This document shows positions 1-64,000 of a DNA stretch of 64,000 nt, in pieces. Location: IMG/VR virus record IMGVR_UViG_3300045988_145635; one strand, 5' to 3'. Below the pieces are notes generated by a model, which saw only the letters and a list, made by a program, of their open reading frames with translations, did no database searches and was not told the origin of the DNA. The translations under genes were made by a program, and so were the position numbers. Numbering within the stretch: the first letter of the stretch is position 1; each line of letters starts with the position of its first letter. This DNA comes from a virus (lineage: Duplodnaviria > Heunggongvirae > Uroviricota > Caudoviricetes).

Positions 1-486
1 GGGTGTGTTGAGATTAATGATGAATTAAAAGTTCAACAGTCAAATGATAGCAACACAAATAAAAAAGCGCGTACTGCAAGAGGTCCTCGTTTTGCTCTAA
101 GTGATAAAGATGATGCGTTTTTCAATAAAGCGGGTTTAGAGAAAGATATTTTTTTAGACGCTTACGATAACGCGCCTGTCAAAGCAAAGGATAAGATATT
201 AAACCTTCTTAATTGGTTTAGCGGAGGTCCAGATATTAGTGTTTACACGGTAATTTCCATGAGACACCTTCTCACAGAAAAGAAGGCTACAAGTAATAGT
301 ATTAAGATTGCTTTAATGAGCAATCCAGAAAAACCGTATCCGCTTAACACTGCGTCAACTCAGGCTGGGCAAATGATGGCTGTATTTCCAGCGACAGGAA
401 TTGCCGTTAGAGACGGTGGAAATCTAACATTGAACGAAGAATCACCGATCGTTAAGAAGTTTGTCGCGGAGTACACTATTGGATGA
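1..486 (+). CDS. Hypothetical protein, 3' portion (gene begins upstream of window)
   Basis: Frame 1 is open from nt 1 to the stop at 484-486; no recognisable motif. Confidence 0.35.
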   Translation, partial: GCVEINDELKVQQSNDSNTNKKARTARGPRFALSDKDDAFFNKAGLEKDIFLDAYDNAPVKAKDKILNLLNWFSGGPDISVYTVISMRHLLTEKKATSNSIKIALMSNPEKPYPLNTASTQAGQMMAVFPATGIAVRDGGNLTLNEESPIVKKFVAEYTIG

Positions 487-669
487 CGTTCCCCTACTGA
501 AAATAAAGCCCATAGAGAGCTTTATAGTGCTGGGTAAGCCAATCACATACCCAGCACCACAAAAACGCGCCAGAGAGCTTCTCGTTTGCATTTCTGGCGC
601 GTTTTATTTGATTGCCAGACATAAAATCAAATGCAAAAATAGGTATTTACTTACCTATCGAGAAAGAAG

Positions 670-1263
670 ATGATTGCAGCCGAAAAAATCAAACAGCGAA
701 AGCGCGACAACTCTCTTCGTGACCTCTGGAGAACACCTGACTGGCTGTTTTCTGCCATTCAACGTTATCTTGGAGTGACATTTGATGTTGACGTTGCCTG
801 CAACAAGGACAATGCAAAGCTGCCTAATTTCATAGGCGTTGAGCGTGATGCTTTGAAATCTGAATGGGGACAGCCAGGTACAATTGCCTTCCTCAATCCA
901 CCCTACTCCAAAATCTCCCCCTGGATTGATGCGGCTATACGTGAGCAGGCTCGCGGAGTTACAACAGTGATGCTAATTCCTCAATCCCTAGATACAAAGT
1001 GGTATGAGCGTGCAACAGAGTGTGCGAATGAGACGATTATTCTGTCTGGTGGCCGCGTAGCGTTTGTCGAGCCTGACGTCAATCTGGGTCAGGTAGAAGT
1101 AAACATCAACCCAGGTGGCAGTATGCTCGTTGTTTTTCGAGGATTCTGTCAGGACGCTGGGCACTCTATAAGCAAGATCCCTTTGGACGTCATGAAAAGT
1201 CTGGGAGGGTATGATCCTGCGAATGTGATCAGGAAAAAAAGACCATCAAAGAAGGCTGCTTAG
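670..1263 (+). CDS. Phage-type DNA N6-adenine methyltransferase (Dam-like)
   Basis: 197 aa; motif IV-like FLNPPYS; layout typical of small phage Dam-family methylases. Confidence 0.7.
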   Translation: MIAAEKIKQRKRDNSLRDLWRTPDWLFSAIQRYLGVTFDVDVACNKDNAKLPNFIGVERDALKSEWGQPGTIAFLNPPYSKISPWIDAAIREQARGVTTVMLIPQSLDTKWYERATECANETIILSGGRVAFVEPDVNLGQVEVNINPGGSMLVVFRGFCQDAGHSISKIPLDVMKSLGGYDPANVIRKKRPSKKAA

Positions 1264-1285
1264 TTTGTTCTGGCGTCTGTAATTA

Positions 1286-1342
1286 GCCTGCTTCTGTATA
1301 TATAAATAACTACATATTAATTATTAATATACGGAAGCAGGC
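1286..1342. repeat. Long palindrome, copy A (17-bp arms GCCTGCTTCTGTATATA with AT-rich centre); likely factor-independent terminator
   Basis: Near-perfect inverted repeat gcctgcttctgtatata / tatatacggaagcaggc followed by TGTTTTGT; related copies at 32642-32696 and 63945-64000. Confidence 0.6.
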
Positions 1343-1448
1343 TGTTTTGTATCAGAGACTCCAGACCTGAACATCACTACAGAATCCACTAGAACCCCTT
1401 CCCAGACGCTTTAAAATCGATTTTATGAACCACTTTAAGGAAACCAAC

Positions 1449-1676
1449 ATGTCATACCCGACTAATGTCGTTGCGCTCGTAGAGAGCGATTTTCTGGCCC
1501 AGGCTCGTGAAATGATGAAAGATCGTGAGCAGGCTTTCAACTTGTACGAATGGGCAATTAAGTGCTTGCATCTTGGCGAGCATCGCGAACTTGTTGAACA
1601 GCTTTTAGGTGAGTTGATCAATGAGGTGTTTGCCTTGAATGTTCAACTACATGGTAGAGAAAATAATCAATCATAA
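1449..1676 (+). CDS. Hypothetical small protein
   Basis: ORF with AAGGAAACC spacer before ATG at 1449; no motif recognised. Confidence 0.4.
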   Translation: MSYPTNVVALVESDFLAQAREMMKDREQAFNLYEWAIKCLHLGEHRELVEQLLGELINEVFALNVQLHGRENNQS

Positions 1677-2264
1677 TGATAGATAAGTACAAACTATTCA
1701 TAAAGTGAATTGTAAGTGCTAAGATCTGATAGTTTCCAGTCGTAGACTGGAGACTCGACCTGATGGGTGGGGGTAAGCGTCACTGGCGTCAGGTTTAAAA
1801 AAAGCTCACTACCAGCGTAGAACTGGTGCCGTTTAGGTGTCGGGGAAGGGGGAACCAAAGTGAGCGGAGACAAGGGTCACTTTATGATTGTCGAGTCTGG
1901 GGTGTTTCGAGAGGTTGAATCCAGTACTCCCCTTCATAAAGTGTGGGAAGATCTCGGTTCTGGGGTGCTGTCATCCATAACTTCCCAAGTCTAAGCTGGC
2001 AGTAGACTTAGACCATAACTTTTCAGGTTATGAAACGACCAGGTTGGTGAGGGATTTTTATACTCACCTCCCTGGGAGAGTATTACCTGAAAAGACAACC
2101 TCTCACTTCGTTCGAGGTGAACTTCACTCACTTCGTTCGTTCAGTTCAGGTTTATAAAAACCTGTTCTGGGAAGTAATTTGTTTATTTTAATAATTATTA
2201 ACACGCACGCGTGTGCGCACGCGCGAGGAAAAAAATCGGCGCGGCGCTTGATTCAGGAGTTTAT

Positions 2265-2858
2265 ATGACGACGAAGACACCAGCCCGATCGCAAGAAAAA
2301 ACTCGCAAAAAAGCCAAAAACAAAAATTCTCCCCGCACCAATTCCACAACGCCTGTCGTAGAGTTCAATCCCCAGCTTAAAACCGTGAAAATCTTCAGTG
2401 ATGGCTCTTGCCTTAAAAATCCGGGTGGCCCGGGCGGTTACGGTATAGTTCTCCAGTATCGTGGTGAGGAACGCGAGTTCTCAGATGGTTTTCATAGCAC
2501 CACCAATAACCGCATGGAGATGATGGGGGCACTTATCGGGCTGGAGCGTTTGAAATATCCATGCAACGTTATTTTGCACTCTGATAGCCAGTATCTGAAA
2601 AACGGCATGACACAGTGGATGAAATGGTGGAAACGCAATGGATGGATGACTTCTGACAAAAAACCGGTAAAGAATGTTGATCTGTGGAAGCGTCTGGATG
2701 AGGCCGCAAGTCGACATAATGTTCGCTGGAAGTGGGTTAAAGGTCACGCCGGGCATCGTGAAAATGAAATATGTGATCGACTCGCGAAGATCGCAGCTTT
2801 TTCCGCAGCAGATATGCCTCACAAGAAAGATATTGGTTTTGTTTACAACAAGCAGTAA
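2265..2858 (+). CDS. rnhA: Ribonuclease HI homologue
   Basis: [59 protein letters not shown] match RNase HI active-site regions; AGGAG RBS before ATG 2265. Confidence 0.8.
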
Positions 2859-3003
2859 GTAAGTGTTTACCTATCATTTTAAATCATGTATCTTATCGGC
2901 GTCAGGATGACAATGTGTCGGTAAGACACAGTTCCAGGATGGAACGAGAAAGGCGGCTGGCAATCGCCAGCCGCAACTCTTTCTGACACTGGATGGAGTC
3001 CAC

Positions 3004-3498
3004 ATGGCACGTCAAACCTATTTCACTTCTGCAACTAAACGTCCTCGTTCACTACGTCAAATTTTGGCCGAATTATTTAGCGGTCGTGTTCTGTCACGTC
3101 TTGATGAACTAGAGACTGCCGTTCGGTTGCTGAATGAACGTTTAGATAAGCAAGCGTCAGTTGTTGCGAACGTGGGGGCGATTGTTACCTCTGGTTCTTC
3201 ACGCGAAGCGAAAAGTACACGGCCTTTAGTGAAGGAGAAAAACAACAAGGACAGTTCGAATGGAAAATTTTCAAAGAAAGAGGCTGAAACCAATGGCCTA
3301 CGTTCTCATTATAGTTTCACTGGCGACGGTAGCCGTTCCAGCCGGCCAGAGCCTTTTGATGCCGGGTTCATCCATCACCACACCTCCGTCGACGACAATT
3401 ACCACCACTCCAGTAGAGCGTCCTGTCACTCTGGATGGGATGACGGTGGATGCGATACCTCAAGTTCATCCAGTTACTCAGGATCATGCTGTGACTAA
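3004..3498 (+). CDS. Hypothetical protein (Ser-rich low-complexity C-terminus)
   Basis: ORF with GGATGGAG upstream; an overlapping alternative frame encodes a hydrophobic peptide so the true frame is uncertain. Confidence 0.3.
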   Translation: MARQTYFTSATKRPRSLRQILAELFSGRVLSRLDELETAVRLLNERLDKQASVVANVGAIVTSGSSREAKSTRPLVKEKNNKDSSNGKFSKKEAETNGLRSHYSFTGDGSRSSRPEPFDAGFIHHHTSVDDNYHHSSRASCHSGWDDGGCDTSSSSSYSGSCCD

Positions 3499-3507
3499 GG
3501 CGGTTGT

Positions 3508-3705
3508 ATGAACTGGTTTTCAAATCACTTTGGAAAAACTTGGCTGGCGATTCTGGCTTTCATAGCTCTCATGGCCGCCGGTTGGGTATCGAACATTGTA
3601 AAACTCGTTTGCTCTGGTGATCTCCAGTTTCAGGCTGGTATGACCTTGGCTCGTGTTGTTGGGATTTTTGTTTTTCCAGTCGGTTCGGTACTTGGTTATT
3701 TCTGA
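3508..3705 (+). CDS. Small membrane protein (2 predicted TM segments)
   Basis: 65 aa, hydrophobic stretches LAILAFIALMAAGWV and VVGIFVFPVGSVLGYF. Confidence 0.4.
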   Translation: MNWFSNHFGKTWLAILAFIALMAAGWVSNIVKLVCSGDLQFQAGMTLARVVGIFVFPVGSVLGYF

Positions 3706-3798
3706 CGGTTGTTAGTGCATATGCATTGACCGTCTTTTCGTAAGCAATTCATGTAACTAGAAAACAACTTGTTTTAACAAATAACAAAAGGAAAGCAC

Positions 3799-4224
3799 AT
3801 GTTAGGTTTATTCAAAAAGAAAACTCGTAAAGCTGTTATCGAGGTCAAAAAAATGGAGAACCGAGATGCGGTTGAAGCCACCGTGTGGGGCGCGTACATG
3901 ATCTCCTATGCCGATGGCACATGCGACGCAAAGGAAATTTCCATTCTTGAGAAAACAATTGCAGCTCTGCCTGCGTTTTCTCCGTTTGCTGGTGAGATTG
4001 CCCAAATGAGCGCCAATATCCGTGCTCAATACGAAGCCTCACCGCGCCGCGCTAATGCCCAGGCTTTACGTGAGCTGGCTGATGTGGCCGGGACTAATGA
4101 TGCAGTAGATGTACTGTGTCTGTGCCTTGATATTGCCGACCAAGACGGTATTGGCGAACAAGAAGAGCTGGCCCTGAAAAAGATCGCACAGGCGCTTCAG
4201 TTGTCACTGGATGCTTATCTCTAA
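3799..4224 (+). CDS. TerB-like domain protein
   Basis: Two DG-x-x-D/E-x-x-E-x-x-x-L segments (YADGTCDAKEISILEKTIAAL; DIADQDGIGEQEELALKKIAQAL) as in TerB-family proteins; operator motif A upstream. Confidence 0.55.
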   Translation: MLGLFKKKTRKAVIEVKKMENRDAVEATVWGAYMISYADGTCDAKEISILEKTIAALPAFSPFAGEIAQMSANIRAQYEASPRRANAQALRELADVAGTNDAVDVLCLCLDIADQDGIGEQEELALKKIAQALQLSLDAYL

Positions 4225-4382
4225 TGCTTGAGAGATTCCGGCTTGTGACCGTCATTGCTCTTCTGGTGATGGCGGTGTTGGTGGATTTTACGGGAAAGAT
4301 GATGTCTGTCATTTCTGATGGCGTCCTCATTGGTCTGGCGATCTACTTCGCTTATCCGCTAGTCCGTAAAGCAACGTGTTAA
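4224..4382 (+). CDS. Small hydrophobic protein (52 aa), translationally coupled to TerB-like gene
   Basis: ATG overlaps the TAA of the upstream gene (TAATG); MLERFRLVTVIALLVMAVLV... two hydrophobic segments; below the ORF-track length cutoff. Confidence 0.4.
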   Translation: MLERFRLVTVIALLVMAVLVDFTGKMMSVISDGVLIGLAIYFAYPLVRKATC

Positions 4383-4521
4383 TGACAAGGGCCAAATGGC
4401 CCTTGTGTTTCGTTGACCGAAATAGAGAGTTTGCACCTTTACGTTTAGCTTGCTCCCCTTTTATGCCACATCACAATAAAGCCAATAAGAAAACAACTTG
4501 TTTAAGCATTAGGAAAAACAC

Positions 4522-5091
4522 ATGTGCAAGAAATGCAAAGCGATAGCTGATGAACAAAACGCCTTATTCGAAGAAATGGATGCTAATGAACTGGTCAAAA
4601 TGTTAGCCATTCTTCGAGGAATAGAAGACGTTTCCATATTTGAGAGAGTGGTTACAGCACTTAATTTTGAGTCCACCTTTGAAGAGCCAACTCAGGTTGT
4701 AGCTTTAGCACATCATTTCGGTGTTCATTATCTTGCTGAAAAAGAGCGCGCTGATAAGTTGCAGGCGACTTTGGATATGGTGAGCGAGACTCAACGAACT
4801 GATGACACTAACAAGAGTGAGGCGATTATTGCCAGCAAAGATCGTGAAATTGCTGGGCTTAAATCCTCTCTAACGATGTTGATGTCTGCGTTCAATCTTA
4901 TGTCTTCTCAGGCGGGTTATAAAATGCCATCACTAAACAGCGATGATCCGATGGCCGTTCGTCAGCTTTTGGGAGCAATGGCCGACCAACTCGACGACAC
5001 AAAGAGTCGGCTTGAAGACATGATGCGTGAGTTAAGCCATCGACATAACCTCGCAACACAGCCACACAAAGCCTTTCAAAGCTCTAATTGA
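4522..5091 (+). CDS. Hypothetical protein
   Basis: 189-aa ORF preceded by operator motif A (4488-4504). Confidence 0.5.
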   Translation: MCKKCKAIADEQNALFEEMDANELVKMLAILRGIEDVSIFERVVTALNFESTFEEPTQVVALAHHFGVHYLAEKERADKLQATLDMVSETQRTDDTNKSEAIIASKDREIAGLKSSLTMLMSAFNLMSSQAGYKMPSLNSDDPMAVRQLLGAMADQLDDTKSRLEDMMRELSHRHNLATQPHKAFQSSN

Positions 5092-5146
5092 TCTGATATG
5101 GCCGCATGATCGGCCATATTGTGTTGATAAAAAACAAGGATGAAAA

Positions 5147-5428
5147 ATGGCATACGGTACAGGGATTTACAACAATAAAGGAATTAACGTTACTGGCTTC
5201 CTTACTCCTATTTTTTTTCTTGATCGATTTACTGCGTCATCAGGCTCTAAGACGTACTCCAATCCGCCACCGGGTAAATCGCTACATGCCGTGTGGTCAT
5301 TGATGCCTCTTAACAACGACAACTACATTAATTTACCTGTTCCAACAGTTACTATTAATGGAAATACGGTTAGTTGGTCAAATTTATATACGGGGCTTGG
5401 TTCTTACATATACACATACTGGGGATAA
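5147..5428 (+). CDS. Hypothetical protein (AT-rich gene)
   Basis: ORF with AAGGATG RBS; low GC relative to neighbours. Confidence 0.4.
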   Translation: MAYGTGIYNNKGINVTGFLTPIFFLDRFTASSGSKTYSNPPPGKSLHAVWSLMPLNNDNYINLPVPTVTINGNTVSWSNLYTGLGSYIYTYWG

Positions 5429-5430
5429 TT

Positions 5431-6045
5431 ATGTTCGGGATGTCAATTACTCAATCAGATGGAAGTTTGTGGATGAGTCCAGAATTTACTCCGCAAAATC
5501 TGATTAATAAAGGGACAATGTCTACATCTAAAGGTTCTGTTTTTCAAACATCAATCCCATCAAACAAATCATGCTTTTTCTTCATAAAAAGCAGTAATAA
5601 GGCGAACATGATGTTTATTCATGAGCATAGTAACGGATACAATGCTCTCAGATTGCATCAGGTAAATGGTAGCCCCGGAACAATAACAGTTTATGCTTTT
5701 TCTGATATGGTGTTACCACATTCTGGCTATGGCATTGCCATGTATAACAGCGCAGGCGCAATGGTGTATCACGGTGAGATGATGCCCCTTGATGCGAAAC
5801 TTATCACTATTTCGGACCCTCAATTTACCATAGATGTGGGGTATCCGTGTGCGGTAATGCCTGCTATGGTTGGGGTTTATAACTATAGACGAACCGATTA
5901 CGACAGACCTGTCTATGTAACTATGACCGGTGCAACTGGAAACCAAGTATATAACGGTCAATGGTATTCCGGTAATGTCACATGGGATATTAAGAAGATT
6001 TATACAAACAAAATCCTGGTTATAAATACCTCAAAGTATGATTAG
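5431..6045 (+). CDS. Hypothetical Tyr/Gly/Asn-rich protein
   Basis: ORF immediately after the previous gene; AT-rich; no motif recognised. Confidence 0.45.
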   Translation: MFGMSITQSDGSLWMSPEFTPQNLINKGTMSTSKGSVFQTSIPSNKSCFFFIKSSNKANMMFIHEHSNGYNALRLHQVNGSPGTITVYAFSDMVLPHSGYGIAMYNSAGAMVYHGEMMPLDAKLITISDPQFTIDVGYPCAVMPAMVGVYNYRRTDYDRPVYVTMTGATGNQVYNGQWYSGNVTWDIKKIYTNKILVINTSKYD

Positions 6046-6148
6046 CAAATACCTTTATTTAAAGGATTGCCTGTTAATTTCTATTTAGCACCTTTTCATT
6101 TTTGAAATAATTGCACCATTAAACAAATCTTTTCTTAATGGTGCAATT

Positions 6149-7834
6149 ATGAATACAGCTCTTTCCATCATCGACGATGCCAACTCAAACACTGCTATCG
6201 ATTATCGTCAGGAAATGAACGTCATCCACGAAATTGTGGCCGAGTGCGAGAAGGAGATCGCCTTCATGTATCAGGTTCACGACTTCGTTTATGGAGACGA
6301 ACGCCACAACATGATTAATCGCCTGCTGCAACTGAACCACCGACCAGATGAAGAACGCTCACGTTTGAATCGAGCTTGGCTGGATAAAGTCGATCTGGAA
6401 TGGGTGAAACAGAATATTTGGGCCGAGTACTGGAGGAAGGTCACGGATATGACTAACGTTCTGCTGATCATGCCAGCTTCCCGTCGCGACGAGTGGCGTG
6501 AGCAGTTTATCGAGGGTAAGCAGGAAGTCATCAAAACTGACAGAACCGGCTATCAGATGAAGGTAAAAGAGTTCGTTGGTGTACCGGAGTTCAAAGCAGA
6601 AACGGTCATACCCACGATGCTTAATTTGCTGAATGACAGGCACAAATATCTCTCTGAGCGCGTGTATGGCTTGTTTAAGGCGCTGAGTCCTGCGCACAAG
6701 ACAAATAAGACAAACGGTTTCAGCGAACGTCTGATAATCGCTGACTGCATTTCTGATTTCTGGCGGGACAGCGTTAGTGTGAACTATCGCAAAGAGGACT
6801 ATATCGACGATCTGCGTGTCTTGCTTCATTTCTTCGCGCACAAAGAATTTATTACCATCAACCGCACTGCTGAGGTGCTATCAGCTGCGTATCGGGCAAA
6901 CGACTGCCAGACCGGTGACTGGATGAACGTCGATGGAAATCTGATGCGCGTGAAGATGTTCAAGAACGGCAACGTTCACTTTGAAATACATCCTGACGTG
7001 GCCTGGAAGTTGAATGAGGTGCTGGCTTACAGTATGCCTGCTGCAATCCCCGCGCCATGTCGCACCGCGCCAAAAACACGGGCACCAAAGCAGTTCGGGT
7101 TAATCCAGAAGACGATCTCCGTGCCGGTTCGCACTGCGCTTCGTGACGGGCGATTGAGCAAAGACAAAGGCGTATGGTACTTCTCTGATTCAGCTCTCCA
7201 GAAGTCGCAGGTGGAAGAGCTTGAGCGCACACTGAGCTTCATTGGCGGCGTGCAGGAGAAAAAGCACTGGCAGTTCCCGTATGACATCGTCCATACGCTA
7301 AATACGATTGTGGCTACCGGTTTAATACCGGATACAAAATCACACCAGTTCTACCCTACCCCACGCTTGATTGCTGAGTACGTTGCCAGAGCCACTGAAT
7401 TGAAGCCTGGTGAGAAGCTGCTGGAGCCTCAAGCCGGACGTGGGGATCTTCTGGCCTATATTAACGCCGATCTGGAAGATGTTACCTGCATAGAAATCGC
7501 ACCTCTCTTCGCTGATATCCTGCGTGGAAAAGGGTATACGAACACGATTTGCTGCGACTTCATAAAGTGGTCTGAGGACAACGTAGGTTATCAGTTCGAC
7601 AAAATCGTTATGAACCCGCCGTATTCGCTTGGTCGTCATAGAGAGCACACGCTGGCTGCGCTGGGGCATCTGAAAGTCGGCGGGCGTCTTGTAGCAGTAT
7701 TGCCGGGCACTGCGCCAATACTGGACTGGATGACGATGGATAATTACGTTTATGCCAGAGGGAAGTCGTTTACCAACGAGTTTGAAGACACAGGGATCAC
7801 AGTCAGCGTATACGTTTTCAAACGCGTTAAATGA
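6149..7834 (+). CDS. DNA methyltransferase, gamma-class N6-adenine type, with ~340-aa N-terminal domain of unknown function
   Basis: C-terminal motifs in gamma order: FYPTP (motif X), LEPQAGRGDLL (motif I), IVMNPPYS (motif IV). Confidence 0.7.
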   Translation: MNTALSIIDDANSNTAIDYRQEMNVIHEIVAECEKEIAFMYQVHDFVYGDERHNMINRLLQLNHRPDEERSRLNRAWLDKVDLEWVKQNIWAEYWRKVTDMTNVLLIMPASRRDEWREQFIEGKQEVIKTDRTGYQMKVKEFVGVPEFKAETVIPTMLNLLNDRHKYLSERVYGLFKALSPAHKTNKTNGFSERLIIADCISDFWRDSVSVNYRKEDYIDDLRVLLHFFAHKEFITINRTAEVLSAAYRANDCQTGDWMNVDGNLMRVKMFKNGNVHFEIHPDVAWKLNEVLAYSMPAAIPAPCRTAPKTRAPKQFGLIQKTISVPVRTALRDGRLSKDKGVWYFSDSALQKSQVEELERTLSFIGGVQEKKHWQFPYDIVHTLNTIVATGLIPDTKSHQFYPTPRLIAEYVARATELKPGEKLLEPQAGRGDLLAYINADLEDVTCIEIAPLFADILRGKGYTNTICCDFIKWSEDNVGYQFDKIVMNPPYSLGRHREHTLAALGHLKVGGRLVAVLPGTAPILDWMTMDNYVYARGKSFTNEFEDTGITVSVYVFKRVK

Positions 7835-7895
7835 TAGGTAAATACTTACCTAATTTGTGTAAGAATGTAGTTACTAAACGATAAGAGAAAAACAC

Positions 7896-8600
7896 ATGAA
7901 CAACCTCCAGTTAGAGCATTTTAACGTCACAGGCCATTCTGATTTTCCTTTCAAGTTTACATTGAAAGGTTATGCAGAGGATGCGGTAGGCCAGATCATT
8001 ATTGATAAAGGCATCGTTAAGTTTGAGGGGGATTTTGATGAATCCGCGAAAACATTCATAGACTTCGTTGCCAAACGTTGGAGCGAGCAATGGAAAAACC
8101 TGGAAAAGCGCGCCAATGAGTTTGATCGGTTCATGGATGCAATGGATACAGCAAAAGAGGCTCTTGATGCCGGGACTCCGTTAGATCTGGAGTCACTTTT
8201 CAACGGCGAAGTGGCCTCTGCGATGTTTGCCACCATGTTCGCGGGTGAGTTCGTCCGCAGCGGTGCCAAAAACTACCTTGAGCTGGATTACAACGTCCCT
8301 GCAATTGGCGATTTCGTCGTTACCATCCAACGCAAAGAAGGTAAGACGCCAGGTGAACGCGTCGCAGAGCTTGAGGCCGTTGTGGATCAGCGTAACGGAG
8401 AGTGTGACCGTTTGATCAACGAGCTTCATGCACTTCGGGAAGAAAGAATATGCGCGGGTAGTAATACACGTAATGCAGCGGATATCTACTTCCAGTTAGT
8501 TGAGGAATGCCAGATTCCACCAGGTGGCTCTCTTGTCGATTACGTAAGACATTTAATGGCGGAAGTTAGCTCCAGCCATAAAGATGGTGAGGTGCGCTGA
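7896..8600 (+). CDS. Hypothetical protein
   Basis: 234-aa ORF; motif B site upstream (7833-7854). Confidence 0.5.
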   Translation: MNNLQLEHFNVTGHSDFPFKFTLKGYAEDAVGQIIIDKGIVKFEGDFDESAKTFIDFVAKRWSEQWKNLEKRANEFDRFMDAMDTAKEALDAGTPLDLESLFNGEVASAMFATMFAGEFVRSGAKNYLELDYNVPAIGDFVVTIQRKEGKTPGERVAELEAVVDQRNGECDRLINELHALREERICAGSNTRNAADIYFQLVEECQIPPGGSLVDYVRHLMAEVSSSHKDGEVR

Positions 8601-8980
8601 TGTTTGGCATTGACGCACAGCGTATAGCCGCTTTTGCAAAAAGCCCTCTTGATAATCCCTTGTCTCGTAGTGAGCAAATGGAGCTGGCAAGGCTTTTTCT
8701 TCACATTCAAAAACAGGCAGACATTTTCAATAACATGCCTAATCAACCTATTCTGGATGGTCACATCCAGATGGTCATTAACAGTCATGAGAAAGGCTGG
8801 GCTGCAATCGTCCCCAGCACAATTACATACAAGTTGGCGAAAGAGGTTCAAGAGTTTCGAAAAGCCAGTGTCGAATCTGAGTCTACCAAAGCCGCAATAA
8901 ACACTCTTATTCGCATGGGATTCACATGGAACGGTGGAGCCTACTGGCAAGCACCTCACCCCATTTTATCCGGCAATTAG
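8600..8980 (+). CDS. Hypothetical protein
   Basis: Start overlaps upstream stop (TGATG); 126 aa. Confidence 0.5.
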   Translation: MFGIDAQRIAAFAKSPLDNPLSRSEQMELARLFLHIQKQADIFNNMPNQPILDGHIQMVINSHEKGWAAIVPSTITYKLAKEVQEFRKASVESESTKAAINTLIRMGFTWNGGAYWQAPHPILSGN

Positions 8981-9035
8981 ACGCTACAAATCCTTCTGCG
9001 TGAATAAATAAAGGCCATAAGTTGTGGCCTTAAAT

Positions 9036-9091
9036 AAATTGTTTTCTGCCTTTTCTTATTTGTGAAAATAACCACAACTAGAAAACAACGG
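9036..9091 (+). promoter_or_regulatory. Conserved promoter/operator module (TTGTTTTCTGCC ... GAAAACAA half-sites)
   Basis: ~45-bp module shared with 17143-17210 and 21217-21262, lying directly upstream of a start codon. Confidence 0.5.
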
Positions 9092-9099
9092 AGTTAAGA

Positions 9100-9741
9100 A
9101 TGTCTAGTATTTCCGAAGCACATATGTTCGCCGCTGGCGCTCATGGTGGCGTTGGTCAGAAAAGAAAATATACCGGCGAAAACTACATCAACCACCCGGT
9201 TGCTGTCCGAGAGATTGTTGCATTGCATGACGGAACCGTGGAGATGCAAATCGCGGCGCTTCTGCATGATGTGGTCGAAGACACCCATGTAACCATAGAG
9301 ATGGTTCGTGATCACTTCGGTGAGCGCGTAGCTGAAATGGTTCAGGCTCTGACCAACATTGCAAGGCCAGAAGACGGCAATCGAATACAGCGTTTCATCA
9401 TCAATGTCCGGGAGCTGGAGCAAAATCTCGACATGCAGACGCGCATGATCAAGCTGGCTGACCTGCTCGACAATACCTCTTCTATCGTGAGTCGCGATCC
9501 TGAGTTTTCAGCTATCTACCTTGCAGAGAAAGAGCTGATGCTGGACGTACTTTTTAACGGGAAGGAGATTGGTGCCAACGCTGATGTTGTCGAGTACATG
9601 GAGAGGATAGGTATAGAACACCCGTTGTTATTAAGCGCAAAGGCGAAAGTCACTGAAGGTATTGCGCTTCTGAAACCGGTACACATCAAACGTTATGAAA
9701 AACACAAATCGCTGATCTGGAGCGCGTGGGAGGCTGCATGA
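9100..9741 (+). CDS. HD-domain small alarmone hydrolase-like protein (RelA/SpoT hydrolase fold)
   Basis: HPVAVREIV ... AALLHDVVEDT matches the (p)ppGpp-hydrolase HD signature; 213 aa single-domain size. Confidence 0.65.
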   Translation: MSSISEAHMFAAGAHGGVGQKRKYTGENYINHPVAVREIVALHDGTVEMQIAALLHDVVEDTHVTIEMVRDHFGERVAEMVQALTNIARPEDGNRIQRFIINVRELEQNLDMQTRMIKLADLLDNTSSIVSRDPEFSAIYLAEKELMLDVLFNGKEIGANADVVEYMERIGIEHPLLLSAKAKVTEGIALLKPVHIKRYEKHKSLIWSAWEAA

Positions 9742-10280
9742 AGGTCGAAAAAATAGATGTTCTTTCCTTTGTGCTGACGGATCTGGAACGCCTCGATCCG
9801 GTTCGAGTGATGATTGAAAACTACGAACCTGGTAAGGGAAGAATCACCATCACCTGCTACGGAAAAGCGTGGACTGCGGCTTGGTTTGCTATGGGCGGTG
9901 ATGATGTGCAGACGTTCATTAAGCGAGTTAGCAACGATTATCTAATCGACAATTTCGACCCTCAACTGCTAAGCACGGTCGACGATGACAACGATGCAAA
10001 TCTGCTTTTCGTAAAGTCAGAAATCATAAAGTTACGAAGAGAGAGAGAAATAGACGCCGTACTGGCTCGCGAAATGTGGGACGAGGCGGAAAACGCCGAT
10101 GACGTAAAAGAAAGCTGCTGTTGTTTCGGCGTCGGTAACAAACTGCTGAATCTCTTTGGTGATGATCCGTGGTATGCCGACTGGCCAACGGTACCAAACC
10201 CGAAATACCAGTATCTGGAACGCATTGTGAACGCGGTACGTGAAGGGCTGAAAGAGTTAGATAAGTTAGAGGCATCGTAA
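9738..10280 (+). CDS. Hypothetical protein
   Basis: ATGA overlap with upstream gene, GGAGG RBS. Confidence 0.5.
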   Translation: MKVEKIDVLSFVLTDLERLDPVRVMIENYEPGKGRITITCYGKAWTAAWFAMGGDDVQTFIKRVSNDYLIDNFDPQLLSTVDDDNDANLLFVKSEIIKLRREREIDAVLAREMWDEAENADDVKESCCCFGVGNKLLNLFGDDPWYADWPTVPNPKYQYLERIVNAVREGLKELDKLEAS

Positions 10281-10723
10281 TGAGAGAGAAAATCAAGAAC
10301 CCGGTCGTCGTATTGTATAAACGGGAAACCAGCGATTCTTATGCGGTATCCATCACTGATGGAAGCCAGAACATGCACGATGGTCTGCTAATGGCCTCCG
10401 TATCTCCTGATGATTCTGACTACCCTTTCGCCACTTTCGCTATGGTTGGTTACTACATGGCTGCCGAAATTGAGAAGTTGCGTGTTGAGCTGGAGACCGT
10501 TAAACAGCGGGAAAAGGATCTGTTTATGGAAAATGTTCGACTTAAGTCAGGTATAGCAGGTCTGATACACCTCGGTATTCGATATGCGGATGTCGAAGTC
10601 ATGAAAATAGCTGGAGATGCCCAGCTTTCTACTCCCTGTACTGACAGCATCATAAACAGTATTGCATCAGGCGTTTTCACCAAAGAGGGTCAGCATGATG
10701 AGAACAGTAGAAGTTCGCGCTGA
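10280..10723 (+). CDS. Hypothetical protein
   Basis: TAATG overlap with upstream gene. Confidence 0.5.
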   Translation: MREKIKNPVVVLYKRETSDSYAVSITDGSQNMHDGLLMASVSPDDSDYPFATFAMVGYYMAAEIEKLRVELETVKQREKDLFMENVRLKSGIAGLIHLGIRYADVEVMKIAGDAQLSTPCTDSIINSIASGVFTKEGQHDENSRSSR

Positions 10724-10883
10724 AGATGTAATCCCAGGTGATGTGGTCATAACATCTAAAGGCAAACGATGTGCGGTTAAATCTTTCTGGATGGAAGGTG
10801 ACAAAGTGACTCTGTTCGGTACAGATGGTTCCGAAACGGATTATGACTACGACGAATTGCTTGTTGTTGAGAGAGCTATCTAA
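10695..10883 (+). CDS. Hypothetical small protein
   Basis: AGAGGG RBS before ATGATG; overlaps the end of the upstream gene. Confidence 0.4.
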   Translation: MMRTVEVRAEDVIPGDVVITSKGKRCAVKSFWMEGDKVTLFGTDGSETDYDYDELLVVERAI

Positions 10884-11536
10884 TGACCACCGTTAACAAT
10901 AAGAAATGCTACCCAAGCGAGAAATATCTTAATGAGCTGATCACCAACATTGAGTTTGCTGCAAGGGCACCAGTTGAAGTCGTGAGAGCGATTGCAGCAG
11001 AGCTACAGAAGCACCGTAAGGCCTATGCCAATACAGCAGCAACTAAGGATGGTTGGATAAGCTGTAGTGAGCGAATGCCTGTAATTGGCGAGCTAAATTG
11101 GAGAACTAGTTTTCCTTTACTGGTTACGTGTGAGATCGGCGTTATACCTGCTTATTACGGCTTTGTGAGCGTTAATGGTGATAGGCATTATGGCTTTATG
11201 GAGAGTCTTAAATACGGAGACGATAACGGCAACCATCCTCAAACTAATGAATATGGTCTGATTAGCAATGTCACACACTGGATGCCACTACCAGAACGCC
11301 GCAGGAGTCGAACAGTGAATAAAGCAGAGTTATTTCAGAAAATATCGGCTCTCGCGACTGAATGCCACGCTATAGCATCTGAGCTTGATGTTGGCGATGA
11401 ACGAACCGAGATGTTCGAAATATACAGTGTGCTGCGCAATCTCTGTCGGCGTGGCTACGCCACTCAAGTAGGGCGAATGACTAACCCACTACTCTCATCC
11501 TGTGATGAGGATGACTCGGATGAGGATGACGAATGA
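10883..11536 (+). CDS. DUF551-like phage protein with acidic C-terminal tail
   Basis: WISCSERMP ... THWMPLPE resembles the DUF551 signature as I recall it; TAATG coupling. Confidence 0.45.
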   Translation: MTTVNNKKCYPSEKYLNELITNIEFAARAPVEVVRAIAAELQKHRKAYANTAATKDGWISCSERMPVIGELNWRTSFPLLVTCEIGVIPAYYGFVSVNGDRHYGFMESLKYGDDNGNHPQTNEYGLISNVTHWMPLPERRRSRTVNKAELFQKISALATECHAIASELDVGDERTEMFEIYSVLRNLCRRGYATQVGRMTNPLLSSCDEDDSDEDDE

Positions 11537-11916
11537 TGCATAAATCAGTAGCCGGTGAGTTTCAGAAGGAAGTCGATAATACCACTGATCTATTGGACGA
11601 TATTTTAAGCATTCTCGCGCTGCTTGAGGCTGGCGATTGGTCAGAACATTGCACTAAAACAGAGCTAGGCGGTCGGCTTGAAAGAGAGATTACACGACTG
11701 ATTAGCGATGCCCAAAATGATTTGTCACCTGAGCATCTCCCCTGCGATGTAGTTCTTGTGCCAGGGATGAGGATACACGAAGGCGTCAGAACGAAAACAT
11801 TATTAACCGCATTACAGAGAAGAGCCGAACTAAGCTCGCGGATAAAGTTGATGCCATCCAAAATATTTGATGTCGTCAAATTTATGCCATCGCAACATAC
11901 TGAGAGAGATAAATGA
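11533..11916 (+). CDS. Hypothetical protein
   Basis: ATGA overlap with upstream gene. Confidence 0.5.
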   Translation: MMHKSVAGEFQKEVDNTTDLLDDILSILALLEAGDWSEHCTKTELGGRLEREITRLISDAQNDLSPEHLPCDVVLVPGMRIHEGVRTKTLLTALQRRAELSSRIKLMPSKIFDVVKFMPSQHTERDK

Positions 11917-12539
11917 GCACGGTAGCGAAAGATCTCACAGAAGATATTCTCAATGAAATTATTGCTGGTGCAAATACCTCGCTTGAGCAACTTCTTGCGT
12001 TAGCACTGAGAGCCGAACGTCGAGACAGAAATCGTTTTTATGAGCGATTACCAGGGAAGCGACCAGATAGATCGGATGAAGAAGGTTGCGATATAGACTA
12101 CATGGAGCCTTCAGAGATTTATCAACTTGGTAAAGATGACGGCTGGAACGCTTATCACGATGCTGTGATGAAGTTGGATGAAAAAGTTAAACCTCTTTCT
12201 CGACCGGTAGATCACGGTTTCCGCGATAACTGCGAATGCTCTAGTTGCCAGACCACGGCCCGTATTTGTTCCGAATTGACAGATAAGTCCAGCCTAATCT
12301 ACGAAGTTAATGTAGGCGGTAATACATGGGTCGAATGCACAAGAGCTGCATACGTAAGAGCAAAAGACAAGGGTGAATTAACCAGAGTTGTTACCAATCA
12401 CCCAAATAATGAGCTTAAAGATCACCAGATTCGAGAACTGGTGAACGAGTTGAGAGATATTGCGGTTCAGTACCACGGAACGCAGCAATTGCGGGAGAAG
12501 ATTGCCAGAGCAGTGAACAACTCAGTCCGTAAAAAATAA
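11913..12539 (+). CDS. Hypothetical protein
   Basis: ATGA overlap with upstream gene; followed by a hairpin terminator. Confidence 0.5.
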   Translation: MSTVAKDLTEDILNEIIAGANTSLEQLLALALRAERRDRNRFYERLPGKRPDRSDEEGCDIDYMEPSEIYQLGKDDGWNAYHDAVMKLDEKVKPLSRPVDHGFRDNCECSSCQTTARICSELTDKSSLIYEVNVGGNTWVECTRAAYVRAKDKGELTRVVTNHPNNELKDHQIRELVNELRDIAVQYHGTQQLREKIARAVNNSVRKK

Positions 12540-12556
12540 GCAATAGTACGATAAAG

Positions 12557-12583
12557 AGGCCCCATGCTCTTGATGGGGCCTGT
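12557..12583 (+). terminator. Factor-independent terminator closing the left-arm operon
   Basis: AGGCCCCA-loop-TGGGGCCT stem followed by a T. Confidence 0.5.
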
Positions 12584-13304
12584 AGCAACTAGCGTTATGG
12601 ACGCTGGTTTACGTACTCAATGATCGCTTTGATAATCGCGAACATCGGCGGCACGATTTTGAACAGTAAGTTAACCATAACAGGCCTCACTTAGTTTTAT
12701 CGCGCCTAGCTGCAAATACCTTTGGGCTTGCCTTTGCAGTTGCAATATCTGTAGTCGCCAGATACTTACGGCACGATTTCGAGTTAAGGTAAGGTTTTAG
12801 AGTCACCAAAAACCTGGACTTAAATCTTCTTTGAGAACAACGATGTTTAGTAAATGGTCATTATTACCTGGTATGACCACTCAACGTTTCTTGATGAATC
12901 CAGTACATTCGGTTAATCTTAATTCAGTCGCCAGATACTTATGGCTCAGGAACAGAGCCGCAAACTCTGTTTCCTTTTAAAAAGCCCAGCCTAGTCAACT
13001 GGGCTTTTTAATGTCTATTTTTAACCCAATGAACCTTCAATACCGCAACATCAGTGTCTTGCGAATTAAGATAGTGTGTATAGGTTATGCATGCAAGTGC
13101 ATAACTCTGTGGATAACTCAGGAAGGAAAAAGTAGCTTCCGCGCAATTTAGGCCAGACAAGGCTTTCGCAAAAGTCAACAGAGAGAAAAAATTTGTTAAA
13201 AATAACGTTTGTTGGAATTGTATATATTTATGCCTTTCAATAGTTAGCATCTTATTAACATCTTTTTTAAGAGATAGAGTTCAAAAATATATAGCTTCAA
13301 CATA

Positions 13305-13324
13305 TACTGTATGTGTATACAGTA
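13305..13324 (+). promoter_or_regulatory. LexA (SOS) box
   Basis: TACTGTATGTGTATACAGTA fits CTGT-N8-ACAG; 17 nt upstream of the UmuD-prime-like start. Confidence 0.65.
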
Positions 13325-13340
13325 TTAAGAGGCGAGTATT

Positions 13341-13730
13341 ATGGGCTTCCCTTCTCCTGCGGCGGATTATGCTGAGAGCCGTATTTCTCTTGATCAGCAG
13401 ATAATTAGACATCCTTCAGCGACCTACTTCATGAGGGCAGCTGATAGTCATCATCGTGAGGGAATATTGCAGGGCGCATTGCTGGTGGTCGATTCCTCAC
13501 TTACCCCGGTTGATGGTTCTCTGCTTGTATGCGCTCTGGATGGGGAATATCGCGTAAAAAGATACCGGAAGTATCCACGTCAGCATCTGGAGGATTTAAG
13601 AACTGGTAAGAAGGAAGCATTGCCAAAGGATGACGATGGATGCACGGGCAGCAATGCCGTGTTTGGTGTGATCACTCACATTATCAACGACGCAAGAAGT
13701 GGCGAGTTTGATGATTGTCCTGTGATGTAG
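13341..13730 (+). CDS. UmuD-prime-like S24 peptidase-family protein (HumD-like, pre-truncated UmuD mimic)
   Basis: Begins MGFPSPAADY, i.e. at the position of the UmuD self-cleavage site; conserved Ser (ADS) and Lys (VKRYRK) positions; SOS box upstream. Confidence 0.7.
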   Translation: MGFPSPAADYAESRISLDQQIIRHPSATYFMRAADSHHREGILQGALLVVDSSLTPVDGSLLVCALDGEYRVKRYRKYPRQHLEDLRTGKKEALPKDDDGCTGSNAVFGVITHIINDARSGEFDDCPVM

Positions 13731-13767
13731 GAGAACTGTTTAGGTGGTGCAATGCACCACCTTTTTA

Positions 13768-14868
13768 TCACACTGCGCGGAATGCGATTTCGCCAGGTAT
13801 TACTTCACCTTGCCAATACATTTGGGCAGCAACGCGATCTGCGAGGTCACGATAAATAGCCGTAAATTCGCTATCTGGACGACTAATAACGGTTGGTGTT
13901 CCGTTATCCAGATCTTCACGAAGAGAGATATGAAGTGGCATTTGGCCTAACAACTGCGTGTTGTATTTCTCGGCCAGTTTCTGTGCGCCACCGGTGCCAA
14001 AAATTGGCTCGTGATGACCGCAGTTACTGCAAATATGCACACTCATGTTTTCGACGATACCCAGTACCGGCACTTCGACTTTTTCGAACATCACAATGCC
14101 TTTCTTCGCATCGATCAGCGCGATGTCTTGCGGCGTAGTTACCACAACCGCACCAGTTACAGGAATGTTCTGCGCCAGCGTCAACTGAATATCACCAGTG
14201 CCCGGCGGCATATCGAGAACGAGATAGTCCAGATCAGGCCATAGAGTTTCCTGCAACATCTGCATCAGCGCCTTGCTGGCCATCGGTCCACGCCACACCA
14301 TTGCATTGTCGTCGGTGACCAGATAACCAATAGAGTTGGTTGCCAGGCCATGAGACATGATAGGTGCCATGTGAGTACCGTCCGGTGAGGTTGGACGTTG
14401 GTTTTCCGCGCCCAGCATGGTTGGAATTGATGGACCATAGATATCGGCATCCAAAATACCAACTTTCGCACCTTCAGCAGCCAACGCCAGTGCCAGATTT
14501 ACCGCCGTGGAGGATTTACCTACGCCGCCCTTGCCTGAGCTGACGGCGATAATGTTCTTAACGCCATTAATGCCTGGTTGGTTTTTGACGCGCTTAAGCG
14601 TGGCAATGTTGTACGACAGCTTCCAGTCAATAGCCTTTGCGCCAGTGATACGGAGCAGATCACCACTACATTGCTCTTTCAGGTCTTCAAAAGGCTTATT
14701 CCACACGAAAGGCATGATTAGTTCGACATGCAGTGTGTCATCCATCAACGCAACATGGTGTAACGCTTTAAGCGTAGTCAGGTTGTGTTTCAGGGTTGGG
14801 TGCTGAAAATTAGCCAGCGTACCGGCTACCATTGCTCTCAGGGCATCCGGCGATTTGGACTCGCTCAT
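13768..14868 (-). CDS. apbC: Fe-S cluster carrier ATPase ApbC (Mrp)
   Basis: 366 aa; Walker A SSGKGGVGKSS, CxxC (CSNCGH); near-identical over its length to enterobacterial Mrp as I recall it. Confidence 0.93.
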   Translation of the reverse strand: MSESKSPDALRAMVAGTLANFQHPTLKHNLTTLKALHHVALMDDTLHVELIMPFVWNKPFEDLKEQCSGDLLRITGAKAIDWKLSYNIATLKRVKNQPGINGVKNIIAVSSGKGGVGKSSTAVNLALALAAEGAKVGILDADIYGPSIPTMLGAENQRPTSPDGTHMAPIMSHGLATNSIGYLVTDDNAMVWRGPMASKALMQMLQETLWPDLDYLVLDMPPGTGDIQLTLAQNIPVTGAVVVTTPQDIALIDAKKGIVMFEKVEVPVLGIVENMSVHICSNCGHHEPIFGTGGAQKLAEKYNTQLLGQMPLHISLREDLDNGTPTVISRPDSEFTAIYRDLADRVAAQMYWQGEVIPGEIAFRAV

Positions 14869-15025
14869 CCCGTCTCCTTTATTTTAATTTGCGCAATTGT
14901 CGCCTTGTAGTGTACTCCAGCTACGACATTTAATCATTTATGAGAAATGCTGTTATCACATGGCAGACATAAGGCCATTTTGTTACTATCAAGCCCCTTT
15001 TCACTACAAAGAAGTAATGCCTACT

Positions 15026-17059
15026 ATGACCCAAGTCGCGAAGAAAATTCTGGTGACGTGCGCGCTGCCGTACGCTAACGGCTCAATCCACCTCGGCCAT
15101 ATGCTGGAGCACATCCAGGCTGATGTCTGGGTTCGTTACCAGCGAATGCGCGGCCACGAGGTTAATTTCATCTGTGCCGACGATGCCCACGGTACGCCGA
15201 TCATGCTGAAAGCGCAGCAGCTTGGTATCACACCGGAGCAGATGATTGGCGAAATGAGTCAGGAACACCAGACTGATTTCGCAGGCTTTAACATCAGCTA
15301 TGACAACTATCACTCGACGCACAGCGAAGAGAACCGTCAGTTGTCTGAGCTTATCTATACTCGCCTGAAAGAGAACGGTTTTATTAAAAACCGCACTATC
15401 TCTCAGTTGTACGACCCGGAAAAAGGCATGTTCCTGCCGGATCGTTTTGTAAAAGGCACCTGCCCGAAATGTAAAGCGCCAGATCAATACGGCGATAACT
15501 GTGAAGTCTGCGGCGCAACATATAGCCCGACTGAATTGATCGAGCCGAAATCGGTGGTTTCTGGCGCTACCCCGGTAATGCGTGATTCCGAACACTTCTT
15601 CTTTGATCTGCCTTCTTTCAGCGAAATGTTGCAGGCATGGACCCGCAGCGGCGCGTTGCAGGAGCAGGTGGCGAACAAAATGCAGGAATGGTTTGAATCC
15701 GGCCTGCAACAGTGGGATATCTCCCGCGATGCGCCTTACTTCGGTTTTGAAATTCCGGACGCGCCGGGCAAATATTTCTACGTCTGGCTGGACGCGCCGA
15801 TTGGCTACATGGGTTCCTTCAAGAATCTGTGCGACAAGCGCGGCGATACCACCAGCTTCGATGAATACTGGAAGAAAGACTCCACCGCCGAGCTGTACCA
15901 CTTCATCGGTAAAGATATTGTTTACTTCCACAGCCTGTTCTGGCCTGCCATGCTGGAAGGCAGCAACTTCCGCAAGCCGACCAACCTGTTTGTTCACGGC
16001 TATGTGACAGTGAACGGCGCGAAGATGTCCAAGTCTCGCGGTACCTTTATTAAAGCCAGCACCTGGCTGAATCATTTTGACGCCGACAGCCTGCGTTACT
16101 ACTACACTGCGAAACTCTCTTCGCGCATTGATGATATCGATCTCAACCTGGAGGATTTCGTTCAGCGCGTGAATGCCGATATCGTGAACAAAGTGGTTAA
16201 CCTGGCCTCCCGTAATGCAGGCTTTATCAACAAGCGTTTTGACGGCGTGCTGGCAAGCGAACTGGCTGACCCGCAACTGTACAAAACCTTTACTGATGCC
16301 GCTGAAGTGATTGGCGAAGCATGGGAAAGCCGCGAATTTGGTAAAGCTATCCGTGAAATCATGGCATTGGCTGACCTGGCTAACCGCTATGTCGATGAAC
16401 AGGCTCCGTGGGTGGTGGCGAAGCAGGAAGGGCGCGATGCCGATCTGCAGGCGATTTGCTCTATGGGCATTAACCTGTTCCGCGTGCTGATGACGTACCT
16501 GAAACCGGTACTGCCGAAACTGACTGAACGTGCAGAAGCATTCCTGAATACAGAACTGACCTGGGATGGTATCCAGCAACCGCTGCTGGGCCATAAAGTG
16601 AATCCGTTCAAGGCACTGTATAACCGTATCGATATGAAACAGGTGGAAGCACTGGTGGAAGCATCCAAAGAAGAAGTGAAAGCCACAGCCGCACCGGTAA
16701 CTGGCCCACTGGCTGACGACCCGATTCAGGAAACCATCACCTTTGACGACTTCGCCAAAGTTGACCTGCGTGTGGCGCTGATTGAAAACGCGGAGTTTGT
16801 TGAAGGCTCTGACAAACTGCTGCGTCTGACACTGGATCTCGGTGGGGAAAAGCGTAATGTCTTCTCAGGCATCCGTTCTGCTTATCCCGACCCACAGGCA
16901 TTGATTGGTCGTCACACCATTATGGTGGCTAACCTGGCTCCGCGTAAAATGCGCTTCGGTATCTCCGAAGGCATGGTGATGGCTGCTGGCCCCGGCGGGA
17001 AAGATATCTTCCTGTTAAGCCCGGATGCTGGTGCTAAACCTGGCCACCAGGTTAAGTAA
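15026..17059 (+). CDS. metG: Methionine--tRNA ligase
   Basis: HIGH motif (ANGSIHLGH), KMSKS motif, zinc knuckles CPKC/CEVC, C-terminal tRNA-binding domain; start chosen at [11 protein letters not shown] (the ORF-track start at 14897 is an upstream extension). Confidence 0.96.
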
Positions 17060-17079
17060 TTAAACAACCTCTGTTCGCA

Positions 17080-17106
17080 ATGCCCGGCAACACGCTGGGC
17101 ATTTTC
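17080..17106 (+). terminator. metG terminator
   Basis: ATGCCC-loop-GGGCAT hairpin followed by TTTT. Confidence 0.5.
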
Positions 17107-17142
17107 ATATAGACACAATCCCTTCTGATTTACGCATACCCT

Positions 17143-17210
17143 AAAACAATTTGTTTTCTGCCTTTTGTTAATTGAGATAATAAGCCACATAAGAAAACAA
17201 ATTGTTTCGG
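17143..17210 (+). promoter_or_regulatory. Paired operator motif A sites (AAAACAATTTGTTTT and AAGAAAACAAATTGTTT) flanking a GATAAT -10-like hexamer
   Basis: Two palindromes 48 bp apart immediately upstream of the 17221 start. Confidence 0.55.
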
Positions 17211-17220
17211 AGTGGTTGAA

Positions 17221-17520
17221 ATGTTGAACATTACCCAAGCCTACCAGGTGGCATTGATCAGTTCATCTCATACATCAGAGGAAGATGCTCGTCGATTCAT
17301 GATCGCAAGCAATGAGCTGGATTGGGTTTCGCAAATTGACGGCGGTTGTATTGTCCACGCCGGGTTACAGGATGATGTCTGGAAAGACGACTTGCGTCGA
17401 TATGGTATATCCGAAGGCGCGATTGCTAACATTCAGAAAGTACTTGATGTAGGCTTTGACTCTGTACATTTTGATTGTGGTGCGCCGGTCGTTGAAGGGC
17501 TTGAGTGCTGGAACTGGTAA
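17221..17520 (+). CDS. Hypothetical protein
   Basis: ATG with GGAGTGG spacer; first cassette of right arm. Confidence 0.5.
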   Translation: MLNITQAYQVALISSSHTSEEDARRFMIASNELDWVSQIDGGCIVHAGLQDDVWKDDLRRYGISEGAIANIQKVLDVGFDSVHFDCGAPVVEGLECWNW

Positions 17521-17565
17521 CAGATATTAAAGCATTGGTAGTTTGTTTTTAGGATTATCAAAGAA

Positions 17566-18300
17566 ATGAAAAAGTTGAAAAGTTTAGAAATCCCTGGGAC
17601 TGGTTATAAATTCTTTATGGACAACGCGGAGTGTGCACCTAACGCGTTGGAAAAAATACAAAGTCTTATCAACAGCCTTACTGAAGAAGCGAAAGAACTG
17701 AAGAGCGAGGCGACAAAGGACAATACAGCTAAAATCCAATGCTTAAATCTCGTTTCTTATTGTTTATATCAAGTGTCCAAGACACTGATTAAAGGCAATA
17801 TCTATTACGACGATGAAGACACCTCGACACCTGAAGAAAAAGATAGCGATGAAGAACTCTATGAAGATATCTCTACTAGTGCGGGTCACGCTGCCTTCGA
17901 TGCTATGGGTAAATCGTCAGGCATCAGATCATTTGTTGAACAGAACAATTCGACAATAATGATTGAGTACTGTGAACAAACAAGCTCCAAGGCCATACAT
18001 GTTCTTCACGATGTTGCTGCAGGGGTTCGCTGTGAGGCTGAAGCGGTCAGAAAAGATGTATTTGGTGCAGACAGTAATACCGTGAAAGCGTTCATCAACA
18101 GTGCTCTGCTAAATTCTTACTCAAACCTTATCGTCAATGCGGCACTATGCGCAAATTCTGGTGAAGAACACATTGTCATAACCGAAACCAAATATGAGCA
18201 TCAACAGTCACCAACCATAGAAGAGGTAACTGCATTGGCTATCAAACAGGCGAGTGAAATTAGTGATGAAATTCTCTCTCTGCTAAACAAAACTAAGTAA
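17566..18300 (+). CDS. Hypothetical protein
   Basis: 244-aa ORF; no motif recognised. Confidence 0.5.
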   Translation: MKKLKSLEIPGTGYKFFMDNAECAPNALEKIQSLINSLTEEAKELKSEATKDNTAKIQCLNLVSYCLYQVSKTLIKGNIYYDDEDTSTPEEKDSDEELYEDISTSAGHAAFDAMGKSSGIRSFVEQNNSTIMIEYCEQTSSKAIHVLHDVAAGVRCEAEAVRKDVFGADSNTVKAFINSALLNSYSNLIVNAALCANSGEEHIVITETKYEHQQSPTIEEVTALAIKQASEISDEILSLLNKTK

Positions 18301-18379
18301 AACATTGATAATGGCGGTCACAATTTGATTCTTTTCTATAAGAATCCGTTGATCGCCACTACTCCCCTTCCATGCCTGG

Positions 18380-19200
18380 AATCACATCCTTAAATATCAA
18401 TAGGTTACAGTTGTTTATACCAATAAGAAAACAACTGAATAACAGATCAACGAAACATCAACGCTTTCACCCGATTTGGTCTAAAAAATTGACGTTTTCA
18501 CACATCACTGCTTATACCCGTAATTCTACGCAGCAGACAGCGCCACAGCGTCCAATTTTCACCACAGACGACCCAACACACTACCAACAAAAACACACGC
18601 TCAAAATCGTTCCCGTTGCGTTACATAACCATATAAACAACTTATTTTCAGGAATAACAAAACAACTAAATAACACATATGCCATTCCCAAAACAACCAA
18701 CCTCTTTATGGCAGGCTACCGAAAAGACCCACCTCTTCTTCCCAGGCTACCGGACAACCAACCTAACTTTCACAGGCAATCCGAAAACATTCATACGCGC
18801 GATACCCACGACACGCCATTACCCAAACAACGAAGAAACACCTGAACCACTGAAACCCCAACGAAGCCTGTTACCGCAAGGATTCTCTCAATCCCAAAAG
18901 ACACGAAACATAACAATCACGGGAAACGCCATTACCCAATACACGAATAACTACAAAAGCCCTTCACACACTCCAGACAAACAACTCAAACACAATAACG
19001 AAAGGAATCGCCCACCTGCCATTACTCCATACACGGAGAAGAACAATCACCAAAACGACGAGAACACCCCATAGAAGAACCACCGCAAAACGAACGAAAC
19101 CACATACACCGACAGAGAGAACAACACACCCAATTCACCAACAGAAATAGTCGCCGTATAGAACGTTCTGGAAGGAGTGAGCATTAACGCCTATAGAGAG
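18380..19200 (+). other. ORF-poor, strongly strand-asymmetric A+C-rich tract (G- and T-poor on the plus strand)
   Basis: ~0.8 kb dominated by A and C; contains short repeated CAGGCTACCG-like and CCACCTCTT motifs; six-frame ORFs here translate to low-complexity sequence. Confidence 0.55.
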
Positions 19201-19360
19201 GTTGAAACAGATAAAACACGAAGAAAACACAACATGTATAGCGAAGAAGCCAGGTATGTATAAGTGGGGAGGGAAGGAGGGGTGTCGCCTCCTTTTTCGT
19301 ATTTATTCAACTCCTGATTTTATCCCCCGTAACACCCCTACGGTCAGCCTTCGGTCCATA

Positions 19361-19497
19361 CAGGGAAAAGGTTGCATCCCGCTACAGAAACGGCTGGGTT
19401 GCCTTCGGGGAACGGCTGGGGATTTTCAGGGAAACGGTCGAGTTGCCTGTGTGGATTTCGGGAAAAGGCTCGATGCCGGTTCAGGAACGGTGGCGTA
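19361..19497 (+). repeat. Iteron-like array: six ~22-bp-spaced degenerate repeats (GGGAAA[A/C]GG core)
   Basis: Cores at about 19363, 19386, 19408, 19429, 19460, 19483. Confidence 0.6.
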
Positions 19498-19854
19498 CCG
19501 GTATAGCGTGAGGGAGAGTTGCGGCTGTCCACCTGTAATGTGCGGGAAGAAGAGAGGCGCTCACGTGCAGGCGAACTTACTTACCGTTGGACTCCCTCTG
19601 AATGCCCAGCTACAGCGTAATTGTGCCAGACAGTCAGCGGGTCACAATCGATTTCAGTAGGTTTTCGGGGAGAGGATTATTCTGCCCACCAGCCACCTTC
19701 GGCCACTAAATCAGAATAATGTAAAAAGTGTACTCGGTACTGAACCTGAAAACTCACTGCCAAAACCACATTCACCGGAATAAAATCCTTTTTCGCCTGT
19801 GCGTTATTGCGATAATAACACCAACAAGAAAACATGTTGTTTAAGGATTGCTTT

Positions 19855-20184
19855 ATGTTTGCAAATATCGACATCAACCAAATCAAGAAATTAACTCAAA
19901 AAGAGTTTGATCAGTTTTATGAGTTAGAAGGTTGGTCTTCCACTCTGATCAATTCGCGGTGGGTGCTTGAGCTGATGACTCGTGATGACGCACCTGCTTT
20001 GATGATTTGCGACATGGGTGAAGATGCTGACTTTATGGATATGAGCGAATTTTGTGTGGACACATACAACCGCAGCCAGAAGTACTACTTCACATGCGAT
20101 AGCGAAAATGACGTGATTTCTAAGGTCTATCTTCACCTCGTCCAGCATTGGGACGTTCAGGAGTTTCTTGAAGTATTCGAGTAA
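19855..20184 (+). CDS. Hypothetical protein
   Basis: AAGGA RBS; operator motif A at 19825-19846; own terminator at 20193-20213. Confidence 0.5.
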   Translation: MFANIDINQIKKLTQKEFDQFYELEGWSSTLINSRWVLELMTRDDAPALMICDMGEDADFMDMSEFCVDTYNRSQKYYFTCDSENDVISKVYLHLVQHWDVQEFLEVFE

Positions 20185-20338
20185 CCCCAACCAAAGCCAG
20201 CATTGCTGGCTTAACTTAATCTGTAGCCGCAGGGAAGAACCTGCATATCGCCCATGCACCTGATCAATATGCTTTGTAGCCGTTTTCTTACTGGTATTAT
20301 TTACGCCATTGAGAAAACAAGTTGTTTACGGAGTTGTG

Positions 20339-20650
20339 ATGAAAAAATCATTGGTTCTTGGTCTGGACAAAGACCAGAAGAGAAAAGAGAAGCCTGCGCT
20401 GGTTGCTCAATTAACTTTGCTGGACATCGTTGCCAATGGAACCTCTATTCGTCTGTTCCGTGAAACGGCGGTGTCTTTCGATAAAAACACCTTTACTCGT
20501 TATGTAATGAATGTTCGTCGCCAGCGTGGAAAAGGCTGGGTGGCATTTCAAAGAATGTGGCCGGAACATCAGCTCGAACTGGCTTTGATGGAAGTTAACC
20601 GCGTGGCCCAGCAAGAAATTCAGAGAGCATCAGTGATGGCAATAGCCTGA
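20339..20650 (+). CDS. Hypothetical protein
   Basis: ACGGAG RBS; operator motif A at 20307-20333. Confidence 0.5.
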   Translation: MKKSLVLGLDKDQKRKEKPALVAQLTLLDIVANGTSIRLFRETAVSFDKNTFTRYVMNVRRQRGKGWVAFQRMWPEHQLELALMEVNRVAQQEIQRASVMAIA

Positions 20651-20777
20651 TAATGTGCAAGTGGTAATTAGTCGACAGTACGACAGCCCCGCCATCCTTA
20701 CGGGGCTTTTTTTGTATTGTAAGTACATACTTACGATCATAGAATATAAAAATAACCAAAACACTACGGAGAGTGAA

Positions 20778-21173
20778 ATGACCGTTAAACGCGAAAAACT
20801 GACAGTTGATGTTTACTATGCCTCTGAAACCGCCGAAGGTAAGAATGTGGCAAAAATCACCGTTGTTACGTACAACACCGAAACTGGCGCCGAAGTCCAG
20901 GCCAGTACGATCGTGCGTAAAGGTGATGCCTCCGGCGGCGAGTACGAGACTCAATACCAGTCTATTTTCGATGCAACTGACCCGCTGCTGCTGAAAATCG
21001 AGAACTACTTCCGCCAGGTTGATGAAGAGGTGTTTGAAACCATGATGAATATGGTTAACACCGTATTCGCCTCCAGCCTGAATACCAGCACCACCTGGAT
21101 TGGCCAGTACGGTCTGCGCATTACCTCTGGCATTCCTGCCGACACCTTAATCCCTGAAAGCGTATTCGCTTAA
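20778..21173 (+). CDS. Hypothetical protein
   Basis: ACGGAGAGTG spacer before ATG; terminator hairpin upstream (20683-20712) and downstream. Confidence 0.5.
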   Translation: MTVKREKLTVDVYYASETAEGKNVAKITVVTYNTETGAEVQASTIVRKGDASGGEYETQYQSIFDATDPLLLKIENYFRQVDEEVFETMMNMVNTVFASSLNTSTTWIGQYGLRITSGIPADTLIPESVFA

Positions 21174-21290
21174 TCCTCTTTAAATGGCGCGTAAACCGCG
21201 CCATTTTCTTATACCCGATAACAATTTGTTTTCTGCCTTATCTGATTTGTGAAAATGATTTCACTGAAGCAACTTAATAAGGAAACCATC

Positions 21291-21665
21291 ATGGGACTTG
21301 ATATCTATATCGAGACACAGCCTAAAAACGATCTGAATAACGAGGCATCCAGAAAGCGGGTTGCTTACTTCTGTAAGTTCAATGCGCTCGTTGGGTGGAT
21401 GGAGCGCAACGTAGGTGAAGTCGAAAATTGTGAGCTTTTAGAATTAACGATGAATGACATTTGTCTTCTGAAAGCTCATTTGATGCACATAAACGAAAGT
21501 AATTGCGAAGAGTACTTGCCTACTCGGGAAGGTTTTTTCTTCGGCAGTCAGGAGTACGATGAAGGTTACTGGCATGATGTGGGGGAGTTGAAAGAGCTTG
21601 TGGAAGATCTGATTAAGAACCACGACTTTCACAATAACAGACTGACCTTCTGCGCCTGGTGGTAA
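21291..21665 (+). CDS. Hypothetical protein
   Basis: AAGGAAACC RBS; conserved promoter module upstream (21217-21262). Confidence 0.5.
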   Translation: MGLDIYIETQPKNDLNNEASRKRVAYFCKFNALVGWMERNVGEVENCELLELTMNDICLLKAHLMHINESNCEEYLPTREGFFFGSQEYDEGYWHDVGELKELVEDLIKNHDFHNNRLTFCAWW

Positions 21666-21666
21666 A

Positions 21667-21810
21667 TATGGGCGATTTCAAGAAACGCCTGAAGGAAAGA
21701 GCCGAGATGGTCAGAAAGCAAAACGCCTCTTCTGTCATCAGATACGCAAGGCAGTTTAGTCGCAACAACAAATCAGTTGAGGAAAAGATCCTTAGCGTAA
21801 TCGTGCGATA
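21667..21810 (+). CDS. Hypothetical small basic protein (47 aa)
   Basis: ATG 2 nt after the upstream stop; followed by AAGGCCACC-loop-GGTGGCCTT terminator. Confidence 0.3.
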
Positions 21811-22014
21811 ATTATTAAGGCCACCAGCATTGGTGGCCTTAAATGACCATCCTGTTTCCCGCAGGCTAAAACACCAACCTCTTACCTCCAGGCAACCGAC
21901 AAACCCACCTGTTCCCGTCCGGCTACCGCAACTTTCCACTTTGACGCCTTATTCGTACAACGATAATTAACACCAACAAGAAAACAATTTGTTATTTACG
22001 ATAAGGAATTAATC

Positions 22015-22497
22015 ATGAATTTTATCGCTACTGTAAACGCACCCGCACATGGCAATATCGCTGTAACGTTCTCTGACATTGAAAAACGAGTACTTGGTGC
22101 ATGGCGCGACAATGAGACGGTAGAACTGTCAGCACAAGAAAAATGCATTATTGCACGCGACATCATTGGCAATCGTCGTTACTCGCGGGTATTTGAGAAA
22201 GCGTATGTGGTAAATTCTGGATTCGGAACGTTCGTCTTTCCGGTGCGCTCCGGGCGATTCTGCCAGTCCAAGTTGATTGAGTTCGCTACGCAGATTTCTG
22301 TCTGGATTAAAACTCAATCGTCGTTCAAATTTTCCGACGATGAAGCAGTATCGCAGGGGATGCGGATCGCCAACAATGCAATTAAATGCAAAAACATTAC
22401 GTATACCGCTGGCGTTGATACATGGAAACTGTTTTGCGCTAACTTTATGCTGAATGTATACGCAAGCAACCGCATCCACATCCTTGATGGCGTGTAA
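22015..22497 (+). CDS. Hypothetical protein
   Basis: Operator motif A at 21977-21997; terminator hairpin at 22505-22528. Confidence 0.5.
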   Translation: MNFIATVNAPAHGNIAVTFSDIEKRVLGAWRDNETVELSAQEKCIIARDIIGNRRYSRVFEKAYVVNSGFGTFVFPVRSGRFCQSKLIEFATQISVWIKTQSSFKFSDDEAVSQGMRIANNAIKCKNITYTAGVDTWKLFCANFMLNVYASNRIHILDGV

Positions 22498-22546
22498 CTG
22501 AGAAGAGGGCCAGAAACGGCCCTTTCTCTATAGCCACCAGCTGCCG

Positions 22547-22626
22547 CAGGGAAATTTTCAGAAACGGCAAGGAACGCATTCATGAGCCGACGGGAAACGG
22601 CCAGGATTTTTTCGGGAAACGGCTGC
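22547..22626 (+). repeat. Second iteron-like cluster (GGGAAACGG / CAGAAACGG cores)
   Basis: Three to four repeats of the same core as 19361-19497; palindromes TAATCACATACGTGATTA and TGTGATTATGTGAAAAATCACG follow at 22760-22830. Confidence 0.5.
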
Positions 22627-23114
22627 ATTCGCCTTTGTGTAGAAAAAAACATCGGGAAGCTGGTGGAATCCAACCAGCGGTTGTCGGACAGGTGAGCGGG
22701 GAAAATTATGATGACTTTCGTCGCCTGAGACATCCAGATTTCTTTCGTAGCATAATCACATACGTGATTAAGTGGTGTGATTATGTGAAAAATCACGCGC
22801 ACATAATACGCGAGCGGATACGGAACAAAACAAAATGCCGATCCGCGCCGACAAATAAACGCGGATCATAAAGCAAGACTAAAAGCCAATGATTAACCAT
22901 ACACCATAACGCAATATAACGCGTTTTAAGCGCGTTAATGCGCTAAGTAATGGGTATATACTGGTAAGGATATAAAAGCTCGTCTGTGGCGTTATTTTGG
23001 CGCTTATTTTTATGTTGTTGGAGTGAGTCAAAGACAATAAAAAAAGCGCCATCATTGGCGCGTTATGGTGGAAGTATTGGAAACGAAAAAAGCGCCCATA
23101 GTGGGCGCTCGATT

Positions 23115-23351
23115 TTATTTATGTAAACTGATTTCAAATCCCATTTCTACAAACGCTTTTAACATTAAAAATATATCAGCGTCATTCACGTCTGCTTTTT
23201 TTCGCTCCTGGTCGCTCAATAAGTCAATTTTGCGCGTCGTTTCATCTATAAGCTCGACTGCGCGCCCAGCGTAACCAGCGATCCCAGCGATGCGATTAAC
23301 ATAATATTCGTTATGGACGTTAACGCCAGCGATAAGAACAAACATGATCAA
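23115..23351 (-). CDS. Hypothetical small protein
   Basis: ORF bracketed by GCGCCCATAGTGGGCGC hairpins. Confidence 0.4.
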   Translation of the reverse strand: MIMFVLIAGVNVHNEYYVNRIAGIAGYAGRAVELIDETTRKIDLLSDQERKKADVNDADIFLMLKAFVEMGFEISLHK

Positions 23352-23365
23352 GCTCCTTAAAAAAA

Positions 23366-23569
23366 TTAAATAGAATTTTGAAGTTTTCCGATTAATGCGC
23401 TTAAACGTAAGTATTCACGTTTGCGCTTGCAATCTCGCTTGCTGTTAAGCAAATCAGAAAACGTAAAATTTAATTGGTCGCGTTGCGCGATCAAATCATC
23501 GATTAATTCCAGTTTATAAGCGCGATACTTTGCGCGATATTCCGCGCGGATCTTGTCATAGCTGACCAT
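23366..23569 (-). CDS. Hypothetical small basic protein
   Basis: 67-aa ORF, AT-rich. Confidence 0.4.
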   Translation of the reverse strand: MVSYDKIRAEYRAKYRAYKLELIDDLIAQRDQLNFTFSDLLNSKRDCKRKREYLRLSALIGKLQNSI

Positions 23570-23616
23570 TTTAAAGCTCCTTTAAAGCGCCCATAGTGGG
23601 CGCTTGATTCCATTAA

Positions 23617-24267
23617 TTACGCTTTGAAAGCATCAGCTAGATAATTGTAGAAATCATTCTTGATAAAGCGATATTGCTGCGTACCAGCTTTCGCGCTCCC
23701 AGCTCCTTTGACTTTTTCAACAAGTCCAAGACGTTCGCAAAGATTGATCAACTGGTTGGCTTGAGTATAGCCAGCGTCCAATTTAATCTCGCACGCTTTT
23801 TTCGCTTCATTCATTAAATCGAAAACAGCGCCATTGGTGAACGTGTCGATCTCGTCGTTAATCATATCGATTAAAGCGAATACACGAGATCCTGACATAT
23901 CAGCGACGGAATAAACACATTTACCAGCTTTAATGGATTTAACCAGATAAACCAGTTTTTCCAGTGAATAACTATTAGTCATTGCATCACGGAAAAATAC
24001 TTCTGGCGCTTGTTTACTTGCTTTGATCGCATAGTAGAAAACAGAGCATAATTTTTCGTCTTCTACTGCGTTTACGACGTTGTTGATGAAGTAAGCAAGT
24101 TTAGTGGTAGCAGCTTGCATATTTGCTTTGTCTGCTTTGGTGTGCGTACCATTTTTATAATGTTCATTATATGTTTGAGTTGCCAGATCTGCTTTTTCGC
24201 GCAGCTCGTCGGATACAATGGATGCAGCTTCAATGATGGATTTTTTAGAAATGATAATGTTAGCCAT
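23617..24267 (-). CDS. Hypothetical protein
   Basis: 216-aa ORF with its own upstream AT-rich leader. Confidence 0.5.
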   Translation of the reverse strand: MANIIISKKSIIEAASIVSDELREKADLATQTYNEHYKNGTHTKADKANMQAATTKLAYFINNVVNAVEDEKLCSVFYYAIKASKQAPEVFFRDAMTNSYSLEKLVYLVKSIKAGKCVYSVADMSGSRVFALIDMINDEIDTFTNGAVFDLMNEAKKACEIKLDAGYTQANQLINLCERLGLVEKVKGAGSAKAGTQQYRFIKNDFYNYLADAFKA

Positions 24268-24548
24268 GATTTCAATCCTTAGTATAAAATTTAATTGTCG
24301 TTAGCGATTTCGCTTTCGATGAGTCCAATTATCGATATGAGAAAAAAGATTGCAAGCGTTTTTTAATTTTTTTTTGCAGGGCGAAAGTCCTAGAAATAAA
24401 TACGAGATCGTCGAAGGTGTTCCCTAAATAAATAATCGATTCCGGCTTTAGACCTTATATATTTATACGGGGTAGAATTGAAAGAGTATAAAATGAATGG
24501 CGTGTAAAATAATAACCGGACTTAGCCGGTTATTACCCTTATAGGAAT

Positions 24549-24848
24549 TTACATCTTTTTTGCATAGTTCCTGATTTCTTTTATTATATATTCCTGAAAA
24601 CGCTCCGAGTTTTCGCATTTGTCTTTTGAAGACTCATCAAGTCCCAACTTGCATCCCGCAACGATCAGTCCATCTTGATATGCAGCGCCTAAAGCCATGC
24701 TTAGGTCTAACATGCACAAATCGTAGTCTTCCGCCTTTGAACACAACTCTGTAGAGACACGTTGCACTCGTTCAATGCTATTTTCTTGAGAAAATGCGGA
24801 AGAGCTAAAAATGAAAGTTAAGAATGTGAATGCTGCTACAGTTTTCAT
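24549..24848 (-). CDS. Small secreted Cys-containing protein (signal peptide)
   Basis: MKTVAAFTFLTFIFSSSAFSQE signal-like N-terminus; 4 Cys; terminator hairpin downstream (24505-24528). Confidence 0.5.
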   Translation of the reverse strand: MKTVAAFTFLTFIFSSSAFSQENSIERVQRVSTELCSKAEDYDLCMLDLSMALGAAYQDGLIVAGCKLGLDESSKDKCENSERFQEYIIKEIRNYAKKM

Positions 24849-24864
24849 ATCAATATCCTAAAAC

Positions 24865-24916
24865 GGTAAAATTCGGTCAACCAAATCGAAGAAAACAAGA
24901 ATTTTTCTGCCGTCTT
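24865..24916 (-). repeat. Promoter/leader direct repeat, copy 1 (also carries a remnant 3' gene end)
   Basis: ~52 bp near-identical to 25231-25282. Confidence 0.6.
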
Positions 24917-24923
24917 CATACAT

Positions 24924-25220
24924 TTATCGGACTGACTCTACAGCCTTACGATTGGTGTCAAAAAGCGCATCAACGAACAGCAATGAAGAGTTGTTCAATT
25001 CACATGGTTCATAATTTTCCACCTGTTCACATAGTTGAGCGGTCTTACCTATGTTTATCCCTAGTTTTACTGCTGCTGAAAGTTGAAACATGCAAACTGG
25101 AATATTCTGAGACGTTGAGCATACGTCATGCATCAGCGACTTAATAATTGCAATATCATCCTTTGCATTGGCTGAAATTGAGTAAACTAAAAATAATGAT
25201 GTCAATAGTATCGATTTCAT
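24924..25220 (-). CDS. Small secreted Cys-containing protein (signal peptide), same architecture as 24549-24848
   Basis: MKSILLTSLFLVYSISANA signal-like N-terminus; 4-5 Cys. Confidence 0.5.
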   Translation of the reverse strand: MKSILLTSLFLVYSISANAKDDIAIIKSLMHDVCSTSQNIPVCMFQLSAAVKLGINIGKTAQLCEQVENYEPCELNNSSLLFVDALFDTNRKAVESVR

Positions 25221-25223
25221 AAC

Positions 25224-25748
25224 TCAAAAAGGTAAAATTCGTTCAACCCAATCGAAGAAAACAAGAATTTTTCTGCCGTCTTTCAACTTAAGTGTGACTA
25301 GGCAGGCATCAACGCCATCTGACGTTCCCTCAATTTCGCGGCCGTCTGCCATGTAGACCCTTATAGATTGGCCGTTTTGATAAGCCTTGCGACATATCTT
25401 AAAAAAATCACGACGTGATGGCTGGTTGTCTACATAGTCAGGGTGTATTGTTAGTCTCCCTTTGAAATCGTAATCAATGCCATCAATTACGCCTGATTCA
25501 ATTGTGCTAATGCGCTCAAGTGGGAGCCTTATACGATTTTCTTTGTCAAATGGAGTTGGACAAAGGTCAACTTTGTTACGAGATGACATGAGACCATAAA
25601 CGTACATGCAAAACACTTGGCCGTCTTCGAGAGTGACTCTTACAGGAAATTTAGCCCTCCGCCAGAAGAGCAAGGTGCGTTCAGCATGTTCGTAGTCTCG
25701 CGGCCATACTTCAGCCGGTATGCCGTAGGTGATATCTTTCGTCGTCAT
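25224..25748 (-). CDS. Hypothetical protein
   Basis: Start placed at the internal Met so the gene abuts the upstream lipoprotein gene. Confidence 0.5.
   Translation of the reverse strand: MTTKDITYGIPAEVWPRDYEHAERTLLFWRRAKFPVRVTLEDGQVFCMYVYGLMSSRNKVDLCPTPFDKENRIRLPLERISTIESGVIDGIDYDFKGRLTIHPDYVDNQPSRRDFFKICRKAYQNGQSIRVYMADGREIEGTSDGVDACLVTLKLKDGRKILVFFDWVERILPF
25231..25282 (-). repeat. Promoter/leader direct repeat, copy 2 (overlaps the 3' end of gene 25224-25748)
   Basis: ~52 bp near-identical to 24865-24916. Confidence 0.6.
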
Positions 25749-25752
25749 ATCA

Positions 25753-26172
25753 TTATAAAGTGGTTGGCAATATGTCCATTGTACCATCCCAGGTAGTGAA
25801 AACCCGATATGTTTTCGAATCGCCCTGCTTTAGCTTTATTTCTCGTTCCATCCTGGAGGGGTTAAATGCGCAAAGACCTGAACTTTCAATTGATGTCCCA
25901 ACGATCCACTCTCCTTCGTTAAGGTAGAAAGTTGCTTTTTCACCAGGTTCTAGCTTTGCAGCCGTTTCTCCATTGATGAAAATGGAAGCGTTACATGCAG
26001 AACCAACCAGCCCTTTGTCTCGAACTATTGTTAGACTAGACTCATGTGGTGTTTGATATTTAAATATTCTGCTTTGAGGTGCATCCTTTGCCTTTGAAAT
26101 AGATATAGACGAAGACGAACACCCAATTAGTGACGTGGTTAGCATTAGAATCATTAAGTTTTTTGCTTTCAT
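25753..26172 (-). CDS. Lipoprotein (candidate superinfection-exclusion type)
   Basis: Signal peptide with lipobox LIGC; function inferred only from being a prophage-encoded lipoprotein. Confidence 0.5.
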   Translation of the reverse strand: MKAKNLMILMLTTSLIGCSSSSISISKAKDAPQSRIFKYQTPHESSLTIVRDKGLVGSACNASIFINGETAAKLEPGEKATFYLNEGEWIVGTSIESSGLCAFNPSRMEREIKLKQGDSKTYRVFTTWDGTMDILPTTL

Positions 26173-26199
26173 ATTTGATTGACTATGATTAGTGAGTGG

Positions 26200-26748
26200 C
26201 TACATGCTATTCTGAGTTCTGTTGTAAATATCTTTTAAGAGGTCATCTCTTTTTATGTTTTTACAGACTTTGTCGAAACTTAATTCACCTGATGATATGC
26301 AGTTGTTGTATTTTTCGATAAAATTTTTTAATGCCAGATGATTTTTGAAAAGAAAAGAAAAACCATAGGGTGACGTGCTATCTCTTATCCATTTCCGAGC
26401 ACTGGGATAAGTGTATAAATTTGAATGCAACTCCAATTTTCCAGGGGCCACGCCATCACAGGAGTCCATAATAGCGAACATTTTTGATATATCAAAAGGA
26501 TAAAAGACTACTCCGCAATTTGTCCTGGTGCCTTCAATATCTTTCACGTATATATAGTGTTCATAACGATCTTTACGTGAAGTCTTTAACCTGTATTGTA
26601 TTAGTTTGTGCTCTTCTTTTTGAGAAGAAGTTAGGTGTCTAGGGTTTTCTAAGCAAGATTTCTGTTTATTTTTTTTATGATAAAAATCCACACAGTCCTT
26701 TATTTCCTTTGCACTTAAAAATCTCTTATCAAAAGGTAAGTGACCCAT
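26200..26748 (-). CDS. Hypothetical protein (AT-rich)
   Basis: 182-aa ORF; no motif recognised. Confidence 0.45.
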   Translation of the reverse strand: MGHLPFDKRFLSAKEIKDCVDFYHKKNKQKSCLENPRHLTSSQKEEHKLIQYRLKTSRKDRYEHYIYVKDIEGTRTNCGVVFYPFDISKMFAIMDSCDGVAPGKLELHSNLYTYPSARKWIRDSTSPYGFSFLFKNHLALKNFIEKYNNCISSGELSFDKVCKNIKRDDLLKDIYNRTQNSM

Positions 26749-26888
26749 TCATGCCTCCGGTTCTAAACATAGGTAAGCCTACAAATATCGTTCAGCCAAT
26801 CAAGATCTTTTTTCAGCCGGAGGTATATGTTTCAAAAAACGTGACGAATGTCACATGCAGGTGCTCTCATACACCTGCATGTAGACTA

Positions 26889-27455
26889 TTAATCATTCAA
26901 TAATCTATATTTTCTTTTGATTAAATCTTCACCTTTTTTGGTGAACACAAAACCAAATTGCGATTTTTTGTTCAGCCTAAGGACTCTGTTATCCAACGCA
27001 TCGGTTGATGGAATCAATGTTTGATCATCTATCCAATTTAGTAGCGTAAGAAAGTTCAGCAGCCTCAACGTTGTTGTGCGAAGCTCTTTCGATATATTTT
27101 CAATGCTGGCAATTCGTCTTTCTTTTTTCTCAGGTGGTACAGATAATTGTTCTTGAGGTTTCGTGGATAGATAATCAATTTCGTTTGCAGCATCGAATGA
27201 TATATGTGGCGTAATTTTGCTAAAAAAGCCTTTCGCTGACTCACTTGATAATAAACCAGACCTATTCATATCGTTTGTTATTCTGTACAGGAGTGGACTG
27301 TGTTTCATTTCAGGATAACGTTGATAAAAGTTAAGCAATTCAAAAGCAGCATTAGCGCCAACAAGAAAATCAGAAGGATCGCTGACTTTCCAGAAAGAAT
27401 GATTTTTCTTAGCGCCAGTGGTGTCAACAAATGATAATTCTTTTAACCAACTCAT
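26889..27455 (-). CDS. Hypothetical protein (AT-rich)
   Basis: Start at the Met with AAGGAG RBS. Confidence 0.45.
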   Translation of the reverse strand: MSWLKELSFVDTTGAKKNHSFWKVSDPSDFLVGANAAFELLNFYQRYPEMKHSPLLYRITNDMNRSGLLSSESAKGFFSKITPHISFDAANEIDYLSTKPQEQLSVPPEKKERRIASIENISKELRTTTLRLLNFLTLLNWIDDQTLIPSTDALDNRVLRLNKKSQFGFVFTKKGEDLIKRKYRLLND

Positions 27456-27520
27456 GATGTGCTCCTTTCTAACAAGTGAGCACATCATAGAATTAGTAGA
27501 TAGGGGGTAAATATGAAATG

Positions 27521-27799
27521 TTACGGCAACCTGCTCAGTATTTCCTCTAAATCTTTTTTTGTCATATTGGAGTTTTCATAGATGCGCATGATTTTCTCAC
27601 GCGTCTTAGCGGAAACCCCAACAGCAGATGTGACTTTGTCAAATTCAGCCATAGTCATCGTCTCCAGAATGGCATTGATAACTTCAGCCTTAGACATCTT
27701 AATTTTTTTCTCTTTGAGTTTTATTTGAAATTTTCCAAGTTTTTCATTGGCCTTATCAGACAATGCCACTTGGCAATAAGTTGTTTTTTTTTCGCTCAT
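27521..27799 (-). CDS. Small Lys-rich protein, translationally coupled to the helicase
   Basis: ATG 2 nt after the helicase stop. Confidence 0.45.
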   Translation of the reverse strand: MSEKKTTYCQVALSDKANEKLGKFQIKLKEKKIKMSKAEVINAILETMTMAEFDKVTSAVGVSAKTREKIMRIYENSNMTKKDLEEILSRLP

Positions 27800-27801
27800 A
27801 A

Positions 27802-29361
27802 CTAATCTCGTTTCAGAATTCCAAAATCGAATGCGCCATCAATAGGCAATACACCTTCCGCAAAGCCAGGTGTGGTGTCGATGATGTGTTTTCGCTCATA
27901 AGAGTGAGACAACAGGTATTTGTTGCTAGTGTCAATGAAATCAGTGATAAAACACACGTTTGCCTGATTCTTCTTGGCTCGTAAGCCACGACCGACACGC
28001 TGTCTCATTTCAACTTCTGCTTTCCCACCACCAGCAAGAATGACCGCACCAACGCTTGGCACATCAACACCAACATCCAGAATAGTCGAGCCTATTAAAA
28101 CATCTATTTCACCAGACGCTAAACTGTTCAGCTTTGCTTGCCTTGTCGACTGGTTCGATTCCCCATAAATGAAGTCAACTCTAAGGCCGGACTCTTTCAT
28201 CATTTCCATCAGGATTTGCCCGTGGCGTTTAAGACGAACCAGAGTCATACAATTGAGAGAATGTTGCTTATAGAGCAATGCTTCGCGAACAATGGCCTCA
28301 TTACGTCCCAAATTATACACGATCCCCAACTGATAAGCCTTTTGGTAGGCAGTGCTCATACCTACTCTAAAATTGAGGTGTTTGTTGGCAAGTTCTGCCT
28401 TGATTCTGGCCTCGTCCGGCTTGTAGGCAACTTTATGATAAAGGAAGTATGGTTTTGCCAGAATGCCTCGATCAATCAGGTACTTTTCTGTGACTTTAAT
28501 TTCAATTCGCCCGGCCACAGCCATCAGACGCATGTTGGCTTCTGTAGAATCCTTCATGAACGGCGTGGCCGTAAGCGCCAGACGATAGTCTGCGTTCACA
28601 CATAATCTGGCAATGTCATAGAAATTAGAGCCTGAAGACTCATGCGCTTCTTCCAGAATAAGCAGAGACACACTTGAAAGGAAGCGTTTCACTAGCTCCC
28701 GACGTTTGAGGTGGTAGCTCTTTTTATCTGGTGTTGCATCGCGTGGTGGTTCTTCAAGGAAACTTGCCAGAGTTTGAACTGTAGCGACGTTGATATGTCG
28801 TGATACCTGGAACTCACCCGAGCCAATGACTCCAACCTTTTGGCCCTTTAACCACGGTTCGCCATTTTCGGCGCGGTAGTCGATGGATCTCTGGAAGTTT
28901 TCGGCCATTTGAAACATCAGAACAGAGCGGGTTGTTAAAAATAATGTCATTCGACCGATACGTGCAGCTGCTTTGCAGGCAACATTAGATTTCCCGCCAC
29001 CAGTAGCGATCTGCGCAATCATCATTCCCTCTCGAACCAGTGTTTCCACAGTCTGATCCTGATACGCATAATCAGGATTGTATGGGAATGGGTTAACCGC
29101 CGGATTTGGTTTTCCAAGCGCCGGGGCTTTGTCTTTGCGGATATGAACACATTTGATGCCCGCCTTGTTCAAGTTCGCCGCTACAGGCTTGGCAAAGCCA
29201 GCAGGGAACGAGTTTTTACTCCAGTTGAACATCGTGCTTGTGCCCTTCCAGTCGCCAGTCTCGACTTCGTAGCTCAACATCTGTTGCACCAGTTGCTTTA
29301 CCTTGTCATCTGCGCCAGAAATAAGCGCATTAACTGCGTTAGATACAATCCGAACAGTCAT
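27802..29361 (-). CDS. Superfamily-2 helicase (DEAD/DEAH-box-like)
   Basis: Motif I ATGGGKS, motif II LILEEAH, motif III LTATP, arginine-finger-like QRVGRGLR. Confidence 0.7.
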   Translation of the reverse strand: MTVRIVSNAVNALISGADDKVKQLVQQMLSYEVETGDWKGTSTMFNWSKNSFPAGFAKPVAANLNKAGIKCVHIRKDKAPALGKPNPAVNPFPYNPDYAYQDQTVETLVREGMMIAQIATGGGKSNVACKAAARIGRMTLFLTTRSVLMFQMAENFQRSIDYRAENGEPWLKGQKVGVIGSGEFQVSRHINVATVQTLASFLEEPPRDATPDKKSYHLKRRELVKRFLSSVSLLILEEAHESSGSNFYDIARLCVNADYRLALTATPFMKDSTEANMRLMAVAGRIEIKVTEKYLIDRGILAKPYFLYHKVAYKPDEARIKAELANKHLNFRVGMSTAYQKAYQLGIVYNLGRNEAIVREALLYKQHSLNCMTLVRLKRHGQILMEMMKESGLRVDFIYGESNQSTRQAKLNSLASGEIDVLIGSTILDVGVDVPSVGAVILAGGGKAEVEMRQRVGRGLRAKKNQANVCFITDFIDTSNKYLLSHSYERKHIIDTTPGFAEGVLPIDGAFDFGILKRD

Positions 29362-29443
29362 AAACCTCTTTCCTTAGTGCCTTTTGTATGTTATTTGGCT
29401 ATTATAATAAGTAAGTGATTACTTAGTGGATTGTAGCAATAAA

Positions 29444-30124
29444 ATGGATGTAAAAATCACGATTTTGCAGGTTGATGTTGCCAACCTTCGCCCGAATACC
29501 TGGAACACCAATTCGGTTGGTGCGCAGAATTTTGAAAAACTGAAAGGTTCTATCGAAAAATTGGGCTTTTTTAAGCCAATTTTGGCTCGTGAACTTGAAG
29601 ATGGATTTTTTGAAATCCTCGGCGGCGAACATCGCTGGCGTGCCGCTATTGAGCAAGGAATTTCAACGGTTCCAGTGCTTTCTGTGGGCAAAATTAGCGA
29701 TGTCGTAGCTAAACAGATGTCACTGGTGGACAACGAGCGATACGGTGAAGACGACCAAATCGCATTGCAACGCTTCATTGAAGAAATTCAGTCAGAACTT
29801 GACTATCAACTGTCTGAAATCGCCCCGTATGACGACGAAATCTCGATGGTTTTAGCAAAAGAGGCGGCAATCGACCTTGAAGCACTGGAGGCGTTGTCTC
29901 GTGGTAGTGATGGGCCTGTCGATACCGACAAACGAGAGAAAACCGAACGTGTGGGGGCGGAACATCAGACCATGCGCTTCAAAGTAACTTTCGATGCGTC
30001 AGATCGTGTTGCAGAAACCATAAAAAACATCATCAAAGAGCAGGCTATTAACACCGGTAATGAAATGGAGAACGCTGGTGAGGCTCTGGTGTGGCTGGTC
30101 GACTACTACAAGGAGCGTATGTAA
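29444..30124 (+). CDS. ParB/Srx-fold (ParB-like nuclease domain) protein 1
   Basis: LRPNTWN and ILGGEHRWRAAIEQG match ParB N-domain boxes; motif B site upstream. Confidence 0.6.
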   Translation: MDVKITILQVDVANLRPNTWNTNSVGAQNFEKLKGSIEKLGFFKPILARELEDGFFEILGGEHRWRAAIEQGISTVPVLSVGKISDVVAKQMSLVDNERYGEDDQIALQRFIEEIQSELDYQLSEIAPYDDEISMVLAKEAAIDLEALEALSRGSDGPVDTDKREKTERVGAEHQTMRFKVTFDASDRVAETIKNIIKEQAINTGNEMENAGEALVWLVDYYKERM

Positions 30125-30792
30125 TGACCAAAAAGTTTGAAATCGTATATCGCGACCCGGCAGATCTTATTCCCTATGAGATGAATGCCAAAAAGCATGA
30201 TGAACAGCAGATCCGAGATCTGGCCGCAGCCATTAAAAAGCGCGGATTTGACCAGCCAATTACGGTCGATAAGAACGACGTAATTATTACTGGCCACGGC
30301 CGCCGTGAGGCTGCAATTTTTGCTGGACTTGAGCGCGTGCCGGTTATTGTTCGCGATGATCTGAGTGATGACGAGGTACGTGCAAAGCGCCTTGAAGATA
30401 ACCGACTTGCCAGCATTGATTACGATGCAATTAAGCTACAGAAAGAGCTTGAGTCGCTTGTTCTGGACGATATCGAGGTTTTCGGCTTCGAAGAGCGTGA
30501 GTTGAATGTTCTCGTTGGCAGTATGACAGAAGAAATGGACACCGACTCGCTAGTTATCGATCTTGGCGAAGAAACTAAACGACAGAAGGATGAACACACC
30601 GAGATCAGTCGTGAAGTTGCAGCGGAAGAAGTACGTGTTGTCGACGTATTGGGCTTTAAAACGCTCCCTGCTGGCTCTGCCATTGTTGTTGGTGATTTGC
30701 TTGCCCATATGGAAGAAATGACGGGAGAAAGCGGGGTAGACGCATTTGTGGCATATGCGGAGAAGATCTCTTCCGGGGAGATGGCTGCATGA
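30124..30792 (+). CDS. ParB/Srx-fold protein 2
   Basis: IITGHGRREAAIFAGLERVPVIV; TAATG coupling to the upstream gene. Confidence 0.6.
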   Translation: MTKKFEIVYRDPADLIPYEMNAKKHDEQQIRDLAAAIKKRGFDQPITVDKNDVIITGHGRREAAIFAGLERVPVIVRDDLSDDEVRAKRLEDNRLASIDYDAIKLQKELESLVLDDIEVFGFEERELNVLVGSMTEEMDTDSLVIDLGEETKRQKDEHTEISREVAAEEVRVVDVLGFKTLPAGSAIVVGDLLAHMEEMTGESGVDAFVAYAEKISSGEMAA

Positions 30793-31454
30793 GCAAATAC
30801 ATCATCAACGTATCGTTTCAGACACGCGTAAATAAAACCACGCGCACGTTGGAAATCGCTGAGTCGTTCGGGCTTGGCCTGGACGAAAAAGAGTGGACGC
30901 TTTACGACAATCTGGAGCTGGAAGTGAAGCAGGGCGATGTGGTGTACATCACCGGCCAATCCGGTTCCGGCAAATCCGTTGTGCTGCGCGAGTTGCAACG
31001 ACAGATGAAGGATGAAGGGCTGTCTGTAGCCTCCATCGATGATTTTACCTTCGATAATGAGGTTAACGTCATCGATCAGTTGGGCAAAACGACCAGCGAT
31101 GCGCTTGGGTTGTTATCTATGGCTGGTCTGAACGATGCATATCTGTTTGTTCGCAAGCCTTCTGAAATGTCAGACGGCCAGAAATATCGTCTCAAGATTG
31201 CCAAACTGATTGAGTCAGGCGCTAAAGTGTGGGCTGCTGACGAGTTCGGCGCTGTTCTCGACCGTGTAACCGCTCAGGTTGTGGCGTCTAACCTCCAGCG
31301 TGCCGCTCGAAAGGTTGGTGCGACGGTAATGGTGGCGACGACTCACGAAGACCTGAAGAACGCGCTGCGCCCGGATATGCAGATCACCAAGCACTACAAA
31401 GAACGCGTGAAGGTGGAATATCACAATGGTAGTCATGATGAGGTTCATTTATGA
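30789..31454 (+). CDS. Minimal ABC-type ATPase
   Basis: Walker A GQSGSGKS, signature-like MSDGQKYRLKIAKL, Walker B VWAADEFGAVLD, H-loop-like ATTHE; ATGA coupling. Confidence 0.6.
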   Translation: MSKYIINVSFQTRVNKTTRTLEIAESFGLGLDEKEWTLYDNLELEVKQGDVVYITGQSGSGKSVVLRELQRQMKDEGLSVASIDDFTFDNEVNVIDQLGKTTSDALGLLSMAGLNDAYLFVRKPSEMSDGQKYRLKIAKLIESGAKVWAADEFGAVLDRVTAQVVASNLQRAARKVGATVMVATTHEDLKNALRPDMQITKHYKERVKVEYHNGSHDEVHL

Positions 31455-32341
31455 CGGACATCATCATTAAACGCTACCGCCCTGAAGAGTTTCCGCGTCA
31501 TCTGGATTTTCTGGAGCGAATGACTGTCACAAAGGGAACTGTAGAGGACTGGCACGCTCTTAAGTCGCTTCACTACAAAACAGACGGCAAACCTTTCGCG
31601 CCAACTTACTATCGCTGCGAACTTGATGACCGTCTGGTGGGCGTCGTGGTTATGGCTTACCCGAAACTACTGTTGGCACCTCGCCACCGCATGTTTCCTA
31701 AGTTGAAACCAACCACTAATACCACCGTGGCTAACCAGTACTGGGGTCGGTACGTGAATAACAACTTTGCGGTGATCAGTCGCTCAGTTGTGGATACTCA
31801 GTATCGTGGCGTAGGCGTCTCTTATCGAATGATTAACCTGGTTAGCAGGATGCATGACCGGCCAATCATTGAGATCCAGTCCTCGATGAGCAAATACAAT
31901 CCCTTCGCCATGAAAGCAGGGTTTAAGTTCATCCGCCCTGAGCGACCGAAGAGCTATGAAAGTGCACTGCGTGTATTCCAGCGCCATTTCCGTTCCGACC
32001 CGGGTGATAACGAGGCGATCGTCAAAGAGTTGTTCGCAATGAGCGAGTCTCGTCGTCGCCGTGCACTGCGTGATCTGGTGGCGGACTACCACAAGAACAG
32101 TTCCCTGGCAAAAGCTGGGCGGAATCGTGGCACGACGATTCAGGACATTGCCGACAGTCTGGTGGACGAGGCCAGCATTGTGAAGCTGCTCAAGGACATT
32201 CACAACCTGAGCTTTACGTCTCCGTTGTATGGTGTGTACCGAAACCCTGACTTTGGTCGTCGACTGCCTGACACGCTGCCACTGCTGGCATTCGACAAAC
32301 AACCTTTGGATAAACCGTTAGAAATTGCTTTACCGGCATAA
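31451..32341 (+). CDS. GNAT-fold acetyltransferase-like protein with C-terminal extension
   Basis: VGVVVMAYP ... TQYRGVGVS ... NPFAMKAGFK resembles the GNAT acetyl-CoA-binding core; ATGA coupling. Confidence 0.45.
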   Translation: MTDIIIKRYRPEEFPRHLDFLERMTVTKGTVEDWHALKSLHYKTDGKPFAPTYYRCELDDRLVGVVVMAYPKLLLAPRHRMFPKLKPTTNTTVANQYWGRYVNNNFAVISRSVVDTQYRGVGVSYRMINLVSRMHDRPIIEIQSSMSKYNPFAMKAGFKFIRPERPKSYESALRVFQRHFRSDPGDNEAIVKELFAMSESRRRRALRDLVADYHKNSSLAKAGRNRGTTIQDIADSLVDEASIVKLLKDIHNLSFTSPLYGVYRNPDFGRRLPDTLPLLAFDKQPLDKPLEIALPA

Positions 32342-32350
32342 GGATTTGCC

Positions 32351-32617
32351 ATGACGTTAACCGATAAACAAAAGGACATCATCAAAACGCTCAATCTCGG
32401 TTATGAGCGAGGTCATTTACTTGATCTGGACGAATTGCTTGAAGTTTTGCCGTACAAGACAACCAAGCAAAGTATCCAGTTCTCAATTCGCGCTCTGATA
32501 AAAAAGGGGCTGGTGGAGAAAGGGCATACGCGCCAACGCAGTGACAATCGCTATCACCGCCGGACTCTTGGGTTAACCACTTTAGGTCGAGCCAAAGCGA
32601 AGTTACTGGTGATGTAA
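32351..32617 (+). CDS. Small winged-helix-like DNA-binding protein
   Basis: 88 aa, basic C-terminus; last gene before the large palindrome. Confidence 0.4.
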   Translation: MTLTDKQKDIIKTLNLGYERGHLLDLDELLEVLPYKTTKQSIQFSIRALIKKGLVEKGHTRQRSDNRYHRRTLGLTTLGRAKAKLLVM

Positions 32618-32621
32618 TCGG

Positions 32622-32719
32622 TCTGGGAGCTTATTTAAAGACCTGCTTCTGTATATATAAATAATAAGTAACTTATTAAATATATACGGAAGCAGGCTTA
32701 GTAAGACATGCCCAGACCT
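32622..32719. repeat. Long palindrome, copy B (core 32642-32696) with outer inverted repeat GGTCTGGG / CCCAGACC
   Basis: cctgcttctgtatatataaataataagtaacttattaaatatatacggaagcagg; lies just upstream of the terminase genes. Confidence 0.65.
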
Positions 32720-32813
32720 AATTAAACACCCCAGAAAACAAGTTGGTTAGCATATGCAGTAAACAAGTTGTTTTAGAGCGCATGGACGCGCTCTGTGTGT
32801 TTTAGAGGGATCT

Positions 32814-33446
32814 ATGACGGTCGAAAAAGACGAGGTAAAAACTCGCCTGACACCAGCGGAGTGGGCCGAAGCTGAAGCCAAATGGACGTCAGGCGAATAT
32901 ACACTCTCAAAGCTGGAGGAAGAGTACGGCATTCGTCGTGAAACACTCTCCAGACATTTCAAAAAGCGAGGATTAGAGAAAGGCGCGGACTCTGTTGGGA
33001 AGATGGTTCGTGAGTCTCTTAAATCTGACGCAGAGCTTCGCGCTAAAGCCCGTGCGGAAAAGATAGAAGAACGTCGTACACGTTATGACGGCTGGGCGTA
33101 TGCGTTGGGGCAGATGGTGATGGTCGAAGTCACTACGGCCAAACGTGAGGGTAAGCCTTTAGGGGCGATTGAGGATTCTCTCAAGAGCTTACAGAGAGCC
33201 AGTAATACCCTTGCAAAATGCTTTGAAGTTTCGTCCAAAGCATTGGGCATGGATCATGCGGAAAATGACGAGGAAGAAATTCCGAACCTGGTATTTGGTG
33301 AGCTTACGCCTTCCCAGGTGGCGAAATTACGTCAGGAAGACGACGAGCCTGAAATCATCGATGACGAATTGCTTGAGACGTTGGAAGAAGAAGCTCTAAG
33401 CGAATTTGATGCGACAGATGATGGAAGTGAAGGGGAGGACGAATAA
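32814..33446 (+). CDS. Terminase small subunit (putative)
   Basis: HTH-like N-terminus (LSKLEEEYGIRRETLSRHFKKRG), acidic tail, directly upstream of and TAATG-coupled to the large subunit. Confidence 0.6.
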   Translation: MTVEKDEVKTRLTPAEWAEAEAKWTSGEYTLSKLEEEYGIRRETLSRHFKKRGLEKGADSVGKMVRESLKSDAELRAKARAEKIEERRTRYDGWAYALGQMVMVEVTTAKREGKPLGAIEDSLKSLQRASNTLAKCFEVSSKALGMDHAENDEEEIPNLVFGELTPSQVAKLRQEDDEPEIIDDELLETLEEEALSEFDATDDGSEGEDE

Positions 33447-34702
33447 TGGCAATCCCGTCCTCGCTCAGTCTTGTGCAACTGCATTCTGGACAGATGAAAG
33501 TCTTCCAGTCTCCGCATCGATTTAAAGTTGTTTGTGCTGGTCGACGCTGGGGAAAATCCCGGTTGTCGATCTCCACTATTATTCGTGCGGCGGCAAAGGA
33601 AAAAAAGCAAAGGGTCTGGTATGTCGCTCCTACTTACCAGATGGCTCGTCAGATTTTGTGGGACGATCTACAGGAAGTTCTGCCCCGTAAGTGGGTTAGG
33701 AAAAAGAACGACACCACGATGACAATCGTGTTGAAGAACGGTTCGGAGATCGCCCTCAAAGGTGCTGATAAACCTGACACTCTGCGCGGCGTAGCGTTGC
33801 ATTTTGTAGTGCTTGATGAATTTCAGGATATGAAGGCTGACACCTGGTACAAGGTGTTACGACCTACTCTTTCATCGACACGCGGCGGTGCACTGATCAT
33901 TGGTACGCCAAAAGGCTTCTCGGAATTTCACAAACTGTGGACTATAGGCCAGAACGTAGAGCTGCAAAGAAAGGGACAGTGGAAGAGCTGGCAGTTTGTA
34001 ACTGCTGATTCGCCGTTTGTGCCTACGGCGGAAATTGAAGCTGCTAAGAACGATATGGACCCTAAATCGTTCGCTCAGGAGTACCTGGCCAGCTTTGAAA
34101 ATATGTCCGGGCGCGTTTACTACCCGTTCGATCGAAACGTGCATGTTAAACCGCTTCAGTTCAACCCTCGGTTGCCTATATGGGTAGGACAGGACTTCAA
34201 CATTGACCCGATGTCTTCCGTAATTTTGCAACCTCAGCCAAATGGTGAGCTATGGGCAATTGATGAATTGGTGCTCTTTTCCTCTAACACGGCAGAGGTT
34301 TGTGATGAGCTTGAGAGACGCTTCTGGCGCTGGAAATCACAGATAACGGTATTTCCAGATCCGGCAGGTGCTTATCGCCAACATGCTCGCGGGGAGTCTG
34401 ACGTCGACATATTCAAAGAGAAGGGATTCTTACGTGTCGATTATTCGAAAAAGCACCCGCCAATTGCGGATCGTGTTAATGCTGTTAACCGAATGCTGAT
34501 GACCGCATCTGGAGATATCCGGCTGTATATCGATCCGAAGTGCAAGCATTTGATTGATTCATTGGAAAAAGTCATCTACAAGCCTGGAACACGAGATATG
34601 GATAAGACAGGTGGCATTGAGCATAGTGCAGACGCATTGGGCTATCCAGTACATCGTAGGTATCCAGTCAAAAACCGTGTTATTCTTGGTGGCTCTCGAT
34701 AG
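33446..34702 (+). CDS. Terminase large subunit
   Basis: Walker A VVCAGRRWGKS, Walker B HFVVLDEF, C-terminal nuclease-like region; position before the portal. Confidence 0.75.
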   Translation: MAIPSSLSLVQLHSGQMKVFQSPHRFKVVCAGRRWGKSRLSISTIIRAAAKEKKQRVWYVAPTYQMARQILWDDLQEVLPRKWVRKKNDTTMTIVLKNGSEIALKGADKPDTLRGVALHFVVLDEFQDMKADTWYKVLRPTLSSTRGGALIIGTPKGFSEFHKLWTIGQNVELQRKGQWKSWQFVTADSPFVPTAEIEAAKNDMDPKSFAQEYLASFENMSGRVYYPFDRNVHVKPLQFNPRLPIWVGQDFNIDPMSSVILQPQPNGELWAIDELVLFSSNTAEVCDELERRFWRWKSQITVFPDPAGAYRQHARGESDVDIFKEKGFLRVDYSKKHPPIADRVNAVNRMLMTASGDIRLYIDPKCKHLIDSLEKVIYKPGTRDMDKTGGIEHSADALGYPVHRRYPVKNRVILGGSR

Positions 34703-34728
34703 GTAAGTAATTATCTAAGGTTATTCAA

Positions 34729-36303
34729 ATGGAATTGAACGACAAACAAATTAAGGATCTGGTGGTGCGACGCCACCCGGAATACGAAAAGAAAAAAGAA
34801 CATTGGGACTTCCTCGCCAGCACTTACGCTGGCGGGCGTGGTTGGTTTACAGACAATATCTTTCGTTACTTTAAAGAGGGAGATCAGGAGTTTAAGGAGC
34901 GAGTTGAGCGTGCTTATCGCTTCAACCACACTCGTGAGGTGGTAAACCTCATCAACAAATATCTCTTTAAAGAAGACATTCATAGAAATATCGAAGAGGC
35001 ACCAGAGCAGATCCGCAATTTCTGGAAACGTGCGACTCGCCAGAATGCCTCTATTGACTCATTTATGGCCGCTATTGATTTGCAGTCGTCTATTTACGGT
35101 CGCATATGGGTTGTTGTCGATAGCACGATGAGTGGTGATGTTGAGTCAGTAGCTGACGAGAAAAAGAAAGATGCTCGCGCCTACGCCTACTGGATTTCAC
35201 CTCAGCAAATGCTGGATGTGGCATGGGACGACGACGGGAATATGTTATGGGCGTTAATTGTGGAAGTCGCTCGCGATGACGCAGATCCTTTTACTTCTAC
35301 AGGTCAGGAATACCAACGTTATCGTCTGTGGACACAAAACGAGTGGTATCTGTTCCGTGAGGAAGTGAAGAAGGGGGCTGGTGGAGCAGGTCGTCGTCAG
35401 GCAAAAGTTATTTTAGAGGACAGCGGCGCGCATAATCTCGGCGTAGTTCCTGTGTTTCCTGTTGATTGTATTGGAGAAAGTGAATCACCGTATTTCAGCC
35501 CATCGTTGATCGATGATATCGCTTATCTTGATCGTGCGGTTGCAAACTATCTGTCAAACCTTGATGCCATTATTCAGGATCAGACATTTAGCCAGTTGGC
35601 TATACCGGTACAGTCGCTTTTACCTGGTGATGAAAACCACACTAAAGTGCTTGAAATGGGCACAAAGCGAGTCTTCACCTACGATTCTGAAGGTGGAAAC
35701 CAGCCGTTTTATCTGTCACCAGACCCGAAACAAGCTCAGATGATCATCACTACGATTAAGACGGTGATTAACGAAATCTACCATTCAGTTGGTGTAGCTG
35801 GTGAGCGAACGAAGCAGGACAACGCACAGGGAATCGATAATTCATCTGGTGCCGCAAAAATGTATGACTTCCAGCGTGTAAATAGCTTGCTTGTCACAAA
35901 AGCAGAGCGTCTGGAAAGGGCTGAACGCCAAATCATGCTACTGGTTGCGAAATGGATGGGGGTAGATCTGGACGAAGACCACTCTTTAATTGCGTATCCA
36001 GAAAGTTTCGATATTCGTGGCCTTACTGATGAATTTTCTGTTGCCGAGAAACTGTCATTACTTCAGGCACCGGACTCTGTACGTCGTCACCAGATGGAAA
36101 TGCTTATTGAGAAGATTTTCCCGAACATTACTGAGGCGATGAAAAAGGAATTTGATAAAGATCTCTTGAATTTTCCTCCAAAAAATGATCTAAATACCCT
36201 TGAAAATAAGTCAGTACTTACTTATGATCGTGGTGCAGCCCAAGAAAGCGGGCAAGATCAACCCCGAGGGAATGGGGACTCATCTACTCAAGAGAACGAG
36301 TGA
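34729..36303 (+). CDS. Portal protein
   Basis: 524 aa, position between terminase and scaffold; motif B site upstream. Confidence 0.7.
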   Translation: MELNDKQIKDLVVRRHPEYEKKKEHWDFLASTYAGGRGWFTDNIFRYFKEGDQEFKERVERAYRFNHTREVVNLINKYLFKEDIHRNIEEAPEQIRNFWKRATRQNASIDSFMAAIDLQSSIYGRIWVVVDSTMSGDVESVADEKKKDARAYAYWISPQQMLDVAWDDDGNMLWALIVEVARDDADPFTSTGQEYQRYRLWTQNEWYLFREEVKKGAGGAGRRQAKVILEDSGAHNLGVVPVFPVDCIGESESPYFSPSLIDDIAYLDRAVANYLSNLDAIIQDQTFSQLAIPVQSLLPGDENHTKVLEMGTKRVFTYDSEGGNQPFYLSPDPKQAQMIITTIKTVINEIYHSVGVAGERTKQDNAQGIDNSSGAAKMYDFQRVNSLLVTKAERLERAERQIMLLVAKWMGVDLDEDHSLIAYPESFDIRGLTDEFSVAEKLSLLQAPDSVRRHQMEMLIEKIFPNITEAMKKEFDKDLLNFPPKNDLNTLENKSVLTYDRGAAQESGQDQPRGNGDSSTQENE

Positions 36304-36324
36304 TAAGTAACAAAAGGAATTTTT

Positions 36325-37212
36325 ATGAATCTGTGGCAAATGCTTTTGGCCCGTCGTGGTCTGATGGATGTCGCTGAAGCGCATGAGCGTGGAGGCGCTG
36401 GCGGTGTAGCTGCTGATAATGAGCAGAGTACACAAGATCCTGACAAACAGGGTGAACAAAAAGAGCAGCCGAAGGGCGATGACGAATACGCTGGCATGAC
36501 TCAGGAAGAGTTACTGGCCGAGCTTCGTAAAACCAAGAAAGCTGGTGCTGAACTGCTGAAGGAGAACATGAAGCGCAAAGAGAAAGAGCGCACATTGGCC
36601 GATCAGCTTGCTCAGTACGGTGATATCGATCCGGCTCGTGCTCGCCAGCTTTTAGAAGCTGAACAGGCCGCAGAAAACGCACGTCGTGAGGCGGAGCAAG
36701 CTGAACTGGAGCGTCGTGGTGAGTTCGATGCTGTTAAAAAACAGATGATCGAAGCACACCAGGCAGAGCTAGCACAGCGTGACGAACGTTATGCAGCACT
36801 GGAAAGTGAAAACGCATCACTGAAATCTCAATTAGTCGAGATGACCGTGGGCGCTTCCTTCAGTAACTCTCTCTTCCTACGTGACAAAGTTCTGATGACC
36901 CCGGCAAAAGCCCGCGTGATCTACGGTTCTCATTTTGAAGTGGGTGAAGACGGTAGCGTAGTGGGTTATGACAAACCGGCAGGTCACAAAGAACGAGCTG
37001 TTCTGGTTGACGGTGAAGGTAAGCCGTTGCCGTTTGAATCCGCGATTGAACGCATTGTGCGGGCAGATCCGGAAGCTGACGCATTGATGCGTAGCGAAGC
37101 CAAGCAGGGTGTAGGCTCACATTCCAAATCGACCTACACAATATCCCAACCGAAGAACAAGTCGACTATGGATAAGTTGGCCTCCGGTCTGGGGAAAATT
37201 GGACTTAAGTAA
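36325..37212 (+). CDS. Scaffolding protein (coiled-coil)
   Basis: Ala/Glu/Arg-rich coiled-coil composition; between portal and capsid genes. Confidence 0.55.
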   Translation: MNLWQMLLARRGLMDVAEAHERGGAGGVAADNEQSTQDPDKQGEQKEQPKGDDEYAGMTQEELLAELRKTKKAGAELLKENMKRKEKERTLADQLAQYGDIDPARARQLLEAEQAAENARREAEQAELERRGEFDAVKKQMIEAHQAELAQRDERYAALESENASLKSQLVEMTVGASFSNSLFLRDKVLMTPAKARVIYGSHFEVGEDGSVVGYDKPAGHKERAVLVDGEGKPLPFESAIERIVRADPEADALMRSEAKQGVGSHSKSTYTISQPKNKSTMDKLASGLGKIGLK

Positions 37213-37237
37213 CATCTAAATCAAAGGGAATTGATAG

Positions 37238-38113
37238 ATGCCATTACTGCGTGAAGAAGCTGAAAAGCTGTCTAACAACGAACTTGAACAGGGTGTGATC
37301 GAAACTATCATCGATCGCGATGACCTGTTTGCCATCCTGCCTTTTATGAAAATTAATTCAAAGGCATATCTGTACAACCGTGAAAAAACGCTGAGTGAAG
37401 CTACCTTCATCGACGTTAACGACACCATCCCTGAAGGTGCAGCAACCTTCGAAGAATGCGTTGCGAAACTGCGTATTCTGGCTGGTGACGTAGACGTTGA
37501 TAAATTCCTGGCGACCACTATGGCCGACACCAACAACCAGTTGGCTATTCAGGTTCGTCAGAAAGTTAAAGGTCTGGCTCGTGCGTTCCGTCGCAACCTG
37601 ATTTTGGGTGACTCCAGCTCCAACAACAAGGCGTTTGACGGCATTCCACGCCTGATGCACGCAGATCAGAAGATCGATATCGCCGGTGCATCTATGACTT
37701 TCTCTATGTTCGACGAACTGGTCGATGCGGTGAAAGATCTTGGTGCTGACTGCATCATGATGCGTTCAGAGCACCTGCGTGCTTACCGTGCGCTGCTGCG
37801 TACAGTAAACGTAGGTCCGTCTGAAATCATGATGGAGAACTTCGGTCGTCCGATGCTGTGTCATAACGGCGTTCCGTTCATCATCAACGACTTCATCCCG
37901 ACCGATGCTGGCAAAGCAAGCATCTACTGCCTGCATCTGTCAGAAGAGAACGGCGTTACTGGTCTGTATGGCGGCGATAACGCAGGTATCGTTGTTGAAA
38001 ACATTGGTACTGTACAGAACAAAGACGCAGTACGTACCCGTGTGAAGTGGTACTGCTCTCTGGCGAATAAGCACGATAAGGCTATCGCTGCACTGACCAA
38101 TGTAAAAATTTAA
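37238..38113 (+). CDS. Major capsid protein
   Basis: Position and size (291 aa); followed by a strong terminator. Confidence 0.6.
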   Translation: MPLLREEAEKLSNNELEQGVIETIIDRDDLFAILPFMKINSKAYLYNREKTLSEATFIDVNDTIPEGAATFEECVAKLRILAGDVDVDKFLATTMADTNNQLAIQVRQKVKGLARAFRRNLILGDSSSNNKAFDGIPRLMHADQKIDIAGASMTFSMFDELVDAVKDLGADCIMMRSEHLRAYRALLRTVNVGPSEIMMENFGRPMLCHNGVPFIINDFIPTDAGKASIYCLHLSEENGVTGLYGGDNAGIVVENIGTVQNKDAVRTRVKWYCSLANKHDKAIAALTNVKI

Positions 38114-38147
38114 TCAGTGTGGTAGATAAGCAATTATCTATGTTTAA

Positions 38148-38173
38148 GGGTGGGCTATACGCCCACCCTTTTT
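38148..38173 (+). terminator. Terminator after the capsid gene
   Basis: GGGTGGGC-TATA-GCCCACCC followed by TTTTT. Confidence 0.6.
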
Positions 38174-38186
38174 GTAGGAGCGAGAA

Positions 38187-39107
38187 ATGCCAGAACAAAA
38201 GATGAAGATTACGGAAGAGGCATTTTCGGATTTTACGGGGCATATGTGCCGCGCCGGATTTACCAATTCTATCTCCGATGAACCTTTAACCGAGCGGCAA
38301 CAAAGTCAGCTATCTGCTTGTTTGCAGGCGGTTCCCCTCTCCCAATCCGTAAACATAACCCCGGCTTCACCGTCAGTTTTGGTTGGGAAAACTGTTCAAC
38401 TTAGTGCAGGTATTAGTATGGGTAAGAGTGCCAGTTCATTCACCTGGAAGTCAGCGAATGATCAAATTGCAACCGTTAACGGCACTGGATTAGTAACTGG
38501 TGTAGCACCAGGCAAAGTAAAAATTACTGCAACTGATCAGGAAACCCAGCTTTCCGCTTCAGTGGAAGTCACCGTAAATCCGGTAGCCGTTCAATCCGTA
38601 ACGGTAACGCCAGACTCAACCTCTGTTGAGAAAGGGAAATCAGTCAGTCTGAAAGCGAATGTTCAGCCGTCAAATGCGACGAATAAGGCTGTTACCTGGT
38701 CTTCCAAAAATGAAGATAAGGCAACGGTAGACCAGAGCGGGAACGTTACTGGTGTAGAAGTTGGCACTGCGACGATTGAGATCGTTTCCCAAGATGGCAG
38801 CAAAAAGGCAACTGCAACGGTGGAAGTAACTGCGCCTGTTGTAGCTGTTACCGGCGTCGAAATCGACCCAAATAGCACAACCGTTGAGGCAAACAAAACT
38901 GTTCAGCTGACCGCAAATGTCGAGCCGGCAGGAGCAACAAATAAAACCGTTACTTGGGAATCCAAAAATACCGAGTTTGCAACGGTGGATAGCGAAACCG
39001 GTGTTGTAACTGGCGTTGCGGCTGGTACTGCCACAATCGAGGTTACTACCCAAGATGGTAGCCACAAAGCGACAGCGACCGTAGAAGTCACTGCTGCACA
39101 GGAATAA
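38187..39107 (+). CDS. Ig-like (Big_2) repeat protein, probable capsid decoration protein
   Basis: Three tandem ~85-aa Ig-like repeats (VTVTP/VTGVE ... ATVD ... GTATIE). Confidence 0.6.
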   Translation: MPEQKMKITEEAFSDFTGHMCRAGFTNSISDEPLTERQQSQLSACLQAVPLSQSVNITPASPSVLVGKTVQLSAGISMGKSASSFTWKSANDQIATVNGTGLVTGVAPGKVKITATDQETQLSASVEVTVNPVAVQSVTVTPDSTSVEKGKSVSLKANVQPSNATNKAVTWSSKNEDKATVDQSGNVTGVEVGTATIEIVSQDGSKKATATVEVTAPVVAVTGVEIDPNSTTVEANKTVQLTANVEPAGATNKTVTWESKNTEFATVDSETGVVTGVAAGTATIEVTTQDGSHKATATVEVTAAQE

Positions 39108-39151
39108 TCAATATTGGGCGGCGAAAGCCGCCCAAGTGGAGAGAAAGCGTT

Positions 39152-39586
39152 ATGAAACCAGCAAAAATTGTTTTATTAGAACCGCAATTTTCCGGTTATT
39201 CGGGAATGCTGTGTGGCGTTCAGTTCGAGAACGGGGTGTCCGTAGCGGAGTTGCCTTTTATCGATCAGCAAAGGATTTGTGCCTCAATGCGAGCATCAAC
39301 AGTCGAGGGCAAAAATGTTTCTCCGTCTGCCGCATACAGTGATCGTGGCGAGTTGACCGCAGACCTGATTACCGAGCCAGCAGCACCTGACATTGTGCCA
39401 ATGAAACGTGGGACACCAGATGAACCGGCCAAACAGATCCAAACTTTCACACGAGAAGAGTTGGAGTCAATTGCAGACAATGAAGGCATTGCCGGTCTAC
39501 GTGTGATTGGTAATCAGGTTGGTGTCAAAGCGAAAGGAATTGTCGAGATGATTGAAGGCATCCTGAAAGCACAAGGCGGTGAGTAA
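39152..39586 (+). CDS. Virion morphogenesis protein, function unknown
   Basis: Position in the head-tail joining block. Confidence 0.45.
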   Translation: MKPAKIVLLEPQFSGYSGMLCGVQFENGVSVAELPFIDQQRICASMRASTVEGKNVSPSAAYSDRGELTADLITEPAAPDIVPMKRGTPDEPAKQIQTFTREELESIADNEGIAGLRVIGNQVGVKAKGIVEMIEGILKAQGGE

Positions 39587-40419
39587 TGGCGCAGATCGAC
39601 TCGTATCGTAGCGGTGAAGCTGTTTCCCTTTCATTTGCCTTCAACGTGCTGGATATCGAATCTGCTACCTACACAGTAAAGGACAGCACCGGGGCTATTC
39701 TCGTTGATGGCGAGCCGCTAGAAATTACCAGCGGTCAAATGTCGATTCCGGTTGTCGTGTCGGCTGAATATAACCAGCTCTCTGAGAAAGAACGCGATCT
39801 GCGGTACGTCATTGTGAAGGCTGTTGCATCGGGTCTGACGCATGAAGAGCGGCAAATGTATGTTCTGCTGAATAGTTTTGAACTGTCGATACCAGAACAG
39901 TCGTTTGCAACTGTCGCTGATGCTCAAATGCAGGCGATCGATATGCTGAATGGGGACACTTTGCTGTCGGATGGTGAAGGCTTAATGCGCAAGCGTCTCA
40001 TTGAGGCTACCAGACGAATTAAAACTTTACCGTTCTCAATCCGCAAAATTCTACGTATCGACTTTGACCGATACGATCGCCCTCAAAATATGCTGAATGT
40101 GTATGACATTCCGTGGGGAGCAGATGGAGCGTACCGGCATGATTTAGTCGATTGGGAAAAGATGACGCAGGAGAAGTTTGAAGAGTTCCCTGACTACTTC
40201 AAAGAAGCGTTGATGCTTGCCGTTGTCAACGAAGCGTGTGAGATCGCAAATGGCAATGATGTTGCCGCAGCACGAGAGGATGGCATTTTGTCAGAGTCCA
40301 TCGGTGAAACAACCAACATGTACCGTACCGGTAAAGCCGCAAGCGTGCATGTGGCTCGCAGTACCTGGCGCTTGCTGGTCAGTTACATCAACAACCGTAT
40401 GATTGTTCGCCGTGCGTAA
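39586..40419 (+). CDS. Virion morphogenesis protein (head-tail connector region)
   Basis: Position; start overlaps the upstream stop. Confidence 0.45.
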   Translation: MAQIDSYRSGEAVSLSFAFNVLDIESATYTVKDSTGAILVDGEPLEITSGQMSIPVVVSAEYNQLSEKERDLRYVIVKAVASGLTHEERQMYVLLNSFELSIPEQSFATVADAQMQAIDMLNGDTLLSDGEGLMRKRLIEATRRIKTLPFSIRKILRIDFDRYDRPQNMLNVYDIPWGADGAYRHDLVDWEKMTQEKFEEFPDYFKEALMLAVVNEACEIANGNDVAAAREDGILSESIGETTNMYRTGKAASVHVARSTWRLLVSYINNRMIVRRA

Positions 40420-40498
40420 CGCCAGTCGCATTATTTACTTTTGGTCTAAAGGGTTTTTGGCCAGTAATGAGAGCGACCGACAACAACAGGGAGAGAGC

Positions 40499-40843
40499 AT
40501 GAATATTTCATGGCAAACAGAAATTGCGATCTACCGCTTTGGCGCAAAGAACGTTTACGGTGAGGCGCAATTACAATTCGTCAGGAAGACGAATGTCGGC
40601 GTGGTTAAGTTCGAACAGAGTAATGAGAAATCGTCAGTTCGTGCTGATAGCTCTGGTAGTCGTGGTAAGGCGAGTCTGGAGCTGTTTGATGCTGTGTTAG
40701 TTGTCCCTTTAGAAGCGGCTGTACAACTTGATGATGTACTGATCCTTGAAGGTCAAAAATTAAAGGTGTCCAGTGTTCATCGCCGCTGGGGGCTACGAGG
40801 AAGACCTGGGCATCTTGAAGTAGGGGCGAATATATGGGTCTGA
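40499..40843 (+). CDS. Head-tail joining protein (putative)
   Basis: AGGGAGAGAG RBS; position. Confidence 0.4.
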   Translation: MNISWQTEIAIYRFGAKNVYGEAQLQFVRKTNVGVVKFEQSNEKSSVRADSSGSRGKASLELFDAVLVVPLEAAVQLDDVLILEGQKLKVSSVHRRWGLRGRPGHLEVGANIWV

Positions 40844-41307
40844 AATACGATGCGCATCAGTTCAAACGTGCGGGGAATCGACTCAACAACAGCCAGAAAG
40901 CATTTAAGCGATATCTTATTCGGGACATGGAAAAGCTGGCGCGTTTGGTTGAGCGTCTCAGCCGTGCAATGGCCCCGCTGGAAACCGGATCTCTGGAGAC
41001 AGCCATCTTTGCCAGGGTGATTAAAGAAGGTTATTCAGGGCTGCGTATTGAGCTTTCTGTGTCTGGAGCAAAACCACGTCAGGGGCATCCGGGCGTAGAA
41101 GTCGGTGACTATGCTAAGTACATGGAGCTGGGTAAATACCGACTCGGTTATCTTTCTCGAATGAAGAGCGTGACAAACCCACCAATTGCCGGTGTTAAAC
41201 CTCGTGTTGGGCCACACTTTCTGGAAAGAGCGGTGGAAATTAGCGAGAAGCAGTTCTCAGAAGCGATTCTTGAGGCTGCCAGAAAAGCCGGTTTTACGAG
41301 AGGTTAA
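40834..41307 (+). CDS. Tail completion / head-tail joining protein (putative)
   Basis: Position. Confidence 0.4.
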   Translation: MGLKYDAHQFKRAGNRLNNSQKAFKRYLIRDMEKLARLVERLSRAMAPLETGSLETAIFARVIKEGYSGLRIELSVSGAKPRQGHPGVEVGDYAKYMELGKYRLGYLSRMKSVTNPPIAGVKPRVGPHFLERAVEISEKQFSEAILEAARKAGFTRG

Positions 41308-41308
41308 T

Positions 41309-41692
41309 GTGTTTATTGAAGCGTTTGCAAGTTTGATGCAGAAGGCAAAGATTGGCACGGTCGGGACTGACATTTTCTGTCACTACTTGCCTGCCAATGT
41401 GAAATCTGGCGTCCTGCTTATTAACCCAAATACCGGTATCAGCATCGATCATGAGCTACAGGGCTTTTATCACGAATCATTCACAATCATTGTGCGTGGT
41501 TCGTCAATTACTACGACGGTTGAGAAAGCCAATAAAATCATTGAGATGTTTCCAGTAGAGGAAACGGAATCTGGTGGTGTTTATTTTCGACTGGTACGAC
41601 CGATGGCGATGCCAATCATTTATCCCAAAAATGATGGGGCATTAATAGAAGCAGGCATTCCTGTTGAATTTGCTGGCTATTTATTGAATTAA
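41309..41692 (+). CDS. Tail terminator-like protein (putative, GTG start)
   Basis: GAGAGG RBS then GTG; position immediately before the tube gene. Confidence 0.4.
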   Translation: MFIEAFASLMQKAKIGTVGTDIFCHYLPANVKSGVLLINPNTGISIDHELQGFYHESFTIIVRGSSITTTVEKANKIIEMFPVEETESGGVYFRLVRPMAMPIIYPKNDGALIEAGIPVEFAGYLLN

Positions 41693-41766
41693 GTTAATCG
41701 GTAAGTATATACTTACTATTAGCGCAATGAATGCGTAGAATTAACGGAAAAAGGAGTTTTCCATCA

Positions 41767-42513
41767 ATGTCTAATACCCATGTAAAAAACATCAAACTTG
41801 GTGCCTGTAAGGTGTCGTTTGGTGGTGTGGATTTGGGTTACACCAAAGGTGGTGTTCAGGTTGAAGTAGCCACTGAAACGCTGAAAGTCACCGTCGATCA
41901 GTTGGGGCAGACCGTAATTTCCGAATTAGTTCAGGGGCGCAACATTACCATCACCGCGCCTCTGGCTGAGTCTGTACTCCAAAACATGGTTGACCTGATG
42001 CCTGGTTCTACTCTGAGCGAAGATGACAACTCTGTCACGATCACATCTGCACAGGGCGTTAACCTGATTGATGTGGCGAAGGAGCTGGTTCTGACTCCGC
42101 AGGACACCACCGACTATGTGTTGACCATCCCGAAAGCGGCAACCGCGGGCAACTTCACTATGACCTACCAGTCTGATGATGTTCGTGTGTTCTCTGTTCA
42201 GTTCAGCGCATACCCGGATGATGAAGGCGTTCTGGGCAAAATGAGCGGCCCTAAACCGGTAAAAACTGTGTCGATCTCACCGGAATCTCCAACCGTAAAA
42301 GCTGGAGAAACTGTGCAACTGACAGCCGAAATCACTCCAGCTGATGCCGCAGACAAAACCGGTGTTTGGGAATCCGAAGACCAGGAAAAGGCCACGGTAG
42401 ATCAAACGGGTCTGGTACGTGGTGTGGCGCAGGGTTCTACAAATATTTCCTTCACCAGCAATAGCGGTGGTAAGAAGGCAACTAAGTCAGTAACGATTAA
42501 CCCCGCAGATTAA
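41767..42513 (+). CDS. Major tail tube protein with C-terminal Ig-like (Big_2) domain
   Basis: AAGGAG RBS; C-terminal VSISPESPTVKAGETVQLTAEI ... ATVDQTG Ig-like repeat (lambda gpV-like layout); terminator after. Confidence 0.65.
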   Translation: MSNTHVKNIKLGACKVSFGGVDLGYTKGGVQVEVATETLKVTVDQLGQTVISELVQGRNITITAPLAESVLQNMVDLMPGSTLSEDDNSVTITSAQGVNLIDVAKELVLTPQDTTDYVLTIPKAATAGNFTMTYQSDDVRVFSVQFSAYPDDEGVLGKMSGPKPVKTVSISPESPTVKAGETVQLTAEITPADAADKTGVWESEDQEKATVDQTGLVRGVAQGSTNISFTSNSGGKKATKSVTINPAD

Positions 42514-42568
42514 TCAGTAATTAAGCAGAGGCTCAGGATGGGCCTCTCTTTTAAAAGGATTTTAACCA

Positions 42569-42886
42569 ATGACCAAATTACTCGATCTCGATTCCATTCT
42601 GCCTCCGAAGAAAAGCATCAAATTTGGCGGTCAGGAATATCCCATCGTTGAAATGACGGTAGGTCTGTTCGTTTCCATCAAGCAGATGGAAGGCAAAGAT
42701 CTCATGAACATGTCTCCTGTTGAGCAAGTGACAGCTTATGCAGATCTGGTTCGTAAGGTTATCCCTTCAGTACCTGACGAAGTTCTTGAAAAACTGACTG
42801 TTCCGCAACTCCAGCAGATCTTCACCTTCGCTATGGAAGTGATTGATGAAGAAAACGAAAAAGCGGCTGGCGAAGGGGCAAAGTAA
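42569..42886 (+). CDS. Tail assembly chaperone (gpG-like)
   Basis: Position before the tape measure; a downstream -1 frame stays open to 43236. Confidence 0.6.
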   Translation: MTKLLDLDSILPPKKSIKFGGQEYPIVEMTVGLFVSIKQMEGKDLMNMSPVEQVTAYADLVRKVIPSVPDEVLEKLTVPQLQQIFTFAMEVIDEENEKAAGEGAK

Positions 42887-43236
42887 TTTCCCGCGATGAA
42901 TCCGGGACAAGGACCGTCTCAATAGATCTCGGATTCTATTTCAGTCGTGTAGTTGCTCACTACGCCGTGTCGCCATTAGAGCTACTGAACGTTCCTCTCA
43001 CGATGTTCTGGATGCTCAGTCGCAATATAGACCGTCTGCGTGCGGAAGAGGATGTCCGCAACTTACAAGTCGCTCGTGCGTCCCAGGCGGATGGCGAGGC
43101 TGTGAAGGCGTTCATGGAGGGTTTGCAACTCAGGATTGGAAGACCAGTCGTAACAGATAAAGTCTACGATCCAAGCCAGGATAAGGCAGACCCTGACGCC
43201 AAAGAGCAACTGATGCAAATATTTGGCAGAGGATGA
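42862..43236 (+). CDS. gpT-like extension (putative -1 frameshift product GT)
   Basis: Frame -1 relative to G is open from 42850; A-run GAAAAAG at 42857-42863 is a candidate slip site. Confidence 0.4.
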   Translation, partial: SGWRRGKVISRDESGTRTVSIDLGFYFSRVVAHYAVSPLELLNVPLTMFWMLSRNIDRLRAEEDVRNLQVARASQADGEAVKAFMEGLQLRIGRPVVTDKVYDPSQDKADPDAKEQLMQIFGRG

Positions 43237-43243
43237 CAAGGGA

Positions 43244-46200
43244 ATGTCACAAAACGTAGAGTTTATCCTGTCGCTGGAAGACAAACAGTTTACAGCGTCA
43301 ATCGATCGTGCGGGGAAACTGCTTACTCGATTTGGTGAGCAGGTAACAAAGCCTGCTCAAAAAATCCAAACCTTTGAACGCTCTTTGGGTTCGGTCGCCC
43401 GTATCATTGGCGTTCTGGAAAGCAAGCTCGATTCTACGGCAGATAAACTACAGGATGTAGCTGCCGGTTTTGAGCTTGCTTCAGATGCTACGCGTAAAAT
43501 GCGTGGCAACATCACCAGCCTCAATTCTGGTCTTAAAGCCCTGATTGAGCGCGTCGATACGACAACTTCTTCAGTAGATAAACTCACCGCGTCATTACGT
43601 AAAGTGCAATCAGAGCTAAATGATTTCTCTGATTGGGCGACCTATGCAAGCAAAAGCGCAAGCCGCTTTGGTACGGAGGTCAAAGAAGCCTCTGTGTCCG
43701 TGAGTGGCATGAATACGCGCCTTAATACCACGACGAAGCGACTCAGTAATTGGGGTGTCACAACGAGTCAGGCTGCCGAGGGACTGAAAAAGGTTCGTGA
43801 GCAGATGGACGAAGTTATCGGACGTCAGCAACTGATTAGCAAGCCGGTACGCGTTCGTACATCTGGAAGTGGCGATGGTGGTAGCGGGCGGCGTAGCGGC
43901 GCTTCTGGCCATAGCGGTAAAAGTAACGAAGGAGGTATGTTCTCTGGCCTTCGTGGCAACATTTTCCTGCTTGGCGAGATCGGAGATGCAGCCAGAACGG
44001 TTACTGACATCATGTTTGGGTGGCAGAAGCCTATTGTTGAAGCTGCGGCCGAAATGGAACGTATGCGGGTGATGCTTCGAGGGTTGAATAAGGAGAAGTC
44101 CAACCCGGGCCAGGCTGCCGCTGATGATATGAAGTACATCGTAGACATGGCTCAAAATGCGCCGTTCGCGATGCAGGCGTTAACAGACTCCTTCGTGAAG
44201 TTTCGTTCTGCTGGCTTAGATCCAACCGATGGTTCTCTGAAGGCGCTGGTGGACTCCGTTGCTCGTTTTGGTGGTGATAGTGAGCTGTTGAAACGTGCGG
44301 CTGTGGCCGTTCAGCAGATGTCCGGTAAGGGCGTTGTGTCAATGGAAGAGCTACGTCAGCAATTAGGTGAAGCCGTTCCTAACGCGATGCAGGCAATGGC
44401 AGACGCCGCAGGCATCACTATGGGGGAACTGACTAAAGCCGTTGCCAGCGGTACGGTTGAGGCAAAACAGGCGTTGTCTCTGATGTTTGTTGGTCTGCGT
44501 GCGGAGAATGAGAACGCAGCGAAAGACATGATGCAAACCTACACAGGTGCGCTGGCGCAACTTCAGACGTCATTCACGTTATTTGCTGATCGGGTTGGTC
44601 AGGCCGGATATCTGGATTCTCTATCGAAGGGGATGAAAGAACTGGCTTCAATCATGAATAGCGCCGAAGGGATTTCGTTTGCCAATTCTTTAGGTTCGGG
44701 GTTAACAACGGCAATCGATGGGTTGCGTCAGCTTGCTCAATGGTTAGCAAAGAACCAAGAGCTGGTAATTAATCTCGGTAAGGTCGTGGCCGCGATGGTT
44801 GCGTTCAAACTGATGCGAGCAGGGATCATGGGGGTAGTTGGCGCTGGGAGCCAGATGGTTAGCACCTTTGCCACTATGGCGACCGCCATACAGACTCCAT
44901 TTAACCTCGGCGCTACAGCAGTAACTCGATTCAATCGTGCGGCACGTATGGGGCTGGCTCCGATCCCCTCTCTTATTTTCGCCATCCGTGGGGCGATTAC
45001 GGGGCTTAAAGGCGCTTTTGCTGGCTTGACTGCGTTTATTGCGGCGAATCCGATAGGTTTTGTTTTCACTGCTGCAATGACCGCTGTTGCTGGCTTAATC
45101 ACGTATATGACCATGCTTCGTAGCGAAACTTCAAAGGTCGTTGACGAGATTAGGAAAATACCAGAAGCGATGACGGCGGCCAAACGTGCACAGATGGCGG
45201 AGTATAAAGCGCGTCTCGAGCAACAAATCACGCAAAAGGAACAACAGTTAAAATCTGGCGAAAAGGTGGTTTATGGGCCGGGTATGGCCGGAACCACAGT
45301 AAAGATTGATCAGGATGAACGGAAGCGAATAGAAACTGGGCTAAATGATCTTCGTAAGGAACTCGATAAAACTACTGGGGCTATTGAACGTGGAGACACA
45401 GCTGTTGCAAAACGTCTTGCAAAAGATGCGGCAGAATCACAGATAGAGAAAATACTCGAAGAGAATAAAGACTTTGCGGCAACATTCGTTAAATCTCGTC
45501 AGGAGGCTCTGGAGAAGATTCAGAAAATCAAGGATGACGGTTCACTTTCAGATGACGAAAAGAACAAGCTATTGGCACCGTTACGTGAAACGGTAAACAA
45601 AAGCTATCTGAAACCAGCGCAAGAATTGGTTGATTCACTTTCTTCTCGTAAGAATGCTGTCGAGGGGCAAATAGCCACTCTTAATGATCAGCTTGAAAAA
45701 GCGAAAAAGGAAGGAAACACCGAGCAGATCAAGAAACTGCAAGGCAGTATTCGTGGTTATCAGGAGAATTTGGAAGTCGTCGCTCAGGAACTGACTCAGG
45801 CAGAGTTTAAGAGGGATAACGCGGCCAAAAGTGGTAATGGCTTAATGTCAGTCAATGGAGATGTTCTTGGGTTAGGTACAACTGATAAAGCTGCTCAGAA
45901 GGCGCTGGCGCAATATATGCGAAACCAGATGGATTCTGCGACTTATCAACGTACTTTGCCTGACGGCACTCCGATGATGGACTTCGAAGGTAAGCCGATT
46001 ATTGGGCCTAAACAACTCAAGACGCAGCTTAATTTGCAGAAAGCATCCAGTGCCAGCTCTCTGGAGAAAATGAGCGATGAAGAGCGTGCCGCAGCCATTG
46101 CCGCACTGACTAAAGCTCGTGAACAGGATGCAGCAGCAGCCGAGAAAGCAGCCCAACGATCAGCTAACGCCTCGCAGCGTGCGGCCAAGAAGGAACAGGC

Positions 46201-47821
46201 AGCGCAACAGAAACTGGCAGCCGGATACCAGAAGGCTCTGGACAAAGCCGATCAGCTTATGGGGCAAATGGGTGAAAGCTCTAAGGCTACGGTATCGTTT
46301 GATCAGTCTCTTCGCGATACAACGAAATCGCTGACAGATTTGGCTAATGCGGTTCCTAACGAGTTCATCACTCAAGAGATGATCGACAAGGCGAAAAAAC
46401 GTCTTGAAGACCTCAAAAATGCGACACCTGAATATCGCGAGATGTTTAATCGCCGCAATGTTGAGCAGATGATCTCCACTTGGGCACCGGAGGCGGATTC
46501 CATTATTAGTGCTGGCTATACGCCGTCTCGCGAAGAGAAAGTTGCTGATTTCGAAGACACCTACAACCGCAATCTCAAAGCGTTGATAGAACTTCGTGAT
46601 AAGGCGTCTGATCCTAAAGTCGTGGCGCTTTATACAAAGAAAATCAATCAACTTATTGCTGCTGGCAATACCGCGCTCATTAAAGAGACAGGGACTGCGA
46701 CGCAGAAGTTGGCACTGGAATACGAAAACCTGGCAGAGCAGATCGAAAGCACCTGGACTGATTTGTTTAGTGGCTTAACGGATGTCCTGACTGATTTCGT
46801 TATTAACGGGAAGATGAGCTTCTCCAGCCTGTCTCAGTCCATTTTGAAAGATATCACCAATATGGTCGTGAAGTCGCAGATCACGCTGCCTCTAATGAAC
46901 ATGTTGGGGATGGGAACCACCGCAGCTGGTAGTTCACAGAGTGGTAATTTGCTCACCGGGGTTGCTTCCGCCGTTGCCAATCAAGGGGTACGAATGGGCA
47001 ACACTGTTAACGGCGACAAGTCGGTAGGAGAAGCCACGAAGGAGACGTCCAGTTCGGTAACTGGATTGGGGCAAACGACACAGCAGACCACCAGCGCAAT
47101 TGGCACAGCAACAAATGCGATTGGTAGCTGGGTATCAGGGCTATTTGATAGCACCGAAGCCAAAGATGCTGAGACAAAAGCAGTGAAGGATTCCATCTTC
47201 TCGATGCAGAACCTCAGCTCTGTTACCGGCGCTCTGTCTGCCGCGTTTGCAATGCTTGGAGCTAATGCTTCCGGCTCTGGTAATAAGTGGTTGAATTTCG
47301 GCGCGACAGTTGCATCTGGTTTGGTTTCAGTATGGGCTGGTGGTGGATTCGATGGATTGATGTCCGGTTCTTCTGGCTCAACTTCCGGGTTCAACAATCT
47401 GACCAGTTCTGCTGCCGATGGCACGAATGGTATTCCTGCAATTCCGAAGTTTGCAAATGGTGGCATATTCGGAAAAGACGGCGTGATCCCGCTCCGGGCA
47501 TACCAGAAAGGCGGTATCGCCAACTCACCTCAATTGGCGTTGTTTGGGGAAGGCGATATGAATGAGGCGTATGTTCCATTGCCTGATGGTCGAACAATCC
47601 CTGTAACGCTCAGTACCGATGGTATGAGTGGAGGAGGAAATGTTCTTTCTCCTGTATCAATTGAGATCAACGTCCATAGTGACGGTAGCACAACTGAATC
47701 CGGCGATACAGAAAGCATATGGAACAATGCCGCTCAACGGATGAAAGCAATCGCGCTTGAGACTATCGCTCAAGAGAAACGCCCTGGCGGATCACTCAAC
47801 CCAAACACTCAACGTAACTAA
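43244..47821 (+). CDS. Tail tape measure protein
   Basis: ~1525 aa, coiled-coil-rich, Gly-rich C-terminal region; terminator after. Confidence 0.8.
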   Translation: MSQNVEFILSLEDKQFTASIDRAGKLLTRFGEQVTKPAQKIQTFERSLGSVARIIGVLESKLDSTADKLQDVAAGFELASDATRKMRGNITSLNSGLKALIERVDTTTSSVDKLTASLRKVQSELNDFSDWATYASKSASRFGTEVKEASVSVSGMNTRLNTTTKRLSNWGVTTSQAAEGLKKVREQMDEVIGRQQLISKPVRVRTSGSGDGGSGRRSGASGHSGKSNEGGMFSGLRGNIFLLGEIGDAARTVTDIMFGWQKPIVEAAAEMERMRVMLRGLNKEKSNPGQAAADDMKYIVDMAQNAPFAMQALTDSFVKFRSAGLDPTDGSLKALVDSVARFGGDSELLKRAAVAVQQMSGKGVVSMEELRQQLGEAVPNAMQAMADAAGITMGELTKAVASGTVEAKQALSLMFVGLRAENENAAKDMMQTYTGALAQLQTSFTLFADRVGQAGYLDSLSKGMKELASIMNSAEGISFANSLGSGLTTAIDGLRQLAQWLAKNQELVINLGKVVAAMVAFKLMRAGIMGVVGAGSQMVSTFATMATAIQTPFNLGATAVTRFNRAARMGLAPIPSLIFAIRGAITGLKGAFAGLTAFIAANPIGFVFTAAMTAVAGLITYMTMLRSETSKVVDEIRKIPEAMTAAKRAQMAEYKARLEQQITQKEQQLKSGEKVVYGPGMAGTTVKIDQDERKRIETGLNDLRKELDKTTGAIERGDTAVAKRLAKDAAESQIEKILEENKDFAATFVKSRQEALEKIQKIKDDGSLSDDEKNKLLAPLRETVNKSYLKPAQELVDSLSSRKNAVEGQIATLNDQLEKAKKEGNTEQIKKLQGSIRGYQENLEVVAQELTQAEFKRDNAAKSGNGLMSVNGDVLGLGTTDKAAQKALAQYMRNQMDSATYQRTLPDGTPMMDFEGKPIIGPKQLKTQLNLQKASSASSLEKMSDEERAAAIAALTKAREQDAAAAEKAAQRSANASQRAAKKEQAAQQKLAAGYQKALDKADQLMGQMGESSKATVSFDQSLRDTTKSLTDLANAVPNEFITQEMIDKAKKRLEDLKNATPEYREMFNRRNVEQMISTWAPEADSIISAGYTPSREEKVADFEDTYNRNLKALIELRDKASDPKVVALYTKKINQLIAAGNTALIKETGTATQKLALEYENLAEQIESTWTDLFSGLTDVLTDFVINGKMSFSSLSQSILKDITNMVVKSQITLPLMNMLGMGTTAAGSSQSGNLLTGVASAVANQGVRMGNTVNGDKSVGEATKETSSSVTGLGQTTQQTTSAIGTATNAIGSWVSGLFDSTEAKDAETKAVKDSIFSMQNLSSVTGALSAAFAMLGANASGSGNKWLNFGATVASGLVSVWAGGGFDGLMSGSSGSTSGFNNLTSSAADGTNGIPAIPKFANGGIFGKDGVIPLRAYQKGGIANSPQLALFGEGDMNEAYVPLPDGRTIPVTLSTDGMSGGGNVLSPVSIEINVHSDGSTTESGDTESIWNNAAQRMKAIALETIAQEKRPGGSLNPNTQRN

Positions 47822-47863
47822 CTATCGACTGCCCCCGACGGGGCAGTCTTACAAGGATGTGAG

Positions 47864-48199
47864 ATGGAAAGACAGACGTTTAATTGGTATCCAGATTACG
47901 AATCTGAGAAAAGCGTAAAACCGAATGTAACGGTACTTAATTTTGGTGATGACTACGAGCAACGACAGGCTCAAGGTCTTAATCGTATTAAAGAAGAATG
48001 GTCGCTAACCTTTACCAGACCATACAACGAAATTAATGCAATCGATGACTTCCTGACTGAGCGAGCAGGCGTTGAGTCGTTCTATTGGGTTAATCCAAGA
48101 GGAAAACGGATTGTAGTTGTATGTGACAGTCATACGGTCAAGCGATATCAGGGGTACTGTGTCTTAACTGCTACATTCAGACAAGTATTTGAGGCTTAA
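47864..48199 (+). CDS. Minor tail protein, lambda gpM-like
   Basis: 111 aa; FGDDYEQR and WVNPRG motifs reminiscent of lambda M; position. Confidence 0.65.
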   Translation: MERQTFNWYPDYESEKSVKPNVTVLNFGDDYEQRQAQGLNRIKEEWSLTFTRPYNEINAIDDFLTERAGVESFYWVNPRGKRIVVVCDSHTVKRYQGYCVLTATFRQVFEA

Positions 48200-48281
48200 G
48201 TATCTGGATAAGTAAGTACTAATTTACTATCATTGTGGCGCTGACAGGATGTTAGCGCCTACTTATTTCAAGGATGAAACA

Positions 48282-48980
48282 ATGGGAATTAAAGCTGATA
48301 TTCAGAGCTTATCTCCCTCTGCACTCATTGAGTTGTTCGTACTGGATATGTCGAACACAACTTCAGGGGGGAAGCTATTCTTCCACGCCGGAACAAACGA
48401 ACTGATGCAACCGGTCGTCTGGCAAGGAGTGACATACGAGCCGTGGCCAATCAAAGCATCAGGCTTTGACAAAACTGGCCAGGGAACGTTGCCACGTCCA
48501 AAAATTCAGGTATCGAACTTTGCCGGAACTGTCTCTGCGGAAGTTCAGGCAAACGACGATCTTGTTGGCTGCCGCATTATTCGCAAGATGACACTGGCTC
48601 GCTTCCTCGATGCCGTTAATTTTAAAGACGGCAACCCAACAGCAGATCCAAACCAACATTTCCCGGATGAAATGTGGTTTATCGAACAGAAAACTCTCGA
48701 AACTCATCAGGTTGTCGAGTTTGAATTGTCCAGTGTGTTCGATTTGATGGGGGTGCAACTGCCGTATCGTCAGATCATTAAAAACACCTGCCCGTGGAAA
48801 TACCGAGGGCCAGAATGCGGCTATACCGGTCCATATATCGACAAAAATAACCAGCAGACGTCTATGTCTGGTGCGGATTACTGCACAAAACGTTATGACG
48901 CCTGTAATGCGCGTCGGAATTATTTTGTCGACGGTGTGATCCATTTTGGCGGATTTATTGGAGCTACGCGGTATGGGTAA
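48282..48980 (+). CDS. Minor tail protein, lambda gpL-like
   Basis: ARFLDAVNF and Cys cluster CPWKYRGPECGY ... C..C as in lambda L. Confidence 0.75.
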   Translation: MGIKADIQSLSPSALIELFVLDMSNTTSGGKLFFHAGTNELMQPVVWQGVTYEPWPIKASGFDKTGQGTLPRPKIQVSNFAGTVSAEVQANDDLVGCRIIRKMTLARFLDAVNFKDGNPTADPNQHFPDEMWFIEQKTLETHQVVEFELSSVFDLMGVQLPYRQIIKNTCPWKYRGPECGYTGPYIDKNNQQTSMSGADYCTKRYDACNARRNYFVDGVIHFGGFIGATRYG

Positions 48981-49770
48981 TAAAGCAATCCCTGAGCTTG
49001 GCTCTGACGTTATGCAGCAAATCTATCTCTGCGCCATAAATCGCTACCCTAATGAAGCGTGTGGCTTTCTGGTTAGAACTAATGGCGACAAATATCGCTT
49101 TATGGAAGCGCGGAATGTTTCAGAGAACCCGCAGAACACTTTTGTAATGCACGTTGACGACATTATGGCGGCAGAGGATGCAGGTGACGTAATCGCAATC
49201 TGGCATTCACATACTGATGAATCAGCAGAAGCATCTGATGCCGATCGTGCAGGCTGTGAAGCGACGGAAGTTCCGTGGATGATTCTGGCTATTCGCAAGA
49301 ATGTTGAGGGAGATGCCCCTTTCCATTTTAGCGAGATGAATGTGATCACACCTGATGGTTTCGAAATGCCATACCTGGGCAGACCGTATGTATTTGGCGT
49401 ATTCGATTGCTGGATGTTGTGTCGGGACTATTTGAAGCGTGAGTTTAACGTCGAACTAAACCCGAACGCACACCTGCATATTCCATCGTGGTACACCGGC
49501 GATAACGACATTCTCGACCAGAACTACCGAAACGAAGGATTGGTACGGCTTGCGCCCGGAACAGAACCTCAACGTGGGGACGTCTTCTTTATCCAATACG
49601 GAAAAATGCCTGACCACTGTGCGGTTTATATCGGCGATGGAATGATTCTTCATCACCAGATCGACCGTCTTAGTTGTCGTGCTTATTACGGCGGGATGTA
49701 TCAGAAACATACGACGCATCACTTGCGTCACAGAGACTTGCTCAAGGGAGATGAGACGTGTCTGAGTTAG
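48973..49770 (+). CDS. Tail assembly protein, lambda gpK-like (JAB/MPN + NlpC/P60)
   Basis: JAMM-like HSHTDESAEASDADR; second domain with conserved Cys/His (FDCWMLCRDY ... HCAVYIG). Confidence 0.7.
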   Translation: MGNKAIPELGSDVMQQIYLCAINRYPNEACGFLVRTNGDKYRFMEARNVSENPQNTFVMHVDDIMAAEDAGDVIAIWHSHTDESAEASDADRAGCEATEVPWMILAIRKNVEGDAPFHFSEMNVITPDGFEMPYLGRPYVFGVFDCWMLCRDYLKREFNVELNPNAHLHIPSWYTGDNDILDQNYRNEGLVRLAPGTEPQRGDVFFIQYGKMPDHCAVYIGDGMILHHQIDRLSCRAYYGGMYQKHTTHHLRHRDLLKGDETCLS

Positions 49771-50351
49771 TTCATGTGCAGCTTGGCGGCCCTATGGCCA
49801 AACATTTTGGCCGCCACTGGCATCTAAAGGTGCGCAATACAAAACAGGCTCTGGATTTAATTGAGGCCAACAAGCCTGGGTTTAAAGCATGGATGAAGCG
49901 CAATATCAAAACCTATGACCGTTACCACATCCAGATCACCAATAAACAGGGCCACAAGTGGTCTGTGGACGAGAGTGAATATCAGATGATGGGGCAGTCT
50001 GACAACATTGCAAAAATCCGCATTACCCCTGTTCCGCGAGGGAGCGGCGGATCTGCTTTTGGGTGGTTTCAGACGGTAGTAGGCGCCGCTTTGTTGGTTG
50101 TATCGGCGGTAATGATGCCTGCTTTAGCACCTCTCGGTTTGTCACTGATGATGGGTGGTATATCACAAATCATATCGCCGCAAGCCACTAACGAAAGTGT
50201 GAGGCAAGCGGATAATTCGAACTCATATTATTTCGACGGCCCTCAAAATACAGAAAACCAGGGAAACCCAGTACAACTTATCTACGGCGAGGAAATTCTG
50301 GTTGGCTCACAGGTTGTGAGTTCTTCAATCACGATTGACCAGCTAATGTAA
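49758..50351 (+). CDS. Tail assembly protein, lambda gpI-like
   Basis: Position; hydrophobic C-terminal segment; GTG start overlapping K. Confidence 0.6.
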   Translation: MSELVHVQLGGPMAKHFGRHWHLKVRNTKQALDLIEANKPGFKAWMKRNIKTYDRYHIQITNKQGHKWSVDESEYQMMGQSDNIAKIRITPVPRGSGGSAFGWFQTVVGAALLVVSAVMMPALAPLGLSLMMGGISQIISPQATNESVRQADNSNSYYFDGPQNTENQGNPVQLIYGEEILVGSQVVSSSITIDQLM

Positions 50352-50369
50352 ACAAGGATTTTTTTGAAC

Positions 50370-53300
50370 ATGGAACAGTTCAAGAAGAAAAAGTTACCGC
50401 TGTTTATTGCAGGTGCGGGTGGTAAAAAAAGCAGCAAAAGCTCCAGCCGTACACCGGTTGAAGCCGACGATACCGTAAATTCTCGTGCAATGGCCGCTAT
50501 CCTCGATCTTCTTGGGGAAGGGGTAATTGGCGGCTTAGTAAATGGCGCAAGATCTATTTTTATCGACGATCTGCCGATTGTAAATGAAGACGGTTCCTCC
50601 AACTTCAGCGGAATCACATGGGATTTTCGCGACGGTTCACAAGACCAGACTCCAATGTCTGGCTTTGATTTCGTTGAAACGCCTAAATCCGTCAATATCC
50701 AGTTAAAAAAAACACATTATGTAACGGTTTCAATCGATAACGATGAAGCTGATCGGGTTCGTGTCATCATGAAGTTTCCTTCTTTGCGAAGCATAGATAA
50801 AAAAACTGGTGACACGAACGGTACGACTGTTGAGTACAAGTTCCAGATAGCAAATGGCGACTCAACATTTGTAGATGTGGTCGCTGAAGGTGAAAAAAGC
50901 GTTGGCATTAAGCTAACAGCAAAGAAGACCGGCGTTTATTACCGTAGCTATGAGCTGAAGCTGCCTAAGCCTGGACGAGCATACAAGGTTCGTGTGGTCC
51001 GTATTACCGATGATAACAGTAGCCAGTATCTCTATAACGATACATGGGTGGATTCAATCGGGGAAATTGTCGATACACCGATGAACTATCCAAACTCTGT
51101 TTTGGTTGGATTGAAGGTAAACTCTGAGCAATTCGGCAGCACCATGCCATCTCGCTCTTATCTGGTGCGTGGCCTAAAAATTCGAGTACCTTCAAACTAT
51201 AACGAGTCCAGTAACACTTACGCTGGGGTATGGGATGGCACTTTTAAGCTGTTGTCTTCTTCGAACCCCGCGTGGATTCTCTTTGATTTGCTGACCAATG
51301 CTCGATATGGCCTTGGTCAGTATGTGTCGGAATCTATGATTGACCTTGGCCAGTTGTACCAGATTGGTCGATATTGTGACGAAGAGGTCGATGATGGCTT
51401 TGGTGGCAAAGAGAAACGCTTTGCAATCAATACGCAGATCACCAGTCGACAGGACGCATACCGGCTAATTCAGGATATTGCTGGAGCATTCCGCGGCATG
51501 GTGTTTTGGGCTGGTGGGATGGTTAACATCATGCAGGATAGCCCATCAGATCCGGTAATGATGTTTACCAACTCTAACGTCAAAGATGGATTGTTTACCT
51601 ATAAAGGTTCTGCGCGTAAAGATCGCCCATCCGTTGCGCTCGTAACCTACAACAACAAGGAGGACGGTTATAAGCAAAACATCGAGTACGTCGAAGATCA
51701 GGACGCAATGCGCCGTTATGGTGAGCGTAAAACAGAAGTCGTAGCATTTGGCTGTACAAGCCGAGGGCAGGCTCACCGAGTTGGTTTGTGGCTTTTATAT
51801 ACCGCCAGAATGGAGTCGGATGTAATTACATTTACTGCCGGCTTAGACGCGTCATTTCTGATGCCTGGTGAAACCGTTCTGATTCAGAACAAATATCGCG
51901 CAGGCAAACGTAACTCAGGTCGAATTGTGGCGTTTACCAAAAACAGCGTCACACTCGATGCGCCTGTGTCGTTAGCCAAAGGCGGCTGCTTTATTCGAAT
52001 ACTGAATCAGGAAGGCAAAATCGTTGAACGCGATGTTCTTGAAACTGGCGAAAATATAACAAAAGTTACGTTTTCAAAAGCCCTGTCTTCGGCTGAAACG
52101 CCTGTTTTGAACGGCGTCTGGACTATTACAGAACCAGACCTCGAACCTATGCGCGTTCGCATCGTTAACATCGCGCAGGGGGAAACGCCGGGTAGCTTTG
52201 ACATCACCGCTGTTGAGAACAATCCGTCTAAATATGAGGCAATCGACAATGGTGCAACGCTGATCCCGCAGAATACGACGGTATTGGACCCAACTTACTC
52301 CAAGCCATCTAATCTGCAAATCACTGAAGGGACTTATCTCTCAAGCCCGGGCAACCTGTCAGTAAAACTGACTGCAACATGGGAAGGGAAATCTCCAGAG
52401 TATTGGATCAGTTGGCGACGTTCTGATGAAAACAATGTATCGAACTGGCAATCGGCGCGTGTAACCGAAGAGCAATACGAAATCGTTAATGTCGCGGAGA
52501 ATGGACGCTACGACTTCCAGCTGTATGCGGTTTCATTCAACGGTAAAAAAACAGAGATTATCAGTGCCGTTTATCAGGTGTTGGGCACAATGACACCGCC
52601 GGATTCCCCAACGTCATTAACGGCCGTTGGAGACTATCGTAATGTGATACTGAATTGGGTTAATCCAGATTCGGTAGACCTTGATCACATTAATGTTTAC
52701 GCATCCCAGACCAACAATCTGGATACGGCGAAACTGATCGCAGAGTCTGCAAGCACCACCTTTACACATGCTGGTCTTGGGGATAGCGAAACGTGGTATT
52801 ACTGGGTTCGAGCATCGAACAAGCGAGGTATGTTAAGTCCTCCGAACTCAAACTTGGGTACAGAGGCGACAACTCGCGATGTACTGTCGTTCCTGACTGG
52901 CAAAATTACATCTTCCGAGCTTGGTCAGGCTCTGCTTGAGGACATCAACAGCAAAGCCTCTCAAGAAGCAGTTGACGAGTTAAATGAGCATATCAACCAG
53001 AGCGTCGAATCTTTGGAGGGGGCGGTAAACGACGTTAAGGAAGATATAGCTGAATTAGATAAGCAGTTCAGCGATAACCTCGCGGATTTTGAAATAAAAT
53101 TCAACGAGCGTAGCGATGCTTTGGAGAACGCACAAACCGAGCTTAAAGGTGAGGTTTCGGCAACGATCGACAAGGTCAATGAAGCGTTTGAAAAAATTGA
53201 TGCTACTGATGCTGCAATTGTTGAAATCGAAAACACCGTATCTGAACACGATAAAGCTCTCGCTAATACAGTCGAGGCAATAAAGGCTGCAAGAGATGAA

Positions 53301-55097
53301 GCGGCGGCTCTTATTGCTAAGGAAAGCGAGGCTCGTGTTGAAGGCGATGCTGCAAACGCTAAACAACTGGAAGTGTTGCAGTCAACGGTAGAGGAAAGCT
53401 CCGCTGCCGTTGAAGAAATGAAAAAGACGGTTGCAGAGGTCGATCGTGCCAGTGCAGAACTGACTACGAACATTGAGGCGTTAGCCAAAACAAATATTGA
53501 CCTGGCTCTTCGTCAAGATGAAGACCAGCACAAGCAGATGGTCAATAACGCGAAGATCGCAACAACACAGAAAACCTTTGCTGATGATATGTCTGCAATG
53601 GCCACGAAGGTTGAGGAAATTCGCGTAGAAATTGGCGAAGACATTAAGGCCAGTATTCTGGAAGAGTCCACCGCTCGTGCCGATGGCGATGAAGCGTTGG
53701 CAAAGCGTGTCACTCAGCTGCAATCTAAGTTTGAAGGAGATATCAGCGCGGCGATTAGTACAGAGCAGGAGGCTCGTACATCTGCCGATGAAGCTCTGAC
53801 GACACAGATCACTCAGCTTGAGTCGAAAGTAAGCAACGATATCGTCGCAGCTATTAAGGAAGAGCAAGAAGCCCGAGCAACGGAAGATTCGGCTCTGGCA
53901 AGCCAGATCACCCAACTTCAGGCAAAGGTTGATGATGATATTTCTGCTGCAATACGTAGTGAGCAGGAGGCCCGAGCAAGCGGGGACTCTGCGTTAGCCA
54001 AACAAATAAACCAGCTTCAGTCAAAGGTTGACGGTGATATATCCGCGGCCATCACTCAGGAGCAGGAGGCCAGAGCAAGTGCTGACCAGGCGCTCTCACG
54101 AGAAATTAACAGCCTGCGAGCACAAACCGGAACTGATATTGCCGCAGCGGTTGCTGTAGAGACAAAAGCAAGGACTGATGCCGATAGTGCATTGTCTACC
54201 CAGATTACGTCTCTTACAGCAAAAGCTAATGATCTCGAGGCGTCTCTTGCCAGAGAAACAACGGCTCGTGCAGATGGTGATACCGCTTTAACAAAAGAGG
54301 TTTCAAGTTTAAAAGCACAGACAGCGAAAGATATTAGTGCGGCCGTTGCAGTTGAAACGCAGGCTCGAACTGATGCTGACTCGGCGTTGTCGTCTCAGAT
54401 CACCAAGCTGACCTCTCAATACAAAGAGGATATTAAAGCGGCTGTAGCAACCGAAACGAAAACGCGTACAGAGCAAGATGCTGCATTGGCGACTCAAATC
54501 ACAAACTTAGAGTCTCAAACAGCAGCCAACATTTCTGCGGCGGTCACAACTGAAACGACAGCGAGAACGCAGGCAGATAATGCTCTGAGTGGGCGAATCG
54601 ATACTCTGAAAGCAGAGGTGGATGGAAATACCGCGACAATTCAACAGCAGGCAACAGCTATTGCTGATACCAACAAAAAAGTATCAACCGCGTGGACGTT
54701 GAAAATGGAGACTTCAACGAGCGGAGGGCAGAAGTATGTTGCCGGTATTGCGCTTGGTATTGACACCACTGGGCTATCTCAGTTTTTGGTTCAGGCGGAC
54801 AGGTTTGGTTTGGTCAACTCTGTTAACGGGAAGATCACAACGCCATTTGTTATCGAAAACAGTATCGCCTATATGAATGGAGCGTATATCAAGGATGGCA
54901 CAATCACCAATGCAAAAGTAGGCGATCTGCAATCTACCAATTTTGTTAGCGGTAGATCTGGATGGCGGTTCGGCAAAAATGGAACGCTTGAGATCAACGG
55001 TAATAGCGGCGGCAATGGGAGATTGGTTATAAATGGTCAGCGGATTGACGTTTATGACGATAACAACGTCCTACGAGTAAGAATTGGCCGTCTGTGA
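50370..55097 (+). CDS. Central tail fibre / host specificity protein (lambda gpJ-like) with internal tandem repeats
   Basis: ~1575 aa following M-L-K-I; fibronectin-like middle; ~11 tandem 28-aa repeats. Confidence 0.8.
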   Translation: MEQFKKKKLPLFIAGAGGKKSSKSSSRTPVEADDTVNSRAMAAILDLLGEGVIGGLVNGARSIFIDDLPIVNEDGSSNFSGITWDFRDGSQDQTPMSGFDFVETPKSVNIQLKKTHYVTVSIDNDEADRVRVIMKFPSLRSIDKKTGDTNGTTVEYKFQIANGDSTFVDVVAEGEKSVGIKLTAKKTGVYYRSYELKLPKPGRAYKVRVVRITDDNSSQYLYNDTWVDSIGEIVDTPMNYPNSVLVGLKVNSEQFGSTMPSRSYLVRGLKIRVPSNYNESSNTYAGVWDGTFKLLSSSNPAWILFDLLTNARYGLGQYVSESMIDLGQLYQIGRYCDEEVDDGFGGKEKRFAINTQITSRQDAYRLIQDIAGAFRGMVFWAGGMVNIMQDSPSDPVMMFTNSNVKDGLFTYKGSARKDRPSVALVTYNNKEDGYKQNIEYVEDQDAMRRYGERKTEVVAFGCTSRGQAHRVGLWLLYTARMESDVITFTAGLDASFLMPGETVLIQNKYRAGKRNSGRIVAFTKNSVTLDAPVSLAKGGCFIRILNQEGKIVERDVLETGENITKVTFSKALSSAETPVLNGVWTITEPDLEPMRVRIVNIAQGETPGSFDITAVENNPSKYEAIDNGATLIPQNTTVLDPTYSKPSNLQITEGTYLSSPGNLSVKLTATWEGKSPEYWISWRRSDENNVSNWQSARVTEEQYEIVNVAENGRYDFQLYAVSFNGKKTEIISAVYQVLGTMTPPDSPTSLTAVGDYRNVILNWVNPDSVDLDHINVYASQTNNLDTAKLIAESASTTFTHAGLGDSETWYYWVRASNKRGMLSPPNSNLGTEATTRDVLSFLTGKITSSELGQALLEDINSKASQEAVDELNEHINQSVESLEGAVNDVKEDIAELDKQFSDNLADFEIKFNERSDALENAQTELKGEVSATIDKVNEAFEKIDATDAAIVEIENTVSEHDKALANTVEAIKAARDEAAALIAKESEARVEGDAANAKQLEVLQSTVEESSAAVEEMKKTVAEVDRASAELTTNIEALAKTNIDLALRQDEDQHKQMVNNAKIATTQKTFADDMSAMATKVEEIRVEIGEDIKASILEESTARADGDEALAKRVTQLQSKFEGDISAAISTEQEARTSADEALTTQITQLESKVSNDIVAAIKEEQEARATEDSALASQITQLQAKVDDDISAAIRSEQEARASGDSALAKQINQLQSKVDGDISAAITQEQEARASADQALSREINSLRAQTGTDIAAAVAVETKARTDADSALSTQITSLTAKANDLEASLARETTARADGDTALTKEVSSLKAQTAKDISAAVAVETQARTDADSALSSQITKLTSQYKEDIKAAVATETKTRTEQDAALATQITNLESQTAANISAAVTTETTARTQADNALSGRIDTLKAEVDGNTATIQQQATAIADTNKKVSTAWTLKMETSTSGGQKYVAGIALGIDTTGLSQFLVQADRFGLVNSVNGKITTPFVIENSIAYMNGAYIKDGTITNAKVGDLQSTNFVSGRSGWRFGKNGTLEINGNSGGNGRLVINGQRIDVYDDNNVLRVRIGRL

Positions 55098-55190
55098 TGG
55101 TGGAAAAAAAATTTTATATCGGTAAAAATAGGTAAGTATTTACTTAATGGCGGGCAAGGATAACCCGCCAAATCAAGGAGCATATTCAAC

Positions 55191-58100
55191 ATGTGGTACA
55201 GGGAAGGTACTATCACATTTACACAGGGTAGCAATACTCTGGTTGGGGCAGGGACAGCCTGGAACGTAACAGCTAATGGTGTGTTGCCGGGGATGATCGT
55301 CATTGGCCCCGACAATAAGCTGTATGAGATCAAGCGCGTAATAAGCGATACGAATATTGTTCTCTCAGAACCTTATACCGGCGAAACTCAGTCTGAGGTT
55401 CCGTGCCGAATCATTACGACCTATGAAGGCGACTTAACACAGTTTAGCGCGCGCTTTACAGCACTAATGTCGCGTATGTCGGCTGATTCCAAGTCTATGC
55501 GCAGTTGGTTGACTGCTCTGGATGAGGTGACAATCGAGCGTGAAGACGGTACAGAAGTAACCGTTAAGCCGCTAATGCAGATCGTCAACGAGCACAACGA
55601 AAACGTTGAGTGGTATAAAAATAACACTGACGCGATTGATGCTGCTGGCGACAAAGCTCGTGAGGCAGCGGCCAGTGCTGCCGCAGCAGCAGAAAGCGCC
55701 AATACCGCTGGAGAAAAAGCCTCTCAAGCGTCTCAAAGTGCATCCGCTGCGGCATCCTCACAAAGTGCCGCAAGTGCGAGTGCAACTGCTGCGAAAAAAT
55801 CTGAAACGAATGCCGCAGCGTCACAACAATCAGCAGCCACTTCTGCATCCACCGCGACCACGAAAGCGTCAGAAGCTGCCACCTCAGCCCGGGATGCGGC
55901 GGCCTCAAAAGAGGCAGCGAAATCATCAGAAACGAGCGCAGCCTCGAGCGCCAGTAATGCCGCTTCCTCGGCAACGGCGGCAGGAAATTCCGCGAAGGCG
56001 GCAAAAACGTCCGAGACGAACGCCAGGTCTTCTGAAACGGCAGCGGGACAGAGCGCCTCGGCTGCGGCAGGCTCAAAAACAGCGGCTGCGTCGTCTGCCA
56101 GTGCCGCGTCAACAAGTGCCGGGCAGGCCTCAGCCAGTGCCACCGCCGCCGGAAAATCGGCAGAAAGTGCCGCATCGTCTGCTTCAACAGCCACAACGAA
56201 GGCTGGCGAAGCCACTGAACAGGCCAGCGCAGCAGCGAGGTCTGCTTCCGCAGCGAAGACATCCGAAACGAACGCGAAAGCGTCGGAAACCCGTGCAGAA
56301 TCCTCAAAAACGGCAGCCGCATCGTCCGCCAGTTCGGCAGCGTCATCGGCATCATCTGCGTCTGCTTCAAAAGATGAGGCGACCAGACAGGCGTCAGCAG
56401 CGAAGGGCAGCGCCACGACGGCATACACGAAAGCAACAGAGGCGGCAGGCAGTGCGACGGCAGCATCTCAGAGCAAAACTGCTGCTGAATCCGCTGCGAC
56501 CCGTGCGGAAGCTGCTGCTGATCGTGCTGAAGAGATTGCCGGTGCAGTTGCGATGGAAGACGCAAGCCTTACAACTAAAGGTGTTGTGAAACTTAGCAGT
56601 GCTGTCGACAGCACCAGTGAATCGCTGGCCGCAACGCCAAAAGCAGTTAAAGTAGTCAATGACAATGCGAACAGCAGGGTGCCATCTAACCGAAAAATTA
56701 ACGGGAAAGCACTGACTGCGGATATCACATTAACGCCGAAAGATATTGGTACTTTAAATTCAATAACGATGTCTTTCTCTGGCGGGGCCGGGTGGTTCAA
56801 ACTGGCTACTGTTACAATGCCACAAGCGAGTTCCATCGTTTACATCGCATTGATTGGTGGCGCTGGTTACAACGTCGGCTCCCCACATCAGGCAGGCATT
56901 TCAGAACTGGTTCTACGAGCAGGCAATGGAAACCCCAAAGGGATTACAGGTGCTTTGTGGAAGCGTACAGCTGTCGGATTAACGAATTTCGCCTGGATCA
57001 ACACATCCGGCGATACATATGATATTTACGTTGAGATTGGCAATTATGCGACTCGTGTAAATATCCATTGGGATTGTACTGCAAATGCGACAGTTTCTAT
57101 TTATACATCGCCAACATATTCAGCTAGTAAGCCTTCCAGCGTTACCGATGGTGTTGTTTATACGATGTATAGCACACATCAGAAACCGACGCCGTTAGAT
57201 ATTGGAGCACTGCCAACAACCGGAGGAACAGTTTCAGGTCCGTTGTCTGTTACTGGTGGGATCACCGGAACATTAAATGGTAATGCAAGTACAGCAACGA
57301 AATTGCAGACGGCAAGATCTATCGGTGGAGTTGGTTTCGACGGTTCTGCAAATATCAACCTTCCAGGTGTAAATACTACGGGTAATCAGAACACCACTGG
57401 TAATGCTGCAACTGCTACAAAACTTCAGACGGCAAGAACTATCGGCGGCGTGAGCTTTGATGGTACTGCGAATATTAATTTGCCAGGTGTTAATACGACT
57501 GGTAATCAGAATACAACGGGCAACGCGGCTACTGCTACGAAGTTGCAGACTGCGCGTACTATCAATGGGGTGTCGTTTGACGGCTCGGCAAATATTTCCT
57601 TGTCGCCAACAAATATAGGTTGCCCGGCATCTCCTACTGGTTGGTTAACTACAGGAAGTAATGGCGGAGCAATAACAACAGCACAGTTAGTGACGTTATT
57701 GCAAAATAATGGTGCTTTTAATGCAAAGGCATGGATAGCGCGTTGTGCTTGGGCGTATGCAAATAGTGCATCCATACCAGACAGCGAAACAGGATGCGGC
57801 ATTATTCCACTGGCTGGCGCAGTTATTGAGGTATTTAATAACGGTAGTAGCTCAAACAATTATACGATCCGCATAACAACGGCCACAACGACAAGTGTTT
57901 CCGGTGCTCTCACTAATGCGGAGTTTATCTATGTATTTAACGGGACGAGCTATTCACCAGGATGGCGCAGAGCGTATAACACTAAAAACAAGCCTACTGC
58001 GGCTGATGTCGGAGCTTTACCACTATCTGGAGGAGCGTTAACTGGCGGATTAACGTCTTCTGGTGAGATCGTTTCAAAATATGCAAATGGTTTCCGCATT

Positions 58101-59216
58101 GCTTACGGTAGCTTTGGGTTCTTTATCCGTAATGATGGATCGAACACATATTTCATGCTAACAGCATCAGGAAACACATTAGGTTCATGGAACGGTTTGC
58201 GACCTATTACAATTAATAATACCAGCGGTGCTGTGTCCATTGGTAATGGACTAAATGTTACTGGTGGCGTAAATGGTAGTTTGAACGGTAATGCTTCAAC
58301 AGCTACGAAGTTGCAAACTGCTAGAAAAATAAGCGGCGTGTCTTTTGATGGTTCTGCTGATATAACACTAACAGCTGCAAATGTATCTGCTTTTGCTCGA
58401 CGCGCTACTGGAACTTATGCCGATACTAGTGGTGCGGTCCCGTGGAATGCCGAATCAGGTGCGTATAATGTTACACGCTCCAGGGATTCTTATATCGTTG
58501 CAAATTTTTATATAGGCGTAGGTAGTTGTCGGACTCTCCAAATCCGAGCGCATTATAAAAATGGTGGATTGTATTACCGTTCATCACGTGATGGCTATGG
58601 GTTCGAAGAGGACTGGACTCAGATATATACTAAAAAAGACAGCATCCCAGGTGTGAATGCAGATGGGAACCAGAACACTACTGGTAATGCTGCCACCGCC
58701 ACAAAATTGCAGACAGCAAGGAAAATTGCTGGTGTGGCGTTTGATGGCTCTGCCGATATTACTTTGACTGCGGCTAACCTTAATGCTTATACGAAAACAG
58801 AGGTAACGAATCTTCTAAGTTCCTATGTGAAGAGCAGTGCTCTTCCAAGCATGACTGTGCGAACTTCCTCTATTTCAGGTGGGGATATGGGCATGAGTTT
58901 GTCCACATTCATTAGCCACCTTAAATCAAATGGGGCGTTTAGCAAAAGATATTGGATTGGCTTTGGCGATGCTATGGGATTCAATGCTGGCAGTATCAAC
59001 AATATAACGGGATTTGGTGCTGTAGAATTAGCAGAATCTATAATCGAAGTTTTTAATCTACCTAACGGTGATTATACAATTCGTTTAACAACGTCACATA
59101 AAGCTGATTACGGTGGAGTGACAAACGCAATCCTCGTTTATCACTACCGCAGTAATAGAAGTCCGTCAGGTCAATGGCTGAAATTTGCCGGTACTGTTGG
59201 GGCAACAAGTAACTGA
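55191..59216 (+). CDS. Side tail fibre protein
   Basis: Ala/Ser-rich low-complexity region followed by repeated GNASTATKLQTAR.IGGV.FDGSANI phage-fibre repeats. Confidence 0.75.
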   Translation: MWYREGTITFTQGSNTLVGAGTAWNVTANGVLPGMIVIGPDNKLYEIKRVISDTNIVLSEPYTGETQSEVPCRIITTYEGDLTQFSARFTALMSRMSADSKSMRSWLTALDEVTIEREDGTEVTVKPLMQIVNEHNENVEWYKNNTDAIDAAGDKAREAAASAAAAAESANTAGEKASQASQSASAAASSQSAASASATAAKKSETNAAASQQSAATSASTATTKASEAATSARDAAASKEAAKSSETSAASSASNAASSATAAGNSAKAAKTSETNARSSETAAGQSASAAAGSKTAAASSASAASTSAGQASASATAAGKSAESAASSASTATTKAGEATEQASAAARSASAAKTSETNAKASETRAESSKTAAASSASSAASSASSASASKDEATRQASAAKGSATTAYTKATEAAGSATAASQSKTAAESAATRAEAAADRAEEIAGAVAMEDASLTTKGVVKLSSAVDSTSESLAATPKAVKVVNDNANSRVPSNRKINGKALTADITLTPKDIGTLNSITMSFSGGAGWFKLATVTMPQASSIVYIALIGGAGYNVGSPHQAGISELVLRAGNGNPKGITGALWKRTAVGLTNFAWINTSGDTYDIYVEIGNYATRVNIHWDCTANATVSIYTSPTYSASKPSSVTDGVVYTMYSTHQKPTPLDIGALPTTGGTVSGPLSVTGGITGTLNGNASTATKLQTARSIGGVGFDGSANINLPGVNTTGNQNTTGNAATATKLQTARTIGGVSFDGTANINLPGVNTTGNQNTTGNAATATKLQTARTINGVSFDGSANISLSPTNIGCPASPTGWLTTGSNGGAITTAQLVTLLQNNGAFNAKAWIARCAWAYANSASIPDSETGCGIIPLAGAVIEVFNNGSSSNNYTIRITTATTTSVSGALTNAEFIYVFNGTSYSPGWRRAYNTKNKPTAADVGALPLSGGALTGGLTSSGEIVSKYANGFRIAYGSFGFFIRNDGSNTYFMLTASGNTLGSWNGLRPITINNTSGAVSIGNGLNVTGGVNGSLNGNASTATKLQTARKISGVSFDGSADITLTAANVSAFARRATGTYADTSGAVPWNAESGAYNVTRSRDSYIVANFYIGVGSCRTLQIRAHYKNGGLYYRSSRDGYGFEEDWTQIYTKKDSIPGVNADGNQNTTGNAATATKLQTARKIAGVAFDGSADITLTAANLNAYTKTEVTNLLSSYVKSSALPSMTVRTSSISGGDMGMSLSTFISHLKSNGAFSKRYWIGFGDAMGFNAGSINNITGFGAVELAESIIEVFNLPNGDYTIRLTTSHKADYGGVTNAILVYHYRSNRSPSGQWLKFAGTVGATSN

Positions 59217-59418
59217 TTTAGACATTATTTATATGGCTGTGAGGTTTAAAATGCGATCTCACAGCCGCAATCATAGGGATATATTAGTGAGTTACTAGAT
59301 ACGAATTTGAACAGCCGTTAAACGGTATATACATAGATAGGTAAGTACACACCTACAACAAAAGGGTGAAATGTGATATAAATCCGCCATCCCGATTTGA
59401 CTTTTCATGGAGGAAAAC

Positions 59419-59742
59419 ATGTCGAACGAGATGGCGGGCGTTACAACAGAGCAAGTTGAGCGTATTGCCGCGATCGTTGCTCGGGAGGTTGTTGGTAAAT
59501 TAGGTAAAGAGCTACGTGAAGAAATTGGCCAGGAGGTCAATGATCAGCTGAAAACCTACTTTGGTGATATGACCCCGGCGCAACATAGTATTCAACACTC
59601 CAATCTGGACAAACTCCTTAACCGGTTAGATTCCATCTCCAGTGGGTTCTTTGGCGGCATTGTTTCTAAAATAACGTCGTTCATTATTACTGCACTGCTT
59701 TTGGGGTTAGCCGCGTATGGCGTAAAAAATGGACTGCAATAA
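59419..59742 (+). CDS. Holin-like protein (single C-terminal TM segment)
   Basis: GGAGG RBS; C-terminal ITSFIITALLLGLAAYGV; first gene of the lysis block. Confidence 0.45.
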   Translation: MSNEMAGVTTEQVERIAAIVAREVVGKLGKELREEIGQEVNDQLKTYFGDMTPAQHSIQHSNLDKLLNRLDSISSGFFGGIVSKITSFIITALLLGLAAYGVKNGLQ

Positions 59743-59755
59743 CAGGAGATCAAGG

Positions 59756-60448
59756 ATGAAGACTCCGAGAGGCATTCGTAATAATAACCCCGGTAATCTT
59801 GATAAAGGATCACCGTGGCAAGGTCTGGTTGCGAATCCAGACGAACCGCGCTTTTGCACGTTTAAAGACCCTGTTTGGGGGATTCGTGCGCTGGCGGTGA
59901 CTCTAATTACCTACCACGACAAACGTCGCGCAAAAGACGGCTCAAGTATCGATACCATTCGTGAAGTTATTGAACGCTGGGCACCGCCGAATGAAAATAA
60001 TACTGACGCCTACATTAATGAGGTGTCTAAAGCCGTTGGTGTAACCGCAGACATGATCATCGATCTGCATGATTACGACATCCTTCGACCTTTGGTTGAG
60101 GCAATCATTCGCCACGAGAATGGCCGAGGCCCGCTAAAAACGCTGAACACCTGGTATGCGGCAGAAGTTATTGAGGAAGGTCTGCGTCGAGCTGGCGTTG
60201 TTAAGCCGGTGAAAACCGTGAAGGCTGTTCCTGTAACTAAAGAAACCGCAGGCGCAACTGTTACAGCAGGTATTGGTCTGGCGCAGCTGGCCGATGTTAT
60301 GCCGCAGGTTTCCGCTGCTATGGATAAAGCACAAGGTCATATCTCTAGCGGGGATACAGTACGCATCATCTTCGGCATTGCCACTATTTTTGTGGCCGGA
60401 TTCATTGCCTGGTCGCAGGTAAGAAGACACCAGAAAGGGATGGTCTAA
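59756..60448 (+). CDS. Putative endolysin / cell-wall hydrolase-like protein with C-terminal TM anchor
   Basis: Position between holin-like and spanin genes; AGGAG RBS; catalytic family not recognised (RNNNPGNL motif). Confidence 0.4.
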   Translation: MKTPRGIRNNNPGNLDKGSPWQGLVANPDEPRFCTFKDPVWGIRALAVTLITYHDKRRAKDGSSIDTIREVIERWAPPNENNTDAYINEVSKAVGVTADMIIDLHDYDILRPLVEAIIRHENGRGPLKTLNTWYAAEVIEEGLRRAGVVKPVKTVKAVPVTKETAGATVTAGIGLAQLADVMPQVSAAMDKAQGHISSGDTVRIIFGIATIFVAGFIAWSQVRRHQKGMV

Positions 60449-60449
60449 T

Positions 60450-60701
60450 ATGCTAGGCAGCCTGATGACAAAGCTAAAAGTTGCTTTGATTACGCTGGCT
60501 GCCGTTCTTTTCGTTCTGGTCGGCGCTTACACGATGGGCGGAAATGCGGCGCGACGAGCAATGGAAGAGAAGGCAAAACAGGAAGACAGAAAACGACTTC
60601 AAAACACAGTGAAAGTGGTGAATGAGACGAGCAGTAAAATACGTCAGAAAGATGCTTCTGCCGTTCATCGTGAGTTGTATGATAAGTGGGTGCGTCATTA
60701 A
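60450..60701 (+). CDS. i-spanin (Rz-like)
   Basis: N-terminal TM (VALITLAAVLFVLVGAY) plus charged periplasmic region; typical size. Confidence 0.65.
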   Translation: MLGSLMTKLKVALITLAAVLFVLVGAYTMGGNAARRAMEEKAKQEDRKRLQNTVKVVNETSSKIRQKDASAVHRELYDKWVRH

Positions 60702-60837
60702 ACCACAAACAGCCAGCGTGTTGTTCTGCGATGGGGCTGAGCCTATCTATATCAGCAATAATGATGTAATGACTGAAGAAACCGAACGCCAAATCCTTTT
60801 TCACAATACGATGGGAGAGAGGGTTTGTGGTTGGTGA
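60652..60837 (+). CDS. o-spanin (Rz1-like lipoprotein), overlapping the i-spanin gene in the +1 frame
   Basis: MLLPFIVSCMISGC lipobox; starts inside the Rz-like gene. Confidence 0.55.
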   Translation: MLLPFIVSCMISGCVIKPQTASVLFCDGAEPIYISNNDVMTEETERQILFHNTMGERVCGW

Positions 60838-60869
60838 TGTCGAAGTTCCCCTCAAATGAGGGGAACACA

Positions 60870-61391
60870 TTATTCTTCGAACAATTTTTCGATAGATTTT
60901 GTAGGATAGAACAAAGAACGCTCGTTGTTACCAACCAGCTGGATAAAGCCTAAACTTTTATAAAACGCCTTGGCTTTGTCATTTAACGCCTCAACGAAAA
61001 GTCCATGAATGCCTACAGCAAGAGATGCATTGTACACAACGCGCATTGCATGTGTTACAAGCATTGAGCCAAATCCTTGACCTTGAAGGGACTTGTCCAA
61101 AGCCAGCCTACCCAAAGTAACACTTGGAACATTCCGATAAGGAACCTTCTTTTGTTTGCTTCTTGAAGGTAAGGACTCCTTTTCAAAACAACTACCTGAC
61201 AAAGTGTAATATCCTAACACTTTTGGCCTTTCTTCTTGAGTGCAAAGCACATAAGCACGAAGAATTTTTCCCTCATGCTGCCTTTTTAAGTGGTTGGCTA
61301 AAAAGGCGTTTAGTGACTCTTCGCCGCAATCAAAACCGTTTAGATCATAATCTTTCTCTCCAGAGAAAATCTCTATCGTTGTATTGCTCAC
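60870..61391 (-). CDS. GNAT-family acetyltransferase toxin (TacT/AtaT/ItaT-like)
   Basis: 173 aa; GNAT core (QGQGFGSMLV); paired with an upstream DUF1778-type gene. Confidence 0.7.
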   Translation of the reverse strand: MSNTTIEIFSGEKDYDLNGFDCGEESLNAFLANHLKRQHEGKILRAYVLCTQEERPKVLGYYTLSGSCFEKESLPSRSKQKKVPYRNVPSVTLGRLALDKSLQGQGFGSMLVTHAMRVVYNASLAVGIHGLFVEALNDKAKAFYKSLGFIQLVGNNERSLFYPTKSIEKLFEE

Positions 61392-61398
61392 GAGTAAA

Positions 61399-61668
61399 CT
61401 ACTCCATGCTTTTCAGACGATCAGCAGCTCGTTTCAGCTTGTCGTTCGGTGCCGGAGGATTGCTTATAGCGTCCATAACCAGATTCCAGGACTCTTCACT
61501 CAGAACCAGTCTTCGATGTTGCTCTATAACTTTCACGGCACGTTCAGATGCACTGCTAACCATAAACTGAGTAATGCTCTGGTTAGACATTGCGGCAGCT
61601 TCCTCGATGATGCTTTTATCGTCATCGGTTAATCTCAAATCGATGCGCTGCTTTTTTAGTGCTGACAT
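61399..61668 (-). CDS. DUF1778-type RHH antitoxin (TacA-like)
   Basis: ~89 aa from the AGGAGG-preceded ATG; immediately upstream of the GNAT gene on the same strand. Confidence 0.65.
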   Translation of the reverse strand: MSALKKQRIDLRLTDDDKSIIEEAAAMSNQSITQFMVSSASERAVKVIEQHRRLVLSEESWNLVMDAISNPPAPNDKLKRAADRLKSME

Positions 61669-61934
61669 GTATTCCTCCTGATGGCCGTGATGTAGGAAGG
61701 CCATCAATCTCCTCTGTTCAAACTGAGTTTTCGACTCAAAAATTACTTTAAAAGGCTATAGCCCATTACGTGTGCATTATCAAATTGTGTACGGCATATC
61801 ACCGTACTTGTAATATAGAGGTCATTGTTACTTTTTTCAACAGACAAATACAAGCTATGATTGCCAATTGTTAATCACAACCTACCATTTAACCTTTACA
61901 CCGCAGCCGTAGGCATTTAGGCTATATCACATAT

Positions 61935-61954
61935 AAGAAAACAAGTTGTTTCAG
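61935..61954 (+). promoter_or_regulatory. Operator motif A site upstream of the ParA-like gene
   Basis: AAGAAAACAAGTTGTTTCAG palindrome 33 nt before the start. Confidence 0.5.
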
Positions 61955-61986
61955 ACGATAATTATATACGCAAAGGGAACTCTCCA

Positions 61987-62655
61987 ATGACCAAGATCTT
62001 TGTGGTTGGCGGCACAAAGGGCGGGCCTGGCAAATCCACCGTTGCCCAGCAAATTGCCGTTTGCCTTAAAGTCAAAAAGAAGAAGAAGGTTTATATCACT
62101 GATATAGATATTCAGCGCACGACAACAAGCTGGTGTGAAGACCGTCGACAGAACGAAGACCTTGAGCTGATTCCTTTTGCATACGTTCAGGATGACATCA
62201 TTAAGCACCTAAAATCGCTTCAGGGTAGAGCTGAGTATGTAGTGGTAGATGCTGGTGGCTTTGACTCCGAAATTCAGCGACAAGCGATGCTGATGGCCGA
62301 CGTTATCATTATCCCGCTTCGTCCTAAGCGTCGTGATTTGAAATCTCTGCGTGACATTGATCCTATTATCGACAATGTTCGTAATGTAAACGATAAAGTG
62401 AAGGTCCGCGCGGTCATGAACCAGTGCCCGGCTTTGCCATCACAAGTGTCTCGCATTCTGGCGGCTAAAGAGATTGTTGAGACGTTTGGCATCGAGTCTG
62501 CGCCAGTCAATCTATATAACCGCAACGTCTATGATGATGCGGAAGAGTCTGGTCGTTCTATCTTTGAAATGACCGGTAGCGAGCGCGACAAAAAGGCGGA
62601 AGCCGAGTTTGAAGAATTTGTAGATTATCTGTTGAGTCTGGAGGAAAAAGAATAA
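61987..62655 (+). CDS. ParA/ParF-type partition ATPase
   Basis: Deviant Walker A GGTKGGPGKST; 222 aa. Confidence 0.8.
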   Translation: MTKIFVVGGTKGGPGKSTVAQQIAVCLKVKKKKKVYITDIDIQRTTTSWCEDRRQNEDLELIPFAYVQDDIIKHLKSLQGRAEYVVVDAGGFDSEIQRQAMLMADVIIIPLRPKRRDLKSLRDIDPIIDNVRNVNDKVKVRAVMNQCPALPSQVSRILAAKEIVETFGIESAPVNLYNRNVYDDAEESGRSIFEMTGSERDKKAEAEFEEFVDYLLSLEEKE

Positions 62656-63014
62656 TGTCCATGAAAATGGGTGACCTAGCAAAGCGCAAAGAGCCTGATG
62701 CACCGGCTAAGAACACAACTCCTTTGCGCCAACCAGTCAGACCACAGGGACGCCCGACTCGTGGCAAAGAGAAAATTAAAAGCCGCACAATGTCACTGGA
62801 GGACGAATACTTCGAACTGCTGGAGATGATGAAGTTCATCCCTCGCTTCGAGAAGTTCACTCGTTCTGACGTGATTCGTGCTGCTATTTTCCATCTTGCG
62901 GAGAAGACACCGCAGGAAATCGAGGACATCGTGAAACTTAACGAGGCGATCACCGCTGCCGATGTCACGATGCGTACCGATGAAATCAAACGAGAGTTGA
63001 TGAAGAAAGGTTAA
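62655..63014 (+). CDS. Small RHH-type centromere-binding protein (ParG-like)
   Basis: TAATG-coupled to the ParA-like gene; basic N-terminal tail plus C-terminal beta-alpha-alpha pattern. Confidence 0.55.
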   Translation: MSMKMGDLAKRKEPDAPAKNTTPLRQPVRPQGRPTRGKEKIKSRTMSLEDEYFELLEMMKFIPRFEKFTRSDVIRAAIFHLAEKTPQEIEDIVKLNEAITAADVTMRTDEIKRELMKKG

Positions 63015-63018
63015 AAAT

Positions 63019-63051
63019 CATGCATTGGCGCGTACATTGCGCCAATGCATG
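63019..63051. terminator. Bidirectional hairpin terminator between convergent genes
   Basis: 13-bp perfect stem CATGCATTGGCGC / GCGCCAATGCATG. Confidence 0.55.
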
Positions 63052-63066
63052 AGTACAATGTCAGTT

Positions 63067-63834
63067 TTATGCCGCGCTAACACTATGTTCAGTCCTAACC
63101 ACCCCAACCTTCACAAAAGGGCTACCGTAGCTTGGTGGCTTCTTGATTAATTTGCCTACATACAGTTTTCTAATATGCTCATCGGCTATTCTGCCAACAA
63201 ATTCATAACGTTTTGTGTCGGGGCCAAGAGCTATATCCCTTGTAAAGTACTGCTGAGAACCGGCTTTGACCCAGCATTCAATCTGATAAACTTCCATTAT
63301 CAGCCCACCATATGTAGCGTAGGCATATTTGAGATTCTCGTCTCTTGGAACCTTTGCCCATACGCCACGCGTAGCTTCATATAATGCCAGAGCGGACATT
63401 CCTGACTTGTAGGTGCTGTTTAGCAGGAAGGCAAGACCGGCGTGCTCAGGAGCAATTTCAGTTTCCTCTTGCAGCACTAAGTGATGGTAGGCGTCCAGTG
63501 ATATTCTGCCCATCATGGAACCACTTCCTCGTACCTTATTCGTAAGCTCTCCGACCCCCATAAGGTCGATGCATGTCGCCTCAACAAGTTTGGCTGTGGT
63601 TTCATCCATACCATGACGAAGTATATCTATGCCTAATTTTTTATTAGCCAAAAGTTCTTTGATCCGCATGGATTTGGGAGAGTCATCGGGATACTTGATG
63701 TGATCGAGACAACGAGTCGATTTGCCTTTTCCTATGTAAAACGGTCTTTTCATCTTGTCTTCTGTATCATAGAGACAGTAAACATAGTATTTAGCCTTAT
63801 CCAATGATCTCGCGTATACCGATAAATCGTCCAT
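63067..63834 (-). CDS. GIY-YIG nuclease-domain protein with uncharacterised C-terminal domain
   Basis: N-terminal YYVYCLYD ... PFYIGKGKSTRCLDH fits the GIY / YIG / R / H pattern. Confidence 0.55.
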   Translation of the reverse strand: MDDLSVYARSLDKAKYYVYCLYDTEDKMKRPFYIGKGKSTRCLDHIKYPDDSPKSMRIKELLANKKLGIDILRHGMDETTAKLVEATCIDLMGVGELTNKVRGSGSMMGRISLDAYHHLVLQEETEIAPEHAGLAFLLNSTYKSGMSALALYEATRGVWAKVPRDENLKYAYATYGGLIMEVYQIECWVKAGSQQYFTRDIALGPDTKRYEFVGRIADEHIRKLYVGKLIKKPPSYGSPFVKVGVVRTEHSVSAA

Positions 63835-63944
63835 TATTGCATCTCTTTGCTACTGACTAATGCGTTCTATTTTACACATAAGTTTTTAATCAATTTAACA
63901 GGCTCAAAGTGTAGAGCTTCTGGGCGTCTAAGACGACAAGTTAT

Positions 63945-64000
63945 GCCTGCTTCTGTATATATAAATAATAAGTAACTTATTAAATATATACGGAAGCAGG
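63945..64000. repeat. Long palindrome, copy C (truncated by window end)
   Basis: Identical to copy B over the visible length; left flank TTCTGGGCGTCT resembles copy A flank TTCTGGCGTCT. Confidence 0.6.

Follow-up and report, generated by a model that had tools for sequence, protein, structure and literature searches.

A probable type Ib-like partition cassette with an orphan ParA partner in a phage-plasmid of the SSU5 supergroup

A gene for a small ParA-type ATPase and a second, shorter gene coupled to it lie at positions 61987 to 63014 of a 64,000-nt stretch of tailed-phage DNA (the window). The question raised by this locus is whether the two genes form a cassette that partitions the element as a low-copy episome and, if so, which protein ParA would work with and on which DNA site. 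The ATPase, its neighbor, the DNA around them, and their relatives in phages, plasmids, and complete bacterial genomes were analyzed computationally.

The parA gene (61987-62655, plus strand) is preceded by a ribosome-binding site, AAGGGA at 61973-61978 (plus strand), which by direct reading of the sequence lies 8 nt 5' of the ATG. The sequence-only reading had described a ParA of 222 residues with a deviant Walker A motif, and both the open reading frame and the motif (G8-G-T-K11-G-G-P-G-K16-S-T18, with KGGPGKST at residues 11 to 18) are present as claimed. Pfam matches were to AAA_31, MipZ, CbiA, and VirC1, and the best solved-structure relatives were ParF/ParA of TP228 (E value of 3e-10). 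The alignment with ParF spans residues 9 to 199, with ITDIDIQ in ParA versus VVDTDPQ in ParF at Walker A' and YVVVDAGG versus FAIVDGAG at Walker B. ParA also matched PHROG 164 ("ParA-like partition protein") at 2e-51 and the NCBIfam model ParA_partition at 2e-33; the latter score, 115 bits, is under the equivalog cutoff of 180 bits, and therefore membership in the superfamily is clear while equivalog status is not. Because of its size and its missing N-terminal DNA-binding domain, ParA is placed with the type Ib Walker ATPases. No other partition NTPase is present in the 64-kb window. A 366-residue "MinD" (13768-14868, minus strand) was considered as a second partition ATPase and rejected: it is ApbC/Mrp (Pfam NUBPL-type ParA, 2e-102), a captured host apbC that adjoins metG in a segment sharing ∼90% identity with apbC-metG on the E. 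coli chromosome. An antisense open reading frame at 62558-62989 was without support and was set aside.

The gene downstream of parA (62655-63014, plus strand) encodes a protein of 119 residues, here called the partner and treated as a putative centromere-binding protein. A TAATG stop/start overlap between the two genes had been proposed and is seen in the sequence at 62653-62657 (plus strand), where the parA TAA occupies 62653-62655 and the partner ATG 62655-62657; a Shine-Dalgarno sequence, GGAGG at 62640-62644 (plus strand), lies 10 nt 5' of that ATG. PGAP often places the partner start 6 nt further downstream, at Met3. Close coupling was found in every relative examined, with either a gap of 1 to 2 nt or an overlap of 8 nt, and the partner adjoins parA in all of 797 plasmid records.

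The partner itself is poorly described in the databases. It falls in PHROG 5111 ("unknown function") and is labeled "hypothetical protein" in RefSeq and "RelE/ParE putative toxin" in the record of Escherichia phage Cyrano. Pfam searches with 13 family members gave no match even at E≤10, and sequence and profile searches of the PDB with the partner gave nothing significant. A word-indexed search found homologues in 25 clusters; an exhaustive HMM profile search of ∼1.8 billion representatives found 18 partner clusters only, all from elements of the same kind, and a profile restricted to the core added no homologue with an annotated domain. Four distant members (25 to 42% identity) are encoded directly 3' of a ParA, downstream of a tail-fiber/lysis block. 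As judged from these searches, the partner is an orphan family. Cyrano's label raises the alternative that the 119-residue protein is a RelE/ParE-type toxin, or otherwise unrelated to partition, and that ParA is an orphan or has a non-partition positioning role. Apart from that label, we found little to recommend this explanation and consider it extremely improbable: none of the 13 family members matched Pfam ParE or RelE at E≤10, PADLOC gave no match, an antitoxin partner is lacking, coupling of the gene to parA is universal, and the predicted architecture of a long disordered basic tail followed by helices is unlike that of RelE/ParE. The toxin label was, we think, wrongly applied. The family is otherwise unannotated everywhere, and renaming it as a putative centromere-binding protein is reasonable.

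Alignments of the partner family showed a conserved N-terminal G-(D/G)-L-(A/G)-K-(K/R) motif (GDLAKR in this partner), an indel-rich variable linker, the basic stretch PQGRPTRGK, and two near-invariant blocks, IKSRTMSxEDEY and (F/L)(T/S)RSDVIRAA. Invariant residues are I41, R44, S47, E49, R70, D72, R75, and L81. AlphaFold models had a mean pLDDT of 65 with 13 sequences and 71 with 17 sequences; in both, residues 1 to 46 are without structure (residues 1 to 23 have a pLDDT of <50). Four helices were predicted (residues 48 to 59, 70 to 82, 86 to 97, and 101 to 118) and no strand.

The partner had been called a ribbon-helix-helix (RHH) protein, a label that these analyses did not confirm. Pfam and PDB searches were empty, the AlphaFold models lack the strand, and hhalign probabilities were very low (0.1% versus ParG and 2.5% versus CopG); structure prediction combined with a fold search likewise gave no confirmation of the fold. 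An RHH fold is nonetheless plausible, because the sequence has the pattern and because three independent weak matches, all to RHH proteins, fall in a single register. The segment SRTMSLEDEYFELL...FTRSDVIRAAI fits a strand/helix A/loop/helix B arrangement, and the spacing of polar and hydrophobic residues through SRTMSL, EDEYFELL, the loop, and TRSDVIRAAI is RHH-like (core at about residues 41 to 82). The three matches were to NCBIfam aCcr1 (E value of 2.3e-4), to pRN1 ORF56 (E value of about 1), and, by hhalign, to CopG. The aCcr1 family consists of RHH transcription factors (PMC9976878).

Next, the DNA around the two genes was compared across lineages. The window, SSU5, pHCM2, an Enterobacter hormaechei plasmid, and a Klebsiella pneumoniae plasmid can be aligned over only ∼105 bp 5' of the parA ATG, and the sequences beyond are unrelated among the five. 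This cross-lineage alignment defines a conserved, putatively cis-acting block at 61880-61986 (plus strand), of which about 61886-61953 is nearly invariant between lineages whose par genes are only ∼80% identical, and this near-invariance argues for dense cis function. On the other side, similarity to Cyrano and SSU5 stops at 63012, directly after the partner stop codon, and a perfect 14-bp inverted repeat with a T-run (63018-63052, minus strand), the terminator of a convergent PD-T4-3 gene, forms the right boundary of the par module. Given these sharp left and right limits of similarity, the heritable unit is 61880-63014; the two genes and only ∼105 bp of upstream DNA are inherited as a unit across the supergroup. 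Going by this alignment, the block should hold the promoter, an operator, and the 5' untranslated region and is the sole possible place for an upstream centromere. Matches from promoter scans sit at or beyond its edge, and a candidate par promoter was picked by eye (TTTACA at 61895-61900 and TAGGCT at 61918-61923, separated by 17 nt).

A multirepeat centromere upstream of parA, as expected of a type Ib system (PMC5016525), was not found in the block. Repeat finders run on 61650-63100 returned chance-level pairs only and no centromere repeat array, and TRF over the window reported nothing near par. The sole symmetric element in the conserved block is one 13-bp palindrome, AAACAAGTTGTTT (61939-61951), with AAGA 5' of it, a putative operator that coincides with the par transcription start or lies immediately 3' of it. 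In five lineages, the DNA 5' of parA is weakly enriched in heptads resembling AAACAAG (by shuffling, P of 0.006 to 0.10 per lineage); since the choice of motif was post hoc, this enrichment is a lead only. Scanning a full relative genome for k-mer clusters recovered the RepA iterons and DnaA boxes, which are outside the window, and a repeat-rich intergenic region. That region (22500-23100 in the window) was rejected as a universal centromere because neither the Klebsiella nor the Moellerella relatives conserve it.

We then asked what kind of element carries the cassette. The window encodes terminase, portal, capsid, and tail genes, with siphovirus structural genes present, and its content comprises the virion, lysis, and many early genes along with the par cassette. 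It is colinear with Escherichia phage Cyrano at ∼98% identity over its whole length (window 1-32679 corresponds to Cyrano 76798-108379, and window 32680-63012 to Cyrano 1-30332) and shares 99% identity with E. coli plasmids that belong to the SSU5 supergroup of phage-plasmids. Eleven phage records have a match to the par interval, Salmonella phage SSU5 among them at 86%. The cassette is also contained in 723 records of complete plasmids, whose hosts are Klebsiella, Escherichia, Enterobacter, Salmonella, and Citrobacter; the best plasmid matches to the interval are 99.3% identical, and 689 of the 723 records are typed as non-mobilizable. In the literature, SSU5, pHCM2, pSLy3, pKpn, pCAV, and pMT1 are placed together in a single supergroup, siphovirus phage-plasmids that have partition genes and replicons of the IncFIB type (PMC7969092, PMC12977533, PMC11652158). 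From the colinearity with Cyrano, the plasmid-record matches, and this supergroup in the literature, the window is assigned as a 64-kb piece of a known phage-plasmid of ∼108 kb. The replicon iterons that the sequence-only reading had invoked are absent from the window: RepA, four 21-bp iterons, and a DnaA-box cluster lie at 60.2 to 61.9 kb in Cyrano, in the part of that genome outside the window's coverage.

The proposal that the element can be maintained as a low-copy episome held up well, as shown by the SSU5/Cyrano kinship, the 723 plasmid records, and the location of the module in complete genomes. Among 5,426 complete E. coli genomes, 264 carry the module (61880-63014); it occupies 265 places, all in relatives of this molecule, and every one of the 265 is plasmid-borne, with none chromosomal. 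The reading would have suffered had the element proved to be integrated only; the reverse was found. This exclusive plasmid location, together with the match to Cyrano and the SSU5 supergroup, supports the phage-plasmid reading, which was already known. A toxin-antitoxin pair had been cited as a further sign of episomal maintenance. The pair is real, consisting of a TacA-like antitoxin (61399-61707, minus strand; Pfam TacA1, 5e-26) and a TacT-like toxin with matches to the GNAT domain (60870-61391, minus strand), but it is outside the partition module and is absent at the same position in SSU5, pHCM2, and the Klebsiella relatives, and it is therefore variable cargo.

Whether ParA acts with the adjacent gene product was weighed against a second candidate. 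Two genes of the window, at 29426-30124 and 30091-30792, encode proteins with ParB_N only, and ParA could in principle pair with these proteins, 32 kb away, as a canonical ParABS system, the adjacent open reading frame being an unrelated regulator. Both carry Pfam ParB_N and match TIGR00180 (parB_part) below its cutoff, and they are labeled "ParB" in relatives, where they serve as an SSU5 marker (bioRxiv 10.1101/2025.09.12.675607). However, neither has a detectable helix-turn-helix (HTH) or dimerization domain, and their operon, directly upstream of the terminase, includes two other ATPase-like genes. Small ParA proteins like this one pair with small partners other than ParB, the partner encoded next to parA gave no ParB_N or HTH match, and the adjacent gene is indicated by translational coupling and by co-divergence. 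Further evidence came from 62-kb derivatives in Escherichia albertii, stably inherited plasmids that are without the terminase, the capsid, and both ParB_N genes and that retain intact ParA (99.5%), the partner (99.2%), the TacAT pair, and RepB. Because the ParB_N genes were lost from plasmids that keep the cassette, the ParB_N proteins were rejected as partners of ParA, and the ParABS arrangement is judged highly unlikely; for the same reason, the adjacent pair is favored as a self-sufficient partition unit.

The reading that we prefer, with a probability of roughly 80%, is that the locus serves active partition in an SSU5-supergroup phage-plasmid from the E. coli "pSLy3-like" lineage and has the build of a type Ib system of ParA and centromere-binding protein. 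A small ParA with KGGxxK[ST], homology to characterized partition ATPases, and a small downstream gene in the same operon were all found. By analogy with type Ib systems, the partner would dimerize via its RHH-like core and bind the conserved upstream block, where it would both autoregulate the par operon and form the partition complex; autoregulation at its own promoter is the norm for a type Ib centromere-binding protein (PMC5016525). Its flexible N-terminal tail, with the GDLAKR motif and the basic stretch, may stimulate the ParA ATPase. Nucleoid-bound ParA-ATP dimers would then pull or ratchet copies of the ∼108-kb low-copy prophage-plasmid apart before division, and a ParA gradient would separate the copies, on the model of type Ib systems (PMC5016525). 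Divergence of the cassette fits such a role: relative to the divergent Klebsiella plasmid CP027615, identity is 69% for ParA and 47.5% for the partner, versus 82% for the capsid protein and 91% for TerL, and this faster divergence of ParA and the partner than of virion proteins fits diversification driven by incompatibility. A search of the literature returned no stabilization, DNA-binding, or ATPase experiment on the par locus and no paper on the par mechanism or operators of SSU5 or pHCM2.

The 13-bp palindrome at the par promoter (motif 1) proved to be one copy of a genome-wide set. Five lineages have it at −48, and CP027615 has it at −42 in the form AAACATCTTGTTT. The consensus AAACAA-N-TTGTTT has 27 strand-matches in the window versus 3.3 expected, and motif 1 has 18 sites in the whole Cyrano genome (0.35 expected), about 20 in CP027615, and 9 in a 62-kb E. 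albertii derivative. Two layouts were recognized. In one, which includes the par, DnaB-helicase, ribonucleotide reductase beta (RNR-beta), and terminase promoters, the palindrome is preceded by AAGA and lies 8 to 10 nt 3' of a −10-like element, often an extended TGnGATAAT; in the other, it lies ∼19 nt upstream of a −10-like element. In pattern and placement, the sites resemble operators of a global regulator of the phage, with the par operon as a member of the regulon. Since the par palindrome is one of about 18 promoter copies, par expression is probably tied to a phage-wide regulator. That the par promoter shares its palindrome with replication and packaging genes counts to some degree against the preferred type Ib reading: were the lysogeny repressor to bind this operator, expression of par in the plasmid state would be hard to explain. 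The lack of a repeat array and the ParA score under the equivalog cutoff count against it as well. Comparison of open reading frame presence and absence across four genomes, with a Pfam scan of small candidates, identified no clear motif 1 regulator.

One candidate for that regulator is the partner itself, which would serve as centromere-binding protein and as the binder of all motif 1 palindromes in the manner of KorB or omega, with the dispersed sites doubling as centromeres, as the dispersed sopC sites do in the phage-plasmid N15. The palindrome can be read as two inverted heptads, and the heptad is the binding unit of omega. The conserved par block has a copy of the dispersed palindrome as its only symmetric element, the virion-less E. 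albertii plasmids have kept such palindromes, and the autoregulation that is normal among type Ib centromere-binding proteins is in keeping with this arrangement. Nevertheless, operator presence does not track the partner. In a relative from Moellerella wisconsensis, also a phage-plasmid, the partner is kept with the same putative DNA-reading strand (IKSRTVSMEDEY ... SRSDVFRAAL), but 100 kb contained only 2 chance-like matches to motif 1, neither of them near par; the palindrome is likewise missing from the par promoter in two further distant relatives. These relatives argue, though not conclusively, against the partner as the motif 1 binder. Moreover, the sites coincide with extended −10 promoters of replication and packaging operons or lie 3' of them, the classic layout for a dedicated phage repressor. 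Thus, while the recurrence of the palindrome is real, a KorB- or omega-like partner seems unlikely to us. We note separately that the Moellerella element has a different repeated 14-mer.

A more specific version is put forward with equally little confidence: that the partner founds an undescribed family of centromere-binding proteins in which an RHH-like core is combined with two additional helices and a ParB-like N-terminal GxLxK(K/R) peptide, and that this family uses the dispersed AAACAANTTGTTT palindromes at ∼18 promoters. If this doubtful proposal were true, the SSU5-type partition complex would double as a silencer of lytic operons, uniting KorB/omega-like control and a dispersed centromere like that of N15.

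Both the element family and its ParA were known, annotated, and catalogued before, and the finding of the cassette adds little by itself. The remaining points of interest are the unannotated partner family, the absence of a centromere array, and the place of the par promoter in the palindrome regulon, which would link segregation to the phage's own control circuit. SSU5-type phage-plasmids are common (∼5% of complete E. coli genomes, pHCM2 of Salmonella Typhi, and many Klebsiella plasmids) and can bear resistance genes (PMC9600943), which makes their inheritance relevant to surveillance and to ideas for plasmid curing.

Among known systems, the preferred type Ib reading brings the cassette closest to ParF/ParG/parH of TP228. 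Both have a small ParA-type ATPase without an N-terminal domain, ParF being the closest solved structure, and both encode, directly downstream of the ATPase, a small protein with an N-terminal tail that is flexible, in the partner by prediction; a cis site overlapping the promoter is expected upstream (PMC5016525). The partner differs from ParG (76 residues) in its length of 119 residues, in its two extra C-terminal helices, and in the lack of detectable sequence or profile similarity, and the upstream DNA has one 13-bp palindrome and no array of tetramer boxes or other repeats. In having a par-promoter palindrome that recurs at many replicon promoters, the locus resembles delta/omega of pSM19035, IncC/KorB of RK2, and SopAB of N15, systems whose partition proteins also control many promoters or act on dispersed centromeres, although KorB and SopB are ParB_N/HTH proteins and the partner is neither. 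With the type Ia system of P1 (ParA/ParB/parS), it would share the role of segregating a low-copy plasmid prophage. The ParA of P1 is a large protein whose N-terminal domain is regulatory and binds DNA, and P1 ParB is a ParB_N/HTH protein, whereas ParA here has 222 residues and begins directly with Walker A and the adjacent partner is without ParB_N. The locus of SSU5 and pHCM2 is the same locus, with 86% DNA identity to SSU5_033/034, ∼93% protein identity to the pHCM2 partner, and the same position between the lysis cassette and the DnaB helicase; what distinguishes this E. coli lineage is the cargo at the flanks, TacAT upstream and PD-T4-3 downstream.

The partner is the putative centromere-binding protein encoded directly after parA. 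Its gene in the phage-plasmid Escherichia phage Cyrano (genome L001; CYRAN_29, L001 6956-7315) carries the public label "RelE/ParE putative toxin," a reading to which the domain evidence gives no support, and RefSeq records often place the partner start 6 nt 3' of the TAATG start at which it overlaps the parA stop codon. The par module has a hot spot of variable cargo on either side. The flank genes include TacAT, a TacA-like antitoxin and GNAT toxin pair, in the window (60870-61707, minus strand), and ApeA/HEPN, Abi_2, and DUF2971 genes in relatives. At 63067-63834 (minus strand), the window encodes a GIY-YIG protein (Pfam LEM-3-like) that matched PD-T4-3 in PADLOC (E = 1e-23), and Cyrano and SSU5 have a different gene in this slot. 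PD-T4-3 is an anti-phage defense gene.

Positions 13768-17059 of the window, comprising apbC/mrp (13768-14868, minus strand; labeled "MinD" in Cyrano) and metG (14897-17059), are ∼90% identical to chromosomal apbC-metG of E. coli, and this segment is a host locus taken up by the phage-plasmid. The chromosomal locus was found in all of the E. coli genomes (5,426/5,426), and 223 places were on plasmids. An ORF at 25224-25787 (minus strand) matched Pfam Flag1_repress over its full length (E = 4e-80); a pair of 64-nt repeats sharing 91% identity (24853-24916 and 25219-25282) brackets this ORF. Flag1_repress is an FljA-like repressor of phase-1 flagellin. The match suggests that flagellar expression in the host could be changed by the phage-plasmid. 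Within the P1 S-like tail-fiber gene (1341 aa), in-frame 120-nt repeats (57278-58801) were present as 2.2 to 2.5 tandem copies plus two diverged copies, and these encode the recurring segment "NGNASTATKLQTAR...".

Motif 1, a 13-bp palindrome (AAACAA-N-TTGTTT), is dispersed through the window, with 13-mer starts at 3762, 4491, 9032, 17144, 17195, 18635, 19830, 20315, 21219, 21982, 32736, 32761, and 61939. Most plus-strand operons have extended −10 promoters with motif 1 on or beside them, and the whole Cyrano genome contains 18 copies versus 0.35 expected. The E. coli, Salmonella, and Klebsiella lineages all retain the motif, which was absent from the Moellerella relative. These sites probably form the operator set of a global regulator. 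A second dispersed palindrome, motif 2 (TAAGTA-NN-TACTTA), is located at 640, 7835, 20720, 29412, 36207, 41702, 48209, and 55133, with ∼14 copies in Cyrano and 10 to 11 in the Klebsiella relative. Motif 2 falls mostly between genes of the structural and late operons; examples are the sites directly 5' of the tail-fiber gene and directly 5' of a ParB_N gene. The motif could belong to late promoters or bind an activator.

The ParB_N operon (29426-32341) encodes two ParB_N-only proteins (29426-30124 and 30091-30792), a 221-aa ABC-type ATPase, and a 296-aa protein, and the small terminase subunit gene is directly 3' of it. The operon is kept in all full-size relatives and is gone, along with the virion genes, from Escherichia albertii plasmids; its role is probably packaging or DNA handling rather than partition.

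The sequence-only reading had invoked iterons, which may correspond to repeats in a 600-bp, repeat-rich noncoding stretch (22500-23100). This stretch holds four copies of the direct repeat GAAACGGC (22513-22622), four ATCAC pentamers (22755-22796; order, → ← ← →), ATAACGC repeats, and several GC hairpins. The E. albertii plasmid has retained the stretch; in the Klebsiella and Moellerella relatives it is not conserved.

That 62-kb plasmid, CP043239 (L018/L019 in our comparison), and at least seven sibling records are virion-less phage-plasmid derivatives. They are without terminase, capsid, tail, and ParB_N genes; they have par, TacAT, and RepB, together with an extra RelE/ParE pair and added hdeAB genes. 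Such derivatives persist in several bird isolates, and they exemplify the decay of a phage-plasmid into a plain plasmid.

What the first reader, a model, noticed from the sequence alone, without database searches (positions are those of the whole stretch)
63067..63834. GIY-YIG nuclease with an uncharacterised ~150-aa C-terminal domain beside a long palindrome
The N-terminus fits the GIY/YIG/Arg/His pattern. The C-terminal domain is unassigned and could be a DNA-binding module (homing endonuclease) or a modified-base reader (type IV restriction-like). The gene is flanked by the strong hairpin at 63019-63051 and palindrome copy C.
Basis: partly seen in the sequence, partly recalled or inferred. 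Interest (0 to 1): 0.45.

Follow-up and report, generated by a model that had tools for sequence, protein, structure and literature searches.

The report
Modified-DNA restriction nuclease on a phage-plasmid
This gene is a diverged member of a recently solved family of single-protein nucleases (PD-T4-3/CMoRE) that cut phage DNA carrying chemically modified bases, carried as a swappable one-gene cassette on a phage-plasmid of E. coli; it is a new member of a known kind, not a new kind of system.

Summary
The 255-aa ORF at 63067-63834 (minus strand) is real and intact. [quoted passage not shown]

- **Family match:** PADLOC PD-T4-3 HMM, E 1.3e-23, near full length. It is 32% identical to both crystallised CMoRE proteins across both domains.
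- **Catalytic residues:** all present (Y17, Y19, Y33, R41, E85, N99).
- **Main difference:** this subfamily lacks CMoRE's acidic autoinhibitory loop, and no member as diverged from the tested enzymes as this one was found in the papers read, so its substrate is inferred.
- **Setting:** the window is an SSU5-like phage-plasmid. The gene, its promoter region and its terminator hairpin (63018-63052) form a 931-bp cassette in a variable slot between parAB and the replication genes. Relatives carry a DUF2971 (PDC-S31) candidate defence gene there instead.
- **Palindrome:** the 55-bp palindrome is a backbone element (three copies), not part of the cassette.
- **Homing-endonuclease reading:** not supported.
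- **Extra:** the sensor domain is a widespread module also fused to McrB-like, HNH, PD-(D/E)xK, HEPN and kinase partners. It resembles PUA-like readers weakly but consistently.

New member of a known kind; interest about 0.27.

The parts
63067..63834 (-). Complete gene for a 255-aa PD-T4-3/CMoRE-family nuclease. The stop codon is at 63067-63069.
   Evidence: ORF. PADLOC PD-T4-3 HMM E 1.3e-23, residues 11-231 against profile positions 11-238 of 256. PDB 9u7u/9u75 E 2e-15 over residues 12-230. Foldseek top four hits are the PD-T4-3 structures, E 1e-11.
63520..63834 (-). [quoted passage not shown] It carries the 'GIYxY-YIG' arrangement Y17-V-Y19 ... Y33-I-G35, plus R41, H45, E85 and N99.
63682..63696 (-). 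Short alpha2-alpha3 loop (Y48-P-D-D-S52). It sits where CMoRE has its inserted acidic autoinhibitory lid. Here the stretch is about 6 residues shorter and holds only two acidic residues.
   Evidence: MAFFT alignment with the two CMoRE sequences. Secondary structure of the model: H41-47 and H53-63. Loop function in CMoRE from PMC12923530.
63094..63471 (-). C-terminal modification-sensing domain (about residues 122-247), of the CMoRE sensor fold. Family-conserved core residues are R156, W159, W188, F212 and G214.
63018..63052 (-). Intrinsic-terminator-like hairpin of the gene: a 14-bp perfect stem, a 7-nt loop, then TTTTTAACCT on the minus strand. It lies 15 nt past the stop codon and belongs to the cassette, not the backbone.
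   Evidence: It is absent from phage Cyrano, whose homology ends at the parB-like stop codon.
63835..63945 (-). Upstream non-coding region of the cassette, presumed to hold the gene's own promoter and ribosome-binding site. There is an AAGAG motif about 9 nt before the ATG and a TAAAAT -10-like hexamer at 63869-63874.
   Evidence: Sequence read. This is an inference: the consensus scan found no sigma-70 site here. The region is cassette-specific and absent from Cyrano.
63015..63945 (.). The whole 931-bp exchangeable single-gene cassette ('moron'). It fills the variable slot between the parB-like gene and the replication module.
   Evidence: Boundaries from alignments with Cyrano and PhiR41_1. 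It is present at 97.8-100% identity in 106-107 of 5426 complete E. coli genomes, always on plasmids. That is roughly 40% of the 264 genomes whose plasmids carry this parAB.
63946..64000 (.). 55-bp palindrome 'copy C'. It is a backbone element that marks the right edge of the slot and is NOT part of the nuclease cassette.
   Evidence: Three copies in the window. It is conserved at the same place in Cyrano and SSU5, which carry other slot genes. Hairpin -27.9 kcal/mol, z -8.6.

Best explanation
[quoted passage not shown] An SSU5-like E. coli phage-plasmid carries it as a self-contained cassette. Proposed mechanism, by homology: the C-terminal sensor domain binds DNA that carries modified bases. 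The most likely targets are the 5-hydroxymethyl- and glucosyl-hydroxymethyl-cytosine of T-even phages. The N-terminal GIY-YIG domain (Y17, Y19, Y33, R41, E85, N99, divalent metal) then cuts that DNA. Unmodified host and plasmid DNA, including Dam/Dcm-methylated DNA, is left alone. The gene reads against the flanking operons and has its own upstream region and terminator, so it is probably expressed from the resident plasmid-prophage. It would then protect the lysogen, and the element itself, from lytic phages with hypermodified DNA by direct immunity rather than abortive infection. Shown here: homology of both domains in sequence and fold, intact catalytic residues, single-gene organisation, the cassette and hotspot structure, and the modular spread of the sensor domain. 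Inferred: the substrate (hmC/ghmC), expression in the lysogen, oligomeric state and cleavage geometry. This subfamily lacks CMoRE's acidic autoinhibitory lid, so discrimination of self DNA presumably rests on the sensor domain alone.
Against: Only 32% identity to any biochemically characterised member, so substrate specificity is not secured. The acidic four-residue autoinhibitory loop is absent from the whole subfamily. The CMoRE authors showed that loop to be needed to avoid cutting ordinary DNA and causing toxicity. The residue that contacts 5hmC in the CMoRE crystal (main chain of Y127) falls in a poorly aligned linker (about L121 here). No consensus promoter was found upstream. No experiment exists for this protein.
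Confidence: 0.85

Rival explanations
1. It has the same family and fold but a different or broader substrate. On this reading it is a modification-dependent nuclease whose main targets are not hmC/ghmC. Candidates are Mu-type carbamoylmethyl-adenine, arabinosyl-hmC, or hypermodified thymidines. Looser gating would follow from the missing acidic lid.
For: Only 29-31% identity in the sensor domain. PD-T4-3Capno already shows plasticity, cutting both T4 ghmC DNA and Mu mom-modified DNA (PMC12366544). The autoinhibitory loop that contributes to specificity in CMoRE is absent.
Against: The core sensor residues (R156, W159, W188, F212, G214 and the LYE.TRG.W motif) are shared with CMoRE. The host is E. 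coli, where T-even phages are the abundant hypermodified predators. All tested family members restrict T-even phages.
Confidence: 0.3
2. It is a free-standing GIY-YIG homing endonuclease. It would cut the cognate slot in related phage-plasmids that lack it and spread by recombinational repair, with the C-terminal domain as a sequence-specific DNA-binding module.
Against: The C-terminal domain is the CMoRE sensor fold, not a NUMOD, zinc-finger or HTH module. Homologues at 55-79% identity are single chromosomal genes among housekeeping genes in Providencia, Shewanella and others, not in phages or introns. The slot is never seen empty in the relatives examined; it holds other cargo. The sensor domain co-occurs with restriction modules.
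Confidence: 0.04
3. It is a structure-specific housekeeping nuclease of the element, of the LEM-3/Slx1/UvrC type. It would process hairpins or cruciforms such as the neighbouring palindromes during plasmid replication or partition.
For: RefSeq names it 'LEM-3-like GIY-YIG domain-containing protein'. It lies next to the partition and replication genes and to long palindromes. UvrC is the nearest non-family nuclease fold.
Against: About 60% of E. coli plasmids with the same parAB lack the gene, so it is dispensable. The palindrome is conserved regardless of which gene is in the slot. The Pfam name reflects only the generic GIY-YIG fold. Chromosomal homologues have no such palindromes or plasmid context.
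Confidence: 0.03

Closest known systems
CMoRE / PD-T4-3 (E. coli O157:H7 and APEC O1; PDB 9U75, 9U8D, 9U7U, 9U7Z; Liu et al. 2026, PMC12923530; first found in ECOR68, Vassallo et al. 2022)
   Different: Identity is only 32%. The inserted acidic autoinhibitory alpha2-alpha3 loop (DDDE/DDDD) is missing: the stretch is about 6 residues shorter, with only D50 and D51. The interface residue L96 is an invariant Cys (C88) here. The subfamily has a conserved C-terminal RS.G.PFVKVG tail, which aligns with CMoRE's C-terminal residues up to chain position 258. It is borne on a phage-plasmid. Substrate, oligomeric state and cleavage geometry are untested.
PD-T4-3Capno (Capnocytophaga homologue; Rodriguez-Rodriguez et al. 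2025, PMC12366544)
   Same: It is a family member shown to be a modification-dependent nuclease. It restricts T-even phages but not T4-GT7, and active-site mutants lose function.
   Different: It is 48% identical to the original PD-T4-3 and also degrades Mu mom-modified DNA.
PUA-superfamily-sensor MDREs: EVE-HNH VcaM4I, the TagI/ScoA3IV-type enzymes, and the McrB N-terminal YTH-like/EVE-like domains
   Different: There is no sequence-level match to the EVE, ASCH, YTH or SRA Pfam models or to their PDB sequences. The structural scores are in the twilight zone. The CMoRE authors regard the fold as distinct.
GIY-YIG homing endonucleases (I-TevI, the T4 Seg proteins) and GIY-YIG type II enzymes (Eco29kI, Hpy188I)
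   Different: There is no sequence-specific DNA-binding module, no intron or intein context and no cognate methyltransferase. The C-terminal domain is a modification sensor.

Membership tests
PD-T4-3 / CMoRE type IV restriction endonucleases | Matches the family's detection profile (PADLOC PD-T4-3 HMM) over most of its length | tested here: met
   E 1.3e-23, 81.9 bits; residues 11-231 against profile positions 11-238 of 256.
PD-T4-3 / CMoRE type IV restriction endonucleases | Single-component system with no partner gene and no methyltransferase | tested here: met
   The 931-bp cassette holds one ORF. Chromosomal homologues are solitary among housekeeping genes.
PD-T4-3 / CMoRE type IV restriction endonucleases | N-terminal GIY-YIG domain with a third tyrosine ('GIYxY-YIG'), plus the catalytic Arg and Glu | tested here: met
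   Y17-V-Y19, Y33-I-G35, R41 and E85 (also N99) align with CMoRE Y17, Y19, Y31, Arg and Glu. They are invariant in 40 homologues.
PD-T4-3 / CMoRE type IV restriction endonucleases | Inserted, negatively charged autoinhibitory loop between alpha2 and alpha3 (four consecutive acidic residues) | tested here: not met
   The loop is about 6 residues shorter in the window protein and in all 16 aligned subfamily members. The window has YPDDS, with two acidic residues. The authors state that 'most', not all, family members have this loop, so it is typical rather than strictly defining.
PD-T4-3 / CMoRE type IV restriction endonucleases | C-terminal modification-sensing domain of the CMoRE fold | tested here: met
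PD-T4-3 / CMoRE type IV restriction endonucleases | Homotetramer (dimer of dimers) required for activity | not testable with these tools
   Only a monomer could be modelled. The interface residue V92 is conserved as V84, and L96 corresponds to C88.
PD-T4-3 / CMoRE type IV restriction endonucleases | Cleaves 5hmC/5ghmC DNA but not C or 5mC DNA, and restricts T-even phages | not testable with these tools
   This needs plaque assays and in-vitro cleavage. It is inferred from homology only.
GIY-YIG homing endonucleases | Extended sequence-specific DNA-binding region (NUMOD, zinc finger or HTH) after the catalytic domain | tested here: not met
   No such Pfam hits, even at E up to 10, in 40 members. 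The C-terminal domain is the CMoRE sensor fold.
GIY-YIG homing endonucleases | Resides in an intron or intein, or lies free-standing in phage genomes with an empty cognate target site in relatives | tested here: inconclusive
   The gene is polymorphic between related phage-plasmids. However, the slot holds alternative cargo rather than being empty in the relatives examined. Close homologues are chromosomal and not phage-borne.
PUA-like superfamily of modified-base readers (EVE, ASCH, YTH, SRA-type sensors); tested for the C-terminal domain only | PUA-like pseudo-barrel fold | tested here: inconclusive

The most novel reading that the evidence does not exclude
The window protein represents a 'lid-less' clade of the CMoRE family that has dispensed with the acidic autoinhibitory loop. 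It would therefore gate its nuclease differently and may have a different or broader range of target modifications. Its sensor domain would not be an orphan fold. It would be a diverged PUA-like reader forming a large mobile family: 753 cluster representatives. It occurs stand-alone, in tandem copies, or fused to GIY-YIG, HNH, PD-(D/E)xK, McrB-like AAA_5 with SRA, HEPN RNase and Ser/Thr-kinase effectors. That implies a set of uncharacterised systems sensing modified DNA beyond PD-T4-3. The strongly conserved aromatic and Arg core (R156, W159, W188, F212) may be the real flipped-base pocket, rather than the edge site seen with free 5hm-dCTP in the crystals.
Probability: 0.4. Interest if true: 0.5.

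Novelty: new member of a known kind. Interest (0 to 1): 0.27.

Why it matters
For the window itself, an unexplained ORF becomes an identifiable anti-phage cargo gene. About 40% of E. coli SSU5-like phage-plasmids with this partition locus carry it. This fits the picture of temperate elements arming their hosts against T-even-type phages through exchangeable hotspot cassettes.

More widely, two points could be useful.

- **A natural loop-less clade:** it is a ready-made test of the proposed charge-repulsion safety catch in CMoRE. It is also a possible source of enzymes with altered specificity for 5hmC mapping tools.
- **A mobile sensor module:** the sensor domain recurs with McrB, HNH, PD-(D/E)xK, HEPN and kinase partners. 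This points to further untested defence architectures that sense modified DNA. It also questions the claim that the fold has no relatives.

Neither point changes the category: this is a type IV restriction enzyme of a described family.

Tried and rejected
- **NCBIfam:** no hit.
- **PHROGs:** only an unannotated family, phrog_5356, plus an insignificant homing-endonuclease hit at E 0.28.
- **Pfam on the C-terminal domain:** nothing was found in 40 subfamily members at E up to 10, apart from sub-threshold DUF7811 hits in 5 of the 40 (best E 4.2e-5; 15.1 bits against a cut-off of 27 in the one member inspected). Nothing was found in stand-alone sensor proteins either. The sensor therefore has no Pfam model.
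- **Promoter:** the sigma-70 consensus scan found no promoter for the gene, so the promoter is inferred.
- **Base composition:** the cassette is 43.5% GC against 46.3% for the window, at the 18th percentile. This gives no evidence of foreign origin.
- **Whole-chain Foldseek TM-score:** only 0.37 to the crystal structures. This is attributed to a different orientation of the two domains about the flexible linker. The sensor-only model superposes at 2.4 Å.
- **Vassallo et al. 2022:** the main text gave no detail on PD-T4-3 beyond 'a GIY-YIG nuclease'.
- **Sensor profile against PDB sequences:** only CMoRE was recovered, so the PUA-like link rests on structure alone.
- **Palindrome as target or partner of the nuclease:** rejected, because it is conserved in relatives that lack the gene.
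- **Repeats upstream of parA:** a look for centromere-like repeats found nothing resembling the 55-bp palindrome.

Full report
**Observation.** GenBank and RefSeq annotate the same CDS in identical plasmids, as 'hypothetical protein' or 'LEM-3-like GIY-YIG domain-containing protein'. Pfam detects only a GIY-YIG domain, PF22945, at 30.1 bits over residues 32-104. The hairpin at 63018-63052 has a perfect 14-bp stem. Its folding energy is -25.6 kcal/mol with z = -6.7. The 55-bp palindrome at 63946-64000 is also real.

**What the element is.** The 1.4 kb around the gene is 100% identical to E. coli plasmid p204A1-109K. It is 98-99% identical to Escherichia phages CMS-2020a and PhiR41_1. The partition genes alone extend at lower identity to Salmonella phage SSU5 and to Klebsiella phage-plasmids. 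The window is therefore an SSU5-like phage-plasmid. Its local gene order is tail fibre, lysis cassette, GNAT/DUF1778 toxin-antitoxin, parA, a small parB-like gene, the GIY-YIG gene on the opposite strand, and then the replication module of a 246-aa protein, helicase, primase and ligase.

**What the protein is.**
- The PADLOC library gives a near full-length match to PD-T4-3: E 1.3e-23, residues 11-231 against profile positions 11-238 of 256.
- PD-T4-3 came from the Vassallo et al. 2022 selection (PMC9519451). In 2026 it was characterised biochemically and structurally and renamed CMoRE (PMC12923530).
- CMoRE is a single-protein type IV modification-dependent restriction enzyme.
  - Its N-terminal GIY-YIG domain carries a 'GIYxY-YIG' motif (Y17, Y19, Y31) and a 15-residue acidic lid.
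  - Its C-terminal domain binds 5hmC. It cuts 5hmC and 5ghmC DNA, but not C or 5mC DNA, at CN11/N9G.
  - It is a tetramer and restricts T2, T4 and T6 by direct immunity.
- A sequence search of the PDB with the window protein finds only these structures: 9u7u and 9u75, E 2e-15, aligned over residues 12-230.
- Overall identity is 32%. The N domain is 36-38% identical (E about 1e-12). The C domain is 29-31% identical (E 1e-9 to 1e-7).
- An AlphaFold2 model has pLDDT 84.7. Its four best Foldseek hits are the PD-T4-3 entries, at E 1e-11 and probability 1.0. The low whole-chain TM-score of 0.37 is attributed to a different orientation of the two domains about the linker.
- The residues corresponding to CMoRE's mutationally validated active site are present. 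They are invariant in 40 homologues of 50-79% identity: Y17, Y19, Y33, R41, E85, and also H45 and N99.

The 'unassigned C-terminal domain' is thus the CMoRE modification-sensing domain.

**How it differs from the characterised enzymes.**
- The window protein belongs to a populous subfamily of its own: 288 clusters in the word-indexed search, 245-255 aa, and 372 sequences in its own 90% cluster.
- In every aligned member, the alpha2-alpha3 loop is about six residues shorter than in CMoRE. It lacks the run of four acidic residues; the window has YPDDS.
- In CMoRE, changing those four residues to alanine raised activity, allowed cleavage of ordinary DNA and was toxic. This clade must therefore achieve self/non-self discrimination without that safety catch.
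- The authors note that 'most', not all, family members have the loop.
- The CMoRE residue whose main chain contacts 5hmC (Y127) falls in the weakly aligned linker, at about L121 here.
- At 29-31% identity in the sensor, the exact modification range cannot be read from sequence. A Capnocytophaga homologue already shows plasticity, cutting both T4 ghmC DNA and Mu mom-modified DNA (PMC12366544).

I therefore hold 'modification-dependent restriction nuclease' at about 0.85. I hold 'hmC/ghmC as the main substrate' at about 0.6.

**The sensor domain as a module.**
- A full HMMER scan of 1.84 billion cluster representatives with residues 112-255 found 753 proteins at E ≤ 1e-3.
- Among the best 150, 47 also have the GIY-YIG domain, four of them with tandem sensor copies. 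A further 59 are short proteins of 160 aa or less. The other 44 have other architectures or are fragments.
- Pfam scans of the longer ones show the partners:
  - SRA plus McrB-like AAA_5 (P0207), and AAA_5 alone (P0261).
  - HNH (P0223, P0264).
  - HSDR_N, a PD-(D/E)xK nuclease domain (P0172, P0187).
  - Swt1-like HEPN (P0220, P0185).
  - Ser/Thr kinase (P0146, P0212).
- A profile built only from these diverse sensor segments recovers the CMoRE C-terminal domain (chain residues 133-258) at E 1e-15. It recovers nothing else in the PDB.
- This domain shuffling with restriction modules is independent support for a modified-DNA reader.
- The CMoRE paper states that no structural homologue was found. 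My result suggests, but does not prove, a distant PUA-like relationship.

**Genomic anatomy.**
- Alignment with phage Cyrano and with PhiR41_1 shows that homology to the cassette-less relative stops at the parB-like stop codon, at 63014. It resumes at the palindrome, at about 63946.
- The unit 63015-63945 is therefore an exchangeable 931-bp cassette. It consists of an upstream region, the gene, and a hairpin followed by TTTTTAACCT on the gene's own strand. That hairpin was the only terminator-like site found in the region.
- No consensus sigma-70 promoter was detected, so the promoter is inferred.
- In Cyrano the slot holds a 267-aa DUF2971 protein. In SSU5 and in Klebsiella pJN2-26 it holds three genes. 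The third gene in SSU5 is DUF2971; the pJN2-26 genes are of matching size and position but were not scanned.
- These DUF2971 proteins match the PADLOC candidate system PDC-S31 at E 3e-41 and 2e-33. The slot therefore behaves as a small hotspot for defence cargo.
- Among 5426 complete E. coli genomes, 264 carry a plasmid with this parAB. Of these, 106-107 carry the cassette at 97.8-100% identity, and never on a chromosome.
- Base composition is unremarkable.
- A 2025 preprint had already listed PD-T4-3 among the defence systems of SSU5-like phage-plasmids of E. coli and Shigella.

**The palindrome.**
- The 55-bp palindrome occurs three times, at 1287-1341, 32642-32696 and 63946-64000. That is 6 half-site matches against 0.34 expected.
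- Each copy is intergenic, at a boundary between gene blocks.
- It is conserved at the slot edge in Cyrano and SSU5, which lack the nuclease.
- It belongs to the backbone, and I found no evidence of a link to the nuclease.

**Rivals.**
- **Homing endonuclease, about 0.04.**
  - It is suggested by the GIY-YIG fold and by the presence/absence polymorphism.
  - It is contradicted by the sensor-fold C-terminal domain and by the absence of DNA-binding modules.
  - Close homologues are solitary chromosomal genes among housekeeping genes.
  - The sensor domain also keeps company with restriction modules elsewhere.
- **Structure-specific housekeeping nuclease, about 0.03.** This is contradicted by the gene's dispensability in about 60% of sister plasmids.
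- **Same family with a different or broader modification range, about 0.3.** This is a refinement rather than a contradiction of the main explanation.

**Verdict.** It resolves to a diverged, loop-less member of the now-characterised PD-T4-3/CMoRE family of type IV restriction endonucleases, carried as a moron-like defence cassette on an SSU5-like phage-plasmid. It is a new member of a known kind, of modest interest (0.27). The residual novelty lies in two places. One is the missing autoinhibitory lid. The other is the breadth, and the possible PUA-like ancestry, of the sensor domain.

Noticed in passing
window 1287-1341, 32642-32696, 63946-64000: A 55-bp near-perfect palindrome (CCTGCTTCTGTATATATAAATAATAAGTAACTTATTAAATATATACGGAAGCAGG) occurs three times, about 31.3 kb apart. 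Each copy is intergenic, between + strand gene blocks. It is conserved in Cyrano and SSU5. As RNA the hairpin folds at -27.9 kcal/mol (z -8.6). Possible roles are a bidirectional terminator, an operator, or a dispersed centromere like the scattered sopC repeats of phage N15. That last comparison is from memory and untested.
   Followed up: partly
L003 6412-7215 (phage Cyrano CYRAN_30); L004 5068-5826 (SSU5_037): In relatives, the slot occupied here by the nuclease holds a DUF2971 protein. It matches the untested PADLOC candidate defence family PDC-S31 (E 3e-41 and 2e-33). SSU5 has two further unannotated genes in the slot (214 and 136 aa); Klebsiella pJN2-26 has genes of the same sizes and positions that were not scanned.
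   Followed up: partly
window 60870-61707 (minus strand): A GNAT-toxin and DUF1778-antitoxin pair (TacT/KacT-like) fills a second variable slot, between the lysis cassette and parA. PhiR41_1 and SSU5 carry two unrelated hypothetical genes there, with no Pfam or PADLOC hit for the PhiR41_1 pair; the SSU5 pair was not scanned. So parAB is flanked by two cargo slots.
   Followed up: partly
proteins P0146, P0212 (kinase fusions); P0220, P0185 (HEPN_Swt1 fusions); P0207 (1046 aa: sensor + SRA + McrB-like AAA_5): The CMoRE-type sensor domain is fused to Ser/Thr kinase and HEPN RNase effectors as well as to nucleases. This hints at uncharacterised systems that sense modified DNA and respond by signalling or abortive infection.
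   Followed up: partly
proteins P0124 (377 aa), P0138 (489 aa), P0139, P0154: Some GIY-YIG family members carry two or three tandem copies of the sensor domain. These probably correspond to the 'type II-IV' architectures mentioned in the CMoRE paper.
   Followed up: no
NZ_CP107722.1 72064-72219 (hit H66): One E. coli plasmid retains only the first 156 nt of the cassette, meaning the terminator hairpin and the 3' end of the gene. This looks like a remnant of cassette replacement or deletion.
   Followed up: no
window 62655-63014 (+): The 119-aa gene after parA, presumed to be the partition adaptor, has no Pfam family. In phage Cyrano it is annotated as a 'RelE/ParE putative toxin', which nothing here supports.
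   Followed up: no
alignment A1 members, e.g. P0065 residues 137-193: Pfam DUF7811 (PF25103) gives sub-threshold hits to the sensor domain in 5 of 40 subfamily members, with a best E of 4.2e-5. I did not establish what DUF7811 proteins are.
   Followed up: no
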